In this document: piece by piece, positions 1 to 64,000 of the stretch
How the letters are laid out: every line of letters begins with the position of its first letter
Position numbering within the stretch: position 1 is the first letter of the stretch
From: Candidatus Endomicrobiellum cubanum
GTDB lineage: Bacteria; Elusimicrobiota; Endomicrobiia; Endomicrobiales; Endomicrobiaceae
Length of the DNA: 64,000 bases
Assembly: GCA_031269735.1 (NCBI GenBank)
Contig: JAISYS010000008.1
Coordinates: 16-64,015 of the forward strand
Direction of reading: 5' to 3'
The notes under the pieces: model-generated
Seen by the model: only the letters and a program-made list of their open reading frames with translations
Told to the model about the DNA's origin: nothing
Databases searched by the model: none
Position numbers and translations under genes: made by a program

Positions 1-104
1 TAGAGTTGATAATGCCAGTGGCGATGGAGTCGCAGTTGAGGTTTGCGATAAGAGAAGGTGGAAGGACAGTAGGCTCAGGTGTTGTAACTGAAATTGTTGA
101 ATAA
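1..104 (+). CDS. tuf: Elongation factor Tu, C-terminal end only (gene begins upstream of window)
   Basis: Frame 3 reads [37 protein letters not shown] (stop 102-104), the canonical EF-Tu C-terminus; lies directly upstream of rpsJ. Confidence 0.9.
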
Positions 105-183
105 TCACGTATTTTAATGTTTGCTATATAGAATGTTGTCGATGGTATTAGAAAGATAATCAAAATAAACAGGATTAAAATTT

Positions 184-525
184 ATGGGAAATGAAAAGAC
201 AGTTCAGAATCAAGATTTAAGAATTAAATTGCGGGCTTATGATCACAAAATGTTAGATGATTTTCTTGCCAAAATAGTGGAAACGGCAAGACGTACAGGT
301 GTAACTATAACAGGTCCTGTACTGTTACCTACAACTATAAAAAAGTATACAGTTAATAGATCGGTTCATACAGATAAAAAATCTCGTGAACAGTTTGAAA
401 TGAGAATTCACAGAAGATTAATAGATCTTCGTGAACCTTCTAATAGAACGGTAGAAGAACTTCAAAAAATAGACTCACCTGCTGGTGTTGATATTGAAAT
501 TAAGTATAAAGAAGTTCGCGGATAG
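184..525 (+). CDS. rpsJ: 30S ribosomal protein uS10
   Basis: 113-aa ORF, RIKLRAYDHKMLD...GPVLLPT uS10 pattern; first gene of S10 operon after tuf. Confidence 0.97.
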   Translation: MGNEKTVQNQDLRIKLRAYDHKMLDDFLAKIVETARRTGVTITGPVLLPTTIKKYTVNRSVHTDKKSREQFEMRIHRRLIDLREPSNRTVEELQKIDSPAGVDIEIKYKEVRG

Positions 526-564
526 AGTAAAAATAAAAAACAATTAAAACCGTAGAGAGAAAAT

Positions 565-1239
565 ATGTTGAAATCAATTATAGGTAAAAAAGTTGGTATG
601 TCCCAAGTTTTTGATGATAAGGGAAATCTTATACCGGTAACAGTGGTAGAAGCTGGGCCTTGCATTGTTACAAATGTACGTACAGTAGAGAAAGATGGTT
701 ACAGCGCTGTGCAGCTTGGTTTTGGAAGTGTTAAAGAAAAAAATCTTAATAAATCTTTAAAGGGATTTTTTAAGGAAAACAATGTTGAACCTAAAAAATT
801 TATAAAAGAGTTTAGAGTTCAAGATGCAAAAGAGTTTTCAATAGGACAAGAGATAAAGGCAGATATTTTTAAGGCGGGAGATTATGTAGATGTTTGTGCT
901 TTAACAAAAGGTAAAGGTTATGCAGGTGTTATTAAAAGGCATAATTTTGGTATGCAACCTACAACTCATGGTCAATCAGACAGGACGCGCGCCAGAGGTT
1001 CTAGTGGTGGACAAGGGCCTCAAAAGGTTTTAAAAGGTATGAGAATGTCTGGACATTTAGGTAACGAATATGTTACAATACAAAAGTTGCGCATTGTAAA
1101 TGTTGATGTGCAAAAAAATGTTTTGCTTATTAAGGGCGCAGTGCCTGCTGTAAAGAGAGGCACTTTATTTATAAGTAGTACAGTTAAAAAAGTTCCTGTT
1201 GTTCAGGAAGTAAGAGCAGTTAAAGCTAAAAAGAAATAA
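565..1239 (+). CDS. rplC: 50S ribosomal protein uL3
   Basis: 224 aa, GKKVGMSQVFD...GKGYAGVIKRHNF...; conserved S10-operon position. Confidence 0.97.
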   Translation: MLKSIIGKKVGMSQVFDDKGNLIPVTVVEAGPCIVTNVRTVEKDGYSAVQLGFGSVKEKNLNKSLKGFFKENNVEPKKFIKEFRVQDAKEFSIGQEIKADIFKAGDYVDVCALTKGKGYAGVIKRHNFGMQPTTHGQSDRTRARGSSGGQGPQKVLKGMRMSGHLGNEYVTIQKLRIVNVDVQKNVLLIKGAVPAVKRGTLFISSTVKKVPVVQEVRAVKAKKK

Positions 1240-1347
1240 ATAATCAGGTTTATGACAGTTACTGGTTTTTTGTAAAAGATAATTTATTTTAGGGTCTAGA
1301 ATTTATTAAATATATATTAGATTTTTCTAATAGGATAGAGAGAGAAA

Positions 1348-1968
1348 ATGGAAACAATAGTTTATAACGCAAAGGGACAGGAGAGGGGAAAGGTAGAACT
1401 TCCCTCTTTTTTTTGCACGGAAGTTTCTAGCGTGCTTCTGCATGAGATTACGACAGCGTATTTAAACAATCAAAGAGCGGGTACGCATAAGACGAAGACA
1501 AGGGGAGAGGTATCTTTTTCTGGTGCAAAACCTTGGAAGCAAAAAGGGACTGGCAATGCGCGTGCAGGACAAAGAAATTCTCCATTGTGGAGAAAGGGTG
1601 GTATAATTTTTGGTCCACAGCCAAGAGATTACTATACAAAAATGTCAAAACAAAAGAAAAAATCGTCTTTAAGTATGGCGTTTTCTGCCCAGTTGAAAAA
1701 TGGCAATGTTGTTGTTGTAGATTCTGTAAAATTAGAAGAAGCTAAGACGAAAAAAGTAGCAGAAATTTTAAAAAATCTTAAAGTTGAAGGTAAAAAAGTA
1801 GTTTTTGCAATTGCTAGTGATACAGATTTTAGAATGGCTGCAAAAAATATAAAAAATGTTGTTGTTGAAAATATTAAAAATGTTAATGCATATCAAATTC
1901 TTTGGGCAGACAAAGTAGTTCTTACGTCTGAAGCTATTGATTTAATAAAAGAAAGGCAATCTGTTTAA
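1348..1968 (+). CDS. rplD: 50S ribosomal protein uL4
   Basis: 206 aa, KPWKQKGTGNARAGQRNSPLWRKGG motif; synteny. Confidence 0.97.
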   Translation: METIVYNAKGQERGKVELPSFFCTEVSSVLLHEITTAYLNNQRAGTHKTKTRGEVSFSGAKPWKQKGTGNARAGQRNSPLWRKGGIIFGPQPRDYYTKMSKQKKKSSLSMAFSAQLKNGNVVVVDSVKLEEAKTKKVAEILKNLKVEGKKVVFAIASDTDFRMAAKNIKNVVVENIKNVNAYQILWADKVVLTSEAIDLIKERQSV

Positions 1969-1999
1969 TTTAGATGCCTTTTACTATTTAGGAATAAAA

Positions 2000-2287
2000 A
2001 TGGATATTAGAAACATTATTAGGAAACCAATAGTAACTGAGAAAGCCTCAATCTTAAAAGAAAAAAGCAATAAGTATACTTTTGTTGTAGATAAAGAAGC
2101 AAACAAGTTCCAAATAAAGCAAGCTGTTGAGTCTTTGTTTAATGTTAGAGTGGAGAGTGTGCACACTGCAAATTATGCGGGGAAAAGTAAAAGAATGGGC
2201 GCTCGTTCTGGTTTTAAAAGTGATTGGAAAAAGGCTATAGTGAAACTTAGTGAAGGTCAAGAAATTCAAATGGTCGAGGAAGCTTAA
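2000..2287 (+). CDS. rplW: 50S ribosomal protein uL23
   Basis: 95 aa, IIRKPIVTEKA start typical of uL23; synteny. Confidence 0.96.
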   Translation: MDIRNIIRKPIVTEKASILKEKSNKYTFVVDKEANKFQIKQAVESLFNVRVESVHTANYAGKSKRMGARSGFKSDWKKAIVKLSEGQEIQMVEEA

Positions 2288-2377
2288 ATTTAGACTTTAA
2301 GCGCAAGCAATTTAATTTGCTTAAGAAGTAAATATGGGTAGTAAAAAAATTGAACTGCCCGATAACAGGAAAGTATA

Positions 2378-3211
2378 ATGCCGATTAAAACATTTAAGCC
2401 GTATACGCAGTCTAGAAGACAAATGTCTGTTTCAAATTTTTCAGATATTACAAAAACAGAGCCGGAGAAGTCATTAACAAGAATTATAAAGAAAAAAGGC
2501 GGTCGTAACAATACTGGACAAGTAATGGTTCGCTTTAGGGGTGGCGGCCACAAAAGATTTTATAGAATCATAGATTTTAAAAGAGATAAATTTAATATTC
2601 CAGCCAAAGTCATTGCAATTGAGTATGATCCTAACCGTTCAAGCAGAATAGCGCTTCTGCAATATCAGGACGGAGAAAAGAGATATATAATACAGCCTGT
2701 AGGTGTAAAAGTTGGAGATACTTTGGTTTCCGGACCGGATGCCGAGATAAAACCAGGTAATGCTCTTTCTCTTGCAAATATTCCTGTGGGTACTTTTATA
2801 CATAACTTGGAGATTGCAGTAGGCAAGGGTGCACAGCTTGTACGCTCAGCAGGTGCTGCAGCACAGCTTTTAGCAAAGGAAGGCGAATATGCTCATGTAA
2901 GAATGCCTTCTGGCGAGATAAGGCTTATTCGAGTAAATTGTTATGCCACTGTTGGACAAGTAGGCAATTTGGACCATGAAAATATTACGATAGGCTCAGC
3001 AGGAAGAAACCGCCATATGGGCAAAAAGCCTCATGTGCGAGGAAGTGCAATGAACTCTGTTGACCATCCTCATGGAGGAGGTAGAGGCAGATCTAAAGGA
3101 AATAATCAGCCTAGAAGCCCATGGAACCAGCCTGCTAAAGGTTTTAAAACAAGGCCTAAAAAGATTTGGGATTGGGTAATAGTAAGCCATCGTAATAAAG
3201 CTAAGAAGTAA
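2378..3211 (+). CDS. rplB: 50S ribosomal protein uL2
   Basis: 277 aa, [13 protein letters not shown] motif; synteny. Confidence 0.98.
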
Positions 3212-3226
3212 TCGGAGGGATAATAG

Positions 3227-3511
3227 ATGAGTCGTTCAACAAAAAAAGGTCCTTATGTAGATGAGAAACTTTTGAAAAAAATGCAAAAACTTAATGAAGA
3301 AGGTAATAAAAAGGTTATAAAGACTTGGGCGAGGGCTTGCACTATAACACCAGAGTTTGTAGGACATACAATAGCAATACATAATGGGAAAAAGTTTCTT
3401 CCAATATTTGTTTCTGAACAAATGGTTGGCCATAAGTTAGGTGAGTTTGCTCCTACTAGAATTTTTAAAGGTCATGGTGGTATGACAAAACAAGAAACAT
3501 CGCTTACGTAA
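3227..3511 (+). CDS. rpsS: 30S ribosomal protein uS19
   Basis: 94 aa, KKGPYVD...[12 protein letters not shown]; synteny. Confidence 0.97.
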
Positions 3512-3583
3512 AAACAACAAGACAATATCCAACAGCTCAGGCTATTCACTATGCTGTTGAACAAGAAAAAAAGGATACAAAAG

Positions 3584-3979
3584 ATGCAAGCAAAGGCAAC
3601 AGCAAAATTTGTTAGATATACTCCAAGAAAAGTTAACCAAGTGCTAACGCTTATAAGAAATAAAAAAGTGGATAAAGCATTTGAAGTTCTTTCTTTCCTT
3701 CCTAAGTCTGCTGCGCCGCTTGTTAGTAAAGTGCTAAAAAGCGCGACTGCAAACTCAGGGAAACTTAAAGATTTTTCTGGTCTTAAAGTAAAAGAAGCTT
3801 GGGCAGGCAATGGCCCTATTTTAAAAAGAATGAGACCAGGCCCTCAAGGACGAGGAATGCCAGTTAAAAAAAGAACATCTCATCTTACTATAGTTGTTAC
3901 AGATGCTGGTGTTGTTGAAAAAAGAAAGAAGAAAATTGCCAAGACTGCAAGTGCAGGCAAAGAAATGCAAGCAAGGTAA
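3584..3979 (+). CDS. rplV: 50S ribosomal protein uL22 (Lys-rich C-terminal extension)
   Basis: ORF track opens at 3551. I prefer ATG 3584 (MQAKATAKFVRYTPRKVNQV) because uL22 proteins start M-x-A-x-A...R-x-S/TPRK. Confidence 0.93.
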   Translation: MQAKATAKFVRYTPRKVNQVLTLIRNKKVDKAFEVLSFLPKSAAPLVSKVLKSATANSGKLKDFSGLKVKEAWAGNGPILKRMRPGPQGRGMPVKKRTSHLTIVVTDAGVVEKRKKKIAKTASAGKEMQAR

Positions 3980-4007
3980 GATAAAAAATTTAGGAAAGGT
4001 ATAATAA

Positions 4008-4730
4008 ATGGGTCATAAAGTACATCCCAAAAGTGTAAGATTAGGATATATTAGAGATTGGGAATCTAAGTGGTTTAGTTTAAAAGAAATGCCCGATTTT
4101 ATAGAAGAAGATCGTCGTTTAAGAGTTTATTTAAAAAATCAACTCAAATTGGCCTCTGTGTCCAAAATTGTTATTGAGAGACCAGGTAAATATATACGTG
4201 TAAATATTTACACATCGCGTCCAGGCATTGTTATTGGCAAAGGTGGACAAGGTATTGAAAATTTAAGAAAAGAAGTTGAATCTATGACGTCAAAGAAAAG
4301 CTTTATAAACGTTATGGAGATAAAAAAGCCTGAACTAGATGCTCAACTTGCTGCTGAAGGCATTGCTTTTCAATTAGAAAAGCAAATTGCTTTTAGAAGA
4401 GCAATGAAAAAAACTATAGAAAAAGCAATGGCATCAGGAGCTGGTGGTATAAAGGTCATGGTTTCTGGGAGACTTGGCGGAGCAGAAATTGCAAGAACTG
4501 AGTGGTTAAAAGAGGGGAGAGTACCTCTACAAACTTTTAGAGCTGATATTGATTATGGTTTTGCTGAAAGCTATACGACAATGGGGCAAATCGGTGTAAA
4601 AGTTTGGATATTTAAAAAGGAACTTTTTAAAAAAACTACTAAAGATTTAATTGAAGAAGCCAAGCTTGTTGAAGCATCTTCTGATAGTATAGAGCAAGGA
4701 AAATTGCCAAAACAAGAAGTATCTAAATAA
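4008..4730 (+). CDS. rpsC: 30S ribosomal protein uS3
   Basis: 240 aa, MGHKVHP..., [10 protein letters not shown] motif; synteny. Confidence 0.97.
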
Positions 4731-4761
4731 TTAATAAGATATAAAGACCAAAGGAATTTAT

Positions 4762-5175
4762 ATGTTGATGCCAAAAAGAGTTAAATATAGAAAAACACAT
4801 AGAGGACGGATGAAAGGTAAAGCTAAAGGGGGCACTTATTTAGCTTTTGGTAAATATGGCCTTCAAGCTCTTGAGCCTGTATGGATAAATAGTAATCAGA
4901 TAGAAGCAGCTCGTGTTACGTTGACAAGATTTACAAAAAAAGGTGGAAAGGTTTGGATCAGAATATTCCCTGATAAACCAATTACTAAGAAACCTGCTGA
5001 AACAAGAATGGGTAAAGGTAAAGGCGATCCACAGTTTTGGGTTGCGGTGGTAAAGCCTGGTAGGATAATGTTTGAGATGGAAGGACTTTCAGAAGCTGAA
5101 GCATGTAAAGCTTTAACGCTTGCATCAAACAAACTTCCTATACATACAAAAATTTTAGTTAGAGCTGATATTTGA
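4762..5175 (+). CDS. rplP: 50S ribosomal protein uL16
   Basis: 137 aa, [11 protein letters not shown]...RMGKGKG; synteny. Confidence 0.97.
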
Positions 5176-5179
5176 GGGT

Positions 5180-5389
5180 ATGATGAAAAGTAAAAATTGG
5201 AATGAGACAAAAAATATGACAGAAGCTGAACTTTCCGTAAAACTTAGCCAGCTGCAGGATAAACTTTTTAGGTTAAAGTTTCGTCATCAGACAGCTCCTG
5301 TAAAAAACCCTTTAGAAATTAGAGGACTGAGAAGAGATGTTGCCAGAATTAAAACTTTAATTAATCAAAAAAGAAAAGAGTCTAAATAA
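5180..5389 (+). CDS. rpmC: 50S ribosomal protein uL29
   Basis: 69 aa, ...ELSVKLSQLQDKLFRLKFRHQTAPVKNP; GAGGG SD before ATG 5180; synteny. Confidence 0.93.
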   Translation: MMKSKNWNETKNMTEAELSVKLSQLQDKLFRLKFRHQTAPVKNPLEIRGLRRDVARIKTLINQKRKESK

Positions 5390-5410
5390 GACAATAAATA
5401 GGAAGGAACA

Positions 5411-5680
5411 ATGTCACAACAAGAACGTGGAAAACGCAAATGTCGTACGGGCATAGTTGTAAGTGATAAAAGTGATAAAACAAGATTAGTTTCCATAGAG
5501 AGGACATATCGTCATTCATTGTATGAACGTGTGCTTCGTAGAAAAGTTAAATTTGCTGCACACGATGAGAAAAACATTTCTCATATTGGCGACACTGTTG
5601 CAATAATGGAATCAAGGCCAATATCAAAGACAAAAAGATGGGTATTAATGGAAGTTATAAAAAAAGCGGCAGAAATTTAA
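5411..5680 (+). CDS. rpsQ: 30S ribosomal protein uS17
   Basis: 89 aa, GIVVSDKSDKT...YRHSLYERV...HDE; synteny. Confidence 0.96.
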   Translation: MSQQERGKRKCRTGIVVSDKSDKTRLVSIERTYRHSLYERVLRRKVKFAAHDEKNISHIGDTVAIMESRPISKTKRWVLMEVIKKAAEI

Positions 5681-5707
5681 AAAATAAGTTTATCGAAGGA
5701 TAACAGA

Positions 5708-6076
5708 ATGATTCAGGAAAGAACTATTTTAACTGTAGCAGATAATTCAGGTGCAAAAAAAATTCGTTGTTTCAGAGTTACAAAAGGTTTGAAGCGTCGT
5801 TATGCAAGTATTGGAGATGTAATCCATGCTTCAGTACAAGACGCATTGCCGCATGGAAATATAAAGAAGGGTGAAGTAGTCAAAGCTGTTGTTGTACGTA
5901 CAGTAAAAGAAGTACGTCGTGTAGACGGCACGTACATTAAATTTGATGACAATGCTGCTGTTATAATTAATGATGAAGGAGAACCAAAAGGTACGCGTAT
6001 TTTTGGTCCGGTAGCAAGAGAGTTAAGGGAAAATAATTATCTTAAGATAATATCTCTAGCTCCTGAAGTGATATAG
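5708..6076 (+). CDS. rplN: 50S ribosomal protein uL14
   Basis: 122 aa, [17 protein letters not shown]; synteny. Confidence 0.98.
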
Positions 6077-6159
6077 CCTCTAGTTATTGTTATCTTTTAT
6101 TGGTAGAGATAACATGCTTGTGGATATAATTTTTAAGCGAAAAACAAACAGGATATAAA

Positions 6160-6471
6160 ATGCTTAACATTAAGAAGAAAGACAAAGTGGTAGTGTTATC
6201 TGGGAAAGATAAAGGTAAAAAAGGGGAAGTTCTTGATATTTTTCCGGATAAGGGAAAAGTTATTGTTTCAAAAGTAAATTTTGTAAAAAGACATACAAAA
6301 CCTACTCAAAGAGATGCTGGAGGAATTCGTGAAAAAGAAGCTCCTATTGCTATGAGTAAGGTAATGCTTATATGTCCTAAATGTGAGCAAGCTTCAAGGC
6401 CTAAGTTTGATACGCTTTCCGATGGTAAGAAGGTAAGATTATGCCGTAAATGTGGGGAAATGATAGCATAA
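6160..6471 (+). CDS. rplX: 50S ribosomal protein uL24 with C-terminal CxxC...CxxC cluster
   Basis: 103 aa, KKKDKVVVLSGKDKGKKGEV KOW motif. Cys72/75/95/98 (nt 6373-6453) form a zinc-ribbon-like pattern. Confidence 0.96.
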   Translation: MLNIKKKDKVVVLSGKDKGKKGEVLDIFPDKGKVIVSKVNFVKRHTKPTQRDAGGIREKEAPIAMSKVMLICPKCEQASRPKFDTLSDGKKVRLCRKCGEMIA

Positions 6472-6519
6472 TCAGACAAGATAATTGGAGAATAAAGGCA
6501 ATAATAAGGAAAGAATAAA

Positions 6520-7077
6520 ATGAATCAACCTCGTTTAAAAAAGGTTTATCAAGAAAGTGTAGTAAACGAATTAAAGAAACAGTTTAGTTTAAAGAATACT
6601 CATCAAATTCCTAGTCTTAGTAAGATTGTTATTAATATTGGTTTAAGTGAAGCAAAAGATAATATTAAAGTTTTAGATATTGCGTCTGCAGAACTTGCAT
6701 CTATTACTGGACAAAAACCGTTAGTATGTAGAGCAAAAAAATCTGTATCTAACTTTAAATTGCGTCAGGGAATGCCAATAGGTATTAAAGTAACGTTGAG
6801 AAATGCGATGATGTATGAGTTTTTAGATAGACTTATAAATGTAGCAATCCCTCGTATAAGAGATTTTAGAGGGATAGAGCCTAATGGTTTTGACGGACAA
6901 GGGAATTTTAATTTAGGACTTACAGAACAATACATATTCCCAGAGATTAGTATCGAAAAGTCAGATAAAGCTAGAGGTATGAATATTACTATAGTAACAA
7001 CGGCCAAAAAAGATGAGCAAGCAAAATCTTTGCTAGAGGCGCTTGGCATGCCGTTTAAAAAAAGAGATAATAAATAG
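6520..7077 (+). CDS. rplE: 50S ribosomal protein uL5
   Basis: 185 aa, RLKKVYQE...NFNLGLTEQYIFPEI; synteny. Confidence 0.97.
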   Translation: MNQPRLKKVYQESVVNELKKQFSLKNTHQIPSLSKIVINIGLSEAKDNIKVLDIASAELASITGQKPLVCRAKKSVSNFKLRQGMPIGIKVTLRNAMMYEFLDRLINVAIPRIRDFRGIEPNGFDGQGNFNLGLTEQYIFPEISIEKSDKARGMNITIVTTAKKDEQAKSLLEALGMPFKKRDNK

Positions 7078-7108
7078 AAACGCAAAATAGAGCAAAGGAT
7101 ATTTTTCT

Positions 7109-7294
7109 ATGGCAACAACTTCAGCAGAAGCAAAAATGCGTAAACCTCAAAAATTTGCAACACGGTACAGGAATAGATGTAGTCTGTGTGGAAGACCGCG
7201 TGGCTTTTATAGAGATTTTGGTCTTTGCAGAATATGTTTGCGCAAATTAGCGCATAATGGCGAAATACCAGGTCTTACAAAATCAAGTTGGTAA
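7109..7294 (+). CDS. rpsN: 30S ribosomal protein uS14, short zinc-binding (type Z) form
   Basis: 61 aa, [22 protein letters not shown], ends KSSW; synteny. Confidence 0.96.
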
Positions 7295-7317
7295 TATTTT
7301 TAAAAGAGGTCGGTTGA

Positions 7318-7713
7318 ATGATTACAGATCCAATTTCAGATATGTTTGCGCGCATTCGTAACGCGAATGCAAAGTTGCACGAAAAAGTAGATATTCCATC
7401 TTCAAAAATGAAAATGGAAATAGCTAAGATTTTAAAAGAAGAAGGGTATATTTTAAATTATAAGAATATTGAGGACAACAAACAGGGAATTTTAAGAGTT
7501 TATTTAAAATACACTCTAGCAGGCAGGCAAGTTCTTAAAGGTATAAAGAGAGTTTCTAAATCTAGTTTAAGAATATACAAAGGTTATGAAGATATGCCTA
7601 AATCAGTTGGTGGATTAGGTGTTACAATAGTTTCTACATCTAAAGGCTTAATGACTGATGCAAACGCAAGAAAAGAGAAGGTTGGAGGAGAAGTAGTGGG
7701 TTTAGTTTGGTAA
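7318..7713 (+). CDS. rpsH: 30S ribosomal protein uS8
   Basis: 131 aa, [13 protein letters not shown]...; synteny. Confidence 0.97.
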
Positions 7714-7807
7714 AAGATTGTTTTTCTTTGCAATTGTCCTGGCAAGATTTGTCTTGAAGAATTTTGATTTTGTTATTTTGTAAAAAATTTATATTGAGGG
7801 TCAAACA

Positions 7808-8371
7808 ATGAGTCGCTTAGGCAAAAAACCGGTTCATATTCCGGACAAGGCGAAAGCAGAATTTAAAGACGGTATATTAGAAATAACAGGCCCCGGTGGA
7901 AAACTTTCGCAAGTAATTGATAGCAAGATAAATGTAAAAATTGAGAAGGATAATATACTTGTTGAGGCGCTTGGAGATTCTCGTGAGCATAACATGTTTC
8001 ATGGTCTTACGAGGGGGCTTATTGTAAATATGGTTGAAGGTGTTACAAAAGGTTTTAAAAAAGAATTGGAAGCAATAGGCCTTGGATTTAAGGTGAATAT
8101 AGAAGGAGGGAAAAAGTTAGTGTTAGCTGTGGGTTTTTCTCATTTAGTAAATCTTGAAATTCCTCAAACAGTTAAAGTAACTGCTGCTCTTACTCCAGAC
8201 AAAAATACCTTAATAACCGTAACAGGTACAGATAAATACGAAGTAGGCGCTTTTGCTGCCAAAATTAGAGCTGTAAAACCGCCAGAACCATACAAAGGTT
8301 TTGGTATAAGATATTTAGGCGAAAAGATTATTAGAAAAGCGGGTAAAGCTGCAGCAGGCGGCAAAAAGTAA
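7808..8371 (+). CDS. rplF: 50S ribosomal protein uL6
   Basis: 187 aa, MSRLGKKPVHIP...PEPYKGFGIRY; synteny. Confidence 0.97.
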   Translation: MSRLGKKPVHIPDKAKAEFKDGILEITGPGGKLSQVIDSKINVKIEKDNILVEALGDSREHNMFHGLTRGLIVNMVEGVTKGFKKELEAIGLGFKVNIEGGKKLVLAVGFSHLVNLEIPQTVKVTAALTPDKNTLITVTGTDKYEVGAFAAKIRAVKPPEPYKGFGIRYLGEKIIRKAGKAAAGGKK

Positions 8372-8459
8372 TTTTTTGCGCTAGTTTCCAAAAATGGAGA
8401 TTTGTTTTTATCTAATAATTAACATAGTAAAAGCAGCAAAAAAAAATAGAGGATATTAG

Positions 8460-8819
8460 ATGAAAGATTCAAATAAAAGATTTGATTATCGTGTAAAAAG
8501 AGTAAGAAGCAAAATAAAAGGAGCACAAGAAAGGCCTCGTTTAAGCGTTCATCGTGGGCATAAACATATCTATGCTCAAATTATAGACGACAGTAAAGGG
8601 GTTACTCTTACATCTGCGTCAACATTGTCTCCGGAACTTAAAGGTAAGTTAGAAGTTACAGATACCATTACAGCTGCCAAATCAGTAGGTGATTTAATTG
8701 CCAAAAAAGCAACAGAGAAAGGCATTAAAAAGGTTGTTTTTGACCGCAGAGGTTATGAATATACAGGAAAAATAAAAGCTCTCGCAGATGCTGCCAGAGA
8801 AAATGGATTAGAATTTTAA
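8460..8819 (+). CDS. rplR: 50S ribosomal protein uL18
   Basis: 119 aa, [20 protein letters not shown]...[26 protein letters not shown]. Confidence 0.97.
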
Positions 8820-8863
8820 TATAAATTTTAAATAAACGGTGTTGTAAGTCTTAGGAGGACAAG

Positions 8864-9367
8864 TTGGCTGAAAAAATAAGTAAACAACAAAATGATAGTG
8901 GTTTAAAAGAAACAGTTGTGGTCGTTAATAGAGTCGCAAAAGTTGTTAAAGGTGGCAAAAGATTTTCTTTTAATGCTTTAGTAGTGGTAGGGGATGAGTC
9001 TGGTAAGGTTGGTTGCGGATTAGGTAAAGCGAACGAAGTCCAGTCTGCAATACAAAAAGGTAGTGCTCAAGCGGCAAAACATATGGTTTCAGTACAGCTT
9101 AAGGGCAGTACAATACCTCACGAAATAATAGGTGTTTCAGGTTCGGGGAAAGTTTTGTTAAAGCCTGCTGCTCCTGGTACAGGTGTTATTGCTGGCGGGG
9201 CTGTAAGAGCTGTTCTTGAGACTGTCGGAATTAAAGATATTCTTACAAAGTCAATGCGTTCTTCAAACCCTTTTAATGTGGTTTATGCAACGATAGAAGC
9301 TCTTAAGGAACTTCGCTCAAAGGAAGAAGTTGCTAAAATTAGAAAAAAAGAGGCGATAGAAATATGA
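8864..9367 (+). CDS. rpsE: 30S ribosomal protein uS5
   Basis: 167 aa, TTG start 6 nt after [22 protein letters not shown] motif. Confidence 0.96.
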
Positions 9368-9810
9368 TAGGTTTGCACAATTTAAAGCCTCAAGAAGGCT
9401 CAAAACATAGAAAAAAAATAGTTGGACGTGGAGTAGGGTCTGGCCACGGTCGTACATCTACACGTGGATCTAAAGGACAAAAAGCTCGTTCTGGTGATGG
9501 GTCAAAAAAGATAGGTTTTGAAGGCGGACAAATGCCTTTGTTTAGGAGAATTCCTAAAAGAGGTTTTAATAAGCAGTTTCGTAAAGAGTACGAAATTGTA
9601 AACGTTGAGAGTTTAAATAGATTTGAATCGGGCGTAGAAGTTACGCCTGAGATTTTAAAACAGGCCGGCATGGTAAAAAAAGCTAAACTTGTTAAGATTT
9701 TAGGTGTTGGCGAACTTAAGAAGTCTTTAACAATCAAAGTTGCCGCTTTTTCTAAATCTGCAGTAGAAAAAATTAAGTCTGCAGGCGGTAAAGCTGAAGT
9801 AGCAAAATAA
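9364..9810 (+). CDS. rplO: 50S ribosomal protein uL15
   Basis: 148 aa, [24 protein letters not shown]. Start overlaps the rpsE stop by 4 nt, so there is no room for an rpmD/L30 gene. Confidence 0.96.
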
Positions 9811-10000
9811 GCTTTTAGAGAATTCTTTAAGGTAAAGTAATATAAGCAATCAAATATATGTTTTATAATTTTTTATTTAAAGATTTAAAATATTACATAT
9901 CTGAACAACGTTGTTTTTTAATAGTTTTTTATAAGACGTTCGGAAGATAATATAAACGAACGTCTGTTGTTTTGTACGCATCTGTTTTAATAGATTTTAT

Positions 10001-10019
10001 AAGGTTTTTAGATAGACCC
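10001..10019 (+). repeat. Family-1 intergenic repeat, right-end motif only (aaggtttttagatagaccc)
   Basis: Matches the right ends of copies at 13197-13215, 21122-39, 38893-907 and 26489-503. Lies in an unusual 240-bp rplO-secY gap. Confidence 0.5.
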
Positions 10020-10049
10020 ATAAATCCAAATGATAACAGGGATAAAGAT

Positions 10050-11393
10050 ATGTTAAAAAGTCTTTCTGACATTTTTAGGGTACCTGAACTTAGAAAAAAA
10101 GTAATCTTTACATTGCTTATAATAGTTGCTTATAGAATTGGTGCTACTGTTCCTATTCCTGGTATAAACAGTGAAGCTGTAAAATCTTTATTTGCTGCGC
10201 AAAGTAATGGTTTACTTGGATTTTTAGATATGTTTTCTGGTGGAGCTTTAAATAGGATGTCAGTTTTTTCTATGGGTATTATGCCATATATTAACGCGTC
10301 TATTATAATGAGTTTATTGCAGGGAGCGCATATAATACCTTATTTAGACAGACTTGCTAAAGAAGGTGAACAAGGAAGAAAAAAACTTACGCAAATTACA
10401 AGATATGGAACCATTGTATTAGGTGCTATACAATCTTTTGGATTAACTATGGCAATAACAAAATTGCCTACACCTTCTGGTATCCCTATAGTTGTTGATC
10501 CTTCGTGGTCATGGATTGCTCTAACAGGAACCACTCTTGTTACAGGTACTGTACTGATTATGTGGCTTGGCGAACAAGTTACAGAAAGAGGTATAGGTAA
10601 TGGGATTTCTATTATAATATTTTCAGGCATTGTAGAAAGGCTTCCTCATGCAGTTATGAGTGTTATAAAACTTGTGCAAATGGAAGAGCTTTCAATACTG
10701 TTTGCTTTAACTTTAACAGCTATAGTAGCGGCAGTTTTAATTATTGTTGTATGGGTAGAGACGGCTCAGAGAAGAATCCCTATTCATTATGCAAAAAAAA
10801 TGGTTGGTAGAAAAACTTATGGTGGACAGACTTCTTTTTTGCCTATAAAAGTTGACCAATCAGGTGTTATAGCTGTTATATTTTCAATGTCTATACTATC
10901 TGCCCCTCTTACTATAGCGCAGTTTGCTCCTGACTGGACAATGTTTGGTTATCCTTTAGCTAAAAAAATTATGGAATGGTTTAATGGTAGTTCTGTAATA
11001 TATAGTCTAGTTTATGCATTTTTAGTTATATTTTTCTGTTATTTTTATAATTCAATATCTTTTAATCCTAAAGATTTAGCAGAAAATATGAAAAAATCTG
11101 GTGGTTTTGTACCTGGTATAAGACCTGGTGAGCCGACTTCTAACTATATACAAAAAGTTTTGGAAAGAGTTACCCTTGGTGGTGCGTTGTTTGTTGCTGC
11201 GATTGCAGTCCTCCCAGACTATTTACGTTCTGCGATGAGTGCACCATTTTTTTTTGGAGGGACGTCCTTACTTATTGTTGTAGGTGTAGCTCTTGACACA
11301 GTCGGGCAAATAGAATCACATTTGATTATGCGACATTACGATGGGTTTATGAAAGAGGGGCGTATAAAAGGACGTTGGTTCAACATTAAGTAG
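10050..11393 (+). CDS. secY: Preprotein translocase subunit SecY
   Basis: ORF track opens at TTG 9972. ATG 10050 gives the typical N-terminus MLKSLSDIFRVPELRKKVIFTLL. Ten-TM protein in spc-operon position. Confidence 0.95.
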   Translation: MLKSLSDIFRVPELRKKVIFTLLIIVAYRIGATVPIPGINSEAVKSLFAAQSNGLLGFLDMFSGGALNRMSVFSMGIMPYINASIIMSLLQGAHIIPYLDRLAKEGEQGRKKLTQITRYGTIVLGAIQSFGLTMAITKLPTPSGIPIVVDPSWSWIALTGTTLVTGTVLIMWLGEQVTERGIGNGISIIIFSGIVERLPHAVMSVIKLVQMEELSILFALTLTAIVAAVLIIVVWVETAQRRIPIHYAKKMVGRKTYGGQTSFLPIKVDQSGVIAVIFSMSILSAPLTIAQFAPDWTMFGYPLAKKIMEWFNGSSVIYSLVYAFLVIFFCYFYNSISFNPKDLAENMKKSGGFVPGIRPGEPTSNYIQKVLERVTLGGALFVAAIAVLPDYLRSAMSAPFFFGGTSLLIVVGVALDTVGQIESHLIMRHYDGFMKEGRIKGRWFNIK

Positions 11394-11395
11394 TT

Positions 11396-11570
11396 GGGCT
11401 AGTCTTTAAATTTGTACTTCCTTATGCGGTGGCTCATATATTTTAATCATATGCTTCGCCGTCGCAAGCGTTGTCTAAATTTAAAATTCTGCGCTTTGAG
11501 ATAGAGAGTTTTTGTAGAAATGTGGGTTTACGTTTTGTCAAAACGAGTGTTGCCTAAATTTAAAAGTGTT
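11396..11570 (-). repeat. Family-1 intergenic repeat, diverged/expanded copy (secY-adk spacer)
   Basis: gggctagtctttaaa...ccttatgcgg...cttcgccgtcgcaagcgtt...ttttgtcaaaa aligns by eye with the 26808-26945 copy. Boundaries are uncertain. Confidence 0.4.
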
Positions 11571-11587
11571 AAAAATACAAGGAAAAA

Positions 11588-12217
11588 ATGAATTATATAC
11601 TTTTAGGTCCTCCAGGAGCAGGGAAAGGTACACAAGCCAAAAATATTGTAGACAAGTTTGGGTTAGTACATTTGTCTACAGGAGAGATGTTTAGAGAAGC
11701 TAAAAAATCAGATGAAACTATAAGTAAACTTGTTGCTTCCGGGCAACTTATTTCAGACGAATTAGTTGTAAATATGATCAAAAAACATCTTTTGAAAGAG
11801 GGTGTAAAAAAAGGGTTTCTTTTAGATGGGTTTCCTAGAACAGTAAACCAAGCTAAGTCTCTGGATTTAATACTTAAATCAGAAAATATTAAAATAGATG
11901 CAGTATTTTTTATAGACTTAAAATTTGAAGAAATAATCAAAAGAATATCAGGAAGAAGAATTTGTTCCTGTGGAGCAAGTTATAATTTGTATTTTATTCC
12001 TCCAAAAGAGTCTAATAAATGCGATGAATGCAATAAAGATCTTATTCAAAGAGATGATGATAAAGAAGAAATTGTAAAAAATAGGCTTGATGTTTATGAG
12101 AGTCAAACAAAACCTTTAGTTGAGTATTACAAGAGGCAAGGTTTTTTAATTGAAATAGACGGGTCAAAATCTGAGTCAGAAGTTTTTAAACAAATAAGTG
12201 AAAATATTAAACCGTAA
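11588..12217 (+). CDS. adk: Adenylate kinase (zinc-lid type)
   Basis: 209 aa, [14 protein letters not shown]-loop; lid CSC...CDEC. Confidence 0.96.
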
Positions 12218-12291
12218 AGTTTCTGTTCTTTAAAGATTTTATAGACTGTTATGTGCTTAAACAGATAACAACGTTTATTTTGGAGTGTTAA

Positions 12292-13077
12292 GTGTTTTTA
12301 AAAAATCTTAATATCGAGTTAAAATCGGCAAGAGAAATTGAAAAAATGAAAATTGCCGGTAAAGTTGTAGGCGAAATTTTAGAGAAGCTTTCTGAAATAA
12401 TAAAGCCTGACATAGCAACTAAAGATATAGATATATTTGTAGAAAAATATATAAAGTCATCAAAAATGAAGCCAGCTTTTTTAGGGCAAAAAGGTATAAG
12501 ATATCCTTTTCCGGCTTCAGCTTGTGTGTCTATAAATGACGAAGTTGTACATGGGATTCCAAATGTTTCTCGTGTGCTTAAAGAGGGCGATATTGTTTCT
12601 GTAGATATTGGCGTTATTTATGAAGGATATTATGGAGACGGAGCAAAAACTTACGCAGTCGGTAAAATTTCCGATACCGCATCCAAACTTCTTAAAGTTA
12701 CGGAAATATCTTTAGAAAAAGGCATTGAGCAGGTGTTGATAGGCAACAGACTTGGTGATATTTCTTGGGCAGTGCAAAATGCAGTAGAAAGTGAAGGTTT
12801 TTCTGTTGTTCGGGATTTTGTTGGACATGGTATAGGTAGATCTTTACATGAAGATCCTCAAATTCCAAATTACGGGAAGGCAGAAACTGGTGTAAAGCTT
12901 ATGGCTGGTATGGTTTTGGCAATTGAGCCTATGGTTAATGTAGGAAGTCATGAAGTTGTTATGTTAGACGATGGCTGGACTGTTGTTACAAAAGATGGCA
13001 GTTTAAGTGCTCATTTTGAGCACACAATTGCTATAACAGAACATGGTTATGAAATTTTGACAGGGTGTTTTTCTTAA
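12292..13077 (+). CDS. map: Methionine aminopeptidase type I
   Basis: 261 aa, GTG start, ...VVHGIP...DIGV...GHGIG...EHT metal-ligand pattern. Confidence 0.95.
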   Translation: MFLKNLNIELKSAREIEKMKIAGKVVGEILEKLSEIIKPDIATKDIDIFVEKYIKSSKMKPAFLGQKGIRYPFPASACVSINDEVVHGIPNVSRVLKEGDIVSVDIGVIYEGYYGDGAKTYAVGKISDTASKLLKVTEISLEKGIEQVLIGNRLGDISWAVQNAVESEGFSVVRDFVGHGIGRSLHEDPQIPNYGKAETGVKLMAGMVLAIEPMVNVGSHEVVMLDDGWTVVTKDGSLSAHFEHTIAITEHGYEILTGCFS

Positions 13078-13078
13078 A

Positions 13079-13215
13079 GCCTCTAATTCGTATGATTGAT
13101 GTGAACTTTTTGACAAGGCAATGCAAAAATATAGGACTTATTGTGCAATATTTTTTAACGTAGCAGTGTCTGAAAAGGCTCAGTAAGTATACGTGTTAAG
13201 GTTTTTAAAGAGACC
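13079..13215 (+). repeat. Family-1 intergenic repeat, full-length copy (map-infA spacer)
   Basis: 137 bp. Contains gcctctaa...gtatgattgatgtgaactttttgacaaggcaatgcaaaaat...ttttttaacgtagc...cagtaagt...taaggtttttaaagagacc. Aligns with copies at 21016, 45948 and the reverse complement of 26808. Confidence 0.7.
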
Positions 13216-13228
13216 TCGAGGGTATAAA

Positions 13229-13450
13229 ATGACTAAAGAAGAAAAAATTGTTGTTGAAGGTAAGATACTAGAAGCTTTGCCAAACGCAGTTTTTAGAGTA
13301 GAACTTATTGAGGGAGGGCATATTATTTTAGCGCATATTTGCGGGAAAATGAGAATGCATTACATAAAGATCCTACCGGGAGATAAAGTTAAGGTAGAAC
13401 TTTCTCCTTATGATTTGTCTAGAGGAAGAATAGTATATAGAGAAAAGTAA
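13229..13450 (+). CDS. infA: Translation initiation factor IF-1
   Basis: ATG 13229 preceded by [31 protein letters not shown]...; the 13193 GTG extension would run through the repeat. Confidence 0.95.
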
Positions 13451-13510
13451 AGGGTTTTTGTAGATACGCGTAAATATTAAAAAGTCTCAATTGAAAAATA
13501 CCCAAAGGGA

Positions 13511-13539
13511 TTTAAAAGTTATTATTTTTGTGGTATAAT
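13511..13539 (+). promoter_or_regulatory. Candidate sigma70 promoter with extended -10 (TTTAAA-N17-TGgTATAAT) ahead of rpmJ-rpsM-rpsK-rpsD-rpoA-rplQ
   Basis: tggtataat at 13531-13539 and tttaaa at 13511-13516. AT-rich background makes false positives likely. Confidence 0.35.
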
Positions 13540-13584
13540 GCATAGACTTTATTAGAGTATAGAACTTATATGGAGTATATCAAA

Positions 13585-13698
13585 ATGAAAGTCAGAACAT
13601 CTGTAAAACCTATTTGTCAAAAATGTAAAGTAGTAAAACGTAAAGGTGTAGTAAGAGTAGTATGTCAAGATCCTAGACATAAGCAAAGACAGGGATAA
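13585..13698 (+). CDS. rpmJ: 50S ribosomal protein bL36 (Cys3His form)
   Basis: Not in ORF track (37 aa): [37 protein letters not shown]; between infA and rpsM. Confidence 0.95.
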
Positions 13699-13750
13699 AT
13701 TTTGGGGAAAATATAATTAAAATAGAAGCACAGAATTTGGAGGATGATAA

Positions 13751-14140
13751 ATGGCTCGTGTAGCTGGAGTAGATTTACCAAAAAGCAAAAGGCTTGATAT
13801 AGCATTAAGATATATTTATGGTATCGGATCTGCAATATCAAATGAAATTATTGCAGAACTTTCTTTAGATCCTGCTAAAAGAGTTAAAGATTTAACGGAA
13901 GAAGAAGTCAATAGAATCAATAATCTTATTACTAAAAATTTAAAAGTAGAGGGCGATCTTAGAAGAGAAATTCAATCAAATATAAAAAGACTTATAGAAA
14001 TAGCCAGCTACAGAGGGTCTAGACACAGAAGAAATCTTCCTGTAAGAGGACAAAGAACCAAAACAAATGCACGTATAAGACGTGGCAAGAGAAAAACTAT
14101 AGGTGCAAGTAAAGCTCAAGATCAAGGTAAAAAAGGTTAG
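13751..14140 (+). CDS. rpsM: 30S ribosomal protein uS13
   Basis: 129 aa, [14 protein letters not shown]...[22 protein letters not shown]. Confidence 0.97.
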
Positions 14141-14217
14141 TTTTTAAGTTTTTTGGAATAAAAAATAATGGGTTTCTCTAAAAATTTTAATTGTAGATAA
14201 TAAAATACGGAGGAAGT

Positions 14218-14610
14218 ATGGCAGATGAAAAAAAGACCGGTAGTACCAAAAAGAAAAAGTATACCGGGTCAGTAGCAAAAGCATATATATTGTCAACATT
14301 TAACAATACTATTGTTAATATAACAGATGAAAGAGGAAATACTTTAACATGGGCATCAGCAGGAGGGTCAGGCTTTAAAGGAACAAAAAAAGGTACTCCT
14401 TTTGCAGCGCAGCTTGCAGCTTCTTCTGTAGGTAAAAAGGCTTTGGATATGGGCGTAAAACAAGTAGCTGTTTTTGTTAATGGTCCAGGACCTGGAAGAG
14501 AGACTGCTATTAGAGGTTTACAGAGTGCAGGTCTTGACATAACAGCTATAAAAGATGTTACGCCGGTACCTCACGATGGTTGTCGTCCACCAAAACCAAG
14601 AAGAGTATAA
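14218..14610 (+). CDS. rpsK: 30S ribosomal protein uS11
   Basis: 130 aa, ...[22 protein letters not shown]...[17 protein letters not shown]. Confidence 0.97.
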
Positions 14611-14695
14611 TTAAGATAATATTTGGCACAACGGCTGCTGTCAAGTATTGTTTACATAAAGAAATTTGTAAATAAACCTTGGAGGGTTTTAATAG

Positions 14696-15322
14696 ATGTC
14701 ACGTTATTTAGGGTCAGTATGTAAATTGTGTCGTCGAGAGAGAGAAAAGCTTTTTCTAAAAGGGGAGAGATGCTCTTCTAATTGTACTCTTGATAAGAAA
14801 AGAGGGAAAAACGGCCCTGGTCAGCATGGAGCAGCTAAAAGTAAAATGTCTGATTACGGAAAACATTTACGTGAAAAGCAAAAAGCAAGAAGAGTTTACA
14901 ATTTAACAGAAGAACAATTTGTTCACTATTATGAAGTTGCAGAAAAAATGAAAGGTTCTACAGGAGACAATCTCTTTAAGCTTTTAGAAATGAGATTAGA
15001 CAATGTAGTTTTTAGATTAGGACTTGCAGTTTCTAAAAAAATGGCAAGGCAGATTGTTAATCACGGGAATATTTTAGTAAACGATAAGAAGATAGATGTG
15101 CCTCGTTATCAAGTTAAAATTGGTGATGTTATAACAGTGCCTGAAAAGTATAAAACAAGTGATGGTATAAATAATTTGCTTGAAAAAACAGCACCGAATA
15201 TTCCTGCTTGGCTAAGTTTTGATAAGAATAAGGTAGCAGGAACAGTTGTAAGTGAGCCGCTTGCAGGAGAGGTATCGCATCCTATCAACAGCCAGCTTAT
15301 TGTTGAATACTATTCAAAATAA
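14696..15322 (+). CDS. rpsD: 30S ribosomal protein uS4
   Basis: 208 aa, MSRYLGSVCKLCRREREKLFLKGERC...; S4 RNA-binding domain. Confidence 0.97.
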   Translation: MSRYLGSVCKLCRREREKLFLKGERCSSNCTLDKKRGKNGPGQHGAAKSKMSDYGKHLREKQKARRVYNLTEEQFVHYYEVAEKMKGSTGDNLFKLLEMRLDNVVFRLGLAVSKKMARQIVNHGNILVNDKKIDVPRYQVKIGDVITVPEKYKTSDGINNLLEKTAPNIPAWLSFDKNKVAGTVVSEPLAGEVSHPINSQLIVEYYSK

Positions 15323-15363
15323 ACTAACAACTTAAAAAGTTGTTTTAATGAGGTTATTAAATA

Positions 15364-16338
15364 ATGAAAGCACCGGATTTAGAAAAATTACGCAAACTTG
15401 TTTTAGATGAAAAAACTTCCACCTCGTTTTATGGTTGTTTAACGGCAGCCCCTTTTGAGCGTGGTTATGGTCATACAATTGGAAATTCACTAAGAAGAGT
15501 ACTTCTTTCTAGTCTAGATGGCGCTGCTATAACTTCTGTAAAGGTTACAGGAGCTTTGCACGAGTTTGCAGTTCTCAAGGGCGTTAAGGAAGATGTTGCT
15601 CAAATAGTTTTAAACTTAAAAAAAATTAGAGTTAAACTTAATTCAGAAGGTCCAGAGAGACTTTATCTTAAGGTAAAAAATCCAGGTAAAGTAACTGCAA
15701 AAGATATTGAGATGAATCCTAATGTTGAAATAATGAATCCAGAACAAGAAATAGCTCATATAGATAATGGTACAGTTCTTGAAATGGAGATGGAAGTAAG
15801 TATGGGTAGAGGCTATGTTCTTGCTGAAGAATTAAAATCCTCTAAAGATTCTGTAGGGACAATACTTTTAGATTCTTTATTTTCGCCTGTAACAAAAGTA
15901 AATTATGAGGTTGAAAATACACGTGTAGAGCAGGCTTTAAATTATGATAAACTTGTTATAGAAATTTGGACAGATGGCTCTATTGCTCCTAAAGATGCTT
16001 TAATAAAATCTGCAAAAATACTTAGAAATAGCCTAGTAACTTTTACTGGTGAGCCAGTAGAGTCTGAAGAAGTTGTTGTAGAAGATTCTTCTGTTAAAGA
16101 GAATTTAGAAGAAGGCATTTTTGGTCAGCATATAAGTAATATGGGCCTTTCAACAAGAGCTTCCAATAGTTTAAAAAATGCTAGTATAGAAACTATTGGT
16201 GATCTTGTAAAGATGAAAGCAGAGGATATATTAAAGCTTAATAACTTTGGGAAACGTTCCTTTGAAGAAATAAAAACAAAACTTGAAGAACTAAACTTAA
16301 CGTTTGGAATGGAAGTTAAGAACGGAGTAAAGAAATGA
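15364..16338 (+). CDS. rpoA: DNA-directed RNA polymerase subunit alpha
   Basis: 324 aa, GHTIGNSLRRVLLSS... and C-terminal domain LSTRASNSLKNASIETIGDL. Confidence 0.97.
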   Translation: MKAPDLEKLRKLVLDEKTSTSFYGCLTAAPFERGYGHTIGNSLRRVLLSSLDGAAITSVKVTGALHEFAVLKGVKEDVAQIVLNLKKIRVKLNSEGPERLYLKVKNPGKVTAKDIEMNPNVEIMNPEQEIAHIDNGTVLEMEMEVSMGRGYVLAEELKSSKDSVGTILLDSLFSPVTKVNYEVENTRVEQALNYDKLVIEIWTDGSIAPKDALIKSAKILRNSLVTFTGEPVESEEVVVEDSSVKENLEEGIFGQHISNMGLSTRASNSLKNASIETIGDLVKMKAEDILKLNNFGKRSFEEIKTKLEELNLTFGMEVKNGVKK

Positions 16339-16688
16339 TAAAGACTTATAATGGGAGCAAATTAGGAGTAACAAGTGCGCATAGGAAAGCATTGCTTCGC
16401 AACTTGGCTGCTGAATTGTTTCTTCATGAAAAAATAACTACTACGCTTCCAAAAGCAAAAGAGCTTGTAAGTTATGCGGAAAAGCTTGTAACTAAAGCTA
16501 AAAAGGCTGATTTAAGTGCTATAAGAGCAATAAATGGACAAATACATAATAAAGATGTTGCAAAAAAAGTTTTTGATGTTTTAGTTCCAAGGTACAAAGA
16601 AAGACATGGCGGATATACACAAATTTTAAAAGTTGGAACAAGACGCGGCGACAGCGCGCAAGTAGCCATAGTAAAATTAGTTATTTAG
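16335..16688 (+). CDS. rplQ: 50S ribosomal protein bL17
   Basis: 117 aa, ...LGVTSAHRKALLRNLAAELFLHEKITTTLPKAKE... Confidence 0.96.
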   Translation: MIKTYNGSKLGVTSAHRKALLRNLAAELFLHEKITTTLPKAKELVSYAEKLVTKAKKADLSAIRAINGQIHNKDVAKKVFDVLVPRYKERHGGYTQILKVGTRRGDSAQVAIVKLVI

Positions 16689-16856
16689 TAAAAACTTTGT
16701 CTTTTTTAAATTTTGTTACCGTATAAACTTATTTTATATAATAAAAGCATAGAGTGTTAATAAGATAGTTAATATATATATAAGTTTAATTTGTATTAGC
16801 TTAAGTGCACTCTTGTTTTTTGTTTGTTAATTCTATAAGCTCGAGGGAAATGATAA

Positions 16857-17885
16857 ATGTTTAATTATATTTTTGGTCTATTTTCATACGATATGGGTAT
16901 AGACCTTGGGACAGCTTCAGTTTTGGTATACATAAAAGGTAAGAACGTTGTTTTAAAAGAACCTTCAGTAGTTGCTATGGATAAAGAAACAAAACGAGTT
17001 TTAGCTATTGGTATTGATGCAAAGAAGATGTTAGGTAAAACTCCTGCAAATATTGTTGCTGTAAGGCCTCTTAGAAATGGTGTTATAGCAGATTTTGCAG
17101 CTACAGAAAAAATGATTAGATATTTTATAAAAAAAGTGCATAATAAGAGAGCTCTTCTTCATCCAAGAGTAGTTATAGGTGTACCTTCTGGGATAACAGA
17201 AGTTGAAAGAAGAGCTGTAAGGGAGTCTGCAGAGCAAGCAGGAGCAAGAGAGGTATATCTTATAGATGAACCTATGGCAGCAGCAATTGGGGCGGGAATT
17301 CCTATTCAAGATCCTGAAGGCACTATGATAGTAGATATTGGTGGAGGCACAACGGAAGTTGCTGTTATTTCTTTAGGTGGTATGGTAGTAGCAAAATCTT
17401 TAGATGTTGCCGGCGATAAAATGGATGAAGCAATTGTTCAATATTTTAGACGCAAATATAATCTTGCAATTGGAGAAAATTCTGCAGAATCAGTAAAAAT
17501 GCAGATAGGTTCAGTTTTTCCTTTGGATCAAGAAATAACCATGGATGTAAAAGGGAGAGATTTATTAACAGGTCTTCCTAAAACTGTAACAATGTCGTCT
17601 GAAGAAGTTAGAATAGCTTTAGAGGATCCAATAAGAAAAATCGTAGAAGTAGTAAAAAATGTTTTAGAAGAAACTCCTGCAGAGCTTTCTGCAGATATTG
17701 TAGATAAGGGCATAATACTCAGTGGTGGCGGCTCTTTGGTAAAAGGATTACCTGAGTTGTTATCTCAAGAGACGGAACTTCCTGTAAATCGGGCAGACGA
17801 CCCTGTTACTTGTGTAGTCAGGGGAACAGGTGCGTATTTAGAAGAGCTTGATAATATAAAGAAATCTAAGAAAAAAAATATATAA
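16857..17885 (+). CDS. mreB: Rod-shape-determining actin homologue MreB
   Basis: 342 aa, [14 protein letters not shown]...[16 protein letters not shown]... Confidence 0.96.
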
Positions 17886-17909
17886 AATTTTTAGACTTTT
17901 ATAAATGAA

Positions 17910-18749
17910 ATGAGTCTATATAAAAAATCAAGATATGAAAATATTGTTTTTATAGTATTAATACTAATATGCTTTATTTTTATAGGGGGTAGATTTTTTG
18001 TTACTATAAACTGTATAAAACACTTCATTTATTACATAGCCTATCCTAACTTAAGTGCAGCTGATAATATTTTAAAATTTTCTGGTAACTTTGCCAATAA
18101 TATTGAGTCTTTAATTTCTCTACATCAAGACAATATATCTTACAAACAAAAGAATCAAGAATTAATAGACAAACTTCGCAATTATGAATTAATAACTCAT
18201 GAATATGAGAGCTTGTTAAAACTCTTCAAATTAGACAAAGTTGATAATACTAAATCTGTCTATGCTAGAATTGTGGTAAGAGAGCCTAGCTTGTGGTATC
18301 AAAGTTTTATAATAGATAAAGGTTCAGATGATGGTCTTTATAATGAACTTCCTGTTGCTGTTTTTAATAAGACAAAAAATGCTTTGTATGCAATGGGGAC
18401 TATAGTTGAAACTTATAAAAATTCATCTAAAGTTGCTTTAATAACAAACTCAGAATCTATTTTGCCTGTGGAAATTAAAAACAAAGGTATAAATTGTTTG
18501 GTTGAAGGCTTCGATTCGTGTTTAGTCAAAGTAACTTATATTCCTCTAAATGTTGATGTTAAGCCCGGAGATGAGCTTGTTGTTAGTAATTTAAGTTCAA
18601 TTTTTAATTACGGTATTCCTGTGGGTGTTATTAGAGGTATTGTTCAAGAACCATACATGGATTTTCAGACTGCCACTGCAGAAGTTTTTTTTGATATGGT
18701 TTCTTCAAATATAGCAATTGTTTTAGTGCCTTCGGAGCAAAAACAATGA
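17910..18749 (+). CDS. mreC: Rod-shape-determining protein MreC
   Basis: 279 aa, N-terminal TM, coiled coil, beta-rich C-terminal part (GIPVGVI); between mreB and mreD. Confidence 0.85.
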   Translation: MSLYKKSRYENIVFIVLILICFIFIGGRFFVTINCIKHFIYYIAYPNLSAADNILKFSGNFANNIESLISLHQDNISYKQKNQELIDKLRNYELITHEYESLLKLFKLDKVDNTKSVYARIVVREPSLWYQSFIIDKGSDDGLYNELPVAVFNKTKNALYAMGTIVETYKNSSKVALITNSESILPVEIKNKGINCLVEGFDSCLVKVTYIPLNVDVKPGDELVVSNLSSIFNYGIPVGVIRGIVQEPYMDFQTATAEVFFDMVSSNIAIVLVPSEQKQ

Positions 18750-19222
18750 GAAAATTAATACTTTACTTTCTTATATACATATTTTTTTGTTTGATACAGT
18801 TTTTCTTTAGCCAATACTTAAATAGTTTTAGAATTTTCCCGAATTTTATTTTAGTTTGTGTTGTTTGTATAGGTTTTATAAAAGGATCTTTTAATGCGCA
18901 ACTTGTTGGTTTTTTGTTTGGTCTTACTTGGGATATTTTTTCCACAGATGTTTTTGCAACAAGGGCACTGCTATTTACAATATTAGGTTACTTATCAGGA
19001 AAATTAAATAGAAAGTTTGACATTATCAATACTTTTTTTCAGTGTGTTATTGTTTTTCTTGCAAATATAGTTTATGATTTAGGTTTATATCTTATTAATT
19101 GCATTATAATTCAAGATTTCAAAGATACTCTTACATTTAAAAATATTTCAAATATTTTTACTACAACAATTGTAACCCCTTTTGTTTTTTATGTTTTGCG
19201 TCGCGTCTTAAAAGGAATATAG
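18746..19222 (+). CDS. mreD: Rod-shape-determining protein MreD
   Basis: 158-aa polytopic membrane protein, 4-nt overlap with mreC; position in mreBCD-mrdA-rodA block. Confidence 0.8.
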   Translation: MRKLILYFLIYIFFCLIQFFFSQYLNSFRIFPNFILVCVVCIGFIKGSFNAQLVGFLFGLTWDIFSTDVFATRALLFTILGYLSGKLNRKFDIINTFFQCVIVFLANIVYDLGLYLINCIIIQDFKDTLTFKNISNIFTTTIVTPFVFYVLRRVLKGI

Positions 19223-21007
19223 ATGGTATGGCAAAAGAAAGATAAGTTTTCATATGAAATTTTTCTTGCTAAACACAAGGTAATCCTTGTGTTTTTTATG
19301 TTTCTGTTCCTGTCTCTGTCATTACGTCTTTTTTATTTGCAAATTATAAATGGTAGTAAATATAAAAATATTTCAGAATATCAAAAAATTCATAATACTA
19401 AAGAATGTGCCAAGAGAGGTGTTATATATTCAGCTGATGGGCAAATACTTGCAGAAAGTAAAAATTCCTATGCTGTATTGTATTATCCTTGTCCAGGAAA
19501 TCAAAAGCCTTCAGAACAAATTTTATTGGAATTGAGTAAAATTTTGCAAAAAGAAATTAAACCTTCCAATAGTCTTTTTTCTAAATATGGAAGAAAAGTT
19601 ATGGTTCTTGTAGAAAATTTAACTCTTAATGAGGTATTTAAAATTCAAGAGAAGAAGTTTAAACTAAAAGGAATTACTATAACAAAAGCCTCTAAACGTT
19701 TATATCATTTTTCTAAAGAAACTAGCCATGTTATAGGTTATATAAGCCAAATACAAGCAAATGAAATGAAACATTTATCTGGAGCAGGTTATAAGTTAGG
19801 CGACTATATCGGTAGAGGTGGCATAGAACAGTATTATGATGAATATCTTCAAGGGAAAGATGGTGGTTGGCAAATAGAAGTAAACTCTAAAGGTGATAAA
19901 GTAAGGATGATAAAATATGTTCCACCTGAGACGGGTAATAGTATTTATTCTACTATAGATTTGAAACTTCAATATTGTGCATATAATGCTTTAAAAAATA
20001 GTGATACAGGTAAAGGTGCTGTTGTTGTTTTGGACGTAAAAAGTGGGAATGTAAAAGCTTTAGTTTCATGTCCTGGCTTTGACTCAAACAAAGTATTAAA
20101 TAACAGAATCTGTGAGTATATAAAAGATGGTAAGTTGCCACTGTTTAATAGAGCACTGCAAGCTTTATACCCACCAGGCTCCACGTTTAAATTTGTTACT
20201 TTTGCAGCTGCAATGGATTTGTTAGACATTAATCCTTATGAGACTATAGATTGTAAAGGCAAATTTGAGTTAGGTGATAGAATATATGTCTGTTATCATA
20301 AAACTGCTCACGGCAGATTGAATTTAATTTCAGCAATGGCAGTTTCGTGTAATGTTTATTTTTATAATTTAGGTTTAAAATTAGGTATAAGAAACTTAGA
20401 AGTGTATACTAGAAAATTTCTGTTTGGACAAAAGACAGGAATAGATTTGCCAAACGAAAAACAAGGTTTTATACCAACCCCGGAATGGAAAAAATCAAAA
20501 TTTAAAGTTCCTTGGTTGCAAGGTGACACATTAATTTTTGCAATAGGACAGGGTGCTATTTGCGTAACGCCTCTACAAATGGCACACATTATGGCTACTA
20601 TTGCAAAAAGAGGATTTATTTGTAAACCTTATGTAGTTGATAAGATTGTAGATTTAAACGGTAACGAAATTTACAAACATGAAAATTCTCAAATTAAAGA
20701 TCGTATAGAACTTTCTAATAGGACTTGGGAATTTTTACATAAATCTCTTTTAGAAGTTGTTGAAAATGGAACAGCAAGAAGATGCAAAATCCCAGGTATA
20801 AAAATATCTGGCAAAACAGGTACTGCGCAAAATCCACACAAAAAGGATCATTCTTGGTTTATTTCATACGCTCCATCAGATAATCCAGAAATTGCAGTAG
20901 CAGTTATTGTTGAACATGGTGGCAGTGGAGGATTAAACGCTGTGCCGATAGCAAAAAGAATATACGAGACTTATTTTGGAATTAGTGCAAGTTCAGTTTT
21001 AGATTAA
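19223..21007 (+). CDS. mrdA: Penicillin-binding protein 2 (elongasome transpeptidase)
   Basis: 594 aa, N-terminal TM. SxxK (STFK), SxN (SCN) and KTG (KTGTAQ) motifs. Confidence 0.93.
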   Translation: MVWQKKDKFSYEIFLAKHKVILVFFMFLFLSLSLRLFYLQIINGSKYKNISEYQKIHNTKECAKRGVIYSADGQILAESKNSYAVLYYPCPGNQKPSEQILLELSKILQKEIKPSNSLFSKYGRKVMVLVENLTLNEVFKIQEKKFKLKGITITKASKRLYHFSKETSHVIGYISQIQANEMKHLSGAGYKLGDYIGRGGIEQYYDEYLQGKDGGWQIEVNSKGDKVRMIKYVPPETGNSIYSTIDLKLQYCAYNALKNSDTGKGAVVVLDVKSGNVKALVSCPGFDSNKVLNNRICEYIKDGKLPLFNRALQALYPPGSTFKFVTFAAAMDLLDINPYETIDCKGKFELGDRIYVCYHKTAHGRLNLISAMAVSCNVYFYNLGLKLGIRNLEVYTRKFLFGQKTGIDLPNEKQGFIPTPEWKKSKFKVPWLQGDTLIFAIGQGAICVTPLQMAHIMATIAKRGFICKPYVVDKIVDLNGNEIYKHENSQIKDRIELSNRTWEFLHKSLLEVVENGTARRCKIPGIKISGKTGTAQNPHKKDHSWFISYAPSDNPEIAVAVIVEHGGSGGLNAVPIAKRIYETYFGISASSVLD

Positions 21008-21015
21008 TAAAAGCA

Positions 21016-21139
21016 GCCCTCTTTAAAGCGTATAATTGCTATAAATCTTTTGACAAAACAAGGCAAAAAGCAAGGTTTATATCGTATGTTTTACCTTGCA
21101 GAAGCGCCAAAAATAGCACTGTAAGGTTTAGACAGGACC
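21016..21139 (+). repeat. Family-1 intergenic repeat, full-length copy (mrdA-rodA spacer)
   Basis: 124 bp: gccctctttaaagcgtataattgc...cttttgacaaaacaaggcaaaaagc...gcgccaaaaatagcactgtaaggtttagacaggacc. Confidence 0.7.
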
Positions 21140-21161
21140 AAATATAAATAGGAATAAGAAA

Positions 21162-22508
21162 ATGGTTCAAGAAAAAAATCTTTTAGAGCGTTTAATTTCT
21201 AGTATAGATGTATGGCTTGTTCTTGCTGTTTTTATGCTGATTTCTATAAGTTTTTTCGCTATATACTCTGCAAGTTTTGCTTATGGCTTATCATTTAGAT
21301 ACATTTTTGTGCAAGCTGTTGCTGTCGGCATCGGTCTAGTGTGTTTTTTGTTTCTCACAAGTTTTAATTATCAATATTATAAACATTTTAGTAAAGTTGT
21401 TTATATTTTATCTTTAATGCTTTTGGCAGCTGTTCTTGTGTTTGGTTCTTTTAAAAGAGGCACAAAAGGATGGTTTGATTTTGGTTTTATTTCTTTTCAA
21501 CCAGTAGAAATTACAAAAATAATGTTTGTTTTAGTGTTATCTGCATTTTTAGATATTAGGGTAAAAATGTCAAAAACACTTCCTTTTTTGATTAGTGTAT
21601 TTGCGATACTTATGGGACATTTAATTCTTATAATGATGCAACCAGATTTTTCTTCTACGCTTTCATATTTTCCTGTAACTCTAGTTTTACTTTTTGTTGT
21701 AGGAGCAAATCCTTTTTATCTTTTTTGCATAGTTGTTTTTGGAGGTTTAGTTGTAGGAATTCCTCTTTTAGACACATTTGTAAATTTACAACTTAAATTT
21801 ATACAAGATGGAACATTTTTTGCTAAGCTAGCCATATTTTTAAAGAATGATAAAAATGTTATATGTATAATTTTTTCAATTTTAGTTTTTATTATAGGGA
21901 TTTGGCGTTTTTTATGGAAGTTAAAAATTGAAATTCCTATTGTATATCCGGTTATCCTATGCTTAGCTATATCGTTAGGATCTTTAGCATCTATTCCTGT
22001 AGAAAAATCACTAAAAGATTATCAAAGAAAAAGATTAATAGTTTTTTTAAATCCAAATGTAGACCCTAAAGGAGCAGGGTATAATATAATACAATCTAAA
22101 ATAGCTATAGGTTCAGGAAAGATTTTAGGTAAAGGTTTTAAAAAAGGCACCCAAACTCAACTTGGCTTTCTGCCAGAGCAACACACAGATTTTATATTTT
22201 CTGTTATAGGTGAAGAAGGTGGCTGGTTAGTATCTCAAGCCACGATCATAATTTATTTTATCTTTATTTGGCGAGCTTTGGTGATAGCTAAAGAGTCTAG
22301 GGATAGATACGGGTCTTTGATTGCTATTGGAATTGCTACTATGTTTGCCTTTTATGTTGTTATAAACATAGGTATGGTTATGGGCATGATGCCTGTAACA
22401 GGAATGCCGTTACCCTTGCTATCTTATGGAGGGTCTTCAATACTTTCTTCTTTATGCGCAATAGGTGTTTTATGTTCTATAAATATGAGAAGGTATATGT
22501 ATTATTAA
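21162..22508 (+). CDS. rodA: SEDS-family peptidoglycan polymerase RodA (long, 448 aa)
   Basis: Polytopic FtsW/RodA/SpoVE pattern: GAGYNIIQSKIAIGSG...EQHTDFIFSVIGEE...PLPLLSYGGSS. Confidence 0.92.
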   Translation: MVQEKNLLERLISSIDVWLVLAVFMLISISFFAIYSASFAYGLSFRYIFVQAVAVGIGLVCFLFLTSFNYQYYKHFSKVVYILSLMLLAAVLVFGSFKRGTKGWFDFGFISFQPVEITKIMFVLVLSAFLDIRVKMSKTLPFLISVFAILMGHLILIMMQPDFSSTLSYFPVTLVLLFVVGANPFYLFCIVVFGGLVVGIPLLDTFVNLQLKFIQDGTFFAKLAIFLKNDKNVICIIFSILVFIIGIWRFLWKLKIEIPIVYPVILCLAISLGSLASIPVEKSLKDYQRKRLIVFLNPNVDPKGAGYNIIQSKIAIGSGKILGKGFKKGTQTQLGFLPEQHTDFIFSVIGEEGGWLVSQATIIIYFIFIWRALVIAKESRDRYGSLIAIGIATMFAFYVVINIGMVMGMMPVTGMPLPLLSYGGSSILSSLCAIGVLCSINMRRYMYY

Positions 22509-22568
22509 ACTAATTTTGCCTTTTCTAAAAATGAAGTTATTCTCTAGACAAATGCATATTAATTTACA

Positions 22569-22640
22569 TAGAACCTGACTTGACCAGTAAAAGCTGAAAA
22601 GAAAGGAATTATTCATAAAAAAGAAAGATAAGGGGAACCT
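22569..22640 (-). repeat. Family-2 inverted-repeat element, copy with one decayed end
   Basis: tagaacctgacttgaccagtaaaagc...ataaaaaagaaag...ggggaacc. Its reverse complement aligns with copies at 31263 and 39456; the far TIR is lost. Confidence 0.6.
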
Positions 22641-22755
22641 TAAAATTGATTTGTTTAAATTTGTATATAAATTTACAAATTAAAATATTTGCAAAAAAGA
22701 AAAAAAAGATATAAAATTTGCCCCATGAAGTTACAATATAATAAGGAGATATAAT

Positions 22756-22953
22756 ATGAGAAAGATTTCGTTTTTAGCAGCATTGTCGTTGTTTTTGAGT
22801 TTTGGTTTGGTATCTTGTTCAAGCAATAAAGGAGAACAAGCTCAGGAACCATCTCAAGAAGCAGTTGAAGAACAAGTTGTAGAAGTAGAGACAAGCACTT
22901 CTCAGGCAGCAGGGACAGCGACAGAAACATCAAATGTTCAATCTGCAGAATAA
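22756..22953 (+). CDS. Small acidic lipoprotein (hypothetical)
   Basis: 65 aa, signal peptide with lipobox LVSC, then E/Q/S/T-rich tail. AGGAG SD; strong terminator follows. Confidence 0.65.
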   Translation: MRKISFLAALSLFLSFGLVSCSSNKGEQAQEPSQEAVEEQVVEVETSTSQAAGTATETSNVQSAE

Positions 22954-22972
22954 AAATTTTAAACCATTGTTT

Positions 22973-23015
22973 AAAGAAGGCCACTTAAAAAATAAAAGCG
23001 GCCTTCTTTTTGTTT
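22973..23015 (+). terminator. Rho-independent terminator
   Basis: aaagaaggcc (22973-82) pairs with ggccttcttt (23000-09), followed by tttttgttt. Confidence 0.75.
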
Positions 23016-23042
23016 GACAAATATATATAGTTATTATAGAAT
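23014..23042 (+). promoter_or_regulatory. Candidate sigma70 promoter TTGACA-N17-TAGAAT for infC-rpmI-rplT
   Basis: ttgaca 23014-19, tagaat 23037-42; about 200-nt leader follows. Confidence 0.5.
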
Positions 23043-23148
23043 AATATACTAATTCAGGCATTATATAAAGAAGCCGTCCCGGCTCACCTTCACCAAGCTA
23101 ATGTTTCAAAAGGGAAAAGGTTGAATAATATTTAGTTTACATTTTACG

Positions 23149-23178
23149 GGGCGGATAATATCCTGCCCTGATTTTTTT
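23149..23178 (+). promoter_or_regulatory. Terminator-like hairpin plus U-tract inside the infC leader (candidate attenuator)
   Basis: gggcgg (23149-54) pairs with cctgcc (23163-68, one G-U), then tga + T7. Confidence 0.4.
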
Positions 23179-23245
23179 ATCAAAACTGTCTGTAGTTCGG
23201 GTTTTTAGAAAGTTCTAAATATACTACAAAAAGACAAGAGGGGGA

Positions 23246-23770
23246 ATCGTCGAAAACAAAAAATTTCGTATAAACCAATTTATTAGAGTCCCAGAAGTAA
23301 GACTCATTGACTCTGATGGAACCATGTTAGGAATAGTTAAAACAGTTGAGGCTTTGTCCAAGGCTCAATCTTTAGATCTAGATCTTGTTGAGATTTCTCC
23401 GCAGGCAAGTCCGCCTGTGTGCAAAATAGTTAATTTCTCTAAATTTAAGTATGATATGGAAAAGAAAGATAAAGAAGCAAAAAAGAGACAAAAAATTTCT
23501 CAAATAAAAGAAGTTAGAATAAGACCTCATATAGGGGAACATGACTTAGAAGTAAAGATTAAACATGCCAGAAGTTTTGTAGAGGATGGAAATAAGGTCC
23601 AAATTACAGCAATGTTTTCTGGTAGAGAAATGCAGCATAAAGATTTAGGTATTAAAGTGATGAATAAAATCAAAGAATCTTTGTCTGATATAGCAGAAGC
23701 AGAAGGTAGAACTTCTTCTATGGGTACAAGAATATTTTTGACACTGGGCCCAAAGAAGAAAGTAAAGTAA
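23246..23770 (+). CDS. infC: Translation initiation factor IF-3, non-AUG start
   Basis: The frame is open from 23219 and encodes ...ENKKFRINQFIRVPEVRLIDSDG upstream of the first ATG (23324). So the start must be an AUH codon. ATC 23246 after AGAGGGGG is my best guess; the exact start is uncertain. Confidence 0.85.
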   Translation: MVENKKFRINQFIRVPEVRLIDSDGTMLGIVKTVEALSKAQSLDLDLVEISPQASPPVCKIVNFSKFKYDMEKKDKEAKKRQKISQIKEVRIRPHIGEHDLEVKIKHARSFVEDGNKVQITAMFSGREMQHKDLGIKVMNKIKESLSDIAEAEGRTSSMGTRIFLTLGPKKKVK

Positions 23771-23786
23771 AGTAAAGTAAAGTAAA
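23762..23786 (+). repeat. Pentanucleotide microsatellite (GTAAA)x5 spanning the infC stop codon
   Basis: Direct reading: gtaaagtaaagtaaagtaaagtaaa. Confidence 0.95.
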
Positions 23787-23851
23787 GACTAAAATAATAT
23801 TATTAATTTTTAACAGTTATGGAATAGCTGTTTAAAGCAATGGAGAAAGTA

Positions 23852-24052
23852 ATGCCTAAAATGAAGACGCATAGCGGCGCAAAAAAACGTTTTAAAATTA
23901 TAGGTAAAGGTAAAGCCAAGTATAAAAAACCTGGCCAGAGACATCTTTTAACAGGCGACTCTGGAAACCAAAACAGAAAATCAAGAAAAGCTGTGCTCGT
24001 ATCAGAATCAGATATGAAGATTATAAAAAAGGTTATGCCTTATAATTTTTGA
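23852..24052 (+). CDS. rpmI: 50S ribosomal protein bL35
   Basis: ATG 23852 after GGAG; MPKMKTHSGAKKRFK... Confidence 0.95.
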   Translation: MPKMKTHSGAKKRFKIIGKGKAKYKKPGQRHLLTGDSGNQNRKSRKAVLVSESDMKIIKKVMPYNF

Positions 24053-24084
24053 TAGTATTCCTACACAATCCAAGGAGATTTTAA

Positions 24085-24432
24085 ATGCGTACTAAAAGTG
24101 CTGTATATACAAGACAAAAAAAGAAAAAAATATTTAGATTAGCAAAAGGTTCTTATGCTACAAAGAAAAACCGTTGGAGAATGGTTATTCAACAAGTAGA
24201 AAGATCTCTTGCATATGCTTATGTAGGAAGAAAAGACAATAAAGCTAATTTCAGAACGCTTTGGATAGTTCGTTTAAATGCTGCAGTAAGACAAGAAGGC
24301 ATGTCTTATAATAGGTTTATGTCAGGTCTTAAAAAGGCTAATGTAGCTTTAGATAGAAAAGTACTTGCAGAAATAGCAGTAAATGACAGTCCTACATTTA
24401 AAAAACTAGTAGAAATTGCAAAGTCAGCATAG
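24085..24432 (+). CDS. rplT: 50S ribosomal protein bL20
   Basis: 115 aa, MRTKSAVYTRQKKKKIFRLAKG... Confidence 0.96.
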   Translation: MRTKSAVYTRQKKKKIFRLAKGSYATKKNRWRMVIQQVERSLAYAYVGRKDNKANFRTLWIVRLNAAVRQEGMSYNRFMSGLKKANVALDRKVLAEIAVNDSPTFKKLVEIAKSA

Positions 24433-24440
24433 TATAAATA

Positions 24441-25748
24441 ATGAAGTATTCTCCAGCAAAAACATTGATACTGTTTTTTATTGGACTTATAGCAGTAGGC
24501 ATGGTTCTTTTGTCTTTACCTGCTACCTCTAATTCTGTGATGGAACACTCTTTTTTTAATAATTTATTTACTTGTGTTTCTGCTGTTTGTGTTACAGGTC
24601 TTTCAATTGTAAATATTGGAGAATATTACTCTAAATTCGGGCAGATAATTATATTGCTTTTAGTACAAATTAGTGGAATTGGCTATATGTTTGTCTCCAC
24701 TGTTTTAACTTTGTTGTTAGGCAAGATTGCATTGAAAGATAGACGGATAATGCAAGAAATGTTTGAAGTTTCTTCTTTTAACGGCCTAAAGAAGCTTTTA
24801 TTAAAGGCTGTGCTTTTTGTTTTGGGGATAGAATTTATAGGAGCTGTATCTTTAACAGTAGTTTTTTTAAGAGATTTCTCTTTTTTAAAGTCACTATACC
24901 TAGGAATATTTTATTCAGTAATGGCTTTTTGTAATGCAGGATTTAGTGTTTTTAGCAATAGTATGACATCTTTTTCGCAAAACCCTATAGTACTCTATAT
25001 TATTTCTATTCTTATACTACTTGGGGGGCTAGGCTTTTTTGTTATAGTAGATATTTATGATTATTATAAAGAAAAGAGATTGCATTTATCTATACATACA
25101 AAAGTTGTACTTTTTATGTCTTTAATTATTACTGTTTGTGCTTTTATTGTATTTTTGTTTTCAAAGGCAGCAGGCGGACACGGAATTTTTTATTTAATCA
25201 ACAATTCTTTTTTTGAAGCAATCAGTTCTAGAACGGCTGGATTTTGCAGCGTGCCAGTAAACTTATTTAACGAGTTTACAGAGTCTGTTATGATACTGCT
25301 CATGTCTATAGGTGCAGCTCCTGGCAGTACCGCCGGTGGTGTAAAGGTTACTACACTTGCTCTCGTATTTATATTTGTAAAAAGTGTTCTTGTTGGTGAT
25401 GAAGACTATGTTTTATTTAAAAGGAGTATTCCTTTTGACTTAATAAAAAAGGCATTGGTAATTTTTATTATATTTTTTGCTTTAATATTTTTGTTTTCTG
25501 CAGTTGTTATTTTACATGAAGATAATTTAAGACCAATTGCTGTTGTTTTTGAGGTAGTTTCAGCGTTAGCAACAGTCGGTATGTCTTTGGGTATTACAGA
25601 AGAGTTGTCGTTAGCAAGTAAAATTTATATTATTATTGCTATGCTTGTAGGCAGGATAGGCATACTTACGTTATTTATACTCATGTTAGAACCTGGTTGT
25701 AAAAAGAAAAATGTAAAGTATCCAGAGGGAAGGATTTTAGTTGGATAA
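24441..25748 (+). CDS. ktrB: TrkH/KtrB-family potassium uptake membrane subunit
   Basis: 435-aa polytopic protein with repeated M-P-M pore segments (e.g. PGSTAGGVKVTT); followed by ktrA. Confidence 0.88.
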   Translation: MKYSPAKTLILFFIGLIAVGMVLLSLPATSNSVMEHSFFNNLFTCVSAVCVTGLSIVNIGEYYSKFGQIIILLLVQISGIGYMFVSTVLTLLLGKIALKDRRIMQEMFEVSSFNGLKKLLLKAVLFVLGIEFIGAVSLTVVFLRDFSFLKSLYLGIFYSVMAFCNAGFSVFSNSMTSFSQNPIVLYIISILILLGGLGFFVIVDIYDYYKEKRLHLSIHTKVVLFMSLIITVCAFIVFLFSKAAGGHGIFYLINNSFFEAISSRTAGFCSVPVNLFNEFTESVMILLMSIGAAPGSTAGGVKVTTLALVFIFVKSVLVGDEDYVLFKRSIPFDLIKKALVIFIIFFALIFLFSAVVILHEDNLRPIAVVFEVVSALATVGMSLGITEELSLASKIYIIIAMLVGRIGILTLFILMLEPGCKKKNVKYPEGRILVG

Positions 25749-25758
25749 AGAGGTCCTG

Positions 25759-26464
25759 ATGAAAAGTAAGCAATTTGCCGTTATTGGGCTAGGTACTTTT
25801 GGATATAATGTTGCAATAGATCTTGCAAACAAGGGTATTCAAGTTTTAGCTATTGATATTAATTAATACAGAGATAGTTAACAGAATAAGTCAATTGGTC
25901 ACACAAGCTTTAGTTGTAGATGCAACAGATGAAAAGGCCATGTTAGAAGCAGGTGTTGCAGATTGTGACAGTGTAGTAATATCTATAGGGGAAAGTATAG
26001 AAACAAGCATTTTAGCGACATTAATAGTTAAAGAACTTGGGATTAAGAATGTTATTGTTAAGTCTGCAAGTAACTGGCATTCAAAGGTTGCTGTAAAACT
26101 TGGAGCAAGTACTGTTGTCTATCCAGAACTTGAAATGGCAAAAAAACTTGTAGAAAGCATAGTAACGCCAAATATTTTAGAACAAATAAAGCTTTCTAAA
26201 GATTATAATTTGGCTGAGTTGGTAGCTCCAAAATCTGTGTGTGGCAAAACTATAAAAGATTCAAATATAAGAACCAATTACGGTATAAATATTATTGCTA
26301 TACGAAAGAGAGTGCCCATAATTAACGATGATGGTCAAAGTGATATAAAAGAGGAAGTTAATATGGTACCTGGGCCCTCTGACGAAATCAATCAAAACGA
26401 TGTTTTATTTGTTGTTGGATCAGAAAAATCTTTAGCAAAAATAAAAAAGGAGGGGTCTCTCTAA
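25759..26464 (+). pseudogene. ktrA: KtrA/TrkA RCK-domain subunit, disrupted by a +1 frameshift at about 25860-25866
   Basis: ATG 25759 gives MKSKQFAVIGLGTFGYNVAIDLANKGIQVLAIDIN-stop (taa 25864-66). The rest (TEIVNRISQLVTQALVVDATDE...) continues in the next frame from about 25853. The GxGxxG NAD fold is on the 35-aa fragment only. Confidence 0.8.
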
Positions 26465-26503
26465 AAACTATAAGGATGTGTGCTAGCTTTTTTACAGAGA
26501 CCC
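26453..26503. repeat. Family-1 short hairpin form (TIR-loop-TIR)
   Basis: gggtctctctaaaaa (26453-67) versus tttttacagagaccc (26489-503): 15-bp inverted repeat with 1 mismatch. The ktrA stop codon lies inside the left arm. Confidence 0.8.
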
Positions 26504-26512
26504 GTATAATGG

Positions 26513-26806
26513 ATGAACACAGAAAATTTAAAGACAAATCTTCCTTTGGAAGCAACTTATATGGAACTTGGTAAATTTTATTTTTTAAACAATAAGTATG
26601 ATGAAGCAGTTTCGGAATTTAAAAAGGTTTTAGAAATAAATCCTGCAAATGCAGAAGCCTATTATAATATAGGACTTATTAAAGAAAGTTCTAATTTAAT
26701 AGATGATGCAAAAGAGATGTACTCAAAAGCTTTATCAATTAATTCTGAGTACAAGATAGTAAAAGATAGGCTCGATAAACTTATTGGCATAGAAAATAAG
26801 AGTTAA
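26513..26806 (+). CDS. Small TPR-repeat protein
   Basis: 97 aa, two TPR-like units (YMELGKFYFLNNKYDEAVSEFKKVLEINPANAEAYYNIGLI...). Confidence 0.75.
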   Translation: MNTENLKTNLPLEATYMELGKFYFLNNKYDEAVSEFKKVLEINPANAEAYYNIGLIKESSNLIDDAKEMYSKALSINSEYKIVKDRLDKLIGIENKS

Positions 26807-26807
26807 A

Positions 26808-26945
26808 GACTCTCTCTAAAACCCTTACTGTGCCTTTTTCGCCACTATTGCGTTAAAAACTTGTGCTTATGCACGATAGTTCTGCATTTTTGCCATGCAT
26901 TACCAAAAATTCACAAGAATTATACGCAAGTTTTTAGAGAAATCC
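26808..26945 (-). repeat. Family-1 intergenic repeat, full-length copy, opposite orientation
   Basis: 138 bp, gactctctctaaaa...tttttagagaaatcc termini. Its reverse complement aligns along its length with copies at 13079, 21016 and 45948. Confidence 0.75.
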
Positions 26946-26963
26946 TTAAAATGAGGTTTGTAG

Positions 26964-27983
26964 ATGAACAATATTGAATCAATTATTAAAGAAGCTATTT
27001 TACAAATAAAAGAAGCGGATTTAAAAGCTATTGAAAGTATAAAAGTTAAATATTCAGGCAAAAGTGGAGTTTTAACTCAAATTTTAAAATCTTTATCTAA
27101 TTGTTCTGTTGATGATAAAAAAAGAATAGGACAAGAAGCTAATAAAGCAAAAAATATTATAGAAACTGAAATAGAACTAAGAAAAGAAGCATTAAAAAAA
27201 GAAATATTAGAAGAAAAAATGCAAAAAGAAAAGCTCGATTATTCAAACAAATTTTATTTCCCTTTTACTAAAGGCAGCTTTCATCCTATAATACAAACGA
27301 TACAAGATATTAGTTCTGTTTTTAAATCGCTTGGTTTTTCTATAGCGCAAGGGCCTGAAATAGAAACAAATTGGTACAACTTTGAAGCTTTAAACATCCC
27401 TCAGAATCATCCTGCAAGAGATGTCCAAGATACTTTCTATCTTGTCGGCATGAAAGAACTTCTTAGGACGCATACTTCTCCAGGCCAAATTCATGTTATG
27501 GAAACCCAAAAACCACCTATAAGAGTAATTGTTCCAGGTAAAGTTTATAGGAATGAAGCTTCAGATGCAACACATTCGGCAACTTTTCACCAAGTTGAAG
27601 GTCTATCTGTAGACGAAAATATAACTTTTGTTGACTTAAAAGCAGTTTTGTCAGACTTTACACACGAATTTTTTGGCACAGATGTAGACATACGTTTTAG
27701 GCCGTCGTATTTTCAATTTACAGAACCGTCAGCTGAAGTTGACATGCAATGTATTTTTTGTAAAGGTAAAGGTTGCAGGATATGTAAAAATTCTGGTTGG
27801 ATAGAGCTGTTAGGTTGTGGGATGGTACATCCGAATGTTTTAAAAGCCGTTAATTATGATAGTGAAAAATATACAGGGTACGCTTTTGGAATTGGTGTTG
27901 AAAGAATAGCTATGTTTAAGTATGGTATAGATGACATACGTTTATTTTATGAAAATGATTTAAGATTTTTAAAGCAATTTTAA
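26964..27983 (+). CDS. pheS: Phenylalanine-tRNA ligase alpha subunit
   Basis: 339 aa, class II motifs (...HPARDVQDTFY..., FRPSYFQFTEPS, GFAFGIGVERIAM). Confidence 0.96.
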   Translation: MNNIESIIKEAILQIKEADLKAIESIKVKYSGKSGVLTQILKSLSNCSVDDKKRIGQEANKAKNIIETEIELRKEALKKEILEEKMQKEKLDYSNKFYFPFTKGSFHPIIQTIQDISSVFKSLGFSIAQGPEIETNWYNFEALNIPQNHPARDVQDTFYLVGMKELLRTHTSPGQIHVMETQKPPIRVIVPGKVYRNEASDATHSATFHQVEGLSVDENITFVDLKAVLSDFTHEFFGTDVDIRFRPSYFQFTEPSAEVDMQCIFCKGKGCRICKNSGWIELLGCGMVHPNVLKAVNYDSEKYTGYAFGIGVERIAMFKYGIDDIRLFYENDLRFLKQF

Positions 27984-28005
27984 TATATATTTTTTGGAGT
28001 TTTAT

Positions 28006-28835
28006 ATGCTAGATTTAAATAATAAAGTTGCTCTTATAACGGGAGTGAATAATCCTCAAGGAATAGGAGCCAGCACTGCAATTAGTTTAGCAAAAGCAGG
28101 TGCAAAAGTTGTTTGTGTTTATAAAGAAGTTGAAATTCCATTTTAATGAAAATGAAACTAGAGAGAATGGTTTTAATAAATATCATAAGGCTTTATCATG
28201 TGATGCAGCTGAAGTTGAAAAGCAAATAAAGCAAATAAAGCAAATAAAGCAAATAAAGAAAATTACTAATAATTACTTGATTATTGAAAGAGACAGTGTA
28301 GAAAAAGATAATATAACTGATATATTTAACATTATAGAGTAACGTTTTGGCAATGTTGAAATTCTTGTAAACAATGCAGCCATGTGTAGTGAAAAATGAC
28401 ACAATATTATCCATTAATGACAAGACGATAGATGAAATATTTAATGTTAACGTAAAAGCAGTCTTTCTTATGACGCAAGAGTTTGTAAAAAGAAGTAATG
28501 GTTACGGAAGAGTTATAAATTTAAGTACAGATTCAGCGCAAATTTTTGCTGGCCAAATTGCTTATGGAGCAAGTAAATCTGCTGTAGAAGCACTTAGTAG
28601 AAGCATTGAAATGGAGGTTGGCAAATTAGGTATAACAGTTAATACAGTTGCGCAAGGGCCAACTCAAACAGGCTGGATAGATAAAGATCTTGAAAAGTCC
28701 GTTTTGCCTTTAATTCCAACAGGTAAACTTATACAACCACAAGACATAGCAGACGTCATTTTGTTTTTAGCGTCACAGCAAGCCGCGCAAGTTACAGGTC
28801 AAGTTATAAAAGTTTCTGGTGGTCATGCTCTTTAA
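28006..28835 (+). pseudogene. Short-chain dehydrogenase/reductase (SDR) gene, broken into three frames plus an in-frame stop
   Basis: The gene is spread over three frames. Frame A: MLDLNNKVALITGVNNPQGIGASTAISLAKAGAKVV...stop at 28144-46. Frame B: NENETREN...QIKQIKQIKQIK...FNIIE-stop(28340-42)-RFGNVEILVNNAAMC. Frame C: ...IDEIFNVNVKAVF...YGASKSAVE...VSGGHAL. Confidence 0.85.
28222..28257 (+). repeat. 9-bp tandem repeat (GCAAATAAA)x4 inside the SDR pseudogene
   Basis: Direct reading; encodes (QIK)4 in the local frame. Confidence 0.95.
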
Positions 28836-28847
28836 AAAGGATAAAAA

Positions 28848-31208
28848 ATGAAAGTATCATATAATTTACTTAAAAGTTTTGTAAGTTTTGATTTAGAACC
28901 TATGGAATTTGCTTGGGCACTCACTTCTATAGGAATAGAAACATCTGTTATTTCAAATACATGTAACTGGCCAAATGTGGTTACTGCCAAAATTTTAGAT
29001 ATAAACAAGCATCCTCAAGCTGATAAACTTTCTTTGTGTAAAGTAAGTGACGGCACAAAAGAGTATACTATAGTGTGTGGAGCAAAAAATATATCTGTAG
29101 GGCAAGTTGTCCCTCTTGCAAAAGTAGGAGCAGTACTGCCTAATAATTTCCAGATAAAAAAATCTAAAATTAGAGGCATAGAGTCTGAAGGAATGCTATG
29201 CTCCAAAAAAGAACTTGGGATTAGCAAAGAATCAGAAGGTATTTACATTCTTGATGATAAAACAAAAATAGGTAGTACTTTAGAAAGCGTTTTAGGTGAT
29301 TCAGACTCTATTTTTGATATAGAAATAACTCCAAACCGCGGAGATGTTTTAAGTCATCTTGGAGTGGCAAGAGAAATTGGTGCAAAACTTAAAAAGATTG
29401 TTACAATCCCTAAAATAAAGACTTTTAATGTTTCAGGATTAAATTGTGTCCAAGTAAAGTCTAACTTATGTTTGCGTTATATAGGAGGTGTAATTTCTGA
29501 TATTAAAGTTGGAGAGTCTCCTAAATGGGTTAAAGATATTTTAGAAAAAAGTGGTATTAGGTCAATTAACAATATTGTTGATATAACAAATTATGTTATG
29601 CTAGAGTTAGGGCAACCTCTACACGCTTTTGATTTAGAAAAGTTATCTTCTAAAAATATTGTTGTAAGAGCTGCAAACGAGTCTGAAAAAATTACAGCTT
29701 TAGATGGCAAAGAGTATAGTCTTTCTTCTGATATGCTTGTTATAGCAGACGATAAACAACCTGTTGCAATTGCTGGTGTAATGGGAGGTCAATATTCTGG
29801 AATTGATGTAAGTACACAGACAGTATTTTTAGAAAGTGCTATTTTTGACAGTGTATCTATAAGAAAGACTTCAAGGAAATTAAATTTATCTAGTGATTCC
29901 TCTTATCGGTTTGAAAGAGGTTTAAGTTGGGACATAGCCGAAACAGCTTTTTGGAGAGCTGTAAATCTTATATCTGATATTGCTGGCGGCAAAATTGAAG
30001 CACGAGAGGATCTTCAAAATGTTAAGCGCGAAAAAACGAGTATAGCTTTAAGAATTAATAGGGTTTTTAAAGTTTTAGGCTACAAAATAAATGAAGATGA
30101 AATAATAGAAATTTTAAGATACTTAGGCATAGATTTAGAGTCAAAAGGAGAGGTTATATTTTGCACGGTTCCATCGTGGCGTAACGATATAAAAGAAGAA
30201 GTAGACCTTGTTGAAGAAATTGTAAGAATTAAAGGCTACGATACTATTCCTTTACAAAGTAAACAGGCAGCTTATTCGTCAACTTTAAACGAATCTTTTA
30301 TTGGTAACACTGTAGAAAATTTTAGAGTTAAATTAAACGGACTTGGGTTTAACGAAGCTTTAAATTGTAGTTTTTGCGAAATTAAGGAACTAGAAAAGTT
30401 TGGTTTACAATACTCATATAAAATCATGAATCCTGTATCTAAAGAAAACGAAGTTCTAAGGCCGTCTTTACTTCCAGGACTTTATAAAAATTTGATGTTA
30501 AATATTAGCCAATGTGCAGAATCAGTTACTTTATTTGAATTTGGGAAAGTTTTTAATGAATTAGGTGAGAAAAAAAACTTTTCATTAATTGCTTATGGCA
30601 GAGTGTGGCAAGAATGGTGGAAATGGGAAGAGCAAAAAATCAGTCCAAAATATGATTTCTATTTTGGAGGCGGTGTAATAAAAAATATTTTATCAGAAGA
30701 TTTTGTGATTGTTCAAAATTTAACTCCTGCAAAATATTATCATATAGGCAAAACAGCAAGCATAATATACAGAGGTCAAGTTATTGGCCAGGTTGGTATT
30801 TTAAGTCCATCTATAAATGAAGATCTAAAAGACGAAATTTTTTACTGTCAAATGGATATAGATGCTATAGAAAAAGATAAAAATTCAAAAGTTATACGAT
30901 ATAAAAGTTTCTCAAAACTTCCTTTAGTAAGGAGAGATATTTCTGTAATTGCAGATAAAAGCTTACCTTTTAATGAAATAGAAAGTATTATAAAAGGTGT
31001 TATGAAATCTAACGGCATTTTAAGAAACTACTCTTTGTTTTCTGTTTATACAGATGAAGCAAAAATCGGCAAGGGTAAAATAAGTTATTCACTTAGGTTA
31101 TTATATAGAGACGATAACAAAACTTTAACGGATGCAGAAGTTAATAAAGACATGATACATCTTTTAGAAAAATTAGATAAAAACCTGCAAGTCAAACTTA
31201 GGGACTAA
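28848..31208 (+). CDS. pheT: Phenylalanine-tRNA ligase beta subunit
   Basis: 786 aa, tRNA-binding domain, B3/4, B5 and FDX-ACB-like C-terminus (RRDISVIAD...). Confidence 0.96.
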   Translation: MKVSYNLLKSFVSFDLEPMEFAWALTSIGIETSVISNTCNWPNVVTAKILDINKHPQADKLSLCKVSDGTKEYTIVCGAKNISVGQVVPLAKVGAVLPNNFQIKKSKIRGIESEGMLCSKKELGISKESEGIYILDDKTKIGSTLESVLGDSDSIFDIEITPNRGDVLSHLGVAREIGAKLKKIVTIPKIKTFNVSGLNCVQVKSNLCLRYIGGVISDIKVGESPKWVKDILEKSGIRSINNIVDITNYVMLELGQPLHAFDLEKLSSKNIVVRAANESEKITALDGKEYSLSSDMLVIADDKQPVAIAGVMGGQYSGIDVSTQTVFLESAIFDSVSIRKTSRKLNLSSDSSYRFERGLSWDIAETAFWRAVNLISDIAGGKIEAREDLQNVKREKTSIALRINRVFKVLGYKINEDEIIEILRYLGIDLESKGEVIFCTVPSWRNDIKEEVDLVEEIVRIKGYDTIPLQSKQAAYSSTLNESFIGNTVENFRVKLNGLGFNEALNCSFCEIKELEKFGLQYSYKIMNPVSKENEVLRPSLLPGLYKNLMLNISQCAESVTLFEFGKVFNELGEKKNFSLIAYGRVWQEWWKWEEQKISPKYDFYFGGGVIKNILSEDFVIVQNLTPAKYYHIGKTASIIYRGQVIGQVGILSPSINEDLKDEIFYCQMDIDAIEKDKNSKVIRYKSFSKLPLVRRDISVIADKSLPFNEIESIIKGVMKSNGILRNYSLFSVYTDEAKIGKGKISYSLRLLYRDDNKTLTDAEVNKDMIHLLEKLDKNLQVKLRD

Positions 31209-31220
31209 ACTTACATCAAA

Positions 31221-31263
31221 AAAACAATCCCGTGAATTTAGCTATTCACGGGATTGTTTTTTT
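31221..31263 (+). terminator. Rho-independent terminator of pheST
   Basis: acaatcccgtgaat (31224-37) pairs perfectly with attcacgggattgt (31244-57), followed by T7. Confidence 0.9.
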
Positions 31264-31354
31264 GAAACCTGACTTGACCTTTTGGGTTTCCCCTTTCCTC
31301 CTTTTTATGAGTGCTTTTTCCTTTTTTTCGTTAAAGCGGTCAAGTCAGGTTAGA
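31263..31354 (+). repeat. Family-2 inverted-repeat element, full copy
   Basis: aacctgacttgacc (31266-79) and ggtcaagtcaggtt (31338-51) are perfect 14-bp TIRs. The interior is pyrimidine-rich: gggtttcccctttcctccttttt... Confidence 0.8.
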
Positions 31355-31567
31355 AGAAAGTGTCCCTGATGCTCTAGAATGCCTATCGACAAAATGTGCA
31401 CGTCCAGAAGCAGAAGTATTTGCAGAAGCATTGGGTTTTCTGAAAGTAGCACTACTAGCCTGAGGCTGGCTTGAGTTTTGTGCGCTTGTAGCTATAGGCG
31501 TGCAAAATGTGGCTGTACAAAAAACAAAAAAGATGAAAGAGTCCAAACAGGGTTTTAGATAAGTCAT
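31340..31567 (-). CDS. Hypothetical small secreted protein (75 aa); the stop codon is supplied by the Family-2 TIR
   Basis: ATG 31567 lies 6 nt after AAGGAG. MTYLKPCLDSFIFFVFCTATFCTPIATSAQ signal-like N-terminus, then a S/A/Q/N-rich tail. The last codons aac-ctg-act-tga are TIR sequence. Confidence 0.35.
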   Translation of the reverse strand: MTYLKPCLDSFIFFVFCTATFCTPIATSAQNSSQPQASSATFRKPNASANTSASGRAHFVDRHSRASGTLSSNLT

Positions 31568-31848
31568 ACCAATCTCCTTTTTGAATGTTTTTTTGCCGTT
31601 AATAGTCCCAAACGGCATAGCCAAAATATTGAAATAAAAATATTTATGGAATTTTGTTTGATGTTTTGATACGAAATAGTTAAAAATTGATTTAATAGAG
31701 AAGAGAGGAATCTCTTAAACAGCAAGGAAAATCTTGTAACATAGACAGCTTCTTACAAAAAGCTACAATTGAATTGTATATAAAAAGAAATGATTTCACA
31801 TGGGCTCTCTAGACCCCTACCTCAGGAACCCTTATACGGACTTGACCT

Positions 31849-31891
31849 TGCGGAGATAATGCGCTAAAATCTCCGCATAAAATGCGGAGAT
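31849..31891 (+). promoter_or_regulatory. Alternative-hairpin element overlapping the fic SD
   Basis: tgcggagat (31849-57) and atgcggagat (31882-91, contains the GGAG SD 6 nt before ATG 31895) can each pair with atctccgcat (31869-78). Confidence 0.5.
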
Positions 31892-31894
31892 AAA

Positions 31895-33016
31895 ATGTAT
31901 ATCTATCAAAATCCAAAATGGCCAAATTTTATATGGAATAAAGAACTAATTGCCAAATTGCTTGTTAAAGTTAAATCGAGGCAAGCATACCTCTTAGGCA
32001 AAATGGATTCTTTGGGATTTGATATTAAAGAAAAAGCTTTTCTTAATACCATAACAGAAGATATTATAAAATCAAATGAAATAGAGGGGGAATTTTTAAA
32101 TACGCAACAGGTCCGTTCATCAATAGCTAGAAAACTTGGAATAAAGATTGAATCTAACATCAATATTGATCGCAATGTTGAAGGTGTTGTTGAAATGACG
32201 CTAGACGCAATGCAAAACTATAATAAACCTATTACAGAAAATCGTTTATTTGGTTGGCAGTCCTCAATGTTCCCCGGAGGTTTTAGTGGTTTATATAAAA
32301 TTAAAACTGGGTCATATAGAGATGATAACAAAGGTCCTATGCAAGTAGTATCCGGTGCAGTGGGCAGACAAAAAGTTCATTATCAAGCGCCTTGTGCAAA
32401 TGTTTTAAAGAAGGAAATGAGAAATTTAATTGTATATATAAATAACAAAGGAGATGGTATAGATTTAATCTTAAAGTCTGCAATTGCTCATTTGTGGTTT
32501 GTTTCTATACATCCATTTGAAGATGGCAATGGTAGAATCGCAAGAACTTTAAGCGATATGTTACTTGCAAGAAGCCAAAATTCTTCAGAAAGATTTTATT
32601 CTATGTCGTCCCAAATAAAAAAAGCAAGAAAATCATATTATAAAGTATTAGAAATTACGCAAAAATCATCATTAGATATTACGGTTTGGATTCAATGGTT
32701 TTTAGAAAATTTAATTTTGGCTATAGACTCTTCGCAAATTTTGTTGAAATCTGTTTTAGAAAAAACTGAGTTTTGGAAGAGGCATAAGGCTCAATTACTA
32801 AATGAGCGTCAAATAAAAATGCTTAATAAAATGTTTGATGATTTTAAAGGAGATCTTACAACATCAAAATGGGCAAAAATAACAAAATCATCTCAAGATA
32901 CTGCAACAAGGGATATAGCAGATTTGATAAGAAAAGGAATATTAGTTAAAAAAGGTTCTGCCCGCTCAACTCACTATGTAATACAGGATTTTTGTGATTT
33001 TAAAGAAACTCTATAA
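31895..33016 (+). CDS. Fic-family protein (AMPylase-type), class II with N-terminal inhibitory helix and C-terminal winged-helix-like domain
   Basis: 373 aa, Fic motif HPFEDGNGRIAR. Inhibitory (S/T)xxxE(G/N) motif is S60-NEI-E64-G65. Confidence 0.9.
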   Translation: MYIYQNPKWPNFIWNKELIAKLLVKVKSRQAYLLGKMDSLGFDIKEKAFLNTITEDIIKSNEIEGEFLNTQQVRSSIARKLGIKIESNINIDRNVEGVVEMTLDAMQNYNKPITENRLFGWQSSMFPGGFSGLYKIKTGSYRDDNKGPMQVVSGAVGRQKVHYQAPCANVLKKEMRNLIVYINNKGDGIDLILKSAIAHLWFVSIHPFEDGNGRIARTLSDMLLARSQNSSERFYSMSSQIKKARKSYYKVLEITQKSSLDITVWIQWFLENLILAIDSSQILLKSVLEKTEFWKRHKAQLLNERQIKMLNKMFDDFKGDLTTSKWAKITKSSQDTATRDIADLIRKGILVKKGSARSTHYVIQDFCDFKETL

Positions 33017-33025
33017 ATCTAAACT

Positions 33026-33093
33026 AAAACTTACATAAACAAAAACAATCCCGTGAATAGATTGAGTTCACATGATTGCTTTTGTTTTTGAAA
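33026..33093 (+). repeat. Degenerate duplicate of the pheT terminator region
   Basis: aaacttacataaacaaaaacaatcccgtgaat...ttcacatgattgcttttgtttttgaaa is about 80% identical by eye to 31207-31267. The hairpin arm carries 3 mismatches. Confidence 0.75.
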
Positions 33094-33350
33094 TAGTATT
33101 ATTTAGTAGTAAGAAAGAGTTGTCCTATGAGGATTCGAACTTAAATCGTTTATATAGTGTCCAGGTTAATATTTTATAAATAGTATAATATTTATTAAAA
33201 GGAATAAAAAGAAAAGTAATTGTGAAAGAGTAAGAAGTTGTCTAAAAAAGATAAAAAAAGGTTAAAATAAAGTAAAAAGAATAAATAAATTAAGTATAAT
33301 AAGAAGAAAAGATAGTTTTAATACTGTTGAAGTTGTAATTAGGGTAAGAT

Positions 33351-34127
33351 ATGAAAAAGGTAAAAGTACTTATTTTAAGAACAGCGGGCACAAATTGTGA
33401 TTTAGAAACTCAAAGTGCATTTGAACTTTGTGGGGCAGCTGTTGAGCGGCTTCATATAAACTTTTTAACAAATAATAAAGATAAGATTTTAAATTACGAT
33501 ATTTTAGCTTTTCCAGGAGGCTTTTCGTATGGGGATGACATAGCCTCTGGGAAAATACTTGCTAATGAGGTTAAAAATAAGCTTGGAGATCAAGTTAAAA
33601 AATTTGCTTTAAGTGAGAGACCAATTATTGGTATATGTAATGGGTTTCAAGTCTTAGCTAAAATGGGTCTTCTCCCAGAACCTAAACTTTTTGAGCAAGT
33701 ATCTACACTTTTTTATAATGATTCAGATAAATTTGAATGTCGTTGGGTTTATTTAAAAATGGAAGAAAAATCAAATTGTATTTGGACAAAAAACATTGCA
33801 TCGATTATAAGCTTGCCTATAGCGCACGGCGAAGGGAAATTTATTCCCAAAGATAAAAAACTTCTTGAAATATTGAATAAAAATAATCAAGTTGTGTTTA
33901 GATACTCTACAAAAGATGGCAAAGAGGCAAGTTATCCATTATGTCCAAATGGTTCAATTGAAAATATAGCTGGAATCTGCAATAAAAAAGGCAATGTTTT
34001 TGGTCTTATGCCTCATCCTGAAAGATATGTTTTATCATTACAACATCCTTGTAGAGAAGGACTTGATGGTGAATACGGTTGGGGGAAAATTATTTTCCAA
34101 AATGCAGTTAATGCTGTAAAATCATAA
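33351..34127 (+). CDS. purQ: Phosphoribosylformylglycinamidine synthase, glutaminase subunit (PurQ-type GATase)
   Basis: 258 aa, GICNGFQ nucleophile elbow, HGEG, MPHPER. No purL/purS adjacent. Confidence 0.75.
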   Translation: MKKVKVLILRTAGTNCDLETQSAFELCGAAVERLHINFLTNNKDKILNYDILAFPGGFSYGDDIASGKILANEVKNKLGDQVKKFALSERPIIGICNGFQVLAKMGLLPEPKLFEQVSTLFYNDSDKFECRWVYLKMEEKSNCIWTKNIASIISLPIAHGEGKFIPKDKKLLEILNKNNQVVFRYSTKDGKEASYPLCPNGSIENIAGICNKKGNVFGLMPHPERYVLSLQHPCREGLDGEYGWGKIIFQNAVNAVKS

Positions 34128-34244
34128 GAAGATGGCATTGATATTAGGTAAACTCAGTGTTCAGTAATAAATAGGTAGTAAAAAAAGAGAGGTTGTATTA
34201 TTAAATGATACATTAAAATTGTTTGATAAAAGGGAATTTTAACG

Positions 34245-35309
34245 ATGAATTATATAGGTTTAATTGAAAAGTACAGAAAATATTTACCGGTAAATGAAAA
34301 GACCCCAATTGTGTCTCTTTGTGAAGGGAACACACCGTTAATACAGGCAAAAAATTTGGCTAAAGAAATTGGATTTAAAGGTCAAATATATTTTAAGTTT
34401 GAAGGTCTAAATCCAACAGGTTCTTTTAAAGATAGAGGCATGACGATGGCTGTGTCTAAAGCTGTTGAAAGTGGCAGTAAGGCAATTATTTGTGCTTCTA
34501 CTGGTAACACTTCTGCTTCTGCGTCTGCATATGCAGCAAGTGCCGGCATAAAATGTGTAGTGTTAATTCCTGAGGGGAAAATTGCTTTGGGCAAACTTTC
34601 TCAGGCTCTTATGCATGGCGCTGAAGTTTTGGAAATAGATGGAAACTTTGATAAAGCTCTAAACATTGTAAAAGAGTTAAGTACTAAATACCTTATTACT
34701 CTAGTTAATTCAGTAAACCCTTTTAGGATAGAAGGCCAGAAAACAGCTTCTTATGAAATATGTGAAAGTTTAGATAAGGCCCCAGAATACCAATTCATGC
34801 CTGTAGGCAATGCAGGCAATATTACAGCTTATTGGAAAGGTTACAAAGAGTTAAATAATGAGAATCCTAAAAAGTATGGCCTCCCTAAAATGATGGGGTT
34901 TCAAGCTGCAGGAGCAGCTCCAATAGTGGAAGGGTGTCCTGTTTTACAACCAGAAACAGTAGCTACTGCTATAAGGATAGGTAATCCTACTTCTTGGAAA
35001 ACTGCAGAATTTGCTCGCGACGAATCTAAAGGGGTTATAGATAAAGTTACCGATGAAGAAATTCTGTTTGCTTATAGGCTTGTAGCTAAAAGAGAAGGTG
35101 TTTTTTGTGAGCCAGCTTCAGCAGCACCTATAGCTGGTCTTATAAAATATGTAAAGAAGGGATACTTTAAAGATGTGCAAAATTTACAAGTAGTATGCAT
35201 ACTTACAGGGCATGGTTTAAAAGATCCTGGTAATGCGATTGTTAATACCCAAAAGCCCAAAAAAGTTAAGTCAGACATAAATGAAGTCGTAAAGGCTATA
35301 GGATTTTAA
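34245..35309 (+). CDS. thrC: Threonine synthase
   Basis: 354 aa, PLP motif FKFEGLNPTGSFKDRGMT. Confidence 0.92.
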   Translation: MNYIGLIEKYRKYLPVNEKTPIVSLCEGNTPLIQAKNLAKEIGFKGQIYFKFEGLNPTGSFKDRGMTMAVSKAVESGSKAIICASTGNTSASASAYAASAGIKCVVLIPEGKIALGKLSQALMHGAEVLEIDGNFDKALNIVKELSTKYLITLVNSVNPFRIEGQKTASYEICESLDKAPEYQFMPVGNAGNITAYWKGYKELNNENPKKYGLPKMMGFQAAGAAPIVEGCPVLQPETVATAIRIGNPTSWKTAEFARDESKGVIDKVTDEEILFAYRLVAKREGVFCEPASAAPIAGLIKYVKKGYFKDVQNLQVVCILTGHGLKDPGNAIVNTQKPKKVKSDINEVVKAIGF

Positions 35310-35313
35310 TTTT

Positions 35314-36615
35314 GTGAAAATTGAACTTATTTGTACAGGCAGTGAACTCTTAAACGGAACAATAAATACTAATGCTGGTTTTATTGGTTCTAAACTTTGC
35401 AGTATAGGTCAGGAGTTATGCTTAATAACAGAGGTCAGTGATAAAAAAGAGGATTTAAAGAAAGTTTTTAACAGCGCTATATCTAGAAGCAACGTTATTA
35501 TTATTACAGGAGGGCTTGGCCCCACATTTGATGATATAACGGTTGAAAGTGTGTCAGAATGTTTAAATATTCCAGTCTATAATGATGAAAGAGTTTTAGA
35601 AAATATAAAAAAGTATTTTTTAAAAAGAGGAAAAGTATTTCCTGAAGTTAATAAAAAACAAGCAAATATTATTAAATCTGCCAAAATCTTAGAAAATAGA
35701 TTTGGTACAGCTCCTGGGCAGATGTTACATTTTGACTTTAAAGATAATGATAAAAGTGTTAGAAAAACTTTGTTCTTGTTGCCTGGTCCTCCTAGAGAAA
35801 TGCAAGGGATTTTTAACGATAACGTAGAACCATTTTTAAAAAGTTATTCTGTAGGCATAAGAAAATGTGCTTGTATAGGCGTTTTTGGGCTTGCAGAGTC
35901 TGAAATTGAAGAACTTATAAAACCTGTTATAGATGAAGCAAGGTTTGGCTATGATAGTGCAGTTGATTTTGGTATTTTAGCTAACGATTCTTTTGTGAAG
36001 ATTAAATTTTCTGTTTCAGGACGGGACGAGATTTTTATAGATGAAATTATAAATAAATTGAAGTCAGGTTTTTCTAATATTTTAAAAGATAATATTTTTG
36101 GTTTTGAAGATGATACTTTAGCGTCTGTAGTCGGGAGATTGCTAATTGCAAAGAAAAAAACTATTTCGCTTGCAGAATCTTGTACAGGAGGAAAAATAGC
36201 TTCTGCAATTACTGATATTCCAGGAAGCTCTTTATACTTAAAAAGTGCTATGGTAGTATATTCTAATGAGTCAAAAATAAAGTTGTTAGGTGTAAAAGAA
36301 GACACCATTAGTAATTTTGGAGCTGTAAGTGAGCAAACTGCTAAAGAGATGGCAGAAGCAGTTTTAAGACTTTCAAATACAGACTATGCATTATCAGTGA
36401 CAGGTATTGCAGGCCCTGGAGGGGCTAAGAAAGATAAACCGGTAGGACTTGTATATATTGGCCTTTCTAGTAAAAGAAGAACAGAAATTTTTAAGTTTGT
36501 TTTTAGTGGTCAAAGAGAACAAATAAGAAGGTATGCTGTAAACACAAGTTTGGATTTGCTTAGGAGACGGTTAACTAAATTAGGGGTTTTAGATAGGTCC
36601 TCAGATAGGAATTGA
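35314..36615 (+). CDS. cinA: CinA-family protein (MoCF-binding domain plus nicotinamide-nucleotide amidase PncC domain)
   Basis: 433 aa, GTG start, IELICTGSELLNGTINTNA...ITGGLGPTFDD...; C-terminal LAESCTGG. Confidence 0.9.
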   Translation: MKIELICTGSELLNGTINTNAGFIGSKLCSIGQELCLITEVSDKKEDLKKVFNSAISRSNVIIITGGLGPTFDDITVESVSECLNIPVYNDERVLENIKKYFLKRGKVFPEVNKKQANIIKSAKILENRFGTAPGQMLHFDFKDNDKSVRKTLFLLPGPPREMQGIFNDNVEPFLKSYSVGIRKCACIGVFGLAESEIEELIKPVIDEARFGYDSAVDFGILANDSFVKIKFSVSGRDEIFIDEIINKLKSGFSNILKDNIFGFEDDTLASVVGRLLIAKKKTISLAESCTGGKIASAITDIPGSSLYLKSAMVVYSNESKIKLLGVKEDTISNFGAVSEQTAKEMAEAVLRLSNTDYALSVTGIAGPGGAKKDKPVGLVYIGLSSKRRTEIFKFVFSGQREQIRRYAVNTSLDLLRRRLTKLGVLDRSSDRN

Positions 36616-36616
36616 G

Positions 36617-37060
36617 ATGGTTAAAGAAACTTCTTGTGGGGCAATAGTATATAAAATAAAAAGTGCTAGTCCTGTTTTTCTACTTGTAAAATCTGTTAAG
36701 GGGAATAGGTGGGGTTTGCCTAAAGGGCACATGGAAAAAAGCGAAACAGAAAGAGAAACTGCTATTAGAGAAATTTTTGAAGAAACAGGAATAAAGCAAC
36801 TTCAATTTGATGACACTTTTAGGCAAGAAGATATTTATATAATAGATAATGAAGAAACAGAGAAATTGGGATACAAAATAGAAAAACATGTAATATATTT
36901 TCTTGCTCTTTCAACTGGCCAGGAAGTTTTAGAGTATGATAGAAGTGAAATATCGGAAAGTAAGTGGGTAAATTTTCAAGAAGCAAAGAAATTACTTTTA
37001 TTTCATAATTCAAAAGAGATTTTAAGTTTAGCCTATAAAAAAATTACAGGAGGTAATTAA
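36617..37060 (+). CDS. NUDIX hydrolase
   Basis: 147 aa, Nudix box GHMEKSETERETAIREIFEETGI. Confidence 0.9.
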   Translation: MVKETSCGAIVYKIKSASPVFLLVKSVKGNRWGLPKGHMEKSETERETAIREIFEETGIKQLQFDDTFRQEDIYIIDNEETEKLGYKIEKHVIYFLALSTGQEVLEYDRSEISESKWVNFQEAKKLLLFHNSKEILSLAYKKITGGN

Positions 37061-37061
37061 T

Positions 37062-37772
37062 ATGAGTAATCCGCTTTTAAAAAACAGTGTTTTTGATTCG
37101 CCAATAAGAAGTAATGATGTTATGACAGTTTCAGGCACAATAAATAAAAGTATAATTCTTTGGGTGTTGCTTAGCGCCAGTGCGTTTTATTCTTGGACAC
37201 ATCCAGGTATAATTATGCCATTACTTGTACCTTTGTTAATTGCTGGGTTTGTTATAGCTATGATTTCTATTTTTAAAAAAGAGTATGCACCTTTTTTATC
37301 TCCGCTATATGCAATATGTGAAGGGTTAATTTTGGGTGCGATATCTTTATCTTTTGAAAAGTCTTATCCAGGTGTTGTTATAAACGCAATTTTATTAACT
37401 ATGTGCGTATTATTTTGTATGCTTGCAGCTTATAAAACGGGTATGCTTAGGGCTACGCCGAGATTTCAAAAAGTTGTAATATTTTCAACACTTGCTATAT
37501 GTTTGGTGTATGTTTTAGATTTGCTTTTAAATCTTTTTGGTGCTGGAAGTTTTTCTTATATCCATAATTCTTCAGGGCTTGGTATAATTATAAGTTTGGT
37601 TATAGTTGCAGTCGCTTCTTTAAACCTCATTATAGACTTTGATTTAATAGAACAAGGGTCTCAACAAGGGTCTCCTAAATACATGGAGTGGTACAGTGCT
37701 TTTGCACTTATGATAACGCTAATATGGCTTTACCTTGAGATGCTAAGACTTTTAAGCAAACTAAGAGATTGA
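37062..37772 (+). CDS. Bax-inhibitor-1/YccA-like integral membrane protein
   Basis: 236 aa, MSNPLLKNSVF... N-terminus followed by about 7 TM helices. Confidence 0.7.
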   Translation: MSNPLLKNSVFDSPIRSNDVMTVSGTINKSIILWVLLSASAFYSWTHPGIIMPLLVPLLIAGFVIAMISIFKKEYAPFLSPLYAICEGLILGAISLSFEKSYPGVVINAILLTMCVLFCMLAAYKTGMLRATPRFQKVVIFSTLAICLVYVLDLLLNLFGAGSFSYIHNSSGLGIIISLVIVAVASLNLIIDFDLIEQGSQQGSPKYMEWYSAFALMITLIWLYLEMLRLLSKLRD

Positions 37773-37773
37773 T

Positions 37774-38361
37774 GTGGCATTAAATAAAACAGTGTTTTTT
37801 ATGGCAACTTCTGCCGCAAAAACTTTGCCGCAAAGTATTGCAGAGGTTATTTTTGTAGGGAGATCTAATGTCGGTAAAAGTAGTGTTATAAATGCTTTGT
37901 GTTTTAGAAAAAATCTTGCAAGAACTTCAAAAACTCCAGGCAGGACAAGAAGTATAAATGTTTATAGTATAGTGATGAAAAAATGGCTTATAGATTTGCC
38001 AGGTTATGGTTTTGCAAGAGTAAGCTTTAAAGAAAAAGAACTTTGGAACAAAATGATAGAAGAGTGTATAGTTCAAAGGAAAAGCAAAAAAACAGTTTAT
38101 GTTATTATAGATGCTTTTGTAGGTCCTACAGAGTTAGATTTTAATATGGTTGATTGGCTAAAAGATCATAAGATACCATTTAGAATCATTGTTAATAAGT
38201 GTGATAAAGTGTTAAATTTAGTGTCTAAAGAGGAAATAAACACTAAAACAAGAGAACTTTTTAAAATAGAGCCAGAAAGCGTATTTATGGTAAGCGCTAA
38301 AAAAAGAAGCGGATTTGAAAAATTGCAATTAGATATAACAAAATTTTTAGCTCTAAAGTAA
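37774..38361 (+). CDS. engB: Ribosome-biogenesis GTPase EngB/YihA
   Basis: 195 aa, GTG start, G1 GRSNVGKSS, G3 DLPGYG, G4 NKCD. Confidence 0.92.
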   Translation: MALNKTVFFMATSAAKTLPQSIAEVIFVGRSNVGKSSVINALCFRKNLARTSKTPGRTRSINVYSIVMKKWLIDLPGYGFARVSFKEKELWNKMIEECIVQRKSKKTVYVIIDAFVGPTELDFNMVDWLKDHKIPFRIIVNKCDKVLNLVSKEEINTKTRELFKIEPESVFMVSAKKRSGFEKLQLDITKFLALK

Positions 38362-38385
38362 AGGCCCTCTCTAAAGGATAGGTAT

Positions 38386-38862
38386 ATGTCTGAACGTCCA
38401 TCTTGGGATAATTATTTTATAAAACTTGCTTGGCTTGTTGCAGAACGGTCAACATGTGTGCGCCATCATGTTGGAGCTGTTATTGTAAGAGATAAAAGAA
38501 TTCTTACAACAGGATACAATGGAGCAGCCACTTCTACACAAGATTGTTTAGAAAAAGGTTGTTTAAGGAATGAACTAAAAATCCCTTCAGGGCAAAGGCA
38601 TGAAATATGCAGAGCAATACACGCTGAACAAAACGCTATTATTCAGGGGGGCTACAATGGGATAAATATAAAAGATTCTATTCTCTATTGTACGCATTCT
38701 CCTTGCGTTTTATGCTCAAAAATGATAGTAAATGCAGGTATTAAAAAAGTAGTTGCAGATATTGAGTATCCAGACGACACTTTTAGAAAACTTTTTTTTG
38801 AGGTAAATATAGAATTTTCCACATTACATCTTAAAGATTTGACAATAGCTCAGGTTAAGTGA
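38386..38862 (+). CDS. dCMP deaminase (ComEB-type cytidine/deoxycytidylate deaminase)
   Basis: 158 aa, HAEQNAI and PCVLCSKMI zinc motifs. Confidence 0.92.
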   Translation: MSERPSWDNYFIKLAWLVAERSTCVRHHVGAVIVRDKRILTTGYNGAATSTQDCLEKGCLRNELKIPSGQRHEICRAIHAEQNAIIQGGYNGINIKDSILYCTHSPCVLCSKMIVNAGIKKVVADIEYPDDTFRKLFFEVNIEFSTLHLKDLTIAQVK

Positions 38863-38869
38863 GCTTAAA

Positions 38870-38907
38870 GGGTCTGTCTAAAAATTTTAAAGTTTTTAGA
38901 CAGACCC
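38870..38907. repeat. Family-1 short hairpin form, perfect 15-bp inverted repeat
   Basis: gggtctgtctaaaaa (38870-84) / tttttagacagaccc (38893-907), loop ttttaaag. A solitary half-site ggccctctctaaagg lies at 38363-77 on the other side of the deaminase gene. Confidence 0.85.
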
Positions 38908-38931
38908 GTAAAATAAAAGGTGGAGGTTTTT

Positions 38932-39363
38932 ATGAAAAAGATCAGTTTGCTAGTTTTGTGTTGCGGGTTCTTTTTATGTAATTCTATAGTAGCTACTGCT
39001 GGTCATCATAAGGATAAAATGAGGAAAGATGATCCCAAGATGGAAGCTCTGATAAAGGATAAAACGCAGTATGTAAAAAAATTGGATGTTTTGTTATTAA
39101 AATATGAAGCAGCAGGAGAAAAAGATAAAGAATCGATAAAAAAAGACATAAAAAAGTTAATAAAATCTAGTTTAGACAAAAATGCAACTTTTAAGAAAGC
39201 TATAATAGATAAAAATAAAAAAATTATAGAAAAACTTGAAAAAGAGCTCGCAGATATTAAGGCTGATAGGAATAAATATATTGACGATAAGGTAGATTTT
39301 TATGTAAGTCCTGAAGGAATAGCAAAAGCACATGATAAAGCTTCAATGAATTCAGAGAAATAA
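38932..39363 (+). CDS. Hypothetical secreted Lys-rich coiled-coil protein
   Basis: ATG 38932 after GGAGG; signal peptide MKKISLLVLCCGFFLCNSIVATA, then K/E/D-rich helices. Confidence 0.6.
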   Translation: MKKISLLVLCCGFFLCNSIVATAGHHKDKMRKDDPKMEALIKDKTQYVKKLDVLLLKYEAAGEKDKESIKKDIKKLIKSSLDKNATFKKAIIDKNKKIIEKLEKELADIKADRNKYIDDKVDFYVSPEGIAKAHDKASMNSEK

Positions 39364-39376
39364 GCAAGATAAAATA

Positions 39377-39411
39377 AAAAAGGACGTACTTTTAAAAGTA
39401 CGTCCTTTTTT
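39377..39411. terminator. Rho-independent (bidirectional-looking) terminator
   Basis: aaaaa-ggacgtac-ttttaaaa-gtacgtcc-tttttt. Confidence 0.85.
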
Positions 39412-39455
39412 ATTAGCTAATTTTTATTCCAAAAGGTCTCAAAAAGAGATTATTT

Positions 39456-39521
39456 TAGAACCTGACTTGACCATTTGGGTTCCCTCAATCTTCCCTTTTT
39501 CCTTTTACTGGTCAAGTTAGG
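39456..39521 (+). repeat. Family-2 inverted-repeat element (left copy of composite)
   Basis: tagaacctgacttgacc atttgggttccctcaatcttccctttttccttttact ggtcaagttagg. Confidence 0.75.
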
Positions 39522-39563
39522 AGAATGCTTTCCGTCTATTTTAAAGTTAAGCTTAAAAATAGT

Positions 39564-39592
39564 CTTGACGTTTTACTTGAAATAGTTTATAC
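39564..39592 (+). promoter_or_regulatory. Candidate sigma70 promoter TTGACG-N17-TATACT
   Basis: ttgacg 39564-69, tatact 39587-92; 20 nt upstream of the ATPase gene start. Confidence 0.5.
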
Positions 39593-39612
39593 TGTGCATA
39601 GAGGTGGTTGAG

Positions 39613-40830
39613 ATGAGGAAACGATATATTTATCGACACTTACAGAATGTGTTAAAAGATAAAAGATTTGCTAAAGGTGTTATTGCCGTAACTGGGGCAA
39701 GACAAACAGGAAAAAGCACTTTGCTTGAAAATTTAGTGCCAAACATTCCTAATTTAACGCTTGATGATTTAAGGTTGCGATTTTTAGCAAAAAAAGACCC
39801 TGCTTTATTTATAGCTGATAATAAAGCGCCTATTTTTATAGATGAAGTGCAACGAGCACCTGAAATTTTGTCATATATTAAAATTGAAGTTGACAAAGCA
39901 AAAGAAAAAAATATGTATTACCTAACCGGCTCTCAAAAATTTAATATGATGAAAGATATGGCAGAAAGTTTGGCAGGTAGAGTATCAATATTTGAGTTGC
40001 TAGGCCTATCTATGCGTGAACTTCAAAATGATAAATTTAAAGAACCATTCTTGCCAACGAGTAGCTATAAAGCTCGTAGGAGAGAAACAGCAACTCCTAT
40101 TTGTGATATTTGGGATTTAATACACAAAGGTAGTATGCCACAGATGTATACAGAAGAGTTAGATTGGAAAAAGTTCTATGCAGATTATATGAACACGTAT
40201 TTAGAGAGAGATGTTAGTCAACTCGCTCAAGTGGGCGACTCTCTGAAGTTTATAAAATTTATGGAAGTTTTAGCAGCACGTATAAGCAATATGTTAAATT
40301 TAAATGATGTATGCCGCGATGTTGGCATTTCTCATCCTACTGCAGAGCACTGGCTATCTATTTTGCAAAGTTCAAATATAATCTATTTACTTCGTCCATA
40401 TTATAATAACAGAACAAATAGGGCAATTAAAACGCCAAAGTTATATTTTTTAGATACGGGACTCGCCGCTTATCTTACCCATTGGGATACAAAAGATGTT
40501 TTAAAAAGCGGAGCAAAAAAAGGTGACTTTTTAGAAAACTTTGTTATATGCGAAATATTGAAAAGTTATTATAATGCAGGATTAGAGCCCAATAATTTAT
40601 ATTACTACCGAGATAAAAATCAAAGAGAAATTGATTTAATAATTGAAATAGGTGGAGTTTTATACCCGACTGAAATAAAATCAAAATCCAATCCTACTAA
40701 GCAAGATATACCTGCGTTTGAATTTTTAAGTGCTATTGCTAAAGTTGACCAAGGCGCGGTTATCTGTCTTTGCGATAAACCATTCGCAATTTACTCAGGC
40801 GTTTATGCTCTTCCTATTTGGTATATTTGA
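39613..40830 (+). CDS. AAA-type ATPase of the AAA_14 + DUF4143 (COG1373-like) family
   Basis: ATG 39613 after AGGTGG. Walker A GARQTGKST, Walker B IFIDEVQ; C-terminal restriction-endonuclease-like part (REIDLIIE). Confidence 0.8.
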   Translation: MRKRYIYRHLQNVLKDKRFAKGVIAVTGARQTGKSTLLENLVPNIPNLTLDDLRLRFLAKKDPALFIADNKAPIFIDEVQRAPEILSYIKIEVDKAKEKNMYYLTGSQKFNMMKDMAESLAGRVSIFELLGLSMRELQNDKFKEPFLPTSSYKARRRETATPICDIWDLIHKGSMPQMYTEELDWKKFYADYMNTYLERDVSQLAQVGDSLKFIKFMEVLAARISNMLNLNDVCRDVGISHPTAEHWLSILQSSNIIYLLRPYYNNRTNRAIKTPKLYFLDTGLAAYLTHWDTKDVLKSGAKKGDFLENFVICEILKSYYNAGLEPNNLYYYRDKNQREIDLIIEIGGVLYPTEIKSKSNPTKQDIPAFEFLSAIAKVDQGAVICLCDKPFAIYSGVYALPIWYI

Positions 40831-40849
40831 CTTGAAAATAAATACTAAT

Positions 40850-40907
40850 ACCTCACTTGAGCATTAGGGTTCCCCCATTCCTCCTTTTTTTCGTTAAAAC
40901 GGTCAAG
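40850..40907 (+). repeat. Family-2 inverted-repeat element (right copy of composite)
   Basis: acctcacttgagc attagggttcccccattcctcctttttttcgttaaaac ggtcaagtcaggttcta. Confidence 0.75.
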
Positions 40908-40934
40908 TCAGGTTCTAATTAGACTAGTCAATAC

Positions 40935-42128
40935 TTAAAAAACAACTCTTGTTCTTATACCTGCAACAACTATATTATCTTTTACTACTGCATTTCCACC
41001 TTTAGGATTAATAAAATATTGAACAGCTGGTGTAATTGCAATATTATATTTCTTGAGGCCAAAATTGTAATATATTTCCATTTCGGTTTCTGCACCGTCG
41101 TTGTAGTTATAATCTAAGTGGTGTTTATTGTGTTTTGTATAGTATTCTGAAGTATACATTTGACCTATTGCAAAACCTACAACGTCTGTAGGTCTAGACC
41201 AAATGTTCCCACTGATTTGGAGTCCAGCATCCCAAGACGCAAATGGTTGCAGTTTCATCTCTGATGGTGTTATTGCTGATGTAGAGGATTTAAGTACTGA
41301 AACAGAAGGATCTTTATATGAAGTCCCTACAAAAATACCTACATTGTCAATAAGTTCGTGGTCTACGCTAATACCAAAACCATAAATCCCTGATTTTATA
41401 TTTGGATCTGCTATTGAATAATGATTTTTGTTATTGCCCCAAGCATAAAAAAGTAGATTACAACGGTTAGAAGGAGAATATGCAAGTTGTACTGTATTAA
41501 CTCCGCTGGAATCTACGTGATCTATGTCTTGTGAAAAATAAGCATAAGTAACTTTAAAGTTTTTAGCTATATCATAAGCTAATGCCAAGCCTAAACGCTG
41601 AGGAGGAGTTTCTGCTATTTTGTCTCCAGTAAAAATTGAGGTGATAAATTGAGAATCGCTGTCGTTAGAATATTTATTGCTTGCAAAGAATGAGTTAAAG
41701 TTTAGTTTTCCAAAATCTATAGTAAGCTTGTCGTCAAGTATAGATTGTTGGTAGTATGCCTTTGTAAATTTAGCAAGTGTGTCTGCTGCGTCATTTAAGC
41801 TAGGGTCAGATACAGCATTAACTATAGCATAGGTCTCTATTTTATCATTAAGCCCTTTACCTCTGCCGCCTTTTAATTGGACTACAATTTTACCGTTATG
41901 TTCAAAATTTCTTTCTAATGTTAAATCAACAAGGTATACGCCTGCAGACGCTCCCTCTACATCATTTGTTATGTTTTCTTTAGGAGAATCTTGAACAACA
42001 GTAGTTATGCCACCCTTAAATTTAATGCCAAATTGTTCTGCTAACGAATCTGCTGAAAATACTTTTACAGTAATACCAATTAAAATAAAAGCAGTGACTA
42101 ATAATGTTGATTTTATAAAGCCTTTCAA
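40935..42128 (-). CDS. Outer-membrane beta-barrel porin (possibly OprB-like carbohydrate-selective type)
   Basis: 397 aa, TTG start 6 nt after GGAGG, signal peptide, alternating beta-strand pattern, C-terminal ...GIRTRVVF. Family assignment not verifiable here. Confidence 0.65.
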   Translation of the reverse strand: MKGFIKSTLLVTAFILIGITVKVFSADSLAEQFGIKFKGGITTVVQDSPKENITNDVEGASAGVYLVDLTLERNFEHNGKIVVQLKGGRGKGLNDKIETYAIVNAVSDPSLNDAADTLAKFTKAYYQQSILDDKLTIDFGKLNFNSFFASNKYSNDSDSQFITSIFTGDKIAETPPQRLGLALAYDIAKNFKVTYAYFSQDIDHVDSSGVNTVQLAYSPSNRCNLLFYAWGNNKNHYSIADPNIKSGIYGFGISVDHELIDNVGIFVGTSYKDPSVSVLKSSTSAITPSEMKLQPFASWDAGLQISGNIWSRPTDVVGFAIGQMYTSEYYTKHNKHHLDYNYNDGAETEMEIYYNFGLKKYNIAITPAVQYFINPKGGNAVVKDNIVVAGIRTRVVF

Positions 42129-42163
42129 TTCAAACCTCCATTTATATTATAAAAGTAGTTATA

Positions 42164-43516
42164 TTAAACTTTTTGTTCTTCTGCTTTTAAACTATGCAAA
42201 ATTTCTTTTCTCCAAGTTAGTGAAACAAACAGCATTGCAATTACACATGAAACTCCACAAGCTACAAATACTCCATGCCAGCCCCAATTTTCAATAAGGT
42301 AAGCAGTGCCAATACCAGAAAGAAATGCTCCTAAATATCCAAACATTCCTGTGAAACCACAAGCTGCAGAGACAGATTCTTGCACAGTGACACGAGAAGC
42401 TTGTACTCCTCCAACAAGGTTTTGAGGTCCATCTACAAAAAAACCTACTAAAGCTAAAAATAGACCAACAAGCCACCAAGGAGTGTTTGCATGTGTAAAA
42501 TGGTACATTCCCCATAAGCTAAAAATTAAGCAAAATAAAAATATTAAGTTTGTTGGAGTACAACGTCCATTAAAAAATTTGTCTGATATCCATCCAGCAG
42601 CAATTCCACCCAGAGTACCGATAAAAGGCATAAATACAAGCAAATAAGCAGCTTTATCTTTTGCTATGCCTCTTTCTACCATAAATACTGTACTCCAATC
42701 TAATGTTGCAAAACGTATAAAATAAACAAATATATAAGCTATAGCAAGTGACCATAAAAACGGATTACAAAAAACATACTTTGTTAGTGTTTGCCAGTGT
42801 GAAAGGTTACTTTGTTTCTTTGCAGGTGGGAAATCATTGCGATACTTTTCAACAGTTGGTAACCCAATAGAGGATGGTTTATCTGTCAATGTGAAAAGGA
42901 GGCACACCCCCAATATAAGGGCTACAACACCAGAGAAATAAAATGCAGCTCTCCAATGACCGGTAGCAATACAAAAACCTGCTACAATACCTATTAAAGA
43001 TGTCCCTACTGTATGGGCAGATGACCACAATGTCCACTTTGTAGCTCTTTCACTTGGAGAAAACCAATAAACAAGACCTTTAGCAACAGGAGGAAATCCC
43101 ATAGATTGTAAAGCACCGTTTATTCCCCAAAAAAACGTTAATAATGGTAATGATGGTAAGAAGCCAAAGAAAAGGTTAATTATTGCAGAGCCAATCAATC
43201 CAAAAGCCATAAATGTACGAATGTTGCATTTGTCTGCAAGCATGCCACTTAGAAACTTGCCAATTCCGTATGTTACATACATAGTGGAACCTAGAATTCC
43301 AAACTCCATTTTTGTGATACCAAGCTCTGTAATAAAAGAAGGTGCTGCATAAGATATGTTTTTACGTGTAAAATAGTACATAACATATCCAACATACATA
43401 CCAAAGAACATTTTTATACGCCATTTCCTGTACATCCTTGCAATTTGTTTGTCATCACTGATAGGTGTTTTAGAATCAGGCAATGGTTTCATCCAATTAA
43501 TGAACTTTGACAGCAT
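42164..43516 (-). CDS. MFS organophosphate:phosphate antiporter (UhpC/UhpT/GlpT family; UhpC-like hexose-phosphate transporter)
   Basis: 450 aa, 12 TM. N-terminus ...YRKWRIKMFFGMYVGYVMYYFTRKNISYAAP...GKFLSGMLADKCNIR is typical of the OPA family. Confidence 0.8.
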   Translation of the reverse strand: MLSKFINWMKPLPDSKTPISDDKQIARMYRKWRIKMFFGMYVGYVMYYFTRKNISYAAPSFITELGITKMEFGILGSTMYVTYGIGKFLSGMLADKCNIRTFMAFGLIGSAIINLFFGFLPSLPLLTFFWGINGALQSMGFPPVAKGLVYWFSPSERATKWTLWSSAHTVGTSLIGIVAGFCIATGHWRAAFYFSGVVALILGVCLLFTLTDKPSSIGLPTVEKYRNDFPPAKKQSNLSHWQTLTKYVFCNPFLWSLAIAYIFVYFIRFATLDWSTVFMVERGIAKDKAAYLLVFMPFIGTLGGIAAGWISDKFFNGRCTPTNLIFLFCLIFSLWGMYHFTHANTPWWLVGLFLALVGFFVDGPQNLVGGVQASRVTVQESVSAACGFTGMFGYLGAFLSGIGTAYLIENWGWHGVFVACGVSCVIAMLFVSLTWRKEILHSLKAEEQKV

Positions 43517-43584
43517 TTAATGTCCCTCCTAAGTTTTATCGTTTACATTTTGCAAAGCCTGTTGATTTTGCAAGTATGGTATGG

Positions 43585-43602
43585 AATCTAATCTAATCTA
43601 AT
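43585..43602. repeat. Pentanucleotide repeat (AATCT)x3.6 in the uhpC-like/rpsB divergent region
   Basis: Direct reading aatctaatctaatctaat; 70-85 nt upstream of the antiporter start. Confidence 0.9.
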
Positions 43603-43687
43603 TACCTATTATACAAAAGAACAAAAACCTGAATGAAAAAAAAATGTGAATTTTATTATTTAAAGAGTTTCATGTATTTTTAATAAC

Positions 43688-43717
43688 TTGAAAAGTGTTT
43701 TGAGATTTTGATACAAT
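43688..43717 (+). promoter_or_regulatory. Candidate promoter TTGAAA-N18-(TGa)TACAAT for rpsB-tsf
   Basis: ttgaaa 43688-93, tgatacaat 43709-17; leaves a 160-nt leader before rpsB. Confidence 0.4.
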
Positions 43718-43877
43718 TGCTAAGATATTTATAGATGTTTTAATGAGCACACAACTGGATTGCTAAAAGTTCCCTATTTTGGGTTTTAGAGATGTAAAGC
43801 TGTGGAAGCCGTAAGGCGGATAATAAGCGTCTTAAAACGGAACTGCTTAATTGCAGTAAAAACAAAAGGAGAGTAGT

Positions 43878-44666
43878 ATGGCAAACATTACGATGAAGGC
43901 TTTGTTGGAAGCTGGTGTTCATTTTGGCCACCAAACTAGAAGATGGAATCCAAAAATGGCTAAGTTTATTTTTGGTACGAGAAACAAAATTCACATTATA
44001 GATCTTCAAAAGACGTTAAAAGAGTTAAAGAAAAACTATAAAGTTATAAGAGATTTTGTTTCAGAAGGCAGGGGTATAATATTTGTAGGAACAAAGAAAC
44101 AAGCTCAAACACCAATTAAAGAGGAAGCTCTTCGTTGTGGAGCGTACTTTGTCTCGGAAAGATGGTTGGGTGGCACTTTAACAAACTTTGAAACATTAAA
44201 AAAATCTATTGCAAGATATAAAGAAATAGAAAAAATGAAAGAAGAGGGTGTCTTTAATCTTGTTTCAAAGAAAGAACAGTCTAAAATTGAAAAAGAGAGA
44301 ATCAAACTTGAGAAATCTTTAGAAGGTTTAAAAAATATGTCTGCTTTGCCAGGTCTTATGTTTGTAGTAGACCCTAATGAAGAATCAACAGCAGTTTTAG
44401 AAGCAAGAAAGTTAAACATACCTGTTGTTGCAGTTTGTGATACCAACTGTGACCCAGATCTAGTTGATTTCCCAATTCCAGGGAATGATGATGCCATAAG
44501 AGCTGTAAAGCTTTTCTGTTCTGTTGTTGCAGATGCAGTTTTAGAGGGGAAGGGTGTTGGAGAAAAAAAAGATAAAGGGCAAGTAACAACTGATTCTACA
44601 CCTACAGATGGAGAAAAAACAGAAGTGGAAGAATCATCAAATGTTGCTCAAGGAGAAGTGAAATAA
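43878..44666 (+). CDS. rpsB: 30S ribosomal protein uS2 (acidic C-terminal extension)
   Basis: 262 aa, [22 protein letters not shown]... Confidence 0.97.
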
Positions 44667-45262
44667 TGTCAACAGAACTTATAACAAAATTAAGAGAAAT
44701 GACAGGTGCAGGTATAATGGATTGTAGGAATGCTCTTAAAGAGTCTTCTAATGATATAGAAAAAGCTTGCCAATTGCTAAGAGAAAAGGGCATGGCTTCT
44801 GCTGTTAAGAAAGCAGGCAGGGCGGCTAAACAGGGATTGATATATTCTTATATACATGGGAACGGTACACTTGGAGTTTTAGTTGAAGTAAACTGTGAAA
44901 CAGATTTTGTTGCAAAAACCGAAGATTTTCAATCTTTAGTTAAAGAAATTGCAATGCAAGTTGCTGCAGTTTCGCCTACTTATGTTTCTAAAGATCAAGT
45001 ACCATCAAGTATTATTGAGGCAGAAAAAGAGATTTATAAAGCTCAACTTAAAGAAGAAGGTAAACCCGAGAAAGTTTGGGATAAAATAATAGAAGGCAAA
45101 ATTGAAAAATTCTATAGTCAGGTATGTTTATATGACCAAATTTATATGAGAGATATGTCAGGAAAAGAGACAATAAGAGATTTAGTTACAAAGGCCATAG
45201 CAAAAATTGGTGAAAATATTGTAATCAAAAAATTTGCAAGATTTAAACTAGGGGAAGAATAA
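44666..45262 (+). CDS. tsf: Elongation factor Ts (short form)
   Basis: 198 aa, LREMTGAGIMDCRNALKES... Confidence 0.96.
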   Translation: MSTELITKLREMTGAGIMDCRNALKESSNDIEKACQLLREKGMASAVKKAGRAAKQGLIYSYIHGNGTLGVLVEVNCETDFVAKTEDFQSLVKEIAMQVAAVSPTYVSKDQVPSSIIEAEKEIYKAQLKEEGKPEKVWDKIIEGKIEKFYSQVCLYDQIYMRDMSGKETIRDLVTKAIAKIGENIVIKKFARFKLGEE

Positions 45263-45264
45263 AT

Positions 45265-45984
45265 ATGCGCTCAAAAAGAGTGCTTTTAAAACTGTCTGGA
45301 GAATCCTTTTGCGATGGGAGTTCTTCTATTAGTCAAAAGTGTCTTTTAAGAACTGTAGAAGAAATAAAGCATGCCATTTCTAGAGGTGTAGAGCTTTCCA
45401 TAGTTGTTGGAGCTGGAAACATTTGGAGAGGAGTTGGAAAATTTATAGAAAGAGTTACTGCAGACAAAATGGGAATGCTTGCTACGGTTATGAATGCGCT
45501 AGCTTTAAATGAAGCATTACTAAAAGCCAAAATAAAAGCTATAGTTTTATGTGCAAGTGGTGTAAGTAGTTTTGTTGAAGATTTTAGTGTAGAGAAGGCT
45601 ATAAATTATATTGAGCTCGGTTATGTTGTTATATTTGCTGGTGGCACAGGAAATCCATATTTTACGACAGATACTACAGCTGCTTTGAGGGCTGCAGAAA
45701 TAAAAACGGACGTATTACTTAAAGCTACTCAAGTTGACGGTGTTTATAGCGCAGATCCAAAAAAAGATAAGGGTGCAATAAAGTATGATTTTTTAACTTT
45801 TAAAGAAGCAATAAATAAGCAGTTAAAAGTCATGGATAGTCAAGCATTTTCTTTATGTGAGCAAACAAATATTTCTATTATTGTTTTTGATTTTTACAAA
45901 GACGGAAATTTAAAAAAAGTTTTATGTGGTGAAAAAATAGGTACAAGCATCTCTAAAAACTCTAATGAGTATAAATTGCCGTGA
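45265..45984 (+). CDS. pyrH: UMP kinase
   Basis: 239 aa, VLLKLSGESF...GGTGNPYFTTDTTAALRA. The last ~10 codons are Family-1 repeat sequence. Confidence 0.95.
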   Translation: MRSKRVLLKLSGESFCDGSSSISQKCLLRTVEEIKHAISRGVELSIVVGAGNIWRGVGKFIERVTADKMGMLATVMNALALNEALLKAKIKAIVLCASGVSSFVEDFSVEKAINYIELGYVVIFAGGTGNPYFTTDTTAALRAAEIKTDVLLKATQVDGVYSADPKKDKGAIKYDFLTFKEAINKQLKVMDSQAFSLCEQTNISIIVFDFYKDGNLKKVLCGEKIGTSISKNSNEYKLP

Positions 45985-46082
45985 ATTTTTTGACAAAGCA
46001 ATGCAAAAAACGTAGGGTTTATCTATATAAATACAAGTTTTTAAATGCAGCATTGTCTAAAAAAGTGTGGTAAGGATAGGCA
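45948..46082 (+). repeat. Family-1 intergenic repeat, copy overlapping the pyrH 3' end
   Basis: gcatctctaaaaac...gagtataaattgccgtgaattttttgacaaagcaatgcaaaaaa...gtttttaaatgcagc...gtggtaagg; right terminus decayed. Confidence 0.65.
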
Positions 46083-46114
46083 TTATAGTGCTTGTATAAT
46101 AGTGGAGGGTTAAA

Positions 46115-46675
46115 ATGCAAGTTCAAAGTTTTTTTTCAGCGTCGCAAGAAGCTATGAAAAAAACTATAGATAGATTGAAAACTGAATTGTCTTCTCTTCG
46201 GACAGGAAGGGCAAGTACTGCTGTTATAGAAAATATTAAAGTTGAAAGTTATGGTGCTGTTATGGCTATTAATCAAGTTGCAGGTGTTAGTTTGCCTGAT
46301 GCAAAGACAATAGAAATACGGCCATGGGATATTTCTCAATTAGGTGTTATAGAAAAAGCTATTCTTAAAGCTGATATAGGGATGACACCTGTTAATGATG
46401 GTAAACTTATACGTATTAATGTTCCTCCTTTAACAGAAGATAGGAGAAAAGAGATAGCGAAATCTATTAACAGAATGGCTGAAGATTTTAGAGTAGCTGT
46501 AAGAAATGAAAGAAGAAGTTTACTTGAGAATATTAAAAAGCTTGAAAGAGATAAAACTATAACAGAAGATGTTCGAAAAAAGTCTGAGGCAGAAGCTCAA
46601 AAAATAACTGATAATTTTATAAAATTAATAGATGAGTTAATATCAGCAAAAGAAAAAGAAGTTATGCAAGTATAA
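46115..46675 (+). CDS. frr: Ribosome recycling factor
   Basis: 186 aa, ...LRTGRASTAVIENIKVESYG... Confidence 0.96.
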   Translation: MQVQSFFSASQEAMKKTIDRLKTELSSLRTGRASTAVIENIKVESYGAVMAINQVAGVSLPDAKTIEIRPWDISQLGVIEKAILKADIGMTPVNDGKLIRINVPPLTEDRRKEIAKSINRMAEDFRVAVRNERRSLLENIKKLERDKTITEDVRKKSEAEAQKITDNFIKLIDELISAKEKEVMQV

Positions 46676-46678
46676 GAA

Positions 46679-46688
46679 GGGGGGGGGG
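46679..46688 (+). repeat. G10 homopolymer between frr stop and ferredoxin start
   Basis: Direct reading: taagaa-gggggggggg-atctagtaATG. Confidence 0.95.
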
Positions 46689-46696
46689 ATCTAGTA

Positions 46697-46867
46697 ATGG
46701 CGTATAAAATTGATGCAAATGTATGTGTAGGATGCGGAGCTTGTGCAGGAAACTGCCCGGTTTCTGCAATAGAGCCTAAAAATGATAAGTATGAAATAGA
46801 TCCAAATGTATGTATAAGCTGCAGGGCTTGTAAATCTACTTGCCCAGTGAACGCAATTTCGCAATAA
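46697..46867 (+). CDS. 2x[4Fe-4S] ferredoxin (56 aa)
   Basis: Not in ORF track. MAYKIDANVCVGCGACAGNCPVSAIEPKNDKYEIDPNVCISCRACKSTCPVNAISQ carries two CxxCxxCxxxCP motifs. Confidence 0.88.
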   Translation: MAYKIDANVCVGCGACAGNCPVSAIEPKNDKYEIDPNVCISCRACKSTCPVNAISQ

Positions 46868-46880
46868 GCAGGATATTTTT

Positions 46881-47573
46881 TTGATACCCGTACACGTGGC
46901 TATTATAATGGACGGGAATGGCAGATGGGCAAAGAAAAAGTCTTTACCCAGAACTTTCGGACATAGGCAAGGGGTCAAAACCGTAAAAAAGATTGTTAAG
47001 GCTGCAAATAGCCTTGGGATTAAGGTTTTGACCCTCTATGCTTTTTCAACAGAAAATTGGAAACGTCCAGAAAATGAAATAAAAGCTTTGATGGTTTTGC
47101 TTAAATATTTTTTGTCTAAAGAAATTGATGAGTTAAGTAGAGAAGGCGTTAAGTTAAGAATATTAGGAGACTTGTCAAAATTTTCAAAAGATATAAAAAT
47201 AGAAATAGATAAAGCATGTAAACGTACTTGTAATAACACGGGATTAGAGCTTAATATAGCTTTGAATTATGGCGCAAGGCAAGAAATTTTACAAGCTTTT
47301 GAAGAAATGTTGAAGCAAGGTATAAAAAAACCTACCGAAGCAACTCTGTCTTCTTTTTTATATACTGCAGGCCAACCTGACCCTGATTTGCTTATTCGTA
47401 CTTCAGGAGAATTTAGAATATCTAATTTTCTTCTTTGGCAGATTGCATATTCTGAAATTTATATAGTAGATAAACTTTGGCCTGATTTTACTGCGCAAGA
47501 TTTAGAAAATGCAATAAAAAATTTTGAAAATAGACAAAGACGCTTTGGAGGCATTGTATTAGAAAAGCAGTAA
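46881..47573 (+). CDS. uppS: Undecaprenyl-diphosphate synthase
   Basis: 230 aa, TTG start, HVAIIMDGNGRWA...FSTENWKRP... Confidence 0.95.
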   Translation: MIPVHVAIIMDGNGRWAKKKSLPRTFGHRQGVKTVKKIVKAANSLGIKVLTLYAFSTENWKRPENEIKALMVLLKYFLSKEIDELSREGVKLRILGDLSKFSKDIKIEIDKACKRTCNNTGLELNIALNYGARQEILQAFEEMLKQGIKKPTEATLSSFLYTAGQPDPDLLIRTSGEFRISNFLLWQIAYSEIYIVDKLWPDFTAQDLENAIKNFENRQRRFGGIVLEKQ

Positions 47574-47650
47574 ATATATGTACTAAGGTTTTTTAGATAA
47601 ACCAAGATAACTGCGACTGTCTAATGCAATGTTTTAATTGGAGAAATAAT

Positions 47651-48448
47651 ATGTTATTAACTAGAATATTGACAGCAGTTGTATGTATTCCTGTTGTGTT
47701 TTCATGTATATTTTTAGGCAATATACCATTTTATTTAATGATGTTTATAGTGTCCTTTTTTTGTGTTTATGAGTACTTAAATATTTCAAAGAAATACAGC
47801 CCTCATAGAACACTTTCACTTGTAAGTGCAGTTTTGTTTTTTTTATTTTTACAGTTTTTTAATAACTGTCCTATAAATAAGGTGTCATTTTCGGCTATTG
47901 TAATAGCATTGACGTTTTTTATAAAAGAAGTTTTTGGAAAAAGCCCTAAATTTAGTATTGAAAGAATTGCAATTTCATTTTTTGGCACATTTTTTATACC
48001 TCTTTCTTTAATACACATGGTATACTTGCGCAACTTATATGGTGGCATGGAAATAATTTTTTTTATTTTTCTTGTAGTTTGGGTATTAGATACTGCAGCT
48101 TATGCTTTTGGCTTTATGTGTGGTAAACATAAACTCGCTCAACATGTAAGTCCCAAAAAGACAGTAGAAGGTGCCATAGCGGGAGTTATTTTTGGTGTGC
48201 TGACAGCTTTTGTTTGTAGGACGTTTTTTATGAAAGATGTTTTAAGCGTGCACAGTTCTTTAATTCTTGGTTTTATAATTGCTGTTGCTGGTCAGTTTTC
48301 AGATCTTGCAGAATCTCTTATAAAAAGAGATGGTGATATTAAAGATTCTGGCAAAGCAATTCCAGGTCATGGCGGTTTTTTCGATAGGTTTGATTCTTAT
48401 ATTTTTGCTGCTCCTGCAGTATATTATGTTTTGAAATTTTTAGAATGA
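47651..48448 (+). CDS. cdsA: Phosphatidate cytidylyltransferase
   Basis: ATG 47651 after GGAG; signature SLIKRDGDIKDSGKAIPGHGGFFDRFDS. Confidence 0.93.
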   Translation: MLLTRILTAVVCIPVVFSCIFLGNIPFYLMMFIVSFFCVYEYLNISKKYSPHRTLSLVSAVLFFLFLQFFNNCPINKVSFSAIVIALTFFIKEVFGKSPKFSIERIAISFFGTFFIPLSLIHMVYLRNLYGGMEIIFFIFLVVWVLDTAAYAFGFMCGKHKLAQHVSPKKTVEGAIAGVIFGVLTAFVCRTFFMKDVLSVHSSLILGFIIAVAGQFSDLAESLIKRDGDIKDSGKAIPGHGGFFDRFDSYIFAAPAVYYVLKFLE

Positions 48449-49608
48449 AAAGAATATCAATTTTAGGTTCATCAGGTTCTATAGGGACTCAAACTCTTGA
48501 GACTATTTCTTCAATGAAAGAAATAGTTAAAATAGATGGCCTTGCTGTTGGCAATAACATAAAGATTCTACAACATCAAATTAAAAAGTTTAAACCTAGA
48601 GCTGTTTCTGTAAAAAGTGTTTTAGCTGCTGTAAAATTAAAAAAATGGTGTAAAACGAATAATGTAAGAGTTGCCGTTTATAGCGGGCAAGAAGGACTTA
48701 TAAAGCTTGCTACAATGACTAGTGTTAACTTAGTTGTTGCTGCAGTTGTTGGGGCAGTTGGTTTAAATTCTACAGTTGCTGCAGTTAAAGCAAAGAAAGA
48801 TGTGGCTATTGCAAATAAAGAAACGCTTGTAATGGCAGGCAATTATATAATGGAGCTTGCTGCTAAACTAGGAATTAAAATTCTTCCGGTTGATAGTGAG
48901 CATTCAGCCATATTTCAATGTTGTAATGGCGAAAAAAAATCTCAAATAAAAAAGATAATCCTTACTGCCTCGGGCGGCCCTTTTTATAAATATAAGGGTG
49001 ATTTATCTAAAATAACAATTAGTCAGGCGCTAGACCACCCTACTTGGAAAATGGGTAATAAGATCACTATAGATAGTGCTACTCTTATGAATAAAGGGTT
49101 GGAAGCAATAGAAGCTTCTGTTCTTTTTGATGTGCCTATAGAGAAGGTTGAAATTGTTATACATCCTCAATCTATAGTGCATTCTATGGTAGAGTATGTA
49201 GACGGTTCTGTTATAGCGCAACTTTCAAATCCAGACATGACGCTTCCCATACAATATGCTTTAACGTATCCTAAAAGAATTGGTTCTAAAATAAAACCTT
49301 TAAACCTTGCAGAAATCGGAAAATTAGAATTTTATAAACCTGACTTTAATAAATTCCCATGTTTAAATCTTGCATATTTTTCTGCAAAAAAAGGATACAC
49401 AATGCCTGCAGTAATGAATGCTGCAAATGAAATTTGTGTAAATGCGTTTTTAAGAGGGGCTATAAAATTTACAGATATTGCAAAAATTGTTAAAAATACC
49501 ATTTTAGCTCATAAGGTTTTAAAAGATAAGTCTATAAATGTATTTATTAAAGCAGATACTTGGTCTAGAGACTATGCTAATAATTTGATAAAGAAAGGAA
49601 CATTATGA
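48445..49608 (+). CDS. dxr: 1-deoxy-D-xylulose-5-phosphate reductoisomerase
   Basis: 387 aa, ILGSSGSIGTQTL...VDSEHSAIFQC... Confidence 0.96.
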   Translation: MKRISILGSSGSIGTQTLETISSMKEIVKIDGLAVGNNIKILQHQIKKFKPRAVSVKSVLAAVKLKKWCKTNNVRVAVYSGQEGLIKLATMTSVNLVVAAVVGAVGLNSTVAAVKAKKDVAIANKETLVMAGNYIMELAAKLGIKILPVDSEHSAIFQCCNGEKKSQIKKIILTASGGPFYKYKGDLSKITISQALDHPTWKMGNKITIDSATLMNKGLEAIEASVLFDVPIEKVEIVIHPQSIVHSMVEYVDGSVIAQLSNPDMTLPIQYALTYPKRIGSKIKPLNLAEIGKLEFYKPDFNKFPCLNLAYFSAKKGYTMPAVMNAANEICVNAFLRGAIKFTDIAKIVKNTILAHKVLKDKSINVFIKADTWSRDYANNLIKKGTL

Positions 49609-50657
49609 TTATTCTTCAAATTTTAGGGATTATAATAGGTTTTGGTTTTTTAATTTTTATACATGAATTAGGGCATTTTGTTGCAGCTAAAATGTGTAAA
49701 GTAAGAGTATTAGCATTTGCATTAGGGTTTGGTCCTGATATAGTAAAAGTTAATTATGAAGAAACAAAGTATGCTATCAAAGCTTTTCCTTTAGGGGGGC
49801 TTGTTTTGATGGCTGGAGAAAATCCAAGTGAAGCTAAAGGCGAAGCTGGAGAATATTTATCGTTAAAATGGTATAAAAAAATATTCATAGCTTTTATGGG
49901 GCCATTTTGTAATTATTTGCTTGCTGTATTTTTATTTACTTTTATTTTTAATATTTGGGGTACGCCAATATTATCTAATAGCTCCAGGATTGGCGATGTT
50001 TTAAAGGATCAGCCAGCTGCTCAAGCTGGACTTGTTGCTGGAGATAGAATAATATCTATAGATGGGAAAAACGTAAAGACTTGGAACGACCTATCTGAAA
50101 ACTTAAAAGATAAGGTAGATAAAGAGACTTATTTTGTTGTAGAAAGAGGATCAAACTCTTTTTATGTAAATATATTGGTATCAAAAAATCCTGTAACAGG
50201 AGCAGGTGTTATAGGAATAACACCTTATATTACGCATGCTGATGCAAATATTTTTGAGTCTATGTATTTAGGCTCTAAAGCTGTAATAGTTCAAAGTGTT
50301 ATGACTGTAACATACCTTTTCAACAAGATAATTTCTTTTGAAAAACCAGATCTTTCTGGTCCTATAGGCATTATTAATATTCTGGCCAATGCCACAAAGT
50401 CTGGTATTGATGAGTACTTGAAATTACTTGGTGTTATATCTGTAGCTCTTGGCTTATTTAATCTTTTCCCTATACCTATGGTAGACGGAGGTATGATAGT
50501 ATTGTTTTTTGTTGAAGGTATAATAAAAAAACAAATAAGCACAAAAGTTGTACAAATTTATAATACAATAGGGTTGGCATTTATTTTAGCTATTTTTATT
50601 TTTGCCACTTACAGCGATCTTTTAAGATTGGGTATAGGTAAATTATTTGGTAAATAG
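49605..50657 (+). CDS. rseP: Site-2 protease RseP/RasP (M50 zinc metalloprotease with PDZ)
   Basis: 350 aa, HELGHF motif, PDZ (AAQAGLVAGDRIISIDG), NLFPIPMVDGG. Confidence 0.93.
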   Translation: MIILQILGIIIGFGFLIFIHELGHFVAAKMCKVRVLAFALGFGPDIVKVNYEETKYAIKAFPLGGLVLMAGENPSEAKGEAGEYLSLKWYKKIFIAFMGPFCNYLLAVFLFTFIFNIWGTPILSNSSRIGDVLKDQPAAQAGLVAGDRIISIDGKNVKTWNDLSENLKDKVDKETYFVVERGSNSFYVNILVSKNPVTGAGVIGITPYITHADANIFESMYLGSKAVIVQSVMTVTYLFNKIISFEKPDLSGPIGIINILANATKSGIDEYLKLLGVISVALGLFNLFPIPMVDGGMIVLFFVEGIIKKQISTKVVQIYNTIGLAFILAIFIFATYSDLLRLGIGKLFGK

Positions 50658-50821
50658 TTTTTTATATGTAAAATCTTATAGGTGTTTGTGGTTTGTTGTC
50701 ATATTAAAGCACTTTTTTTGATATTAAAACTAAAGATCTTGTAGAATACTGTAATCTGTGTAGTTGCTGCCACGCAATCTTTCTGCACAGACATTTGTTG
50801 TTAATTATTACTAGGTAAAAT

Positions 50822-51098
50822 TTTACACCTTGTATACATTATGCGGCTAAACTCCATGAAGCAATTGCCACTATTCATCTTTTTAGGAAGAACAGCAAGA
50901 CTTGTTATAAATCTTACCTTGCTACAAGATGGTTATCCTATTGTTATTATAGTGCCTATTTTAAGGAGTGATTATAAATACTATAAAGTTAGCTAATAAA
51001 GGTAAATTTACTCCCTTCTTATAACTTTATTACCTAACGTAGAATATGGAAGCGTAAGGGACTACATCAGAATTATTAAAACATCTGATTTAAAGTAG
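50822..51098 (+). pseudogene. Relic of a Fic-domain gene (multiple frameshifts/stops, catalytic motif destroyed)
   Basis: Three-frame reading: HYAAKLHEAIATIHLF / GRTARLVINLTLLQDGYPIVIIVPILRSDY..stop / KGKFTPFL...EYGSVRDYIRIIK. Corresponds to ...IHPFxDGNGRTxRLLxNLxLxxxGYP... with the P and DGN lost. Confidence 0.65.
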
Positions 51099-51249
51099 AA
51101 TTTTAGCAAATGTCAAATTATTTTTAGCTGTGGATTACTAAAGGAAGATATTTCATACTAATAACTTAGACTTACCACTTAAGTGTGGAAATAAAAGTGA
51201 CTTCATTGAATATTTTGTAGATTAATCAAAAATAAGGAGAAATACTCTT

Positions 51250-53733
51250 ATGGCAACACATAGACTTGTAAGATGGAGTAAAGATGCCTTCAATTTTCTA
51301 CAATCTGCTGATGACAATAGTATAGTTTTAGATCTTGTTATATCTTATGCCTGTGCTACTCAGACAGGAGAGGGATTTGAAGAACTTGTTAATACAATAA
51401 ATAGTGAAAATATAAAGTGTAAAATAAAAAAAGTTAATATTACCGATACCTCTTATTTGTATAGATATAGCATTCTAGAATTTTCTAAATATTTAAACCC
51501 AGATATTCCAACTTTGTGGTATTTAAGAAATAAAGATTCTATAGATAAGTTACAGGTCGATACAGAGATAAAATCATGGGCAGTAGGGCTCCAAAGCGAT
51601 GAATTTGAGTACTGGAATAAACAAATAAGGACTGATTTTGCTGGAGATGAAAAAGGCAATGGTATAATAGAAGGGTTCAAAGAAATAGTAATGGATACAG
51701 TAAAAACATCAATCGCTAAAACGGGTGATACATTTGAACATTGTGTAGACTTTATATTAGAAGAATGTGCCTATACCTGTGCGCATTTTCAAAATGTAAT
51801 CATGGTGTATCCAATGACTCTACGGCCGATAGAACCTATAATTAAACGCTATAATTTGAATATTCGTCAACTTGCGTACAAGATGTCAGATTATGCAGAA
51901 AAACATAAAAATCGTATTCTAAGTGCAAACAATATGGATCGTGAAATAATTGAATTTATTACTCATAGAGCTGACAATGTAAACTTTTTTATAATAGATA
52001 AATTGGGGAATCTTTTATATAAAAATGAAGCATGTAAAAAGCAAGTAAGAGACATGCATGTAAGAGGTCTAGGTCAAAAGACATGGGAAACAACGCTTGA
52101 TGTTATAAAGTCAAAAAAGCAAGTTATTATAGAAGAAAAATCTAAAGAAGGGCAAAGGTACCTTTCTGTTAAAGCTCCTCTGATGGTGGATGGTAAAGTA
52201 GAAGGAGTGATAGGGTTAGCGGTTGATATAACGGATAAAAAAAGGTTAGAAGAATTAGAAATTCTAAACAAGTTAAATGAAGAAAGAAAAGTTATAGCAA
52301 AGCGTGTAGAGCATGATATAAGTGGACCGTTAAGTGTATTGGAATTATTTGTATTAAATAATAAAGATATATCAGATAAAGATAGAATGCAAATAGATGC
52401 TGTAGTAACACGAATAAGAAATATATCAGGTAGTTTGTTTAAGGAATATAATAAGGATAGCGGATTGGAATTGGAAGGCAGTAAAATGTCAAAGAAATAT
52501 ATTTGTATAGATTTATGTTTGGAAGAGATAATTGCTGAAAAGAGATGTCAATATAATATAGATTCTAAAGTGACGTTTAGATATACTTCGCCAATGGATA
52601 AGAATAAGATATTTATAAAAGGATATTATTCTGATTTTTGCAGGATGATATCAAACTTGATAAATAATGGAATAGAAGCCATTGGCTCTAAAGAAGGTAT
52701 TGTAGATATAAAGTTAAGTGTAAAAGACGCGAAAGTGGAAGTAAAGATAAGAGATAGCGGGTTAGGAATGCCTCAAGAAATGATAGATAAAATAATGGAA
52801 GATAAAGAAATAGGCACAACAAAGAAAGAAGGCCACGGGATAGGAATGGGACAAATTAAGAGTGTCTTGAGTGAGATCAAAGGTGAAATGAGGATAAAGT
52901 CAAAAACAAATTTCGGATCTAATAATGAAGTATTGGTGCTTCCCACAGGTACAGAGGTTACATTGATATTTCCGCAGTCAGAAAGTCCAGAATGGAGTGC
53001 AGATAAAATAACATTACACAAAGAGGATATAGTAGTAGTATTAGATGATGATATTATGGTTCATGAAACTTGGAAAGGACGTTTTCAGGAGTATTTGGAA
53101 GATATTAAAGTTGAGTATTTTTTACAAGCTCAAGAAGCTATAAATTATATAAATTCAAAAAAAGAGGAAGAAGTCTTTCTACTTGTAGATTATGAATTAA
53201 GAGGCCAAGGAATAAATGGTGTGGAGGTAATAGAGGAGTGTAAAATGCAAAATAGATCGATATTAGTGACAAAAAATATACATGCGGTAAGAATAAAGGA
53301 TTTTGATAAGAAAAGTGAATTTTTAAAGATATTACCGAAAATGTACGTGAAAAACGTACAGATATTATTAGAGGAAAAGGGAATAAAAAAAAAGGATAAA
53401 GCAGATTTTGTATTTGTAGATAACGATGATCTTTTTGCAAGCGTATTAAAGAAAGTTTTGGAACTAAAAGGGTTAAGAGTAGATGTATATACAGATGTAG
53501 AAGACTTTATTAAGAATTTAGATAAATATTCAAAAGATACAAAGATAGTAACAGATAATAATTTGGGTTGTAATAAGATAGATGGATTTGAACTAGCAAA
53601 GAAATTAAATGAAATTGGATATATAAGATTGTACATGATATCTGGAAGTGAATTTAGTAAAAATGAAATTCCATCATATCTTAAAGTTATGTTGAAAGAA
53701 GGAGCAGTGATAGATAAGTTGCTAATGATGTAA
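51250..53733 (+). CDS. Soluble hybrid sensor histidine kinase: unassigned N-terminal domain (~225 aa) - PAS - HisKA-like - HATPase_c - two receiver-like domains
   Basis: 827 aa, no TM segment. PAS end motif VDITDKKRLEELE; H-box RVEHDISGPL; N/G boxes NLINNGIEA, DSGLGMP, GHGIGMG. REC-like segments VVVLDDD...LLVDYEL and FVFVDND...IVTDNNLG..IDGFEL. Confidence 0.85.
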   Translation: MATHRLVRWSKDAFNFLQSADDNSIVLDLVISYACATQTGEGFEELVNTINSENIKCKIKKVNITDTSYLYRYSILEFSKYLNPDIPTLWYLRNKDSIDKLQVDTEIKSWAVGLQSDEFEYWNKQIRTDFAGDEKGNGIIEGFKEIVMDTVKTSIAKTGDTFEHCVDFILEECAYTCAHFQNVIMVYPMTLRPIEPIIKRYNLNIRQLAYKMSDYAEKHKNRILSANNMDREIIEFITHRADNVNFFIIDKLGNLLYKNEACKKQVRDMHVRGLGQKTWETTLDVIKSKKQVIIEEKSKEGQRYLSVKAPLMVDGKVEGVIGLAVDITDKKRLEELEILNKLNEERKVIAKRVEHDISGPLSVLELFVLNNKDISDKDRMQIDAVVTRIRNISGSLFKEYNKDSGLELEGSKMSKKYICIDLCLEEIIAEKRCQYNIDSKVTFRYTSPMDKNKIFIKGYYSDFCRMISNLINNGIEAIGSKEGIVDIKLSVKDAKVEVKIRDSGLGMPQEMIDKIMEDKEIGTTKKEGHGIGMGQIKSVLSEIKGEMRIKSKTNFGSNNEVLVLPTGTEVTLIFPQSESPEWSADKITLHKEDIVVVLDDDIMVHETWKGRFQEYLEDIKVEYFLQAQEAINYINSKKEEEVFLLVDYELRGQGINGVEVIEECKMQNRSILVTKNIHAVRIKDFDKKSEFLKILPKMYVKNVQILLEEKGIKKKDKADFVFVDNDDLFASVLKKVLELKGLRVDVYTDVEDFIKNLDKYSKDTKIVTDNNLGCNKIDGFELAKKLNEIGYIRLYMISGSEFSKNEIPSYLKVMLKEGAVIDKLLMM

Positions 53734-54003
53734 TGCTGAGCGTCATGTGTTCAACTAAAACATAAATTCATCGGTTGGAAATTGGTAGGGGCTTTTTTTA
53801 TGACACTAAGAAGTTTGAAATAATTACTTTCTAGTGTTTTGGTAATAGGTGTCTAAGAAAAAGACATTAGTTGCGAAATGATTTGAGAGTAAGGGATAGA
53901 TTCAAGATTAATGTAGATGAGAGTGGATATAAAAATCAAAAAGGCAATGATTAGATGAAGTAATATAATAAGAAAGTTATGGTAAAGGTAAAGTTGATTT
54001 AAT

Positions 54004-55086
54004 ATGAAGTTTTATAAAAGAAATCAAACAAAAAAAGTAAATATAGGTGGTACTGTAATAGGTGGAGGCTCTCCTATTGTAATTCAATCTATGGCAAATA
54101 CAGATACTAAAGATTGGAAAACCACGGTAAAGCAATTAAAACAATTAGAAGAAGTCGGCTGTGAAATTGTAAGGGTATCAGTTCCTGATATAGAAGCGGT
54201 ACAAAGTTTAAGCAAAATAAAAAAGCATATAAAAATACCTTTAGTAGCCGATATCCATTTTGATTACAGGATAGCTCTTGAAGCAATAAAACAGGGCGTA
54301 GATAAACTAAGAGTAAATCCTGGCAATATTGGCTCTAAAGAAAAAGTCATAGCTGTTGTAAAAGAAGCAAAAAAAGCGCACATTCCTATACGAATAGGAG
54401 TTAACGCAGGTTCATTAAAGGAAGTCCATGGGTTTGCTGACAATATATCTAAATCAAAAGCTTTAGCTAATGCTGCAATGGAGCATGTCAAAATTTTAGA
54501 AAATTTAGATTTTGGTGATATCGTTGTATCTTTAAAAGCTTCTAATATAGATATAACTGTTCAATCTTATAAAATTTTTGCTTCGAAAAGAAATTATCCT
54601 CTACATTTAGGGATAACAGAAGCGGGCTCTCTTTTTAATGGGACTGTAAAGTCTTGTACAGGTCTTGGAATAATGTTAAATTATGGTATAGGAGATACTT
54701 TAAGAGTCTCTCTTACTGCAAACCCTATAGAAGAGGTAAAAGTGGCATATTCTCTTTTACAAGCTTTGCATTTACGTAGTACAGGAATAGAAATTATTTC
54801 TTGTCCAACGTGTGCAAGATGCAAAGTGGACTTAATAAAGATTGTTAACGAATTTGAAAAAAAAGTTGTTTTAATAAAAGCTTTAAAAAAAGTCAAAAAA
54901 CCTATAAAAGTCGCCTTAATGGGTTGTGTTGTCAATGGCCCTGGAGAAGCAAAAGATGCTGATTTTGGTATAGCAGGTGGTAAGGATACAGGCGTATTAT
55001 TTAAAAATGGGCAAATTATAGGGAATGTAAGGCCTGATCAATGGGTTCCTAAACTTGTTAGTATGCTAAAGAACTATTTGTCTTAA
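54004..55086 (+). CDS. ispG: 4-hydroxy-3-methylbut-2-enyl-diphosphate synthase
   Basis: 360 aa, GGGSPIVIQSM...RVNPGNIG...CPTCARC...GCVVNGPGE. Confidence 0.96.
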   Translation: MKFYKRNQTKKVNIGGTVIGGGSPIVIQSMANTDTKDWKTTVKQLKQLEEVGCEIVRVSVPDIEAVQSLSKIKKHIKIPLVADIHFDYRIALEAIKQGVDKLRVNPGNIGSKEKVIAVVKEAKKAHIPIRIGVNAGSLKEVHGFADNISKSKALANAAMEHVKILENLDFGDIVVSLKASNIDITVQSYKIFASKRNYPLHLGITEAGSLFNGTVKSCTGLGIMLNYGIGDTLRVSLTANPIEEVKVAYSLLQALHLRSTGIEIISCPTCARCKVDLIKIVNEFEKKVVLIKALKKVKKPIKVALMGCVVNGPGEAKDADFGIAGGKDTGVLFKNGQIIGNVRPDQWVPKLVSMLKNYLS

Positions 55087-55097
55087 GGGAGTAAGAA

Positions 55098-55562
55098 ATG
55101 GCAGAAATTTATTTAACAAGAGATGGTAAAGAAAAGCTGATTAAGGAATTGCAAGAATTGCAAAGGAGAAAACCTCTAATTCAAGACGAAATTGCAAGGG
55201 CAAGAGAGCATGGTGATTTAAGAGAAAATGCAGAATATCATGCTGCAAAAGAAACTCTTACTAACCTTATGCGTAGGATTGTGGAACTTGATTCTAAAAT
55301 ATCTAGTGCAAAGATTATTGAAGAGCAAAATATAGACCCAGACAAAATTTTTATTGGCGTTACAATAACAATTCAAGATGAAGATGGCGATAATTATGAG
55401 TATACAGTGGTAGACTTAGAGGAAGCTGACCCGTCTAAAAATAAAATATCTGTACAATCCCCTCTTATACAAGGGTTGCTTGGACATAAAGAAGGAGAAA
55501 CAGTTGAAGTAGAATTGCCAGCAGGAAAATCTAAGTTCAAAATATTAAAAATTTCAAGATAG
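55098..55562 (+). CDS. greA: Transcription elongation factor GreA
   Basis: 154 aa, ...AREHGDLRENAEYHAAKE... Confidence 0.95.
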   Translation: MAEIYLTRDGKEKLIKELQELQRRKPLIQDEIARAREHGDLRENAEYHAAKETLTNLMRRIVELDSKISSAKIIEEQNIDPDKIFIGVTITIQDEDGDNYEYTVVDLEEADPSKNKISVQSPLIQGLLGHKEGETVEVELPAGKSKFKILKISR

Positions 55563-55599
55563 AATTAAAGTTTATCTAAAAGCCTTAAAAGGAAAGAGT

Positions 55600-57354
55600 A
55601 TGTTGTTTTCTAAAATGTTAATACCCACATTAAGGGAAGCTCCCCAAGATGCTGATATCATTTCTGCTAAGTTAATGATAAGGGCAGGCATGATACGTAA
55701 ATTAGCATCTGGATTCTATGAATTTTTACCTTTAGGACTTAAAGCTTTAAAAAAAGTGGAAAATATTATAAGAGAAGAAATGAACAATGCTAATGGACAA
55801 GAAATATCTTTACCTTTGGTGCTTCCTAAAGACTTATGGCTTAAAACTGGCAGATGGAACGTTTATGGCAAAGAGCTTTTTAGGCTTAAAGACAGGAAAG
55901 AATCCGAGTTTTGTCTTGCTCCAACCGCAGAGGAAGTTGTTACAGAATTAATTAGTAAAGAAGTTAAGTCTTACAAACAGTTGCCATTGATGTTATACCA
56001 GTTTGGAACTAAATTTAGGGACGAAATCCGTCCCCGTTTTGGTATTATGCGTTCTAAGGAATTTTTAATGAAAGACGCATATTCTTTCCACGTAGACGAG
56101 TCAGATTTAGATACATATTACAAAAGAATGTACGATGCATATGTTAATATTTGTAATAGATGTGGTTTTAAATTTAGGCCTGCTGAGGCTGCAAGTGGAG
56201 CAATAGGTGGGTCACAGTCTTGCGAATTTATGGCTCTTGCAGATACAGGAGAAGAAGAAATTACTTGGTGTAATTGTGGGTATGGAGCAAACAGCGAAAA
56301 AGCAGAGAGCGTAATTGCTACTTTTTCTCCAAAAGAAGACCTTCTTAATATGGAGGAAGTTTCAACCCCCGATGCTTGCACTGTTAGTGATGTATCAAAG
56401 TTTTTAGGGATGTCTTATGAAAAGTTTATAAAAACTATGATTTATTTAGCAGATGGTATTCCAGTTGTTGTTTTAATAAGAGGTGATTACGACATAAACG
56501 AAATAAAACTCCAAAGTTTGCTTGAAGCAAACGAAGTTACCCTTGCTGACGAGGGAACTGTGATTTCTATAACGAAGTCTCCCAAGGGATTTGCAGGTCC
56601 TGTTGGTCTTAAAGATGTAAAAGTAATAGCGGATTTATCTGTAATAGAAATTTCAAATGCTGTAACAGGAGCAAACAAAAAAGATTTCCACATAAAAAAT
56701 GTAAATTACAAAAGAGACTATAAAGCTGACATAATAGCAGATGTTAGAAAAGTAAAGAAAGGGGATATTTGCCCAAAATGCAAAAAAGAAAGTTTACAAT
56801 TTTCTAGAGGTATAGAAATAGGTCATATATTTAAATTGGGCACAAAATATTCCAAAGCCTTAAATGCTGTATATCTAGATGTGCAAGGCAAAGACAATCT
56901 TGTTGTTATGGGTTGTTATGGTATAGGAGTTACAAGAATACTAGCTGCAACAATAGAACAGTCTCATGACGACAATGGTATAATTTGGCCGGATAATATT
57001 GCTCCTTTTGAAGTTGTTATTGTGCCGATAAACTATACTGATAAGCAGACAAAAGAAGTGACAGATGTAATTTATAAGGGATTGTCATGTAAAGGGCTAG
57101 ATGTTCTAATTGATGATAGAGATGAAAGGGCTGGTATTAAGTTTAAAGATGCAGATTTAATAGGCACACCTTACAGAATAGTAGTGAGTCAAAAAGGTTT
57201 ACTAAATAATACTGTTGAACTTAAACATAGAACTTCTGATAAAAATGCAATTAAACTATTAAACCCGCAAGATGCCATAAATGAAATATTGAGAATATAT
57301 AATAAAATAGATAATAAATTTATAGAGGCGAATTTCAATGAAAGATTTTTTTAA
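55600..57354 (+). CDS. proS: Proline-tRNA ligase (bacterial type with INS editing domain)
   Basis: 584 aa, class II motifs (FRDEIRPRFGIMRSKEF, GCYGIGVTR), ends in anticodon-binding domain. Confidence 0.96.
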   Translation: MLFSKMLIPTLREAPQDADIISAKLMIRAGMIRKLASGFYEFLPLGLKALKKVENIIREEMNNANGQEISLPLVLPKDLWLKTGRWNVYGKELFRLKDRKESEFCLAPTAEEVVTELISKEVKSYKQLPLMLYQFGTKFRDEIRPRFGIMRSKEFLMKDAYSFHVDESDLDTYYKRMYDAYVNICNRCGFKFRPAEAASGAIGGSQSCEFMALADTGEEEITWCNCGYGANSEKAESVIATFSPKEDLLNMEEVSTPDACTVSDVSKFLGMSYEKFIKTMIYLADGIPVVVLIRGDYDINEIKLQSLLEANEVTLADEGTVISITKSPKGFAGPVGLKDVKVIADLSVIEISNAVTGANKKDFHIKNVNYKRDYKADIIADVRKVKKGDICPKCKKESLQFSRGIEIGHIFKLGTKYSKALNAVYLDVQGKDNLVVMGCYGIGVTRILAATIEQSHDDNGIIWPDNIAPFEVVIVPINYTDKQTKEVTDVIYKGLSCKGLDVLIDDRDERAGIKFKDADLIGTPYRIVVSQKGLLNNTVELKHRTSDKNAIKLLNPQDAINEILRIYNKIDNKFIEANFNERFF

Positions 57355-58756
57355 GTTAAAAGATAATAATACAAGTTTGTCCACTGAGATTCTTGCAGGT
57401 CTTACTATATTTTTTACAATGGCTTATATAATTTTTGTGAACCCTGCTATTTTGTCTTTAAATCCAGGAATGTCGTGGACAAGCGTTTTTGTAGCCACAA
57501 TTTTAGCTTCGTCTGTAGGTACTATGATAATGTCTTTTTTTGCTAATGTTCCTTTTGCATTGGCCCCTGGCATGGGGGCTAATGCTTTTTTTACATTTGT
57601 TTTATGCAAACAAATGGGTTTTATATGGCAAGAAGCTCTTGCTATAGTTGTTCTATGCGGGTTGCTTATTATTCTTATTACAGTAACAAAAGTAAGGAAA
57701 GTTATTGTTGAAGCCATTCCTGATTTTCTTAAAGATGCTATAAGTGGAGGCATAGGTTTATTTATAGCTTATATTGGTTTTAAAAATGCATCGTTCTTAA
57801 ATTTTTTGTCAGACGCTGGTAATTATATTATGCTTGACAACGGCAGTGTGATTTCTAATAGCCAGGTGGTTCCTACATTAACTTTGTTTAATAATCCTCA
57901 TGCTTTGCTTGGCCTTATTGGATTAATAGTTACTGTAATTCTTTTTGTAAAAAAGGTAAAAGGAGCAATTTTTTTAGGAATAGTAATTTCTATTCTTTTT
58001 GGTATTCCTTTGGGTCTTGTTGATATTTCTAAGATAAGATTATTTGATTTTAGTTCTATTACATCAATTAAAGATGTTGCTTTTTGTGCGTTTGGTTCTA
58101 ATGGTATGGGGATGCTCTTCTCTGACATAAATAAAATAATAGCTACCTCGACGGCACTTCTGGCATTATTGCTTTCAGTAACATTTGATGCTATAGGCAC
58201 ATTTATAGGTACTGGCAGAATAAGTGGCATTTTTGATACCAAAGACGAAAATAAATTAATTTCTCAAAAAGGATTTTCTACAAAATTTGAGAAAGCTTTA
58301 TTTGCAGATGGACTAGCATCTTGTATAGGTGGTATATTGGGTACAAGTAGCGTTACAACTTATGTAGAAAGTGCTGCTGGAATTTCTCAAGGAGGCAGAA
58401 CTGGTCTTACAGCTTTTGTTGTAGCAGTAATGTTTTTGTTGTGTTTGCCTTTTGCATCTTTGTTTAGTATAGTCCCGCCAGAAGCTACAGCTCCAGCTTT
58501 AATTATTGTAGGCGTACTTATGATGTCTTCAGTAATGAGAATTAGATGGGCAGATTATCAAGAAGCCATTCCTGCATTTTTGACTTTAAGTGTTATGGCT
58601 TTTGCTTTTAATATAAGTTATGGAATAGCTGCAGGTTTTATATTTCATTGTATATTAAAACTAATTCAAAAAGAGGCAAAAGATATACACCCGATTTTAG
58701 CATGTACAGCGGTATTATTTTTGATTAATTTCATTATAATGGCAATTAGAAAATAA
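57338..58756 (+). CDS. NCS2/AzgA-family purine (adenine/guanine/hypoxanthine) permease
   Basis: 472 aa, polytopic. N-terminus FKLKDNNTSLSTEILAGLTIFFTMAYIIFVNP typical of the family; 17-nt overlap with proS. Confidence 0.85.
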   Translation: MKDFFKLKDNNTSLSTEILAGLTIFFTMAYIIFVNPAILSLNPGMSWTSVFVATILASSVGTMIMSFFANVPFALAPGMGANAFFTFVLCKQMGFIWQEALAIVVLCGLLIILITVTKVRKVIVEAIPDFLKDAISGGIGLFIAYIGFKNASFLNFLSDAGNYIMLDNGSVISNSQVVPTLTLFNNPHALLGLIGLIVTVILFVKKVKGAIFLGIVISILFGIPLGLVDISKIRLFDFSSITSIKDVAFCAFGSNGMGMLFSDINKIIATSTALLALLLSVTFDAIGTFIGTGRISGIFDTKDENKLISQKGFSTKFEKALFADGLASCIGGILGTSSVTTYVESAAGISQGGRTGLTAFVVAVMFLLCLPFASLFSIVPPEATAPALIIVGVLMMSSVMRIRWADYQEAIPAFLTLSVMAFAFNISYGIAAGFIFHCILKLIQKEAKDIHPILACTAVLFLINFIIMAIRK

Positions 58757-58811
58757 TGAGGACTATTAATTTTGATACTTCTCGAGAGTTAAAATATAAA
58801 CGAAACTTACA

Positions 58812-59513
58812 ATGAAAAAACTAATTTTTCTCATGTTGTTGTTTGCTCAAGCGCTTTATGCTTCTGAACAAATGGTTGAAATTTCTGTAGAAATTTCTGA
58901 AATAAATGAAAATAAAAGAAAAGAGTTGGGTATAGAGTGGCCTAGCTCAATTTCTGTTGAAGAAAATAACATTCCTGCTATAATAGAATCAGGTGCTTTC
59001 CTTAGAAAAACTAACTTTTCAGCGGCTCTTAAAGTCTTAGAAGATAAAGGCGCTTCAAAGGTTTTATCCAAACCTAAACTTATTACAAAATCTTCTACTA
59101 GTGCTAGTTTTATGGTTGGAGGGGAGTTCCCTATAGTTACAAATGGGCTAGGCACTTCTTCTGTTAAATGGAAAAAATATGGGATTATTATGAACATAAC
59201 ACCCACAGTTTTGAATAATAATAAGATTGATATTACAATTGATACAGAACTTTCAAGAATAGACAACTCTATAAATGTTGCAAATTATCCGGTTATTACA
59301 ACAAGGCAAGCTTCCTCCCATGTACAAATAAAAAATGGGCAGACAATAATTTTAGCTGGACTTTTAGAAACTTCAAAAGATAAATGTATTAAAGGTATTC
59401 CGTTGTTGTGCGATATTCCTTTGTTGGGCGCATTGTTTAGAACAACAAAGTACATTGATAAACAAACCAATGTTTTAATTTTTGTTACCCCGAATTTAAT
59501 TAAAAATGAGTAA
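58812..59513 (+). CDS. Minimal secretin: signal peptide plus secretin core only (233 aa)
   Basis: MKKLIFLMLLFAQALYA signal. ...AALKVLEDKGASKVLSKPKLITKSSTSASFMVGGEFPI...GIPLLCDIPLLGALFR...VLIFVTPNLI matches the secretin C-domain pattern. No N0/N1-type domains. Confidence 0.8.
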   Translation: MKKLIFLMLLFAQALYASEQMVEISVEISEINENKRKELGIEWPSSISVEENNIPAIIESGAFLRKTNFSAALKVLEDKGASKVLSKPKLITKSSTSASFMVGGEFPIVTNGLGTSSVKWKKYGIIMNITPTVLNNNKIDITIDTELSRIDNSINVANYPVITTRQASSHVQIKNGQTIILAGLLETSKDKCIKGIPLLCDIPLLGALFRTTKYIDKQTNVLIFVTPNLIKNE

Positions 59514-59697
59514 CTCTAAAGGTCAGACTTTACTTGAATTTGTTCTTGTTTTTGCCGTACTTCTTATGGCAACGTCAGGAACACTTATTTTGTATAAAAA
59601 ATTTTGGAAATCTAAATATAAAAAAGTTTCCATGTTTTCAGGAATAACAGCAAGTGCTTTAAAGATTTCAAAGCATAAGGCCAGTTATGTTAAATAG
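59506..59697 (+). CDS. Flp-sized prepilin-like protein (class III signal peptide / TadE-like N-terminus)
   Basis: 63 aa, MSNSKG-QTLLEFVLVFAVLLMATSG; 8-nt overlap with the secretin gene. Confidence 0.65.
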   Translation: MSNSKGQTLLEFVLVFAVLLMATSGTLILYKKFWKSKYKKVSMFSGITASALKISKHKASYVK

Positions 59698-60295
59698 GTT
59701 TAACAAAGGGCAAGCGTTCTTAGAAACATTGTTTGTTATTCTTTTTATAACAATTATAATGTTTACTTTTTTACAAATTTGCATTATAACTGTTGATGAT
59801 ATGGTCGCAAATGAAGTAGCGTTTGTTTCAGCCAGATCTGTAGCTGTTACGGAAAATAAGCTTAGGCTTAAAGAAGCCAAAGATAAAGCACAATTTTATA
59901 TATCGTTTTTTTATCCGTTTTCATTGTTTTCAAATAGTAATTTCAATCCTTCACATTTTGTTTTTGTAAGTAAAAAAGACTTTGAAAAAAACTTTTCTGT
60001 TCCTGATGCAAAAAATAACAAAGAATATATATTGGGTGAAGATTCTTCAGACAGTACAAATTTTGTAACGCTTTGGAAAGGCAAAAAGAAAGCAAAAGAT
60101 TATTCTGGCAAAGAACTATGTAAAGAAACTATAAAAATCTATTATTTTACGAGAGTCTTGTTCGGTTATTTAATTGCAAAGGACAATAGTATTAAAAATA
60201 GAAGGTATCAGTCTGCAAGAAATAGAATCATTCCTTCTCCAGATGAGAAATATTATTTAAAAGCATTTCCAGGAGCAAAAGAATTTGAAAAATAA
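59687..60295 (+). CDS. TadE/TadF-like pseudopilin-type protein
   Basis: 202 aa, MLNRFNKG-QAFLETLFVILFITIIMF...; 11-nt overlap with the upstream ORF. Confidence 0.6.
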   Translation: MLNRFNKGQAFLETLFVILFITIIMFTFLQICIITVDDMVANEVAFVSARSVAVTENKLRLKEAKDKAQFYISFFYPFSLFSNSNFNPSHFVFVSKKDFEKNFSVPDAKNNKEYILGEDSSDSTNFVTLWKGKKKAKDYSGKELCKETIKIYYFTRVLFGYLIAKDNSIKNRRYQSARNRIIPSPDEKYYLKAFPGAKEFEK

Positions 60296-61397
60296 ATTTC
60301 TAAAAAGCCATAAAGGACAAACTTTATATTACTTTTTAGTTTTTTTAATTATCCTTATTATTAGTTGGGCTATGATGTTAAATATTGCATATCTTATAAG
60401 AAACAGGATGCAAATGCAAAACGAAGCTGATTGCATGGCATTATCTTTAGCTACTTATAAAGCTAGGGTTTTAAATTTTTTAGCAAAGACAAATTATATG
60501 ATAGGGTCTGTCTTATCTTTAAGTACAAATCCAAGAATGATACAGTTATCATCTTATTCATCAGATAAAATAGGTGGGTGGCCTGCCAGTATGGCCCCAA
60601 GTTGCGAAAACCCAATGTCAGATATTGTACATGATGCAATTAATGTAGGGCGAAATAATAGCGTTGAAAAGACTAAACAAATCATTGAAACATTGCAAAA
60701 GTTTCAAGATATTGCAATAAAAAGTTATTTAACATATCACTATAGTATGCTTATAAATAAGAAGTATAATGTTTTGCTACTTCCTATAAAACCTGAGAAA
60801 AATTTAGGTTTAAAACGTAACTCAAAAGGTATGCAGTATTACTCTACAAAAAGTTATTGTTACTATATTGATCCCACAACACATTTTCATTTTTTAATAA
60901 GAAGCAAATATAAAAAAAGTAAGTATTCTTGGTTTGTCCAAGGAGACAAGTTCTACAATCAAAAGATTAAAGTTATTTTAAGACAAAAAAGAGCAAATAA
61001 AAAACCTTTATTTTCAAAATTTTTAAATATACAATATCCAGAAGTTATAATTTATTCTGCTGCAAGTCCGTATAATATAAAAGGAACAATGTTTCCCAGA
61101 AAAGAAGGGACTTTTACAGGCGCAACGAAATTAACTGCCTCTTTAGTGGAAACTTCGTCAGCTATACAGTATGCTTTAATGGCAAAATCCATTACCCAAC
61201 CAGCAACATTCCCTCCAGCAGGGCCCTTTATGGCCTTGGCAGAAGCTGGTTTATTTATAAATTATGCGGAAAGCAAAAGGGAAAGTATAAAATTAGTAAG
61301 CAATAAAGATAATCCAATAGATGCTTATCTTGGCGCAAAAAATGGTGGTTGGGCTGCCCATTTAGTACCATACAATGCTGTTAATGCGTATGATTAA
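60285..61397 (+). CDS. TadG-like protein (TadE/G-like N-terminal domain plus unassigned 300-aa C-terminal part)
   Basis: 370 aa, TTG start 9 nt after AGGAG. KSHKG-QTLYYFLVFLIILIISWAMMLNIAYLIRNRMQMQNEADCMALSLA resembles the TadG N-terminal pattern. Confidence 0.6.
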   Translation: MKNKFLKSHKGQTLYYFLVFLIILIISWAMMLNIAYLIRNRMQMQNEADCMALSLATYKARVLNFLAKTNYMIGSVLSLSTNPRMIQLSSYSSDKIGGWPASMAPSCENPMSDIVHDAINVGRNNSVEKTKQIIETLQKFQDIAIKSYLTYHYSMLINKKYNVLLLPIKPEKNLGLKRNSKGMQYYSTKSYCYYIDPTTHFHFLIRSKYKKSKYSWFVQGDKFYNQKIKVILRQKRANKKPLFSKFLNIQYPEVIIYSAASPYNIKGTMFPRKEGTFTGATKLTASLVETSSAIQYALMAKSITQPATFPPAGPFMALAEAGLFINYAESKRESIKLVSNKDNPIDAYLGAKNGGWAAHLVPYNAVNAYD

Positions 61398-61404
61398 TTT
61401 TTAT

Positions 61405-61433
61405 TTGACATTGTTTAGAGTTTTTTATACTAT
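61405..61433 (+). promoter_or_regulatory. Candidate promoter TTGACA-N17-TACTAT (or N15-TATACT) for tRNA-Thr
   Basis: ttgaca 61405-10; tatactat 61426-33; the tRNA starts 11 nt later. Confidence 0.45.
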
Positions 61434-61443
61434 CTATATATGT

Positions 61444-61516
61444 GCCGACGTAGCTCAGCTGGTAGAGCAGCGGTTTTGTAAACCGCAGGTCGCAGGTTCA
61501 AACCCTACCGTCGGCT
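61444..61516 (+). tRNA. tRNA-Thr (anticodon UGU), no encoded CCA
   Basis: Manual cloverleaf. Acceptor gccgacg/cgtcggc; D arm gctc-agctggta-gagc; anticodon arm gcggt-ttTGTaa-accgc; variable aggtc; T arm gcagg-ttcaaac-cctac (one C-A mismatch); discriminator t. Confidence 0.9.
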
Positions 61517-61548
61517 GATTTTTTTGTGATTTGAAAAATGAAGTTATC

Positions 61549-63085
61549 ATGAAAATAAAACTTAAAATTAGTTTAAGGATGGAGCTTGTTGTTCTAGTCG
61601 TTGCGATTGTTATATTTGTCGTGGCAGTTTTTTCTTACTTTTTTATTTCTACATATAAATCTTATTTTGTACAAACTTTTCAATTAAATACCAAAAGACA
61701 AACTTATAAACTTGCTGATTCAATTGTTAATAGTGTATCTTTAAAAAGAAATGATATTATAGAAGATTATATCGGCAATACAATACGAGAAAGTGACATT
61801 GTTTGTGTTGAAGTTTACGATAAAAACTTTAAGAAACTTGCAAGTTGTAAGATTTTAAATAAAACGTTAGAAGATATTTTAAATAATCACAAAATTAATG
61901 AGAAGGCTGATATTCTTTTTGGAAAGTCAAGAGCCATAGGATATTTTTATAAGTATAAAGGAAAAACTAGTGCTTTTGAGTATATAGCTCCTGTAATTTT
62001 TTATAGTAGTGGAAATACAGATGGCGAAATTATAGCTTTTGTAAGAGTTATTTCATCTTTTAAAAATATTGATAAAGCTTTAACAAAAATAATTAAAAAT
62101 ACTCTTTCTCTAGCAGTTTATGTTATTTTGATTAGCATAGTAGTATCTTTTTTTATTACAAGATTGTTTGTTGAGCCAATAAATAAAGTTATTAGTATTA
62201 CTAGACAAATATCACAGGGCGATTTTTCTAATAAAGTCCCCTTATTTAAAGAGATAGAATTGAGAGTTTTAGCTATATCTGTTAATATGATGTCTAGTCA
62301 TTTAAAGAGAGTTTTAGATGTATTGCACAGTGAAAAAGAAAGTTTATTAAATGCTCAAGAAAACTTAGAAATAAAAAACAAATCAAATAAAGAACTTGTT
62401 TTGAAAGAACGAAAAATGCATATAAAGTTAATAAAGGAAGAGCGTTTTTATACAATCGGTAGACTAGCAGGTTCTCTAGCACACGAAATTAAGAATCCTT
62501 TAACTAGCTTTAAAAATATTATTTATTTTATTTCAAAGACGGAAAATTTTAAAAATGAAGAAGCAAAAAAAATGTTTAATATGCTTACAGATAATGTGAC
62601 AAGAATTAATAATATTTTGACAGAGCTTTTGGATTATTCTGAACTGAATAGTTTAAACAAAACTCAAAATTGTATAGATGAATTAATTAATAAAGTCATT
62701 AAAACTATATATACCCAACAATATAAGGTTAAAAATGGATTTAAAGCATATTGCTGCTTTAACTGACAAAGAAAGTTTTAGAAAAGTAATAAGACATTTA
62801 ATTATAAATTCTGTAGATGCAATGCCATTTGGTGGTAATATCTTTATTTCTGCAGATAAAGTAGAAAATAAATTAGAGTTAAGAATAAGAGATACTGGTT
62901 TTGGTATTGATAGTGATATAATAAAGAATATTTATGAACCTTTATATACAACAAAAGTGAAAGGCGTAGGATTAGGATTGGCCATAGTAAAAGAAATTAT
63001 AGAAATGCATAAAGGCACAATCCTTTTAAATAGCAAAGTTGGTAAAGGTACGGAGTTTATTCTACATATTCCAGGTGTTTTGTAG
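61549..63085 (+). pseudogene. Membrane HAMP sensor histidine kinase split by a frameshift at an A5 run (62731-62735)
   Basis: ORF 1 (to 62766): 2 TM + periplasmic domain + HAMP + H-box LAHEIKNPL. ORF 2 (from 62735, next frame): HATPase_c (NSVDAMPFGGN, DTGFGI, GVGLGLAIV). Removing one A restores ...YKVKMDLKHIAALTDKE... Confidence 0.8.
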
Positions 63086-63086
63086 C

Positions 63087-63467
63087 ATGGAGATAAAATG
63101 TAAAATAAGCCCTACCATATTAGTTGTAGATGATGAAGATTCGTTGAGTTTTTCATTAATAAGTATTTTAAAGATGGAAGGTTATGAAGCTGTATCGGCA
63201 AATAGTGGTAAGAAAGCTATAGAGCTTATAAAAAATAATAAGTTTGATGCAGCCTTTTTTGATATAAGATTACCAGACATGAATGGTGTTGAATTGTTAA
63301 GAGAAGCAAAACTAATTAATAATAAACTAATTGTTATTATGATGACAGCATATGCATATAATGATCTTATAAAAACAGCAATACAAGAGGGAGCGTTTAG
63401 GTGTTTAAGAAAACCTTTTGAAGTTATAGAAATGCTGAATCTTGTGAGGAACTTATTTAAAGAATAA
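63087..63467 (+). CDS. Single-domain response regulator (CheY-like receiver, no output domain)
   Basis: ATG 63087 directly after the kinase stop. ILVVDDEDS...FFDIRLPDMNGVELL...IIMMTAY...KPF. Confidence 0.9.
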   Translation: MEIKCKISPTILVVDDEDSLSFSLISILKMEGYEAVSANSGKKAIELIKNNKFDAAFFDIRLPDMNGVELLREAKLINNKLIVIMMTAYAYNDLIKTAIQEGAFRCLRKPFEVIEMLNLVRNLFKE

Positions 63468-63540
63468 TTGTTTAAGGATTTAGCAGTCCTCTTAAATAAC
63501 TACTAATAGGTTATTTAGTTATGGAGGTTTAGTGATTAGG

Positions 63541-64000
63541 ATGAAAAAAATAAACCAGGAAATTTTTTCTGCTATAAATAAATTTTCTTCATTTGTGTCT
63601 CACGAACTAAAAAATTCTATTACAGTAATAAAAAATGCAGTATATTGTCTAGAAAATTCAGGAAAAAATTATAATAAAAAGCAAAGAGAAATGTTGCTAT
63701 TTTTAAATAAAGAAGTGGATAGAACTTACTCAAAAATAGTTTCGTTATTAGATGATACTAGAGTAAAATACCTTAATATGCAAATTGTTGACATCGGGGA
63801 ATTTGTACATAAAATATTGCTAGAGGTAAAAGATAAGAAATTTAAATTCAATGTAAATATAAGAGATAATGTCAAAGCAAGTGTGGATAAGAATAGATTT
63901 AGACAAGTAATTTTGATGATAATTGATAATGCAAAAGGTGCAATGCCTAATGGTGGAAACATTTCAATAGGTGTATATTCTTTAAAATATAAAGTTGTTG
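63541..64000 (+). CDS. Cytoplasmic histidine kinase, 5' part (runs off the window end)
   Basis: Not in ORF track (no stop in window). MKKINQEIFSAINKFSSFVSHELKNSITVI... H-box, later IIDNAKGAMPNGGNISI N-box. Confidence 0.8.
   Translation, partial: MKKINQEIFSAINKFSSFVSHELKNSITVIKNAVYCLENSGKNYNKKQREMLLFLNKEVDRTYSKIVSLLDDTRVKYLNMQIVDIGEFVHKILLEVKDKKFKFNVNIRDNVKASVDKNRFRQVILMIIDNAKGAMPNGGNISIGVYSLKYKVV

What the first reader, a model, noticed from the sequence alone, without database searches (positions are those of the whole stretch)
26453..26945. Family-1: a 125-138-bp intergenic repeat with GGGTCTCTCTAAAA-type inverted termini, plus short hairpin derivatives
Full-length copies:
- 13079-13215 (+)
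- 21016-21139 (+)
- 45948-46082 (+)
- 26808-26945 (-)
- a diverged copy at about 11396-11570 (-)
The full-length copies share several blocks: ...ctct(c/t)taaa..gcgTATAATt...gtgaa(t/c)tttttgacaa(a/g)gcaatgcaaaaa...tttttaacg.a...ag.a.(a/t)gtaagg(g)ttt(tt)aga.ag(a)cc.
Short TIR-loop-TIR forms lie at 26453-26503 and 38870-38907; the latter is a perfect 15-bp stem. Solitary ends lie at 10001-10019 and 38363-38377, and possibly at 31803-31817.
Both orientations occur relative to the uniformly + strand genes. This argues against a dedicated sRNA or terminator and for a MITE/Correia-like element.
Single genes are bracketed by copies: the TPR gene by 26453 and 26808, and the dCMP deaminase gene by 38363 and 38870.
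The ends carry TATAAT-like boxes (gcgtataat; cccgtataat) and could modulate neighbouring expression.
Basis: seen in the sequence. Interest (0 to 1): 0.65.

Follow-up and report, generated by a model that had tools for sequence, protein, structure and literature searches.

The report
Small mobile palindromic repeat in Endomicrobiellum
The repeats are a real family of small, non-coding, hairpin-forming mobile DNA elements (MITE-like) that inserted into tight gene junctions of a termite-gut endosymbiont; this is an ordinary kind of element, but apparently undescribed in this bacterial group.

Summary
The repeat family is real. Four full-length copies (about 125-155 nt), two short end-loop-end hairpins and one or two solitary ends carry GGGTCTCTCTAAAAAC-type inverted termini. 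A fifth, best-preserved copy (164 nt, about 30-nt inverted ends) lies at a different place in an 84%-identical relative.

The window comes from a strain about 98.4% identical to Candidatus Endomicrobiellum cubanum, a flagellate endosymbiont from termite guts.

The decisive result is that six insertion sites could be compared with relatives, and all six are empty there. At those sites the neighbouring genes overlap or sit 1-14 nt apart (map|infA, mrdA|rodA, trkA|TPR, TPR|pheS, pyrH|frr, comEB|next gene). Three insertions rewrote the upstream gene's C-terminus and supply its stop codon. One copy has an exact 5-bp duplication (TTAAA), and one hairpin has a 4/5 match.

There is no Rfam match, no covariation, no U-tract and no consistent promoter.

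Verdict: this is a decaying, lineage-specific MITE-like element whose transposase is unknown. Its "diverged copy" at 11396-11570, the 31803 end and the TATAAT-promoter idea do not. It is a new member of a known kind, of modest interest.

The parts
26808..26945 (-). Full-length copy D (138 nt) between the TPR gene and pheS. It is flanked by an exact 5-bp direct duplication, TTAAA, at 26803-26807 and 26946-26950.
   Evidence: nhmmer E=4e-31. Relatives L039 and L041 have a 14-nt TPR|pheS spacer with a single TTAAA. As RNA it folds at -39.5 kcal/mol, z = -3.9. The 98.5%-identical strain L002 keeps it, with 1 SNP.
26453..26503 (.). Short form (51 nt): terminus, loop, terminus. It is inserted into the last codons of trkA, and its left terminus supplies the trkA stop codon (TAA at 26462-26464).
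   Evidence: Termini match the consensus at 0 and 2 mismatches. In L039, L040 and L041, trkA and the TPR gene overlap by 4 nt and the hairpin is absent. The trkA C-terminus changed from ...KKDNG* to ...KKEGSL* (read from the sequences).
13063..13216 (+). Full-length copy A between map and infA. The left terminus is degenerate (GGGTGTTTTTCTTAAAGCC...). The element supplies the last codons and the stop codon of map.
   Evidence: nhmmer E=1e-36. L036, L037 and L038 have a 1-nt map|infA spacer.
21015..21139 (+). Full-length copy B (125 nt, with deletions inside both arms) between mrdA (PBP2) and rodA.
   Evidence: nhmmer E=1e-25. In L037 and L038, mrdA and rodA overlap by 4 nt.
45945..46098 (+). 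Full-length copy C between pyrH and frr. The right terminus is heavily mutated. The element encodes the last 8 extra codons and the stop codon of pyrH.
   Evidence: nhmmer E=1e-38. L042 and L043 have a 1-nt pyrH|frr spacer. PyrH is 239 aa here, against 230-235 aa (mostly 231-232) in all but two of the 119 listed relatives.
38870..38907 (.). Short form (38 nt) with a perfect 17-bp stem, between the dCMP deaminase gene and the next gene. Its flanks are TTAAA and GTAAA.
   Evidence: Folds at -25 kcal/mol, z = -8.95. In L042 the two genes overlap by 4 nt and the hairpin is absent; TAAA occurs once there.
10004..10019 (-). Solitary terminus (15 of 16 bases match) 30 nt upstream of the real secY start (10050).
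   Evidence: The motif is absent from the same spacer in L036-L038.
14170..14185 (+). Solitary terminus (14 of 16 bases match) in the rpsM-rpsK spacer.
   Evidence: The window spacer is about 20 nt longer than in L036 at exactly this spot.
38363..38377 (+). Possible remnant of a terminus (GGCCCTCTCTAAAGG), about 13 nt extra relative to L042. Weak.
   Evidence: Junction comparison. It does not reach 3 mismatches or fewer to the 16-mer.

Best explanation
Family-1 is a lineage-specific, non-autonomous mobile DNA element of the MITE type.

Anatomy. An intact unit is about 160 nt and non-coding. It is a long imperfect palindrome. Its inverted termini start GGG(G)TCTSTCTAAAAAC and extend to about 30 nt in the best copy. 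It has an asymmetric core, TTTTGACAAAGCAATGCAAAAA, on one arm.

Shown.
- Copies were inserted after this lineage split from relatives of about 77-90% nucleotide identity.
- They landed at the stop-codon/start-codon junctions of tightly packed, co-directional housekeeping operons.
- In three cases the element now supplies the upstream gene's new C-terminal codons and stop codon. The terminus contains TAA, and its complement contains TAG.
- In all cases the Shine-Dalgarno sequence of the downstream gene is left intact.

Inferred.
- A transposase encoded elsewhere recognised the termini and mobilised the element in trans. That transposase may since have been lost from this reduced endosymbiont genome.
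- Integration favoured AT-rich TTAAA-like sequence and made a 5-bp duplication.
- Only insertions in the few dispensable nucleotides between genes survived selection.
- The copies have since decayed neutrally. They are now 57-75% identical to each other.
- Internal deletions produced the 38-51-nt end-loop-end hairpins and the solitary ends.
- Because the copies lie inside operons, they are probably co-transcribed and form mRNA hairpins. No regulatory role is shown.
For: FAMILY HOMOLOGY
- Motif enrichments.
- Pairwise blastn between copies.

INSERTION POLYMORPHISM: 6 of 6 testable sites are empty in relatives
- map|infA: 1-nt spacer in L036, L037 and L038.
- mrdA|rodA: 4-nt overlap in L037 and L038.
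- trkA|TPR: 4-nt overlap; TPR|pheS: 14-nt spacer in L039 and L041.
- pyrH|frr: 1-nt spacer in L042 and L043; comEB|next gene: 4-nt overlap in L042.

OTHER SUPPORT
- A copy sits at a different locus, at a synteny break, in the closest relative L036.
- The terminus motif occurs 10 times in the 64-kb window, 2 times in the 21 kb of L036, and about 0 times in 98 kb of more distant relatives.
- Target duplication: exact TTAAA/TTAAA at D, and TTAAA/GTAAA at the 38870 hairpin, against single copies in the empty sites.
- The element is palindromic. The HMM also hits the reverse strand of L036, A and C, and alifold returns one long hairpin.
- It has no coding capacity: the longest stop-free stretch is 47 codons or fewer.
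- Neutral behaviour: between 98.4-98.5%-identical strains each element differs by 1 SNP, similar to the background.
Against: - No transposase gene and no longer element with the same termini was found. The window has none (and the Pfam columns).
- Plasmid and phage collections have no similar DNA.
- The duplication is clean at only one site and 4/5 at a second. A, B, C, the 26453 hairpin and the L036 copy show none that I can defend.
- No two copies are near-identical (57-75% identity), so recent activity is not shown.
- Empty sites come from other species-level lineages (77-90% identity), not from the same species. The two same-species strains both carry the two elements that could be compared.
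- Genome-wide copy number is unknown. The one-shot pattern scans of the genome and metagenome collections returned only chance matches and nothing from this organism.
Confidence: 0.8

Rival explanations
1. REP/REPIN-like palindromes moved as single-stranded hairpins by a RAYT or IS200/IS605-type HUH (Y1) transposase. On this reading the short 38-51-nt hairpins are the REP-like units and the roughly 150-nt copies are the inverted doublets (REPIN-like).
For: - The whole element is an imperfect palindrome, and the short forms are simple hairpins.
- Most copies lack a convincing target duplication.
- The copies are extragenic and lie inside operons.
Against: - Neither the GTAG nor the CGTC tag that characterises the two large REP superfamilies (PMC3733652, abstract) is present at or next to the hairpin ends. 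This was read directly.
- The stems are AT-rich, not GC-rich.
- D has an exact 5-bp duplication.
- No Y1 transposase gene appears in the window or in about 120 kb of relatives (Pfam columns).
- The density of a few copies per 64 kb is modest for REPs.
Confidence: 0.1
2. A family of functional RNA elements: small RNA genes, intercistronic processing or stabilising hairpins, or transcription terminators/attenuators selected at these operon junctions.
For: - The copies sit inside co-directional operons and would be transcribed.
- Stable predicted hairpins: z = -2.0 to -3.9 for three of the four full copies (B: -1.07, not distinguishable from shuffles) and -8.95 for the 38870 hairpin.
- The best-preserved copies contain TTGACA-N17-TAGGGT, a weak sigma-70-like arrangement (read).
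Against: - The elements are absent from the same junctions in related genomes, where the genes overlap.
- Both orientations occur.
- There is no Rfam match at the copies, even at E<=1.
- The alifold covariation term is unfavourable (+1.96). One pair shows a compensatory change and many pairs are broken.
- None of the hairpins passes the terminator scan, because none is followed by a T-run.
- Promoter-like hits are at shuffle level and are not shared between copies.
Confidence: 0.06
3. Chance similarity of AT-rich intergenic sequence; there is no real family.
For: The genome is AT-rich (about 32% GC). The weakest listed members (11396-11570, 31803, 38363) are indeed not distinguishable from chance.
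Against: - Motif counts are 10-300 times the expectation, with 0 of 100 shuffles reaching them.
- Independent HMM and blastn E-values range from 1e-7 to 1e-30.
Confidence: 0.01

Closest known systems
Bacterial MITEs in general (e.g. those reviewed by Delihas, Genome Biol Evol 2011, PMC3184786)
   Same: - Size of 40-165 nt, with terminal inverted repeats and no coding capacity.
- Multiple copies in both orientations, located in intergenic DNA.
- Insertion polymorphism between related genomes.
- A short target duplication at the cleanest copy.
- Decay into shorter derivatives.
   Different: No cognate insertion sequence with the same termini has been identified. The duplication is seen cleanly at only one copy. 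The copies are old (57-75% identical).
Correia elements (CREE/NEMIS) of Neisseria
   Same: - About 100-155 nt, with inverted ends.
- Inserted close to genes and co-transcribed.
- Full-length and internally deleted forms coexist.
(From my knowledge of the family.)
   Different: - The sequences are unrelated.
- Correia elements duplicate TA, carry an IHF site and have functional outward promoters. Here the one clean duplication is 5 bp (TTAAA) and no consistent promoter is found.
- The phylum is different (Elusimicrobiota).
ERIC/IRU elements of enterobacteria, and Rickettsia palindromic elements (RPE)
   Same: - Like ERIC, these are imperfect palindromes of about 127 nt in transcribed intergenic regions of operons, in either orientation.
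- Like RPE, they occur in an intracellular bacterium and are tolerated when they alter the ends of protein-coding genes. Here the C-termini of map, trkA and pyrH are rewritten.
   Different: - There is no sequence similarity.
- RPEs insert in frame inside genes and are translated throughout. Here only a few codons are read before the element's own stop codon.
Tn3-family-derived miniature elements (TIMEs)
   Same: The termini begin GGGG in the best copy, and one copy has an exact 5-bp AT-rich duplication. Both are hallmarks of Tn3-family transposition. This is a resemblance recalled from memory, so it is a lead and not a test.
   Different: - The inverted ends are about 16-30 nt, not about 38 nt.
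- The conserved inner TAAG of Tn3-family ends is not evident.
- No Tn3-type transposase or resolution site was found.
REP/REPIN elements with RAYT transposases
   Same: Short extragenic hairpins, plus longer inverted doublets of the same unit.
   Different: There is no GTAG/CGTC tag. The stems are AT-rich. One copy has a 5-bp duplication. No RAYT gene was seen.

Membership tests
MITE (generic class) | Small size (about 50-500 bp) and no coding capacity | tested here: met
   Copies are 38-164 nt. The longest stop-free stretch is 47 codons or fewer and the copies share no ORF.
MITE (generic class) | Terminal inverted repeats shared by the copies | tested here: met
   GGGTCTSTCTAAAAAC occurs at both ends of D, of both hairpins and of the L036 copy. 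The ends extend to about 30 nt in L036.
MITE (generic class) | Several dispersed copies in one genome | tested here: met
   The 64-kb window holds 4 full copies, 2 short forms and 1-2 solitary ends. The genome-wide number could not be obtained.
MITE (generic class) | Presence/absence at orthologous sites (filled versus empty) | tested here: met
   6 of 6 testable sites are empty in relatives. The caveat is that the relatives are other species-level lineages.
MITE (generic class) | Target-site duplication of fixed length | tested here: inconclusive
   TTAAA/TTAAA is exact at D. The 38870 hairpin has TTAAA/GTAAA. No defensible duplication is seen at A, B, C, the 26453 hairpin or L036.
MITE (generic class) | An autonomous element with the same termini encoding the transposase | not testable with these tools
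   None is present in the window or in the fetched loci.
Correia element (Neisseria) | Family-specific 26-bp inverted ends, TA duplication, IHF site | tested here: not met
   The termini differ in sequence, and the clean duplication is 5 bp. The Correia consensus itself is recalled from knowledge and was not aligned here.
REP/REPIN-RAYT | GTAG or CGTC tetranucleotide tag at one end of the palindrome (PMC3733652) | tested here: not met
   Neither tag nor its complement lies at or next to the ends of the hairpins at 26453-26503 and 38870-38907 (sequences).
REP/REPIN-RAYT | A RAYT (Y1 HUH) gene in the genome, flanked by REPs | not testable with these tools
   None is present in the 64-kb window or in about 120 kb of relatives.
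Tn3-derived miniature element (TIME) | About 38-bp ends of the form GGGG...TAAG, and an invariable 5-bp duplication | tested here: inconclusive
   GGGG is at the termini of the L036 copy, and a 5-bp duplication is at D. The ends are shorter, there is no inner TAAG, and the duplication is not seen at the other copies.
Known structured RNA family (Rfam 15) | Covariance-model match | tested here: not met
   At gathering thresholds only a tRNA matches. At E<=1 none of the six matches overlaps a copy.
Intrinsic terminator | GC-rich hairpin followed by a U-tract | tested here: not met
   No element hairpin appears among the terminator-like sites. The tails read GTATAATGG and GTAAAATAA.

The most novel reading that the evidence does not exclude
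The elements may be more than passive junk. Their termini carry stop codons in both orientations, and every surviving insertion sits exactly where two genes were translationally coupled (overlapping ATGA, or a 1-nt spacer). The family could therefore be targeted to stop-codon/TTAAA contexts. After insertion it could act as an intercistronic mRNA hairpin that uncouples translation or sets processing sites in essential operons of a genome-reduced endosymbiont. It might be mobilised by an enzyme that is not a classical partner IS, since no duplication is seen at most copies.
Probability: 0.1. Interest if true: 0.6.

Novelty: new member of a known kind. Interest (0 to 1): 0.35.

Why it matters
This would be, as far as the searched literature shows, the first MITE-like family described in Endomicrobia/Elusimicrobiota. 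No paper combines 'Endomicrobium' with 'miniature inverted-repeat'. The 2024 comparative genomics paper that named the genus predicted IS elements only with ISsaga, and its main text never mentions such repeats.

It gives a dated marker of mobile-DNA activity in a lineage that is undergoing endosymbiotic genome reduction. It explains unusually long spacers and altered C-termini in otherwise conserved operons (map, trkA, pyrH). It also flags a likely recombination substrate, because one copy sits at a synteny break in the relative.

For annotation, it warns against calling these hairpins terminators or sRNAs. Conceptually it is an ordinary finding.

Tried and rejected
1. Scan of genome contigs with the core motif. 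It returned 6 single hits in unrelated taxa, which are chance matches.

2. Scan of metagenome contigs with the core motif. It returned 27 loci. Twenty-four of them belong to one ORF-poor repeat family of about 40% GC that is replicated across sister samples. That family shares only the selected 22-mer: HMM matches are confined to model positions about 40-77, with the same scores as the chance singletons. I rejected it as unrelated. Neither scan returned the source organism, so it is apparently not searchable there.

3. Scan of viral contigs with the terminus. Two chance hits.

4. blastn of the best copy against plasmids and phages. Nothing.

5. The region 11396-11570 as a diverged copy. Rejected.

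6. Promoter reading of gcgTATAAT and of TTGACA-N17-TAGGGT. There is no consistent -35/-10 pair across copies. Only copy C gives one scan hit, on the minus strand.

7. Sigma-54 and integron attC readings of the core and termini. The spacing and consensus do not fit (by inspection).

8. Composite-transposon reading of the bracketed TPR and comEB genes. Rejected, because both genes are in the same positions in relatives that lack the elements.

9. Three look-ups meant to extend the window's own contig or fetch the sister strain failed, because the exact products are not indexed.

10. My early note that the window is contig Ga0466723_085453 was wrong. That contig is a 98.3%-identical sister strain.
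Full report
ORGANISM AND SETTING

The window has about 32% GC and a strong positive GC skew, and nearly all genes are on the + strand. The best matches to its SecY, PheS and PyrH are all Endomicrobium/Endomicrobiellum MAGs.

Exact look-ups place the window's proteins on a 70,768-nt contig. Near-identical variants on a 73,497-nt contig carry the name Candidatus Endomicrobiellum cubanum. That contig (L001) and a Logan contig (L002) are 98.3-98.5% identical to the window.

Ca. E. cubanum is known only from two termite-gut MAGs of about 1.3 Mb and 31% GC (supplement of PMC11257099). The paper describes Endomicrobia as comprising free-living forms and flagellate endosymbionts. So the window comes from a genome-reduced endosymbiont lineage.

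Yes, for the main members.
- The asymmetric core TTTTGACAARGCAATGCAAAAA occurs three times at 2 mismatches or fewer, against 0.01 expected.
- The terminus GGGTCTCTCTAAAA occurs nine times at 2 mismatches or fewer, against 0.48 expected.
- The 16-mer version occurs ten times against 0.77 expected.
- A profile built only from the four window copies finds a fifth copy in relative L036 at E=1e-29.
- blastn of that copy against the window gives E from 7e-30 down to 1e-7 for C, A, D and B.

Aligned together, the five copies show 72% mean column identity and 57-75% pairwise identity.

The L036 copy (20873-21036) is the best preserved. It is 164 nt long. Its ends, GGGGTCTGTCTAAAAACCCTAATGCATATAT and the complement of ATATATGCATTAGGGTTTTTAGAGAGGCCCC, form an inverted repeat of about 30 nt. 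Its two arms remain alignable beyond that, so the profile also hits the reverse strand. The element is therefore a long imperfect palindrome with an asymmetric core.

Three listed members fail.
- The region 11396-11570 gets no profile hit on either strand, even at E<=10 with filters off. The secY-adk spacer that contains it aligns with the same spacer in three relatives. It is an ancestral spacer.
- The end at 31803-31817 does not match the terminus.
- The end at 38363-38377 is at best a 13-nt remnant.

WHAT IS IT? THE DECISIVE TEST

I fetched the orthologous regions from related Endomicrobiellum genomes, which are 77-90% identical to the window in nucleotide sequence. I compared every junction that holds a copy.

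| Copy in the window | Spacer in the window | Same junction in relatives |
|---|---|---|
| A, map\|infA | 151 nt | 1 nt in L036, L037, L038 |
| B, mrdA\|rodA | 154 nt | genes overlap by 4 nt in L037, L038 |
| Hairpin 26453, trkA\|TPR gene | 48 nt | genes overlap by 4 nt in L039, L040, L041 |
| D, TPR gene\|pheS | 157 nt | 14 nt in L039, L041 |
| C, pyrH\|frr | 130 nt | 1 nt in L042, L043 |
| Hairpin 38870, comEB\|next gene | 57 nt | genes overlap by 4 nt in L042 |

Six of six testable sites are empty. Further points agree with insertion.
- PyrH is 239 aa in the window and 230-235 aa (mostly 231-232) in all but two of the 119 listed relatives. The extra codons and the stop codon are element sequence.
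- The closest relative, L036, lacks A but carries its own copy after mrdA, at a point where synteny with the window ends.
- The terminus motif occurs 10 times in the window, twice in the 21 kb of L036, and essentially never in 98 kb from the more distant relatives.

This is the signature of lineage-specific insertions of mobile DNA. It is not the signature of a conserved regulatory RNA.

JUNCTION ANATOMY

- At D, the termini are defined by alignment to the consensus. The element spans exactly 26808-26945 and is flanked by TTAAA on both sides. The empty sites have one TTAAA. This is a clean 5-bp target duplication.
- At the 38870 hairpin, the flanks are TTAAA and GTAAA, and the empty site has one TAAA.
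- At the 26453 hairpin, at A, B and C, and at the L036 copy, I cannot defend a duplication. The divergence of the comparison genomes and decay of the termini limit this test.
- Three insertions lie inside the last codons of the upstream gene (map, trkA, pyrH). The element then supplies a few new codons and the stop codon.
- The terminus contains TAA, and its complement contains TAG.
- In every case the downstream gene keeps its Shine-Dalgarno sequence (GAGGG, GGAGG, GGTGGAGG, read directly).

IS IT A FUNCTIONAL RNA OR A PROMOTER/TERMINATOR CARRIER?

- Rfam gives only a tRNA at gathering thresholds. At E<=1 nothing overlaps a copy.
- RNAalifold returns one long hairpin, but the covariation term is unfavourable (+1.96). 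A single pair shows a compensatory change and many pairs are broken. That is the pattern expected from independent decay of a palindrome.
- None of the hairpins is followed by a T-run, and none appears in the terminator scan.
- Promoter-like sites are at shuffle level: 70 against 59.7+/-9.5, and 32 against 29.7+/-5.1. Only one falls inside a copy (C, minus strand), and no prediction is shared by the copies.
- TTGACA-N17-TAGGGT in the two best copies is a weak lead only.
- Between the 98.4%-identical strains, the hairpin and D each differ by one SNP, like the surrounding DNA.

MECHANISM, WITH SHOWN AND INFERRED STEPS SEPARATED

Shown:
- The element is a repeated, non-coding, inverted-repeat-bounded palindrome.
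- It was inserted at gene junctions after divergence from relatives.
- It sits at different loci in two related genomes.
- One copy has a 5-bp duplication.
- The copies have decayed.

Inferred:
- It was mobilised in trans by a transposase that recognises the GGG(G)TCTSTCTAAAAAC ends.
- It prefers AT-rich TTAAA-like targets.
- Purifying selection left only insertions in the few dispensable bases between genes.
- The short forms and solitary ends arose by internal deletion.

The divergence among copies (25-43%) is compatible with neutral decay since insertion, given that the flanking, mostly coding DNA already differs by 10-23% from the comparison genomes.

The transposase is unidentified. GGGG termini plus a 5-bp duplication recall Tn3-family miniature elements. 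That is a recollection, not a test, and the short ends argue against membership. An HUH (RAYT-like) route is the main rival. It lacks the GTAG/CGTC tag and any Y1 transposase gene in the DNA I could read.

LIMITS

- The one-shot scans of the genome and metagenome collections with the core motif returned only chance matches. These included a multi-copy, ORF-poor repeat from other samples that shares nothing beyond the selected 22-mer.
- The source genome could not be scanned as a whole, so copy number, a duplication logo and the search for an autonomous partner remain open.
- Three look-ups aimed at the rest of the contig or at the sister strain failed.

COMPARISON WITH KNOWN FAMILIES, AND NOVELTY

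The family behaves like a bacterial MITE. It resembles ERIC and Correia elements in size, palindromic form and intra-operon location. It resembles Rickettsia palindromic elements in being tolerated at gene ends in an intracellular bacterium. It is not a sequence member of any of them.

No paper in the searched library links Endomicrobium with MITEs. The genus-defining paper mentions only ISsaga-based IS prediction.

My verdict is a new member of a known kind. It is a solid, well-supported but ordinary finding.

Noticed in passing
window 31265-31351, 39458-39523, 40848-40914, and a half copy at 22560-22609 (-): A second, unrelated small inverted-repeat family of about 70-90 nt, with ends AACCTGACTTGACC...GGTCAAGTCAGGTT. 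Two copies flank the AAA_14/DUF4143 ATPase gene (39604-40830).
   Followed up: partly
window 28100-28840: A short-chain dehydrogenase gene is broken into fragments called as 132, 48 and 74 aa. Between the 98.5%-identical strains this stretch holds several frameshifting indels and a variable 9-nt tandem repeat, (AAATAAAGC)x3, at 28233-28259. It looks like an eroding pseudogene.
   Followed up: partly
window 61549-63085: A sensor histidine kinase is split into 405-aa and 116-aa ORFs in the window but is a single 512-aa protein in the sister strain. This is a strain-specific frameshift or an assembly error.
   Followed up: no
L036 20786-21344: In the 84%-identical relative, synteny breaks right after mrdA: rodA is replaced by a minus-strand hydF-like gene, and the family-1 copy sits at the break. 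The 90 nt before it contain CTGTAAGGATAGTTTAGTG, which resembles the right end of copy C. This suggests an element-associated rearrangement.
   Followed up: partly
window 9811-10049 and 11394-11587: The rplO-secY spacer (about 240 nt) and the secY-adk spacer (about 195 nt) are unusually long in the window and in all three relatives (156-329 nt), and they are partly alignable. They may hold a conserved leader or an older element. L038 carries an extra insertion of about 130 nt there.
   Followed up: partly
window 39373-39414: A perfect 19-bp palindrome, AATAAAAAAGGACGTACTTTTAAAAGTACGTCCTTTTTTATT, with T-runs on both strands. It looks like a bidirectional intrinsic terminator.
   Followed up: no
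L009-L035 (metagenome loci): About nine distinct copies of a conserved non-coding repeat of at least 150 nt, in ORF-poor contigs of about 40% GC, recur across five sister metagenomes. The repeat shares only the 22-mer TTTTGACAAAACAATGCAAAAA with family-1. The source organism and the nature of the repeat are unknown.
   Followed up: partly

Follow-up and report, generated by a model that had tools for sequence, protein, structure and literature searches.

Cyclodipeptide synthases (CDPSs) are Rossmann enzymes of the class-Ic aminoacyl-tRNA-synthetase type, which pass the aminoacyl group of an aminoacyl-tRNA to a serine and from there into a cyclodipeptide; to our knowledge they have been described solely as enzymes of secondary metabolism, which draw aminoacyl-tRNAs away from translation. 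Bacteria, for their part, signal mainly through histidine kinases. In a stretch of 64,000 nucleotides from Candidatus Endomicrobiellum cubanum (the window), one gene encodes a hybrid histidine kinase in whose unassigned N-terminal region a weak resemblance to CDPSs had been noticed by eye. The questions raised by this locus are whether the resemblance is real and, if so, what such a domain would do at the front of a phosphorelay protein.

The gene and its product

The open reading frame is intact, starts with ATG and is preceded by a ribosome-binding site (Table 1). Its N-terminus, MATHRLVRW, lines up in the alignment with the N-termini of all relatives, and an identical protein is found as MDR1522574.1 under the public name "GHKL domain-containing protein [Endomicrobium sp.]". 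The highest Kyte-Doolittle mean over 19 residues is 1.14, in agreement with the earlier statement that the protein has no transmembrane (TM) segment. The gene is real and intact, and its product is soluble.

Table 1. Features of the fusion gene, in window coordinates
Feature	Position	Strand	Basis
Ribosome-binding site AAGGAG	51234..51239	+	Direct sequence reading, 10 nt 5' of ATG
Whole gene, CDPS-PAS-DHp-CA-REC-REC hybrid histidine kinase, 827 aa	51250..53733	+	ORF, Pfam, database identity
Cyclodipeptide-synthase (XYP-type) domain, residues 1-~222	51250..51915	+	Profiles, hhalign, AF2, Foldseek
Ser32 codon, position of the acyl-accepting nucleophile (AlbC S37, Nbra S34, Rgry S29)	51343..51345	+	Alignments
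Tyr71 codon, family-specific Tyr at the Nbra-CDPS Q69 position	51460..51462	+	Conservation, covariation
FILEE, residues 168-172; Phe168 at the AlbC Y178 place, Glu172 at the AlbC E182 (catalytic base) place	51751..51765	+	
Tyr187-Pro188, AlbC Y202 and Pro of the XYP signature	51808..51813	+	Conservation
PAS domain with N-cap helix, residues ~226-326	51925..52227	+	AF2 model, Foldseek, weak Pfam
Signalling helix and DHp, residues ~328-440	52231..52569	+	Model helix, H-box
Phospho-acceptor His355, codon	52312-52314	+	H-box HDISGP at 355
HATPase_c catalytic ATP-binding domain, residues 462-576	52633..52977	+	Pfam E 2.3e-14
Receiver 1, residues ~593-705	53026..53364	+	Alignment
Acceptor Asp647 of receiver 1, codon	53188-53190	+	Alignment
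Receiver 2, residues ~720-827	53407..53730	+	Pfam Response_reg best stretch 722-800, alignment

The N-terminal region is an XYP-type cyclodipeptide synthase domain

Searched as a single sequence, residues 1-230 found no match in Pfam, NCBIfam or the PDB sequences, even at E <= 10, so that "unassigned" was a fair description. The Pfam family PF16715 (CDPS), which the sequence-only reading had named as a check, gave the same answer: its gathering threshold was not reached, and there was no match to the domain even at E <= 10. However, this model detects only 2 of the 42 relatives that link the window domain to known CDPSs and misses the other 40, so that a whole clade escapes it, although the profile of these linking proteins matches the solved and active Rgry-CDPS. 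We therefore read the non-match as poor coverage by the model, and Pfam is unable to decide CDPS membership here.

Profiles gave a different picture. The profile of the domain family, run against the PDB sequences, found 5MLP (E 1.5e-7), 5OCD (8.7e-7) and 5MLQ/9I5M (about 3e-5). Compared by hhalign with a profile of stand-alone CDPSs, built from 34 relatives with the window sequence excluded, the family gave a probability of 99.95 % (E 1.2e-38), and the profile of the stand-alone relatives in turn matched 5MLP at 2e-44, 5OCD at 4e-34, 5MLQ at 4e-33 and 6Y4B at 5e-32. The single window sequence scored 121 bits against the stand-alone-only profile, whereas the best of 1000 shuffles reached 7.3 bits, and the resemblance is therefore not due to chance. 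Concerning the fold, an AF2 model of the domain (pLDDT 84.3, pTM 0.79) was searched with Foldseek: the top 32 matches are all CDPSs (E 1e-11 to 2e-4), the best with TM 0.66-0.72 and with XYP members ranking first, and only then do TyrRS and TrpRS follow.

A fortuitous likeness, with the region adopting a Rossmann-like or aaRS-like fold that has no relation to CDPSs, would agree with the empty single-sequence searches and with the few linking relatives found by Pfam. Against it, profile, profile-profile and fold evidence converge on CDPSs with the catalytic motifs in register, and the TyrRS/TrpRS matches are weaker than the CDPS ones by seven to eight orders of magnitude; we consider this explanation hardly credible, as the fold search, hhalign, the stand-alone profile against the PDB and the shuffle test have effectively refuted it. 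Residues 1-~222 truly belong to the CDPS fold family, in its XYP type. Both the CDPS-like nature of the region and its XYP character, suspected by eye, are thus supported; a lack of significant profile or structure matches, or a clear match to a known sensor domain, had been named beforehand as evidence to the contrary, and what was found are CDPS matches of both kinds.

The active site appears retained but re-wired

The four motifs pointed out by the sequence-only reading are all real and, in the profile alignments, all in register with the solved XYP-type CDPSs: Ser32 in LVISYAC, VNITDT at 62-67, DFILEE at 167-172 and VYP at 186-188. The HMM alignments also reproduce its residue assignments, with Ser32, Phe168/Glu172 and Tyr187-Pro corresponding to AlbC S37, Y178/E182 and Y202-[HP]. 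Ser32, in the place of AlbC S37 at the end of beta3, is present in 98 % of the fusion family and 91 % of the stand-alone members; the corresponding values are 94 and 97 % for Glu172, 94 and 93 % for Tyr187, and 94 and 88 % for Pro188. In the fusion family, each of these four residues is 94-98 % conserved in about 49 sequences that are otherwise only ~40-55 % identical. By their alignment to CDPS structures, and on this basis only, Ser32, Glu172 and Tyr187 would lie around one pocket.

The only position that switches class between fusion and stand-alone proteins is 168, which is Phe in 94 % of the fusions, while the stand-alone relatives have Tyr in 85 % and Phe in 13 %. In CDPSs the Tyr178-type residue normally stacks on A76 and hydrogen-bonds the ester; here this tyrosine of helix alpha7 is absent and Phe168 stands instead. 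The second peculiarity is Tyr71, which 94 % of the fusion proteins have but only 18 % of the stand-alone members. In the latter the two features covary (Phe168/Tyr71, 7/11 vs 6/56, Fisher p 4.5e-4). The residue of Nbra-CDPS in the place of Tyr71, Q69, hydrogen-bonds to both the substrate amine and Y172 (PMC13062777), so that Tyr71 sits at a substrate-contacting position next to that of Phe168. In AlbC, the Y178F mutant has poor activity and yields little acyl-enzyme (PMC3105412); the window domain could therefore be a weak catalyst or serve only for binding. Taken by its conservation, the active site appears essentially retained, with Ser32, Glu172 and Tyr187-Pro188 kept, but re-wired through Phe168 and Tyr71.

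The presumed P1/P2 pocket positions, assigned by offset from anchor residues and not by structure superposition, vary among members whereas the catalytic positions do not; this variability could be drift. [quoted passage not shown] Whole-domain charge was discarded as a discriminator of tRNA binding, as fusion and stand-alone domains do not differ in it.

PAS, kinase and receiver modules

The remaining architecture described before, namely PAS, H-box, HATPase_c and two receivers, was confirmed by Pfam, by motifs and by a fold match for the PAS domain. This last domain, which ends in ...VDITDKKRLEELE, has only weak PAS_4 (E 0.026) and dCache_1 matches in Pfam, and neither the single sequence nor a 20-sequence profile found a match among the PDB sequences, so that a fold search was needed. 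In the AF2 model of residues 210-350 (pLDDT 80.8) a long helix follows the PAS domain, and the top Foldseek matches are all PAS or LOV domains (BvgS PAS, Rv1364c PAS, NifL PAS, LOV-histidine-kinase chimeras). A LOV reading was rejected on direct inspection of the sequence, which has no NCRFLQ-type Cys motif.

Concerning the kinase, His355 is invariant in the 19 full-length members, and the N-box (N469/N473), G1 (D502-G506) and G2 (G528-G532) are kept in 17-18 of them. Receiver 1 carries an acidic pocket and the acceptor Asp as well as the Thr and Lys (in the same set, D599 in 19/19, D600 in 17/19, D647 in 15/19, T674 in 18/19 and K697 in 17/19), while receiver 2 occurs in only 3/19. The phosphorelay part is an intact PAS-histidine-kinase core with two receivers, in frame with the CDPS domain. 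Across 18 full-length members the identity is 40 % for the CDPS domain, 40 % for the ATPase domain, 32 % for DHp and 35 % for receiver 1; among paralogues the best-conserved module is PAS, with 44.5 % identity.

The CDPS domain as a putative input module

The CDPS domain stands where histidine kinases canonically have their input, at the N-terminus and ahead of the PAS N-cap helix, PAS, signalling helix and DHp, and for this reason we propose it as a sensory module; the model and Foldseek matches support this position, as the PAS fold carries an N-cap and a C-terminal helix as in PAS/LOV histidine kinases. In the reading that we consider most likely, with a probability of about 0.5, the CDPS domain would couple aminoacyl-tRNA binding or acylation, or the product, to kinase output. 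The acceptor arm of a specific aminoacyl-tRNA would bind the domain, and the aminoacyl group would be transferred to Ser32, possibly with slow turnover to cyclodipeptide. Binding or acylation would then shift the arrangement of CDPS and PAS, and this shift would set the autophosphorylation of His355 and phosphotransfer to Asp647. The kinase would in this way report aminoacyl-tRNA status, that is amino-acid charging, inside the host cell, and paralogues with different pocket residues might read different tRNAs. If the domain is a sensor, bacteria would have in it a means, not known until now, of reading amino-acid or tRNA charging status.

The flow of information could also run in the opposite direction, with PAS sensing an unrelated cue and phosphorylation of kinase and receivers controlling the output of the CDPS, whose cyclodipeptide would be aimed at the host or at competitors. 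The conserved catalytic residues agree with this, and a hybrid kinase with terminal receivers could act within its own molecule where, as here, neither a response regulator nor an Hpt protein is found nearby, a result that also counts against the input-module reading. Stand-alone CDPSs of the same clade are moreover present in other intracellular bacteria, namely Rickettsiella, Fluoribacter/Legionella and Ca. Glomeribacter (PMC5816076). Receiver 2, however, is dispensable in 16/19 members. A kinase-controlled synthase also conflicts with the general layout of histidine kinases, in which domains N-terminal to PAS-DHp are inputs in essentially all characterised cases and output domains come after the receivers; we regard it as quite unlikely.

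Distribution, copies and neighbourhood

The fusion family is multi-copy in Endomicrobiellum, and intact copies are also found in a second phylum, in Holosporaceae-like alphaproteobacterial MAGs; one genome has at least four copies. Both lineages that carry the fusion are known or suspected endosymbionts of gut protists, according to the literature. That the fusion is conserved and multi-copy implies that phosphorelay signalling is directly linked, at the molecular level, to the chemistry of aminoacyl-tRNAs or to the making of cyclodipeptides. The window itself has no second fusion copy; the one further match, at 62.8 kb, is to an unrelated HATPase.

In Endomicrobiellum, many copies are truncated, interrupted or carry stops, and the family is therefore not uniformly maintained. 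The orthologue in Ca. Endomicrobiellum cubanum is broken into two pieces of 722 and 91 aa, one divergent member (P0066) has also changed Glu182 to Gln and YP to CH, and another copy (P0088) is decayed and has lost Ser. Together with Phe in place of Tyr178, these cases would suit a dead scaffold, exapted for dimerisation or for binding another ligand, or a gene becoming a pseudogene in a shrinking endosymbiont genome. Yet the high conservation of Ser32, Glu172, Tyr187 and Pro188 speaks against such a fate, the CDPS domain is under the same degree of constraint as the ATPase domain, the copy in the window is intact and retains every motif, and intact copies persist in the second phylum; we judge a scaffold or relic improbable.

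The neighbours of the gene in the window are housekeeping genes (frr, uppS, cdsA, dxr, rseP; ispG, greA, proS), and no tailoring genes lie near the fusion in this locus or in three others. The window locus is not a biosynthetic cluster. The four loci share no tailoring, export or response-regulator neighbours, apart from a small PQ-loop membrane protein encoded directly upstream of the fusion in two alphaproteobacterial loci.

These surroundings bear on a further possibility, that one protein is both synthase and receptor of a signal: an active CDPS would make a membrane-permeant cyclodipeptide and the adjacent PAS would bind it, in the same cell or in neighbouring symbionts in the host cytoplasm, as an autoinducer-type quorum or density module. 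The residues of the full catalytic cycle are all kept except Tyr178, and Tyr187, for cyclisation, and Glu172, for the peptide-bond step, are conserved beyond what mere tRNA binding needs, so that a real synthase fits at least as well as a sensor. The Phe168/Tyr71 pair also occurs in stand-alone relatives of 230-270 aa, which are presumably enzymes; a bona fide ligand-sensor fold, PAS, directly follows the synthase; given the lack of tailoring genes in the examined loci, the synthesis would end with a diketopiperazine that is not modified further; and the upstream PQ-loop protein can be counted on the same side. On the other hand, matched specificities predict the opposite of what is seen, that is, a PAS domain more conserved than any other module next to a CDPS pocket that varies. 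No PAS ligand can be inferred, and we know of no established mechanism by which PAS domains sense cyclodipeptides. We hold this arrangement to be rather unlikely; were the synthase active, it would be the first of the diketopiperazine synthases to be coupled to a kinase of its own, and the long-debated signalling role of cyclodipeptides would become directly testable.

Comparison with known systems

In the literature searched, no CDPS-histidine-kinase fusion is described, nor are CDPSs in Endomicrobia or Holosporaceae; we found no prior description of this fusion, present here in two unrelated lineages. The solved XYP CDPSs are Rgry-CDPS (5MLP, cFF/cFL), Fdum-CDPS (5OCD), Nbra-CDPS (5MLQ/9I5M, cAE) and Cglo-CDPS (6Y4B). 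Besides the fold, profile homology and signature Pro, the window domain shares with them the order of motifs: beta3-Ser, the Q-x-G-E helix start, I-x-D-T-x-Y-L-x-R-H, W...W, (Y/F)-x-L-E-E-C-A and Y-P. It differs in its identity of about 15-18 %, in Phe at the Tyr178-equivalent position and in the family-specific Tyr71, and it has Cys35 where stand-alone relatives have Asn. While the solved enzymes stand alone at 210-300 aa, the window domain makes up the N-terminal 27 % of a signalling protein of 827 aa.

Fusions of CDPSs with a P450 ("CDPS 71"), a methyltransferase and an ABC transporter are known (PMC5816076, PMC5767969). In these too the CDPS is N-terminal in a larger protein, and at least one, CDPS 71, is active when isolated. 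Their partners, however, serve tailoring or export within biosynthetic clusters, and most such cases come from actinobacteria and the NYH subfamily, whereas the present partner is a PAS-histidine-kinase-receiver protein in housekeeping surroundings, in the XYP subfamily and in Endomicrobiia and Holosporaceae-like bacteria. Cytoplasmic PAS hybrid kinases (NahK/ErcS-type, LOV-histidine kinases/YF1) share with the window protein the PAS N-cap, a J-alpha-like helix to DHp, the H, N, G1 and G2 boxes and C-terminal receiver(s), but none has an aaRS-like or CDPS domain; the window protein has no LOV Cys motif and no HAMP, GAF or TM region.

With GCN2 the likeness is one of functional analogy only, in that an aaRS-related tRNA-binding domain is joined to a kinase and, under the favoured input-module reading, charging status would control the output. 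GCN2 combines a class-II HisRS-like domain with a Ser/Thr kinase (acting on eIF2-alpha) and senses uncharged tRNA; the domains found here, a class-I-like CDPS and a histidine kinase, set the window protein outside the GCN2 type. Extending the input-module reading, we tentatively suggest that endosymbionts of gut protists may carry paralogous "charged-tRNA sensor kinases", in each of which the CDPS-derived domain would capture, on Ser32, the aminoacyl group and acceptor arm of one aminoacyl-tRNA, and its occupancy would be relayed via PAS to the histidine kinase. This would amount to a functional counterpart of GCN2 in bacteria, derived from a secondary-metabolite enzyme and possibly passed on horizontally among symbionts that live together but belong to different phyla. 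For the ATP/ADP antiporter it is documented that Endomicrobiellum and alphaproteobacterial symbionts of protists share genes (PMC11257099), and the fusion adds a candidate case.

Identity of the N-terminal domain

The 827-codon ORF has an AAGGAG ribosome-binding site 10 nt 5' of its ATG, as read from the sequence, and a G+C content of 30.6 %, against 32.5 % for the window. Its product has the same sequence as MDR1522574.1, whose public name is simply 'GHKL domain-containing protein [Endomicrobium sp.]', and has no hydrophobic segment (top 19-residue Kyte-Doolittle mean 1.14). Pfam and NCBIfam recognise HATPase_c (residues 462-576), receiver domains and, weakly, PAS/Cache, and a single-sequence search of Pfam, NCBIfam and PDB sequences with residues 1-230 gave no match even at E <= 10. 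The sequence-only reading, which had described a soluble kinase with an N-terminus matching nothing nameable, was therefore accurate.

Relatives of residues 1-230 were gathered by a word-indexed search, which returned 32 proteins, many of them fragmentary, at 46-66 % identity; all those with a named source belong to Endomicrobium or Endomicrobiellum. A trimmed alignment of 18 sequences (A1) served as a profile for searching every PDB sequence, and matched 5MLP from Rickettsiella grylli (E 1.5e-7), 5OCD from Fluoribacter dumoffii (E 8.7e-7) and 5MLQ/9I5M from Nocardia brasiliensis (E about 3e-5), with nothing significant besides solved cyclodipeptide synthases (CDPSs). With HMMER, A1 found 253 matches among 1.84 billion representative proteins, and these fall into two tiers: 43 matches at E < 1e-30, whose non-fragments are long proteins (up to 827 aa) with PAS, kinase and receiver modules, and, from 1e-26 to 1e-8, stand-alone proteins of 230-380 aa. 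Built from 34 members of the second tier with the window sequence left out, the profile A3 matched 5MLP (2e-44), 5OCD (4e-34), 5MLQ (4e-33) and 6Y4B (5e-32) in the PDB, and hhalign joined A3 to A1 with a probability of 99.95 % (E 1.2e-38, 185 columns). The window sequence alone scored 121 bits against A3, the maximum of 1000 shuffles being 7.3 bits; a chance resemblance to CDPSs is effectively excluded.

The AlphaFold2 model of residues 1-228 (pLDDT 84.3, pTM 0.79) was compared with the PDB by Foldseek, and the best 32 matches were all CDPS structures. Members of the XYP subfamily lead (TM 0.66-0.72, E 1e-11 to 6e-9), followed by other CDPSs, mostly of the NYH subfamily and including AlbC, and only later by TyrRS and TrpRS, a ranking expected of a CDPS. 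The CDPS likeness, at first only a weak pattern seen by eye, was thus upheld by the family profile and by the AlphaFold and Foldseek comparison, while the Pfam model PF16715, also proposed as a check, gave no match. Compared with XYP enzymes, the domain shares the fold, the homology, the Ser, the Glu and the Tyr-Pro; it lacks the equivalent of Tyr178 and stays below the Pfam threshold, the latter because the CDPS model covers this clade poorly. PF16715 finds 2 of 42 linking relatives (A2), although the profile of that clade matches 5MLP, a solved and active R. grylli CDPS, at 2e-44, which explains why the domain stayed unannotated. Judged by PF16715 coverage, a sizeable share of the XYP subfamily escapes standard annotation.

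Active site

In the profile alignments Ser32, Phe168, Glu172 and Tyr187-Pro188 correspond to S37, Y178, E182 and Y202-(H/P)203 of AlbC, and to S34, Y172, E176 and (for the Tyr) Y194 of Nbra-CDPS, so that the residues picked out by eye were in register. When 49 fusion-family sequences were compared with 60 stand-alone ones, Ser32, Gln38, Arg72, Trp90, Trp110, Glu171, Glu172, Ala174, Tyr187 and Pro188 were kept in both groups. The N-terminal domain belongs to the CDPS family and keeps the nucleophile, the base and the Tyr of cyclisation. The sole class-switching position is residue 168, Phe in 94 % of the fusions and Tyr in 85 % of the stand-alone proteins.

In AlbC, S37A and E182Q are inactive, Y202F is reduced about 10-fold, and Y178F is 'poorly active' with far less acyl-enzyme (PMC3105412). 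Structures of Nbra-CDPS with a microhelix show Y172 stacked on A76 with its OH touching the ester carbonyl, Q69 hydrogen-bonded to the substrate amine and to Y172, and C169 in contact with the A76 base (PMC13062777). The window counterparts of Y172, Q69 and C169 are, by alignment, Phe168, Tyr71 and Cys165. Tyr71 occurs in 94 % of the fusion family versus 18 % of the stand-alone proteins; among the latter, which are not phylogenetically independent, it accompanies Phe168 in 7/11 and Tyr168 in 6/56 (Fisher p 4.5e-4, or 1.5e-3 without one redundant pair). We infer that Phe168/Tyr71 may reflect a hydroxyl that has moved, not an inactive site. Since the same pair is found in the stand-alone proteins P0086/P0188, P0094, P0096, P0110, P0146 and P0160 (188-276 aa), the variant probably predates the fusion, and these proteins would define an uncharacterised CDPS subgroup.

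[quoted passage not shown] With strand limits taken from alignment offsets, the net positive charge of beta2/beta7 is the same in the fusion domain as in its stand-alone relatives. The presumed P1/P2 specificity-pocket positions, set by offset from anchor residues, differ among paralogues.

Signalling modules and proposed mechanism

In the model of residues 210-350 (pLDDT 80.8) a PAS core of five strands is flanked by an N-cap helix and a long C-terminal helix, and the top fold matches are without exception PAS/LOV domains, LOV-histidine-kinase chimeras included. The sequence lacks the LOV cysteine motif, so the domain is not LOV. Of the 19 full-length members, all or nearly all keep His355 and the N, G1 and G2 boxes; in REC1 the acidic pair, the acceptor Asp647 (15/19), Thr674 and Lys697 are found, and only three members possess REC2. 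The PAS domain, H-box, HATPase_c and two receivers named from the sequence are all accounted for, and to judge by these residues the kinase and receiver(s) look competent. Mean pairwise identity is 40 % for the CDPS domain, 44.5 % for PAS, 32 % for DHp, 40 % for the ATPase and 35 % for REC1; by this measure the constraint on the CDPS domain equals that on the catalytic domain of the kinase.

To our knowledge, modules N-terminal to the PAS-DHp unit in histidine kinases are inputs, and for this reason we favour the CDPS domain as the input, the direction of information flow being read from its N-terminal position. The domain would bind aminoacyl-tRNA, Ser32 would become acylated, with or without slow release of a cyclodipeptide, and binding and acylation together would set kinase activity; we give this mechanism as a whole a probability of about one half. 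The protein might instead be a synthase plus receptor, PAS sensing the product of the CDPS domain, which seems rather doubtful to us. That the kinase controls the synthase we regard as unlikely. Neither a tailoring enzyme, an exporter, an Hpt protein nor a response regulator is adjacent to the fusion gene in the window. For the CDPS domain as input, the nearest analogy, and a purely functional one, is GCN2, where an aaRS-like tRNA-binding domain steers a kinase. We found no literature report of a CDPS fused to a signalling module; we take the fusion to be a new architecture that brings two well-known families together.

Distribution and decay

The fusion gene lies between rseP and ispG, within the conserved housekeeping block frr-uppS-cdsA-dxr-rseP ... 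ispG-greA-proS. Scanning species-representative genomes gave 27 loci of the family, in termite Endomicrobiellum/Endomicrobium MAGs (up to four per MAG), in Holosporaceae MAGs (L003, L006, L010, L011, L016) and in Alphaproteobacteria MAGs (L001, L007, L008). The alphaproteobacterial MAGs come, by their record names, from the same termite-gut series, goat cecum and red deer; their copies are intact (695, 703 and 822 aa), with the same CDPS-PAS-kinase architecture, N-domain identities of 45-56 % and unrelated neighbours. The whole architecture is conserved in two phyla. Other genes have been shown to move horizontally between Endomicrobiellum and alphaproteobacterial orders, uncultured and regarded as putative flagellate endosymbionts, of termites and ruminants; the fusion kinase is not mentioned there (PMC11257099). 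The second-phylum copies suggest horizontal transfer between protist endosymbionts. At two alphaproteobacterial loci a small PQ-loop (SemiSWEET-like) membrane protein is encoded directly 5' of the fusion gene (L016, 5574-5924; L008, 5385-5663), perhaps as a functional partner, perhaps just through synteny.

In Endomicrobiellum several copies are interrupted and several contigs end in a common repeat at the PAS/DHp junction. Premature stops reduce the ORFs at L002, L012, L017, L019 and L023 to 330, 253, 121, 43 and 146 aa, and Ca. E. cubanum carries the near-identical orthologue in two pieces, of 722 and 91 aa. Erosion of the family is under way in several Endomicrobiellum genomes. Weighing this decay together with the intact copies of the second phylum, we hold an exapted or decaying domain to be quite improbable.

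In Ca. Endomicrobiellum roisinitermitis Roe453_bin8, three paralogue contigs (L004, L005, L014) terminate in one PAS/DHp repeat, the terminal ~115 nt being identical in L005 and L014 and near-identical in L004. The H-box in this repeat reads VDDICSPG, with Asp replacing the phospho-acceptor His. The shared ends indicate either repeat collapse, gene conversion or a 3' part common to the paralogues. Other unusual architectures of the clade are a decayed N-domain copy that has lost the Ser and is joined straight to a REC2-like receiver (P0088), two CDPS domains in tandem (P0161, P0162) and a CDPS with some 300 aa of Ser/Pro-rich tail behind it (P0113).

Other features of the window

Positions of the fusion gene and of further features in the window
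Feature	Position	Strand	Remark
827-codon ORF (CDPS-kinase fusion)	51250..53733	+	ORF reading
Fic-domain gene remnant	50886-50993		in the 50658-51249 spacer 5' of the fusion gene; translation ends GRTARLVINLTLLQDGYPIVIIVPILRSDYKYYKVS (stop)
HAMP-HisKA ORF	61531-62766		first ORF of a separate conventional two-component system
HATPase_c ORF	62735-63085		separate, overlapping the HAMP-HisKA ORF
Receiver-domain ORF	63039-63467		after the HATPase_c ORF

The Fic remnant looks like a decayed pseudogene: HEAIATIHLF comes from an upstream piece in a different frame, which breaks the HPFxxGNGR motif. The kinase at 61531-63467 appears to be frameshifted, because HAMP-HisKA and HATPase_c are separate ORFs that overlap.

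Follow-up and report, generated by a model that had tools for sequence, protein, structure and literature searches.

The four overlapping genes at positions 58,812 to 61,397 of the window (the whole 64,000-nucleotide stretch of Candidatus Endomicrobiellum cubanum DNA analyzed here) most likely encode the outer-membrane channel and minor-pilin module of an Elusimicrobiota-type Tad (Flp, type IVc) pilus, split from its motor half. A prior sequence-only reading had left two interpretations standing: the detached outer-membrane/pseudopilus module of a split Tad-like machine, or a minimal secretin system of an unrecognized kind. The first is favored, as the module is contiguous with the rest of a Tad locus in basal relatives and a Tad core without a secretin lies elsewhere in Endomicrobium genomes; the second conflicts with the presence of its orthologs in complete Tad loci. 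Orthologs are already listed as pilQ and flp of a Tad-like system in the parts of PMC8809381 cited here. The present analysis explains an apparently orphan secretin as half of a known machine and locates the breakpoint of the locus.

Layout, neighborhood and conservation of the cassette

The cassette consists of four intact open reading frames on the + strand, encoding proteins of 233, 63, 202, and 370 residues with overlaps of 8, 11, and 11 nt, just as the sequence-only reading had described them. The first three start with ATG and the last with TTG, and the four genes are probably translationally coupled. The cassette adjoins proS and a permease gene (gcvT in some relatives), with tRNA-Thr(TGT) at 61444-61516; promoter and terminator scans around it stayed at chance level. 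The histidine kinase gene directly downstream is frameshifted in the window when compared with L002, a 99%-identical contig that reaches ~8 kb further right. Searches of the 64-kb window by tblastn with TadZ/A, TadB, TadC, RcpC, TadE, Flp, two A24 peptidases, PilD, and PilA as queries matched only the cassette itself, in agreement with the earlier claim that no other machine parts are present, and no TPR lipoprotein (TadD-type pilotin) was seen in the window cassette. Nor was a tad locus found just beyond the window: the right-hand extension on L002 contains only two-component genes, SmpB, and UvrD/PDDEXK helicase-nuclease genes, and no ATPase or platform gene lies within 10 kb of the cassette in the relatives L001, L002, L007, and L065.

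The four open reading frames are real genes and not chance ORFs, because they are conserved in >100 protein clusters and have dN/dS values of 0.12-0.25. Against an ~83%-identical relative (dS ~0.8), the values are 0.117, 0.176, 0.248, and 0.135 in gene order, on par with those of the housekeeping neighbors proS, gcpE, and the permease gene (0.06-0.14). The cassette recurs intact in every relative examined (L001, L002, L007, and L065), and E. proavitum, 'Ca. Endomicrobiellum agilis', and other MAGs also carry it, its left-hand synteny unchanged. What looked like a premature stop in the L065 ortholog of the 370-aa protein is its natural stop, the gene being intact from a TTG start. Two orthologs appear as 'pilQ' and 'flp', both expressed, in Data Set S1 of the 2022 paper (PMC8809381), and LE169_01960 'pilQ' (240 aa) and LE169_01955 'flp' (63 aa) correspond to L007 10001-10914.

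A core-only secretin and three pseudopilin-like proteins

The first gene (58812..59513, +) encodes a short RcpA/CpaC-type Tad secretin. Its only Pfam domain is PF00263 (E=1.5e-43, 148.8 bits against a cutoff of 27.5), which spans residues 76-231 (59037..59504, +) and includes the conserved GIPLLCDIPLLGALFR segment; across a 58-sequence alignment (A2), G80, P88, G103-E105, P107, P197, L199, P203, and F209 are invariant. A predicted Sec signal peptide, read from the sequence as MKKLIFLMLLFAQALYA/SEQ (58812..58862, +; here and below a slash marks the predicted cleavage site), contains no lipobox Cys on inspection. In the AF2 model (pLDDT 76.6), the signal-peptide helix at residues 3-15 is followed by the first barrel strand (21-32), a disordered loop (45-66), and barrel strands up to residue 230; the barrel starts right after the signal peptide, and a folded periplasmic N-domain is absent. 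Pfam, the AF2 model, and an RcpA alignment limited to the core agree on the absence of periplasmic N-domains (N0/N1/N3 or the RcpA N-domain PF13629), which substantiates the initial description of the protein as a signal peptide plus a secretin core.

When the model was searched by Foldseek, all 40 matches at E<=1e-3 were secretins, aligned over their cores only. The best PDB sequence match was RcpA (8odn; E=9.4e-28, 100.4 bits), with residues 73-231 of the secretin aligned to RcpA 207-371; GspD followed at 79.7 bits, and homologs of the secretin are named CpaC by JGI. By PDB ranking and JGI names, taken in place of a tree, RcpA and CpaC appear to be its closest relatives among secretins. Annotation names for the secretin vary and include PilQ, CpaC, and T2/T3SS protein. 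Elusimicrobiota yielded >100 homolog clusters of 225-260 aa, and their uniform lengths indicate a conserved full-length family as opposed to a truncated fragment of a normal secretin, the possibility that would have made the observation routine. An exact-sequence look-up with the window secretin gave no match, and P0001, from a 99%-identical relative, stood in for it. No relevant publication on 'mini', 'short', or 'minimal' secretins turned up in a literature search.

The second protein, p63 (59506..59697, +), is Flp-sized and prepilin-like, with the N-terminus MSNSKG/QTLLEF and a predicted mature form of ~57 aa that is very basic (10 K/R vs 1 D/E). Its Pfam scores are N_methyl at 19.7 bits (cutoff 21.2) and TadE at E=0.22, and its L065 ortholog matches TadE at E=0.009. 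The sequence-only reading had suggested the Flp profile PF04964 as a check; neither p63 nor any ortholog matches PF04964 (Flp_Fap) or PF16982, and a separate core gene of 57-59 aa does match Flp, so that p63 was rejected as the Flp-family major pilin. An archaeal class III signal peptide protein was also considered and rejected, as PF04021 (Class_IIIsignal) scored 15.4 bits, below its cutoff of 23.7 (E=0.018), and the KGQ likeness is common to the bacterial Tad prepilins of this lineage. In Endomicrobium Tad cores, the bona fide Flp has the same signature, G/QxxxE[FY], as p63, and p63 and p202 both carry the G/QxxxE prepilin signature of the lineage's own Flp. We consider p63 probably a minor or second pilin; on its sequence it would act like a small Tad pilin though it is not an Flp-family member.

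The third protein, p202 (59687..60295, +), is probably a diverged TadE/TadF-type pseudopilin; a hydrophobic helix follows its N-terminus, MLNRFNKG/QAFLET. No Pfam match at E<=1 was obtained for the window protein. Its orthologs inside complete Tad loci score 21.7 (L006), 21.8 (L003), and 18.5 bits (L005) on the full PF07811 TadE profile, all below the cutoff of 22.9, with E~2e-4 for those at 21.7-21.8 bits; p202 itself finds L003 at 5e-18 and L005 at 6e-13 by tblastn. Alignment of the p202 family with the cores' own TadE by hhalign was not significant (probability 1.6%), and the separate TadE of the core module matches TadE better than the cassette proteins do.

The fourth protein, the TadG-like p370 (60285..61397, +; TTG start), reads ...HKGQTLYYF near its N-terminus. 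The suggestion that all three downstream proteins share the same N-terminus is correct for KGQ, which is present in each, but not for the Glu at +5, which is Tyr in p370. The window p370 has no Pfam match of its own. PF13400 is the sole Pfam family matched within the p370 family (4/53 members, best E=4e-4), and NCBI lists two members under the name 'Tad domain-containing protein'. In an exhaustive phmmer search with p370, distant matches aligned to residues ~5-80 only; ten of ten such matches have PF13400 in the aligned region, and nine exceed the Pfam cutoff. These links delimit a TadG-type (PF13400-like) N-terminal module at aa ~5-80 (60297..60524, +; KGQTLYYFLVFL...RNRMQMQNEADCMALSLA), whose homology to PF13400 is well supported by these alignments; strict profile membership of the window p370 is not supported. 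The AF2 model (pLDDT 87.8, pTM 0.84) shows an N-terminal membrane helix and long stalk (residues ~10-78), then a globular beta-sheet domain that is lineage-specific and has no fold match in the PDB by Foldseek (best E~1). The downstream proteins are therefore linked to TadE and TadG profiles, as had been anticipated, weakly and by way of their orthologs. Both p202 and p370 are annotated 'hypothetical' in Endomicrobium and Elusimicrobiota genomes.

Tad loci in relatives and the split of the locus

On basal Elusimicrobiota/Endomicrobiales contigs, the orthologs form the 5' part of a single Tad locus comprising a short secretin, pseudopilins, TadE, Flp, RcpC, TadZ/TadA, TadB, and TadC. The order on L005 is contiguous (secretin252-68-178-381-TadE-Flp-RcpC-TadZA-TadB-TadC), the layouts of L006 and L003 are comparable with an A24 peptidase alongside, and tblastn shows p202 and p370 to be homologous to proteins of these loci. 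L006 also has a CsgG/FlgT_C-like gene between rcpC and tadZA, for which the Endomicrobium cores contain no match. Linkage of the secretin to Tad genes is seen in L003, L005, and L006 and is absent in the window, L001, L002, L007, and L065.

Tad systems have been detected in Elusimicrobia (PMC6668835), and a Tad-like region has been reported in 'Ca. Endomicrobium agilae' TA21/TA26, E. proavitum, and Elusimicrobium minutum (PMC8809381). A basal-locus TadA query returned no Endomicrobium-genus TadA among its best 120 matches; the TA21 TadA sequence from the PMC8809381 supplement was used as the query for Endomicrobium cores. Ten Tad core loci were identified in Endomicrobium-group genomes, six of them spanning TadE/Flp/RcpC to TadC and the others contig-truncated or degraded, and the fetched flanks (<=10 kb each side) of all ten contain no match to the secretin, p63, p202, or p370. 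Genomes of the genus Endomicrobium thus carry a Tad core away from the cassette and without a secretin; in TA26, the cassette and the core are present in one genome, unlinked. Among the matches listed, the longest contigs for the secretin and for TadZA coincide in basal lineages (58248, 41093, 33706, 245946, 132655) and do not coincide for Endomicrobium-named matches. In L008, a TraF_2-like barrel encoded after tadC might have provided another outer-membrane channel, but it is not conserved and was rejected on that ground. The TadV-type A24 peptidase beside the basal loci has only a distant relative in the symbionts' 'PilD'.

For the window's own organism, a Tad core was located neither in the genome scan (one genome per species) nor in the metagenome scan, in which a genus-level TadZ/A alignment found 5 loci, none from samples 3300042618 or 3300042636; its presence is suggested by the relatives. 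The genome scan patterns likewise did not retrieve the E. proavitum core, whose existence rests on PMC8809381. In the five-genome comparison of that paper, cassette and core are both classed as '4_TAs only', present in two genomes and absent in three, and orthologs of both are expressed in TA21/TA26.

We propose that an ancestral locus contained a short rcpA-like secretin gene and genes for a small pilin, a TadE/F-like pseudopilin, and a TadG-like protein, followed by tadE, flp, rcpC, a tadZ-tadA fusion, tadB, and tadC, and that at the level of the genus (Endomicrobium/Endomicrobiellum) it broke between the TadG-like gene and tadE, the motor half now lying elsewhere in the genome. The secretin would be exported by Sec and multimerize as an outer-membrane pore, and p63 and p202 would be cut after the Gly of KG/Q by an A24 prepilin peptidase. 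These two proteins and membrane-anchored p370 may form a priming or tip complex on the TadB/C platform, from which TadZ/A would drive Flp polymerization through the RcpC ring and the secretin.

Degradation is evident in some Endomicrobium cores, and the cassette could be orphaned in some hosts, which counts against the split-Tad reading. The cassette of this endosymbiont-type genome might be an evolutionary relic, a functionless remnant that has not yet decayed after loss or pseudogenization of the Tad core. Cores L016 (Hs463_bin80) and L023 (Po218_bin4) are degraded and fragmented, PMC8809381 describes the Tad region of Rs-D17 as full of pseudogenes and shows both modules missing from three of its five symbiont genomes, and the frameshifted kinase next to the cassette indicates ongoing erosion or assembly errors. 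We nevertheless regard a relic as unlikely, given that all four reading frames are intact with their overlaps preserved, that selection on them at dS ~0.8 matches that on proS, gcpE, and the permease gene, that all four relatives named above retain the cassette intact, and that its orthologs are expressed in TA21/TA26 (PMC8809381).

Less probable still is that the secretin and pseudopilins serve a different filament, working with the PilA/PulG-type pilins and PilD retained by all Endomicrobium symbionts, as a competence pseudopilus that passes DNA towards ComEC and not as a Tad adhesion pilus. PMC8809381 places these genes in a competence table and proposes competence; it reports comEC and related genes as conserved and expressed and PilA and PilD in five of five genomes, and states that DNA transport across the outer membrane is unexplained. 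The strongly basic mature p63 would also suit such a role. However, of the five genomes, all with PilA, PilD, and ComEC, three lack the cassette, which instead tracks tadA/tadB (PMC8809381); its best structural relative is RcpA and not PilQ or HofQ; it was ancestrally linked to Tad genes; and the G/QxxxE[FY] signature is that of the lineage's Flp and not of PilA (KG/FTLVEF). A Tad pilus could itself take up DNA, which makes this rival more about function than about the identity of the machine. That a core-only secretin and three pseudopilin-like proteins export autonomously without an ATPase or platform, as the lack of such genes in the window and within 10 kb in L001, L002, L007, and L065 and the p370 globular domain of no known fold might suggest, is very improbable in view of the orthologs embedded in complete basal Tad loci, the co-occurrence of cassette and Tad core in TA21/TA26 (PMC8809381), and the dependence of all known type IV filament systems on an ATPase (established for the TFF superfamily; PMC6668835).

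Comparison with known Tad systems

The solved example of a Tad secretin is P. aeruginosa RcpA-TadD (PDB 8odn; PMC10499894). The secretin core described here is homologous to that of RcpA/CpaC, and the basal gene lies within a tad locus with rcpC, a tadZ/A fusion, tadB, tadC, flp, and tadE. The protein is about half the size of RcpA (233 aa vs 426 aa in the solved chain) and lacks its VirB9-like/Ig-like N-domain (RcpA aa 28-112, PF13629) as well as the linker or N3 domain; no TadD pilotin gene is seen with the cassette, and in this genus the secretin gene is unlinked from other tad genes. The Tad-locus secretin of L004, also short (316 aa), is likewise without PF13629 in the same polypeptide, but a 152-aa PF13629 protein is encoded nearby. 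No separate PF13629 gene was found in the window, nor in L008 among ORFs of at least 200 aa flanking the core.

In P. aeruginosa, RcpC docks on RcpA via the RcpA N-domain (PMC12307814). The secretin described here has no N-domain for RcpC to dock on, so that its coupling to the core would need another explanation; this counts against the split-Tad reading, and the core-only secretin conflicts with the generality of this recent docking model. One speculative and rather improbable proposal is that, with the Tad secretin having shed all its periplasmic domains across Elusimicrobiota, its alignment with the inner membrane is achieved in another way. Candidates are the three pseudopilin-like proteins, whose genes have kept their overlaps, and probably translational coupling, with the secretin gene since the split; for example, the globular domain of p370, which has no fold match, or p202 might be an adaptor between the RcpC ring and the bare secretin barrel. 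If true, N-domain-free alignment through a pseudopilin-like adaptor would be an architectural solution new to type IV filament machines. A natural, phylum-wide, core-only RcpA-type secretin also offers a compact test case for the parts needed in assembly, gating, and alignment, and the assignments can be used to annotate p202, p370, and the secretin in Endomicrobium and Elusimicrobiota genomes. They bear on the question raised in PMC8809381 of how DNA or a filament passes across the outer membrane of protist endosymbionts; the parts of that account cited here make no mention of the missing secretin N-domain, the p202/p370 partners, the true core Flp, or the split of a contiguous locus.

Among the pilin-like components, p63 and p202 share with TadE/TadF (PF07811) the G/xxxxE prepilin-type N-terminus and the hydrophobic helix. 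Compared with TadG, a predicted minor pilin (PMC12307814), p370 has the PF13400-type N-terminal module without Glu5, and its model is pilin-like, a long N-terminal helix leading into a beta-sheet domain. Likeness to TadE/TadF and TadG does not extend beyond the N-terminal ~45-80 residues, the globular parts being lineage-specific, and the cassette genes are placed beside the secretin instead of following tadD at the 3' end of the locus.

The core-only secretin and its operon

Four forward-strand ORFs of the window form an overlapping cassette that encodes a 233-aa secretin (58812-59513), p63 (63 aa; 59506-59697), p202 (202 aa; 59687-60295) and p370 (370 aa, TTG start; 60285-61397), with successive overlaps of 8, 11 and 11 nt, exactly as the sequence-only reading had placed them. 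Its claim that the window holds no other secretion-machine parts was likewise borne out, as tblastn of the whole window with Tad core proteins, two A24 peptidases, PilD and PilA recovered the cassette alone. No promoter above chance level was found on the 5' side and no terminator-like site on the 3' side, where tRNA-Thr (61444-61516) lies 46 nt downstream; a promoter-like TTGACA-17-TACTAT site in this spacer between the p370 stop and the tRNA (61405-61433) is plausibly the tRNA promoter.

The sole Pfam match of the 233-aa protein was Secretin (PF00263; E=1.5e-43, residues 76-231), and all NCBIfam secretin models aligned to it via their C-terminal ends only. AlphaFold2 modelling with 58 homologs (pLDDT 76.6) gave a signal-peptide helix followed by a first β-strand (21-32), a disordered loop (45-66) and barrel strands up to the C-terminus, with no folded periplasmic domain. 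Foldseek returned secretin cores exclusively, and the closest solved structure was the Tad secretin RcpA (PDB 8odn; E=9.4e-28), with the alignment confined to RcpA residues 207-371. The protein is thus a secretin core without N-domains, as initially proposed. Short secretins (225-260 aa) dominate its homologs and make up >100 clusters at 90% identity, which identifies it as a full-length conserved family and rules out a truncated fragment.

The nearest homologs came from Endomicrobium spp. (Elusimicrobiota; symbionts of termite gut and protists). The four-gene cassette recurs with conserved overlaps in free-living E. proavitum (complete genome; 231/64/217/367 aa), 'Ca. Endomicrobiellum agilis', a contig 99% identical to the window (L002) and a ~83%-identical relative (L065), all of which also keep the left-hand neighbours (dxr, rseP, ispG, greA, proS, permease or gcvT). 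Compared with L065 (dS ~0.8), dN/dS was 0.117 for the secretin, 0.176 for p63, 0.248 for p202 and 0.135 for p370, beside 0.06-0.14 for the adjacent proS, permease, ispG and greA, values that indicate ordinary purifying selection on the cassette.

Right of tRNA-Thr (61531-63085), a frameshift near aa 387 breaks the histidine kinase into ORFs of 411 and 116 aa, explained by either pseudogenisation or an assembly error; its L002 ortholog (12740-14278) is intact (512 aa, HAMP/HisKA/HATPase). The converse holds for the xanthine/uracil permease, which is intact in the window (57338-58756; 472 aa) and truncated or interrupted in L002 (8613-9944), where 380 aa are called, with an in-frame stop and a match split over two HSPs. 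The window also encodes a hybrid histidine kinase of 827 aa (51250-53733; HATPase_c and Response_reg), whose counterpart in L002 is called as 722 + 91 aa; in the window this gene is free of tandem repeats and its GC skew is unusually strong (0.485 at 52-54 kb).

The three partner proteins

The N-termini of p63 (KG↓QTLLEF) and p202 (KG↓QAFLET) share a prepilin signature with the bona fide Flp encoded in the Tad cores of the lineage ((K/R)G↓QGMVEY). The common N-terminus originally ascribed to all three partners extends to p370 in its KGQ but not in the Glu at +5, where p370 has Tyr. The window p202 has no Pfam match of its own; its orthologs in three basal loci (L006, L003 and L005) align to the whole TadE profile (PF07811) with 21.7, 21.8 and 18.5 bits, respectively, at a cutoff of 22.9. 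The confident p370 model (pLDDT 87.8, pTM 0.84) comprises an N-terminal helix of 69 residues and a mixed β/α globular domain, for which no fold match was found in the PDB. Exhaustive phmmer searches identified p370 at full length in ~65 representative clusters, together with distant matches of 500-750 aa that align to residues 5-80 only; at the aligned place, all ten distant matches scanned carry PF13400 (TadE/G-like), nine above the Pfam cutoff. Within the p370 family itself, 4 of 53 members match PF13400, and no other Pfam family is touched.

Based on the shared signature, the ortholog TadE scores and the PF13400 links, p63 works like a small Flp-like pilin, p202 like a diverged TadE/F-type pseudopilin and p370 like a TadG-type protein. 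The proposed TadE/TadG-like character of the trio is supported to this extent, and stops short of formal membership because the window proteins fall below strict profile thresholds.

Contiguous and split Tad loci

In basal Elusimicrobiota, cassette and motor genes are contiguous. The L005 locus reads secretin(252)-68-178-381-TadE-Flp-RcpC-TadZ/TadA(689)-TadB-TadC, that of L006 (Endomicrobiales) reads A24 peptidase ... secretin(258)-GGDEF regulator-177-426-TadE-Flp-RcpC-CsgG-like-TadZ/A, and L003 has a comparable layout plus an additional ATPase; by tblastn, the 178/177/156-164-aa proteins are p202 homologs and the 381/426/364-aa proteins p370 homologs. The TadV-type enzyme adjoining the basal loci has only a distant relative in the symbionts' 'PilD'. 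The Tad ATPase of Elusimicrobiota (~660-700 aa; L005 14852-16921, L006 16350-18461, L008 6299-8287) fuses a ParA/MinD-like, TadZ-type N-terminal half to TadA/CpaF, with PF10609/PF01656 plus PF00437 in many matches. A response-regulator-GGDEF gene between the secretin and pseudopilin genes of L006 (10817-11752) and a PilZ-domain gene upstream of the L003 locus (4694-5062) are c-di-GMP links to basal Tad loci. Directly after its short secretin, L003 also encodes (10774-14365) an extra T2SSE-family ATPase of 341 aa, perhaps a second one for that Tad locus (for retraction?), and an ORF of 787 aa that has no Pfam match.

Using the TadA of TA21, a T. agilis symbiont (printed in the PMC8809381 supplement), we retrieved ten Endomicrobium-group core loci. 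Six extend from TadE, Flp or RcpC across TadZ/A and TadB to TadC; three, on short contigs, hold TadZ/A, TadB and TadC only; and L014 stops inside TadZ/A. None of the ten matched the secretin, p63, p202 or p370 within fetched flanks of up to 10 kb each side, and flanking ORFs of at least 200 aa in the 'Ca. E. agilis' TA26 core (L008) contained no PF13629 domain or A24 peptidase by Pfam scan. The sequences thus indicate a break in the ancestral locus that separated tadE from the TadG-like gene; the secretin gene and its three pseudopilin-like partners shifted, or remained, as a single unit, and the split operon is an ordinary genome rearrangement. Consistent with this, among the homologs listed, secretin and TadZ/A matches shared a longest-contig size in basal lineages (58248, 41093, 33706, 245946, 132655) and never among those named Endomicrobium. 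The Tad core of the window's own organism was not located by the genome scan, which covers one genome per species, and a metagenome scan for the core gave no locus from the relevant samples. After tadC, L008 encodes a 399-aa TraF_2/DUF5723-like putative outer-membrane β-barrel (10108-11307); its homologs are limited to L068 and a fragmented copy in L016, and it was therefore rejected as a conserved Tad neighbour.

Proposed machine and comparison with known Tad systems

Of the two alternatives offered by the sequence-only reading, the contiguous basal loci and unlinked Endomicrobium cores favour a split Tad pilus machine, of which the cassette is probably the outer-membrane and minor-pilin module. 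The machine is routine in kind and unusual in its layout. By analogy with established Tad biology (PMC10499894, PMC12307814), Sec would export the secretin to form the pore, an A24 peptidase would cut p63 and p202 after Gly, and these with p370 would prime or cap an Flp filament, whose assembly on TadB/C would be driven by the TadZ-TadA fusion ATPase and guided by RcpC. The rival view of the cassette as a relic that is decaying in this one symbiont is unlikely: its ORFs are intact and its dN/dS low, although a frameshifted kinase adjoins the region and the cores of the Endomicrobium MAGs Hs463_bin80 (L016 8700-12500) and Po218_bin4 (L023 9290-12925) gave fragmented, frame-shifted tblastn matches only, which indicates that the motor module has been pseudogenised in some symbiont lineages. 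Service to a PilA/PilD competence pseudopilus is less likely still, and the autonomous minimal secretin system raised earlier is highly improbable, being contradicted by ancestral linkage to Tad loci and co-occurrence with the Tad core.

Tad systems have been described in Elusimicrobia (PMC6668835). PMC8809381 reports a large Tad-like region in E. proavitum, Elusimicrobium minutum and T. agilis symbionts TA21/TA26, pseudogenised in Rs-D17, with pilD retained in all. Its Data Set S1 lists the secretin ortholog as 'pilQ' (K02280) and the p63 ortholog as 'flp', both expressed and both in the phyletic class of tadA and tadB, which the two T. agilis symbionts possess and the other three genomes lack. 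These genes are therefore already known and the cassette partly annotated; the core-only secretin, the partners p202 and p370, the genuine Flp of the core and the splitting of an ancestrally contiguous locus were not found in the portion of that work consulted.

The Tad locus of L004 (6536-6994 (-) and 10001-10951) encodes a 316-aa secretin without PF13629 and a separate 152-aa secretin-N-domain gene, possibly an intermediate or an alternative route of N-domain loss from the secretin polypeptide. Function of the P. aeruginosa machine requires RcpC to dock on the N-domain of RcpA (PMC12307814). In contrast, the Elusimicrobiota secretin lacks the RcpC-docking domain everywhere, contiguous loci included. 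Coupling must be different or absent; a phylum-wide RcpA without N-domain, together with a fold-orphan TadG-like partner, merits structural follow-up.
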